In this document: positions 1-5,061 of the stretch, piece after piece | How positions within the stretch are numbered: the stretch's first letter is position 1 | Layout of the letters: every line of letters begins with the position of its first letter | Source of the DNA: a virus | DNA length: 5,061 nt | Strand: one strand, 5' to 3' | IMG/VR virus record: IMGVR_UViG_3300045988_011379 | Location: 1-5,061 of that record | The notes under the pieces: generated by a model | Told to the model about the DNA's origin: nothing | Database searches by the model: none | What the model saw: only the letters and a program-made list of their open reading frames with translations | Program-made: the position numbers and the translations under genes

Positions 1-119
1 ATTTTTTTAAAAAGTGAGGTTTTTATGTCTCGTCGTCGTCATAAGCTTTCTCGTAAGGCATCTAAGCGTATTTTCCGTAAAGGTGCATCACGTACGAAGA
101 CTTTGAATACTCGCGCTAC
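1..119. repeat. Wrap-around redundancy. Positions 1-119 are an exact copy of 4943-5061, so the window covers a circular (or concatemeric) 4942-nt genome plus 119 nt.
   Basis: Base-by-base comparison of both ends of the window found 119/119 identical. The offset is 4942 (for example, ATG 25 matches ATG 4967). Confidence 0.95.
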
Positions 120-147
120 GCCTCTGCGTGGCGGTTTCCGCATTTAA
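25..147 (+). CDS. VP8: Small, highly basic DNA-binding/packaging protein of 40 aa (MSRRRHKLSRKASKRIFRKGASRTKTLNTRATPLRGGFRI). It is the functional analogue of phiX174 J and gokushovirus ORF8/VP8.
   Basis: ATG at 25 is preceded by GAGGT (16-20) with a 4-nt spacer, and the TAA stop is at 145-147. The protein has 10 Arg and 5 Lys and no acidic residue. It is too short for the supplied ORF track. Its position after VP2 matches the gokushovirus layout. Confidence 0.8.
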   Translation: MSRRRHKLSRKASKRIFRKGASRTKTLNTRATPLRGGFRI

Positions 148-221
148 GCGTTAACCCTTGTTACCTGCCGCGGTCGTCGTAGTTATCATTTTGAACATCT
201 TAGTTTCATTTGGATCTTGCT

Positions 222-452
222 ATGGCTACTGCGGCTTTTCGTTTGACTCTTAAAGATTTTGGCGTCTGCTGGCTTATCCCTGGCGAAGAAAGCTATGTTG
301 GTCGTCGCAAGTTGGTGACCTGGACGCTTTATCGCGATCGTCCTTGGGTCGCTCTTTGTTCATTTCAGGTTCGTTTTCGCTCTTCTCGTGAGACGATTCT
401 TCGTGAGCTTCATATTACGTGTCTTGAAAAATGCCTTGCTTTCACCCGATAA
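222..452 (+). CDS. Hypothetical 76-aa protein (MATAAFRLTLKDFGVCWLIPGEESYVGRRKLVTWTLYRDRPWVALCSFQVRFRSSRETILRELHITCLEKCLAFTR). I do not recognise a family.
   Basis: The frame is open from 204, with the first ATG at 222 (the track starts at TTG 210). By hand count about half the codons end in T, and CGT/CTT are preferred for Arg/Leu, as in the recognised genes. There is no clear SD. The 3' end overlaps the VP4 start by 22 nt in another frame. Confidence 0.5.
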   Translation: MATAAFRLTLKDFGVCWLIPGEESYVGRRKLVTWTLYRDRPWVALCSFQVRFRSSRETILRELHITCLEKCLAFTR

Positions 453-1348
453 CGGCTTATCGACTCGCCGGATCTAAGACTAAAGACGGTATTCGCAACG
501 CTGTAACCTTTGATCCTTCGAAGGCTATTCCGTTTTCTGAGTTTAAGATTCCTTGCGGTCAATGCATTGGCTGCCGTCTTTCTAAGTCTCGTGAATGGGC
601 CGCTCGATGCGTTGTTGAAGCTAAGTCACATAAGAACAACATGTTTCTTACGTTGACTTATGACGATGCTCACTTGCCTGAAGATGGCTCACTTCATTAC
701 GAGCATTTTCAGCTGTTCATGAAGCGTATGCGTAAATACTTCATGAGCCGTTTTGGTCAACAGCTTCGCTTTTTCATGTGTGGTGAGTATGGCGATAAGC
801 TTGGTCGTCCTCACTATCACGCCATAATTTTTGGCGTTACTTTTGTAGATAAACAGCTCTGGTCGATTCGTCGAGGCAATAACTTATATCGTAGCCGTAC
901 GCTTGAGAAACTTTGGCCGTATGGTTTTAGTTCGATTGGTTCAGTCAACTTTGAGACTGCCGCTTATGTCGCTCGTTATGTTACGAAGAAAATTACAGGT
1001 CCTTTGAAGCTTGAGCATTACGACGGTAAGGTTGCTGAATTTTGTCATTGCTCGCTTAAACCTGGCATTGGTCATGACTTTTGTGAAAAGTACATGACTG
1101 ATATTTATACTAATGATCGACTTATTCTTAGCGAGAAGATTATGATGAATCCTCCAGCTTATTTTGATAAGTTGTTGGAGCGTTCTGATATTGTTCGTTT
1201 TGAAGAGATTAAGCGTCTTCGCGAAAAGCGAGGTCGTGATTTTGAAGATACTGGCGAAGCTTCGCCGCAACGTCTCTCAGTTCGTGAACGCGTCCAAGAA
1301 CTGAAAGCCGCTAAACTCAGACGCGTTATGGAAGAGAATCAATCATGA
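431..1348 (+). CDS. VP4: Replication initiation protein (rolling-circle HUH endonuclease), gokushovirus VP4-type, 305 aa.
   Basis: The N-terminus MPCFHPITAY is canonical. Rolling-circle Rep motifs are present: FLTLTY (motif 1), RPHYHAIIFG (HUH motif 2) and AAYVARYVTKK (catalytic Tyr motif 3). No SD is visible upstream of 431. Confidence 0.95.
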   Translation: MPCFHPITAYRLAGSKTKDGIRNAVTFDPSKAIPFSEFKIPCGQCIGCRLSKSREWAARCVVEAKSHKNNMFLTLTYDDAHLPEDGSLHYEHFQLFMKRMRKYFMSRFGQQLRFFMCGEYGDKLGRPHYHAIIFGVTFVDKQLWSIRRGNNLYRSRTLEKLWPYGFSSIGSVNFETAAYVARYVTKKITGPLKLEHYDGKVAEFCHCSLKPGIGHDFCEKYMTDIYTNDRLILSEKIMMNPPAYFDKLLERSDIVRFEEIKRLREKRGRDFEDTGEASPQRLSVRERVQELKAAKLRRVMEENQS

Positions 1349-1635
1349 TCCTTAAAGTTTTTTCCGTTTTCGACTCTAAACTTCAGGTTTTTAATACGCC
1401 GTTCTTCAGCCGTTCTGCAGCTGATGCATCTCGGTCTTTCTCTGATCTCGTTCGTGATAGTCGCACTACTGTTGGTCAGCATCCCGACGATTTCTTTCTT
1501 TATGAGATCGGTCAGTACTCTGATGAGACTGGAGAGCTTGTAGCCTCTGCTCCGACACAGATTGCCGCTGCGACTGCTTTTGTATCTACGATTGAGGACC
1601 TTAAAGCGGCCGCGCCTGCTAAGGCCGAAGTCTAA
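1345..1635 (+). CDS. VP5: Gokushovirus VP5-type non-structural protein, 96 aa.
   Basis: The ATG overlaps the VP4 stop as ATGA (1345-1348), and GGAAGAG lies at 1330-1336. The N-terminal pattern (VFSVFDSK..VFNTPFF...A.R.F..........HP.DF.LYEIG.....TGEL) matches the conserved VP5 family as I recall it. Confidence 0.85.
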   Translation: MILKVFSVFDSKLQVFNTPFFSRSAADASRSFSDLVRDSRTTVGQHPDDFFLYEIGQYSDETGELVASAPTQIAAATAFVSTIEDLKAAAPAKAEV

Positions 1636-1672
1636 GTACAGACGCGGCCGCAACACGGAGATTCTTCTAATC

Positions 1673-1700
1673 AGTCCTCGCGTAGTGTGAGGACTTTTTT
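1673..1700 (+). terminator. Intrinsic-terminator-like hairpin between VP5 and VP3.
   Basis: AGTCCTC (1673-1679) pairs with GAGGACT (1689-1695), extendable by C1681-G1687 and two G.T wobbles. A T-run follows to 1700. The VP3 SD GGAG (1705-1708) comes immediately after. Confidence 0.55.
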
Positions 1701-1713
1701 ATATGGAGCTTAT

Positions 1714-2157
1714 ATGAAGTTCAGAATTAATCACACAAATGCTACCGCTGAAGGCATTGTCTTTACTGAACCGTCGATGACTCAACAGCACTTTAAAGAT
1801 GAGACCATGATCGACAATATCTTGCAAAAGTATGCTGAGACAGGCTTTTTGACTGATCCTTTTTCCCCGAAGCGCCCAATTCAGTTTGGTGACTTTTCTG
1901 ACGTCACAGATTTTCAGACTGCGCAGAATGCTGTTGCTCGTGCAACTGAATACTTTGAAAGCCTTCCGTCTCGTGTTCGCTCGTCTTTCAATAATTCTCC
2001 ATCTGAGTTTCTTCAGGCGCTCAACGATCCTGAGCAAAGAAGTAAGCTTGAAGATCTTGGCTTTGTTGCTCCTGAAGAGTCTAAAGCTCCTGAGTCAACT
2101 CCTCAGCCGACTCCATCTGCCGATCCTAAACCGTCTTCTTCTGACAACAACGGGTAA
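1714..2157 (+). CDS. VP3: Internal scaffolding protein, gokushovirus VP3-type, 147 aa.
   Basis: ATG 1714 is preceded by GGAG (1705-1708). The GTG at 1687 used by the track lies inside the terminator hairpin and is unlikely to be the start. The pattern SMTQQHFKDE..I..IL.KY..TG ... GDFS.V.DFQ.A.N ... F.SLPS.VR..F.N.P.EFL is typical of the Chlamydia-phage-type scaffold family. Confidence 0.85.
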   Translation: MKFRINHTNATAEGIVFTEPSMTQQHFKDETMIDNILQKYAETGFLTDPFSPKRPIQFGDFSDVTDFQTAQNAVARATEYFESLPSRVRSSFNNSPSEFLQALNDPEQRSKLEDLGFVAPEESKAPESTPQPTPSADPKPSSSDNNG

Positions 2158-2175
2158 TTACTAATAACTCATATA

Positions 2176-2194
2176 AGGGATGGTTTCCATCCCT
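2176..2194 (+). other. Short perfect hairpin just downstream of the VP3 stop.
   Basis: AGGGATGG (2176-2183) is the reverse complement of CCATCCCT (2187-2194), with loop TTT. Confidence 0.5.
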
Positions 2195-2198
2195 CCCA

Positions 2199-2236
2199 AA
2201 CCATTTTACCTGCCTTGGTAAAATGGTTCTTTTTTC
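2199..2236 (+). terminator. Rho-independent terminator after VP3.
   Basis: A perfect 12-bp stem forms between AACCATTTTACC (2199-2210) and GGTAAAATGGTT (2217-2228), with loop TGCCTT. It is followed by CTTTTTTC. Confidence 0.75.
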
Positions 2237-2253
2237 TAGGTATCTCAACGATT

Positions 2254-2340
2254 TGCGCACGGGTACATACCGGAACCAGTTACGTACTTGATGTAACTGG
2301 TTCCGGTGACACCCCGATGCACGTGCGGGTACCCAACGCA
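2254..2340 (+). promoter_or_regulatory. G+C-rich structured element: a perfect 15-bp hairpin (2269-2307) flanked by direct repeats and palindromes. It is a candidate replication origin (viral-strand nick site and/or complementary-strand origin).
   Basis: ACCGGAACCAGTTAC (2269-2283) pairs with GTAACTGGTTCCGGT (2293-2307), with loop GTACTTGAT. CGGGTAC is repeated at 2260-2266 and 2326-2332. Palindromes are TGCGCA (2254-2259), GCACGTGC (2319-2326) and GGGTACCC (2327-2334). An outer pairing is possible between 2254-2266 and 2329-2340. Confidence 0.5.
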
Positions 2341-2352
2341 CTGCTCGAATGT

Positions 2353-2380
2353 TTGCTTTTTCTTTGACTTGTGGTATATG
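2353..2380 (+). promoter_or_regulatory. Candidate sigma70-type promoter upstream of VP1.
   Basis: TTGCTT (2353-2358), a 16-nt spacer, then TATATG (2375-2380) preceded by TGg (2372-2374), which resembles an extended -10. This rests on hexamer resemblance only. Confidence 0.3.
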
Positions 2381-2430
2381 CTTTGCCCTACGGTGATAAA
2401 GCTTTTTAAGTCTTGGCTTTAGAGCTGTAA

Positions 2431-2476
2431 GGCGATTGGTTCGATGAGAGGGCTTTCCGAACTGGTCGCCTTTTTT
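2431..2476 (+). terminator. Terminator-like or attenuator-like hairpin with a T-tract directly upstream of the VP1 start.
   Basis: GGCGATTGGTTCG (2431-2443) pairs with CGAACTGGTCGCC (2458-2470) as 10 Watson-Crick pairs plus 3 G.T(U) wobbles, with a 14-nt loop. TTTTTT follows at 2471-2476. The wobble pairs exist only on the + strand. Confidence 0.5.
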
Positions 2477-2502
2477 GTTATCTATAGCTATTGGATAAGT
2501 AC

Positions 2503-4167
2503 ATGTCTTCTGTTAATCGTTCTACTCAGCATCTGTTCTCTCAGATTCCTTCGACTCAGATTCCTCGATCGGTCTTTGATCGTTCTCATGGATATAAGAC
2601 AACTTTTAATTCCGGTTTTCTTGTACCTTTTTATGTCGACGAAGTTCTTCCAGGCGATAGCTTTAAGTTGACTGCTACGCTTTTTGCTCGTCTGGCTACT
2701 CCTATTGTCCCTTTTATGGACAATCTGTACTTAGAGACTTTCTTTTTCTTTGTTCCTAATCGCCTTGTTTGGGACAACTGGCAGAAGTTCAATGGTGAAC
2801 AGAAGAATCCAAGTGATCCAACGGACTTTTTGATTCCTACTGTTTCTGGCACGAATGTTGAGAATCAAACTCTGTGGGACTATTTCGGTCTTCCGACGAA
2901 TGTCAATGCAGCATTGAAAGTTAATGCGCTTCCTTTCCGCGCTTACAATTTGATTTTCAATGAGTGGTTTAGAGACGAGAATCTTCAGGATTCTTTGAAA
3001 GTTCCGACTAATGACGGTCCTGACAATTTGTCTGACTACAACTTAGTTCGCCGTGGCAAGCGTCATGACTACTTCACGTCATGTTTGCCGTGGCCGCAAA
3101 AGGGACCTGGCGTGGAGATTTCGCTTGGTGGCCGTGCGAAGGTTACTGGCGATATCACTTTGGCAGCTCAGTTCGGTTCGTATCATGTTGATCACGGTAT
3201 CGGTTCTGTTTCCAATTGGTCTGTCGCTTATCCTGTTAATTACACTGATCCTGTCACTTTAGGTTCGAAGGATCAGCCGTGGTCCAATGTTATTAAATCC
3301 TTTCCTGTGAAACTTACTGCAGCTAACCCTTCGGATCCAGGTAGAATTTCTTATTATGCTGGTCGTGGTTTAGTTTTACATGACAATATGTTCGCTGATT
3401 TGTCTAGTGCTACTCCGATTTCCATCAACGACCTTCGTCAAGCTTTTCAGGTTCAAAAGCTTTATGAACGCGATGCTCGCGGAGGAACGCGATATACAGA
3501 AATTTTGCGTTCGCATTTCGGCGTGATCTCGCCTGATGCTCGTCTGCAGCGTCCTGAGTATCTTGGCGGTTCGTCTGCTCGTATTTTGATTAATCCTGTT
3601 CAGCAGACTTCAGCTACTAATGAGACGACGCCTCAAGGCAATTTGGCTGCTTACGGTGTAGCCTCAGACAGCTTCCATGGCTTCTCGAAGTCCTTTGTCG
3701 AGCATGGCTACGTCTTTGGCTTTGTGAATGTTCGTGCTGACCTTACCTATCAGCAAGGTCTGAATCGCATGTGGTCGCGTCAGAGTCGTTTTGACTTCTA
3801 TTGGCCTGTGTTGGCGCATCTTGGCGAACAAGCTGTTTTGAATAAAGAGATTTACGCCCAAGGCACTGCTGATGACGATAAGGTTTTTGGTTATCAGGAA
3901 CGTTATGCAGAGTATCGTTATTACCCTGGACAGATTACTGGCAAGTTCCGTTCGACTGATCCTCAGCCGCTTGATTCTTGGCATCTTGCTCAGAAGTTTG
4001 CTTCGTTGCCGACATTGTCTTCGCAATTCATTCAGGATGATCCGCCCGTGAAGCGTGTAATTGCCGTTCAGGATGAGCCGCAATTCTTGTTTGACTCGTA
4101 TATTCGTTTGAAGTGTGCTCGTCCGATGCCTGTGTATTCAGTGCCCGGCTTGGTTGATCACTTCTAA
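2503..4167 (+). CDS. VP1: Major capsid protein, gokushovirus VP1 (Microviridae F-type jelly roll), 554 aa.
   Basis: Conserved blocks are present: FSQIPS..I.RS.FDRSH..KTTF..G.L.P..VDEVLPGD.F, KRHDYFTS.LPWPQKG, INDLR.AF..QK..ERDARGGTRY.E....HFGV and RPEYLGG. ATG 2503 is preferred over the track's TTG 2491. The TAA stop is at 4165-4167. Confidence 0.97.
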   Translation: MSSVNRSTQHLFSQIPSTQIPRSVFDRSHGYKTTFNSGFLVPFYVDEVLPGDSFKLTATLFARLATPIVPFMDNLYLETFFFFVPNRLVWDNWQKFNGEQKNPSDPTDFLIPTVSGTNVENQTLWDYFGLPTNVNAALKVNALPFRAYNLIFNEWFRDENLQDSLKVPTNDGPDNLSDYNLVRRGKRHDYFTSCLPWPQKGPGVEISLGGRAKVTGDITLAAQFGSYHVDHGIGSVSNWSVAYPVNYTDPVTLGSKDQPWSNVIKSFPVKLTAANPSDPGRISYYAGRGLVLHDNMFADLSSATPISINDLRQAFQVQKLYERDARGGTRYTEILRSHFGVISPDARLQRPEYLGGSSARILINPVQQTSATNETTPQGNLAAYGVASDSFHGFSKSFVEHGYVFGFVNVRADLTYQQGLNRMWSRQSRFDFYWPVLAHLGEQAVLNKEIYAQGTADDDKVFGYQERYAEYRYYPGQITGKFRSTDPQPLDSWHLAQKFASLPTLSSQFIQDDPPVKRVIAVQDEPQFLFDSYIRLKCARPMPVYSVPGLVDHF

Positions 4168-4176
4168 GGAGCTGTT

Positions 4177-4239
4177 ATGGCTTTAGTTATTTGGCTTGCC
4201 GTTGTTGGCACTGTTGTTATCTTTGCTTTAGGACAGTGA
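4177..4239 (+). CDS. Micro-ORF encoding a 20-aa fully hydrophobic peptide (MALVIWLAVVGTVVIFALGQ). It may be a membrane peptide or a translational-coupling leader for VP2.
   Basis: AAGGAG (4166-4171), the best SD in the window, lies 5 nt before ATG 4177. The TGA stop at 4237-4239 is 1 nt before the VP2 ATG at 4241. Codons are mostly T-ending, like the known genes. It is too short for the ORF track. Confidence 0.4.
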   Translation: MALVIWLAVVGTVVIFALGQ

Positions 4240-4240
4240 T

Positions 4241-4864
4241 ATGGGATTTCCTTGGTCAGACGCAATTGGCGGAGCCCTTAATTTAGGTAGCTCTGCTGCT
4301 AGTGCTTATTTTTCGTGGAAGCATCAGAAAGAAGCGATGCAAAATCGGCACCAATGGGAAGTTGCTGATATGCGTAAAGCGGGTCTTAACCCGATCCTGT
4401 CGGCTACCGGCGGTTCTGGTGCTTCTGGCAACGCACCTATGATTGTTGCTCCTGATCTCGCTGGAGCGATGAAGTCTGGTGCCGAGACTGAGACACAGCA
4501 TTCTGAAAAGAATTTGAAGGACGCTCTTGAGAAACAGACTTATGTTCAGAATTCGGCTTTGCAAGCTGACGCTGGTTTGAAGCGTGCTCAGGCTGTTGCT
4601 TCTGATAGTTCGTCTAATTTGATGTGGTCTCAAACGAAAGGTCAAGAGATTGCTAATAAAATTCAAGAAGAGAATTTAAAGCAAGCAAAGTTTATGACCC
4701 AAAATTCTGCTATTGCTTCTGAGAAGCAGAAGTTAGTTTTTGATTATATGAAAGAGCACTCTAGCGCTTGGAAGTTTGGACAGTGGATGAATTTGATTAA
4801 TCCTTTTAATTCGACTGCGCCGCTTACAAATTCCGCCGTTGGCGCCGCTCATCTTGCGAAATGA
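4241..4864 (+). CDS. VP2: Minor capsid / DNA pilot protein, gokushovirus VP2-type, 207 aa.
   Basis: The motif QNRHQWEVADMRKAGLNPILSA corresponds to the conserved VP2 block (..ERMSNTAYQRA..DMKKAGLNP.LA in Chlamydia phages, from memory). The downstream half is coiled-coil-like and rich in Q, K and A. A weak SD, AGGA, lies at 4230-4233. Confidence 0.9.
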   Translation: MGFPWSDAIGGALNLGSSAASAYFSWKHQKEAMQNRHQWEVADMRKAGLNPILSATGGSGASGNAPMIVAPDLAGAMKSGAETETQHSEKNLKDALEKQTYVQNSALQADAGLKRAQAVASDSSSNLMWSQTKGQEIANKIQEENLKQAKFMTQNSAIASEKQKLVFDYMKEHSSAWKFGQWMNLINPFNSTAPLTNSAVGAAHLAK

Positions 4865-4959
4865 TAGATGCGATTTTAAAGTTCGTTAATGTTTTGCTGA
4901 ACTCTGGTTCGGCGATTTGGGAGGCCTTCAAGGCCGTTAAGAATTTTTTTAAAAAGTGA
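4861..4959 (+). CDS. Possible 32-aa cationic amphipathic peptide (MIDAILKFVNVLLNSGSAIWEAFKAVKNFFKK).
   Basis: The ATG overlaps the VP2 stop as ATGA (4861-4864). The ORF exactly fills the VP2-VP8 gap, and its TGA (4957-4959) sits inside the VP8 SD GTGAGG. It has no SD of its own. On the circle it ends at position 17 of the window. Confidence 0.35.
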   Translation: MIDAILKFVNVLLNSGSAIWEAFKAVKNFFKK

Positions 4960-5061
4960 GGTTTTTATGTCTCGTCGTCGTCATAAGCTTTCTCGTAAGG
5001 CATCTAAGCGTATTTTCCGTAAAGGTGCATCACGTACGAAGACTTTGAATACTCGCGCTAC
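4943..5061. repeat. Second copy of the wrap-around segment, identical to 1-119.
   Basis: 119/119 identity to the window start. It contains the same SD and the first 95 nt of the VP8 gene (ATG 4967), truncated by the window edge. This is the same gene seen twice, not a paralogue. Confidence 0.95.

Follow-up and report, generated by a model that had tools for sequence, protein, structure and literature searches.

Our analyses suggest that an intergenic hairpin of this gokushovirus genome, together with the short box that follows it (positions 2269-2313, plus strand), is most probably the origin of viral-strand replication, nicked between G2290 and A2291, and that it constitutes a hairpin-embedded, intergenic variant of the phiX174 origin. 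The first-pass annotation of this DNA had put the hairpin forward as a candidate Rep origin, a proposal now supported by the conservation of the element across the family, the covariation of its stem, a layout shared with phiX174, the motifs of the VP4 protein and a link between the element and the T-rich strand. What we call the window is the whole stretch of DNA analysed, 5,061 nucleotides in length; it represents a circular gokushovirus genome of 4,942 nt with an exact terminal redundancy of 119 nt (1-119 being identical to 4943-5061). Its plus strand is T-rich (T 32.8%, A 22.2%) and carries all of the genes, which are arranged as follows.

25-147, plus strand: small basic J-like ORF
210-452, plus strand: ORF of 80 codons with a TTG start, overlapping the start of VP4
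431-1348, plus strand: VP4 (Rep; HUH rolling-circle initiator), assigned from Pfam and motifs
1345-1635, plus strand: VP5
1714-2157, plus strand: VP3 (scaffold)
2503-4167, plus strand: VP1 (capsid)
4241-4864, plus strand: VP2

The 80-codon ORF at 210-452 had no match in a Pfam search. Close relatives of the window are six human-associated gokushoviruses from GenBank, which are 85-90% identical to it. The gene order, VP1-VP2-ORF8-VP4-VP5-VP3-element, is a permutation of the common gokushovirus order VP1-VP2-VP3-element-(ORF8)-VP4-VP5 and is also found in gokushovirus prophages of E. coli (L269, 2880-7166); in every gene order seen, the element comes directly after VP3. In the window it is thus located in the VP3-VP1 intergenic region, of about 345-346 nt, and comprises the following parts.

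2269-2283, plus strand: 5' arm ACCGGAACCAGTTAC of a perfect 15-bp inverted repeat
2284-2292, plus strand: loop or spacer of 9 nt, GTACTTGAT, that is, G followed by the nick-site motif TACTTGAT
2293-2307, plus strand: 3' arm GTAACTGGTTCCGGT, pairing perfectly with the 5' arm
2307-2313, plus strand: TGACACC box directly 3' of the stem, a candidate duplex binding site for VP4

This inverted repeat is the longest perfect one in the window, the sole longer pair (I1) being 80% complementary, and its loop exposes the heptamer ACTTGAT at 2286-2292, which occurs as a single copy; both sequence and coordinates had been given correctly at first pass. The extent then assigned to the hairpin, 2269-2307, holds for the inverted repeat itself, but the conserved unit continues to the end of the TGACACC box at 2313. 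Folded as single-stranded DNA, positions 2261-2316 reach -19.3 kcal/mol (z = -6.65), and none of 200 shuffles was as stable. The minimum-energy fold contains a T2285-A2291 pair and a G2284.T2292 wobble that leave an ACTTG pentaloop, as had been proposed; this closure stands for the window, but the pentaloop does not extend across the family. The earlier caution that a 7-mer match may arise by chance was well placed, as ACTTGAT is expected 0.74 times in the window against one copy found, and at least one copy turned up in 101 of 200 shuffles. Taken on its own, the heptamer match is not above chance, and it is the conservation of the element that constitutes the real signal. A direct repeat, CGGGTAC, brackets the hairpin (2260-2266 and 2326-2332) and has no other copy in the window; its second copy is part of a palindrome, GGGTACCC (2327-2334), and the repeat, which is common to the close relatives only, might be a lineage-specific binding site.

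A sensitive blastn comparison of the whole intergenic region with 50,697 phage records aligned the six close relatives over its full length, while 16 distant microviruses, recovered from rodents, lemurs, robin, pigs, dogs, sea squirt and honeybee, matched query positions 112-156 (2269-2313 of the window) and nothing else there. Scanning viral contigs for TACTTGATGTAACT yielded 120 stretches, of which about 80 are contigs of 4-6 kb with a shared layout: a variable stem base, CAGT and a few free bases, then TACTTGATGTAACTG, the complement of the stem base and (G/C/T)TGACACC. Since this set was selected by the motif itself, a separate, unbiased sample of 80 loci was picked by VP1 homology alone. 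A covariance model, built from the first, motif-selected alignment and run on these VP1-selected loci, detected the element in most of the 80, and on the VP1 strand in all genomes but one; about 80-95% of the genomes identified by capsid homology carry one copy. In a second sample chosen by VP1, nearly all of the 63 new loci gave matches. A simple, independent rule required a perfect stem of 7 bp or more, CTTG within a loop no longer than 24 nt, and TGAC beside the stem. Among the 75 genomes that measure 4 kb or more, it recovered the element in 60, and it gave no hit in 150 shuffled strands; most of the 15 genomes missed by the rule have imperfect stems, which the covariance model finds, or carry variants (a loop with CTCTTGT or CCTTGT, or a form resembling that of Chp2, whose stem begins right after ACTTGAT), or correspond to a broken contig. 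The element is present in the Chlamydia phage Chp2, in SpV4 of Spiroplasma, in phiMH2K of Bdellovibrio and, between a VP3-like gene and VP1, in the gokushovirus prophages of E. coli, where it reads cctggcacagtgcccTACTTGATGTAACTgtgccaggtgacacc at 4501-4544 of L269. Conservation of the loop and covariation of the stem among relatives had been suggested as the first thing to verify, and the outcome is strongly positive. The idea that a chance palindrome happens to display a chance heptamer, to which the expected heptamer count alone lends some weight, is already refuted by these comparative data: the fold is far more stable than its shuffles, the rule separates real genomes from shuffled strands and the stem covaries, so that we accord practically no probability to it. 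It does count against the origin reading that no copy was found in Chp1 (L129, D00624) by the covariance model, by motif search or by a relaxed hairpin search; the origin of Chp1 may have diverged.

The stretch also appears to be difficult to assemble. A contig whose VP1 is 83% identical to that of the window (L132) is broken exactly at the hairpin-rich intergenic stretch, which is missing from it, and in another (L178) the terminal repeat is the element itself. The hairpins of this region seem to break assemblies, and surveys could therefore miss the element. A dif/XerCD recombination site was rejected as an explanation, since the E. coli prophage has the element in its interior, flanked by the VP3-like gene and VP1, and not at a prophage end.

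The family consensus consists of a covarying stem of 8-11 bp, a loop (T)ACTTG(A/T)TGTAA, and TGACACC; the loop is 14-17 nt long across the family. Counts per position were taken from 55 distinct elements of VP1-selected genomes. In all 55, the C, T, T and G of the nick motif and the T that follows the A/T position are invariant, while the base that follows the G is either A (50 elements) or T (5 elements). In the GTAACTG stretch the G, T, A, T and G are kept in 54-55 of 55 and the C in 47, while in the 3' box T, G, A and C are each found in 54 elements and the next three positions, A, C and C, in 52, 49 and 47, respectively. Of the long 5' arm in the window, the family-wide stem takes just CCAGT (2276-2280) and the bases immediately below it. 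The TTAC/GTAA pairs at the top of the window's stem are unpaired in 12-22 of 43 sequences, and the close relatives have T at 2284 and hence no G.T closure; this top pairing and its closure are particular to the lineage of the window. As the TTAC/GTAA pairs are not conserved, GTAACTG, the first 7 nt of the 3' arm, is kept as sequence and not for pairing.

Our first covariation count was biased, the elements having been fetched by an exact 14-mer and passed through a stem filter, and it was redone on the VP1-selected genomes. The covariation score then amounts to 0.426 as compared with 0.136 in shuffles (none of 500 reaches the observed value), and sliding the partners by 1-3 columns brings it down to 0.10 or less. 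Column pair 15-49 illustrates the point, with CG in 28 elements, AU in 21, GC in 4, UA in one and an unpaired combination in one. Independently, RNAalifold yields a core of 8 pairs, 7 of them with compensatory (double) changes, and a compensatory change from ACC/GGT to AAC/GTT is also seen within the long stem of close relatives (L022/L131). In 65 of 240 genomes, the GACAC box doubles as the 5' arm of another hairpin immediately next to the element (GACACC...GGTGTC), in many cases with a T run behind it; the equivalent arrangement upstream is seen in 3 of 240, chance expectation being about 3%. This second hairpin lies just 3' of the element in, for example, L018, L019, L276, L289 and L330, is absent from the window, and may be a terminator or a second protein-binding structure.

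The phiX174 viral-strand origin is annotated in GenBank J02482 (rep_origin) at 4306, cccCAACTTG|ATATTAATAACACTATAGACCAC, which agrees with the nick between G and A that the first-pass annotation had given. The 30-bp phiX174 origin contains a heptamer ACTTGAT identical to that of the window, and in both a GAC follows 15 nt after it, within GACCAC at the 3' end of the origin in phiX174 and within GACACC (2308-2313) in the window. Around the nick, CAACTTG|ATA of phiX174 and the window agree in 7 of 10 bases, the window having T for A upstream and G for A downstream. Both viruses are members of the Microviridae, and in both the nicked strand would be the packaged, T-rich one. The differences are nevertheless considerable. 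The spacer between heptamer and GAC is AT-rich in phiX174, whereas in the window it is GTAACTGGTTCCGGT, with 8 G+C in 15, and coincides with the 3' arm of the hairpin; over the element as a whole, the agreement is limited to about 14 of 29 positions. In phiX174 the origin is devoid of a hairpin and lies inside gene A, while the nick motif of the window and of its family sits in the loop of a covarying hairpin, in an intergenic position after VP3. The two origins are thus not interchangeable, which speaks against the origin reading, and the phiX174 origin has been proven experimentally whereas that of the gokushoviruses is predicted by comparison. When a 29-column weight matrix, derived from unbiased gokushovirus elements only, was run on phiX174, the known origin ranked 3rd to 6th of 10,772 positions (top 0.05%) depending on the settings; it is not the top match, and we regard this result as supportive, not decisive. 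Both this rank and the modest number of matching positions count against the origin reading.

VP4 (305 aa), the protein expected to act on the element, matches the Pfam family PF23343 (REP_ORF2-G2P) with E = 2.4e-25 and, weakly, Phage_GPA (21 bits against a cut-off of 31.4). Its motifs LTLTYDD, GRPHYHAIIFG and AAYVARYVTKK parallel TLTLADD, GRLHFHAVHF and GFYVAKYVNKK of phiX174 protein A, so that TLT, GRxH(Y/F)HA and YVA(K/R)YVxKK are common to the two proteins. The HUH and tyrosine motifs previously ascribed to VP4 are indeed present, as HYH at 128-130 and as Y179 and Y183, which correspond to Y343 and Y347 of phiX174. Judging from these motifs, we consider VP4 to be a homologue of the phiX174 protein A-type initiator with two predicted catalytic tyrosines. 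A PDB sequence search with VP4 returned no relative with a solved structure, and the Pfam search revealed no helicase family in it. The loop and the box are conserved across phages of Chlamydia, Spiroplasma, Bdellovibrio and E. coli, which suggests that the protein recognizing them is encoded by the virus and does not belong to the host machinery.

By homology with phiX174, the nick would fall between G2290 and A2291; we further infer that VP4 binds the TGACACC box and that the hairpin extrudes. We propose that replication proceeds in the following way. It would begin with VP4 attaching to the TGACACC box of the supercoiled, double-stranded replicative form, and the inverted repeat, taking the place of the AT-rich spacer of phiX174, would melt or extrude and thereby offer TACTTGAT as a single strand. 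One of the VP4 tyrosines (Y179 or Y183) would then cut G2290|A2291 and stay on the 5' phosphate of A2291, while a host polymerase would extend the 3' OH of G2290 and displace the nicked strand. After one round, the regenerated origin, present as a hairpin on the displaced strand, would be cut by the second tyrosine and the ends joined, and the resulting circular single strand would be packaged.

Such an arrangement has several counterparts among rolling-circle replicons. In IR-II of pT181, IR-I of pMV158 and the f1 plus origin, the nick lies in or beside an extrudable inverted repeat that adjoins the initiator site; their nick sequences and initiator subfamilies differ from those of the gokushovirus element. 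In the CRESS-DNA viruses (circoviruses, geminiviruses), a HUH Rep likewise acts on the loop motif of an intergenic hairpin, as is predicted here for a covarying one; however, their loop carries a nonanucleotide, e.g., TAGTATT|AC, of the NANTATTAC type, which is unrelated to the window loop GTACTTGAT, and their Rep possesses an SF3 helicase, whereas VP4 has two putative catalytic tyrosines and no SF3 helicase domain was found in it. The resemblance is one in the way of working only and implies no evolutionary membership.

The only serious rival to the viral-strand origin is a complementary-strand (minus) origin, at which host primase, the PriA primosome or RNA polymerase would start the second strand, the nick site being elsewhere. 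A stable single-stranded hairpin in the main intergenic region is what such an origin would look like: the phiX174 primosome site and the G4 minus-strand origin (genes F/G) are also intergenic hairpins on the packaged strand, and for two other microvirus clades, the hairpins conserved between their genes have been interpreted as possible origins of the minus strand (PMC9865509). However, the complementary-strand origins of phiX174 and G4 are longer, are read by host priming proteins and are without a nick sequence, whereas the gokushovirus element is short, has a loop that corresponds to the nick sequence of phiX174 and a second box spaced as in that phage, and in this resembles a plus origin. 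Moreover, the sequences of loop and 3' box are kept across unrelated hosts, although host-read signals should differ from host to host, and nothing in the intergenic region other than this hairpin matched distant microviruses, so that no further nick-site candidate that is non-coding and conserved came to light there. We consequently judge the minus-strand origin to be improbable, although a dual role as plus and minus origin is possible.

The position of the element just after VP3, at the end of the structural block, also invites its interpretation as some other cis-acting signal that involves no nicking, for instance one for the termination or attenuation of transcription, or for the binding of a protein that serves packaging or regulation (VP5, ORF8), and the GACAC box engaged in a second hairpin, often with a T run, in the 65 genomes mentioned above could be taken in the same sense. 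In the window, however, the hairpin has no T tail, being followed by GACACCCCGATG, and was not called as a terminator in a scan of 2100-2560, a region in which no sigma-70-like promoter was found either. A comparison of the entire window with the Rfam families likewise gave no match at E <= 1. Three other hairpins occupy the VP3-VP1 intergenic region.

2176-2194: hairpin
2199-2228: hairpin of 12 bp plus CTTTTTTC, the sole terminator-like site called in 2100-2560
2429-2472: hairpin followed by TTTTTT, just upstream of VP1

The intergenic region as a whole folds with z = -7.96. These three hairpins are common to the close relatives only and are candidates for the VP3 transcript end and the complementary-strand origin; the terminator-like site is thus a hairpin different from the one discussed here. 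Furthermore, conservation of an 11-nt loop sequence from host to host is not a property of terminators, and the element occurs in either orientation relative to transcription (see below). In phiX174, packaging is coupled to the origin itself, so that a packaging role would add to an origin role and not replace it. Altogether, a signal of this kind appears very unlikely, even more so than the minus-strand origin.

No microviruses are more widespread in gut and environmental viromes than the gokushoviruses. In the literature searched, no gokushovirus origin, hairpin or motif was described, although older papers on Chp2 and phiMH2K may hold an earlier mention; the main gokushovirus classification and revival papers make no mention of an origin. 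Accordingly, and within the searched literature, the phiX174-type origin is known while its hairpin-embedded, intergenic form is apparently new. A 45-nt element with a predicted nick site makes the missing gokushovirus origin directly testable, all the more so as the gokushovirus prophages of E. coli carry the element and a phage of this kind, EC6098, has already been revived experimentally (PMC7062461). The element would also provide a natural coordinate zero for the annotation of thousands of metagenomic genomes and, as a viral-strand origin, would link the hairpin-less gene A origin of phiX174 to the hairpin origins that are common in other rolling-circle replicons.

In some genomes the entire element, box included, lies on the strand opposite VP1 and VP4. 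Among 240 distinct genomes assembled after a second motif scan, a sample enriched by fetching the motif, the element is on the gene strand in 215 and inverted in 25. Inverted elements are found in L004 (577-640, MH992184), L025, L050, L094, L101, L115/L207, L120/L259, L284, L295, L298, L304, L318, L320, L323, L326, L328, L331, L332, L335, L360, L362, L363, L365 and L369, and at 4165-4229 of L185 (the same contig as L083). T-richness of third codon positions and synonymous sites is a known mark of the genome strand of single-stranded DNA phages (PMC3278643). The T/A skew, computed on the coding strand of VP1 plus VP4, differs sharply between the two orientations.

Third codon positions: median +0.47 with the element on the gene strand, -0.57 with the element inverted, p = 7e-15
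Fourfold-degenerate sites: median +0.55 on the gene strand, -0.70 inverted, p = 9e-15
Fourfold-degenerate sites, GC-matched: median +0.30 on the gene strand, -0.72 inverted, p = 7e-9

The skew is negative in 24 of the 25 inverted genomes and in a few of the gene-strand genomes; in either orientation, therefore, the T-rich strand is the one that bears the element. The G/C skew shows no difference between orientations (p = 0.77), and since it does not flip, simple C-to-T deamination does not explain the whole pattern. That the orientation of the element predicts the T-rich strand supports the view that the element marks the displaced, packaged strand, which could then be called from sequence alone. 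A complementary-strand origin would require the same tie to the T-rich, presumably packaged strand, and would also be expected to show this link; yet inverting the element alone would disable a minus origin unless the nick site had flipped too. The exception among the inverted genomes, L185, has a T/A skew of +0.58 and a box reading TGACAGG; an inverted element with normal skew weighs against the origin reading, and the case may reflect a recent inversion or faulty assembly, or be a genuine exception.

It is tempting to speculate that the orientation of the element sets the strand to be packaged and that the inverted genomes package the antisense strand, which would make them the first negative-sense members of a family invariably described as positive-sense; we consider the chances of this to be evenly balanced. 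Judged by VP1, the genomes nearest to the inverted ones are mostly of normal orientation and positive skew, and this pattern, based on VP1 similarity and not on a full tree, suggests that inversion happened more than once. Should the inverted lineages indeed package the antisense strand, strand polarity in gokushoviruses would be a switchable trait and not a fixed one.
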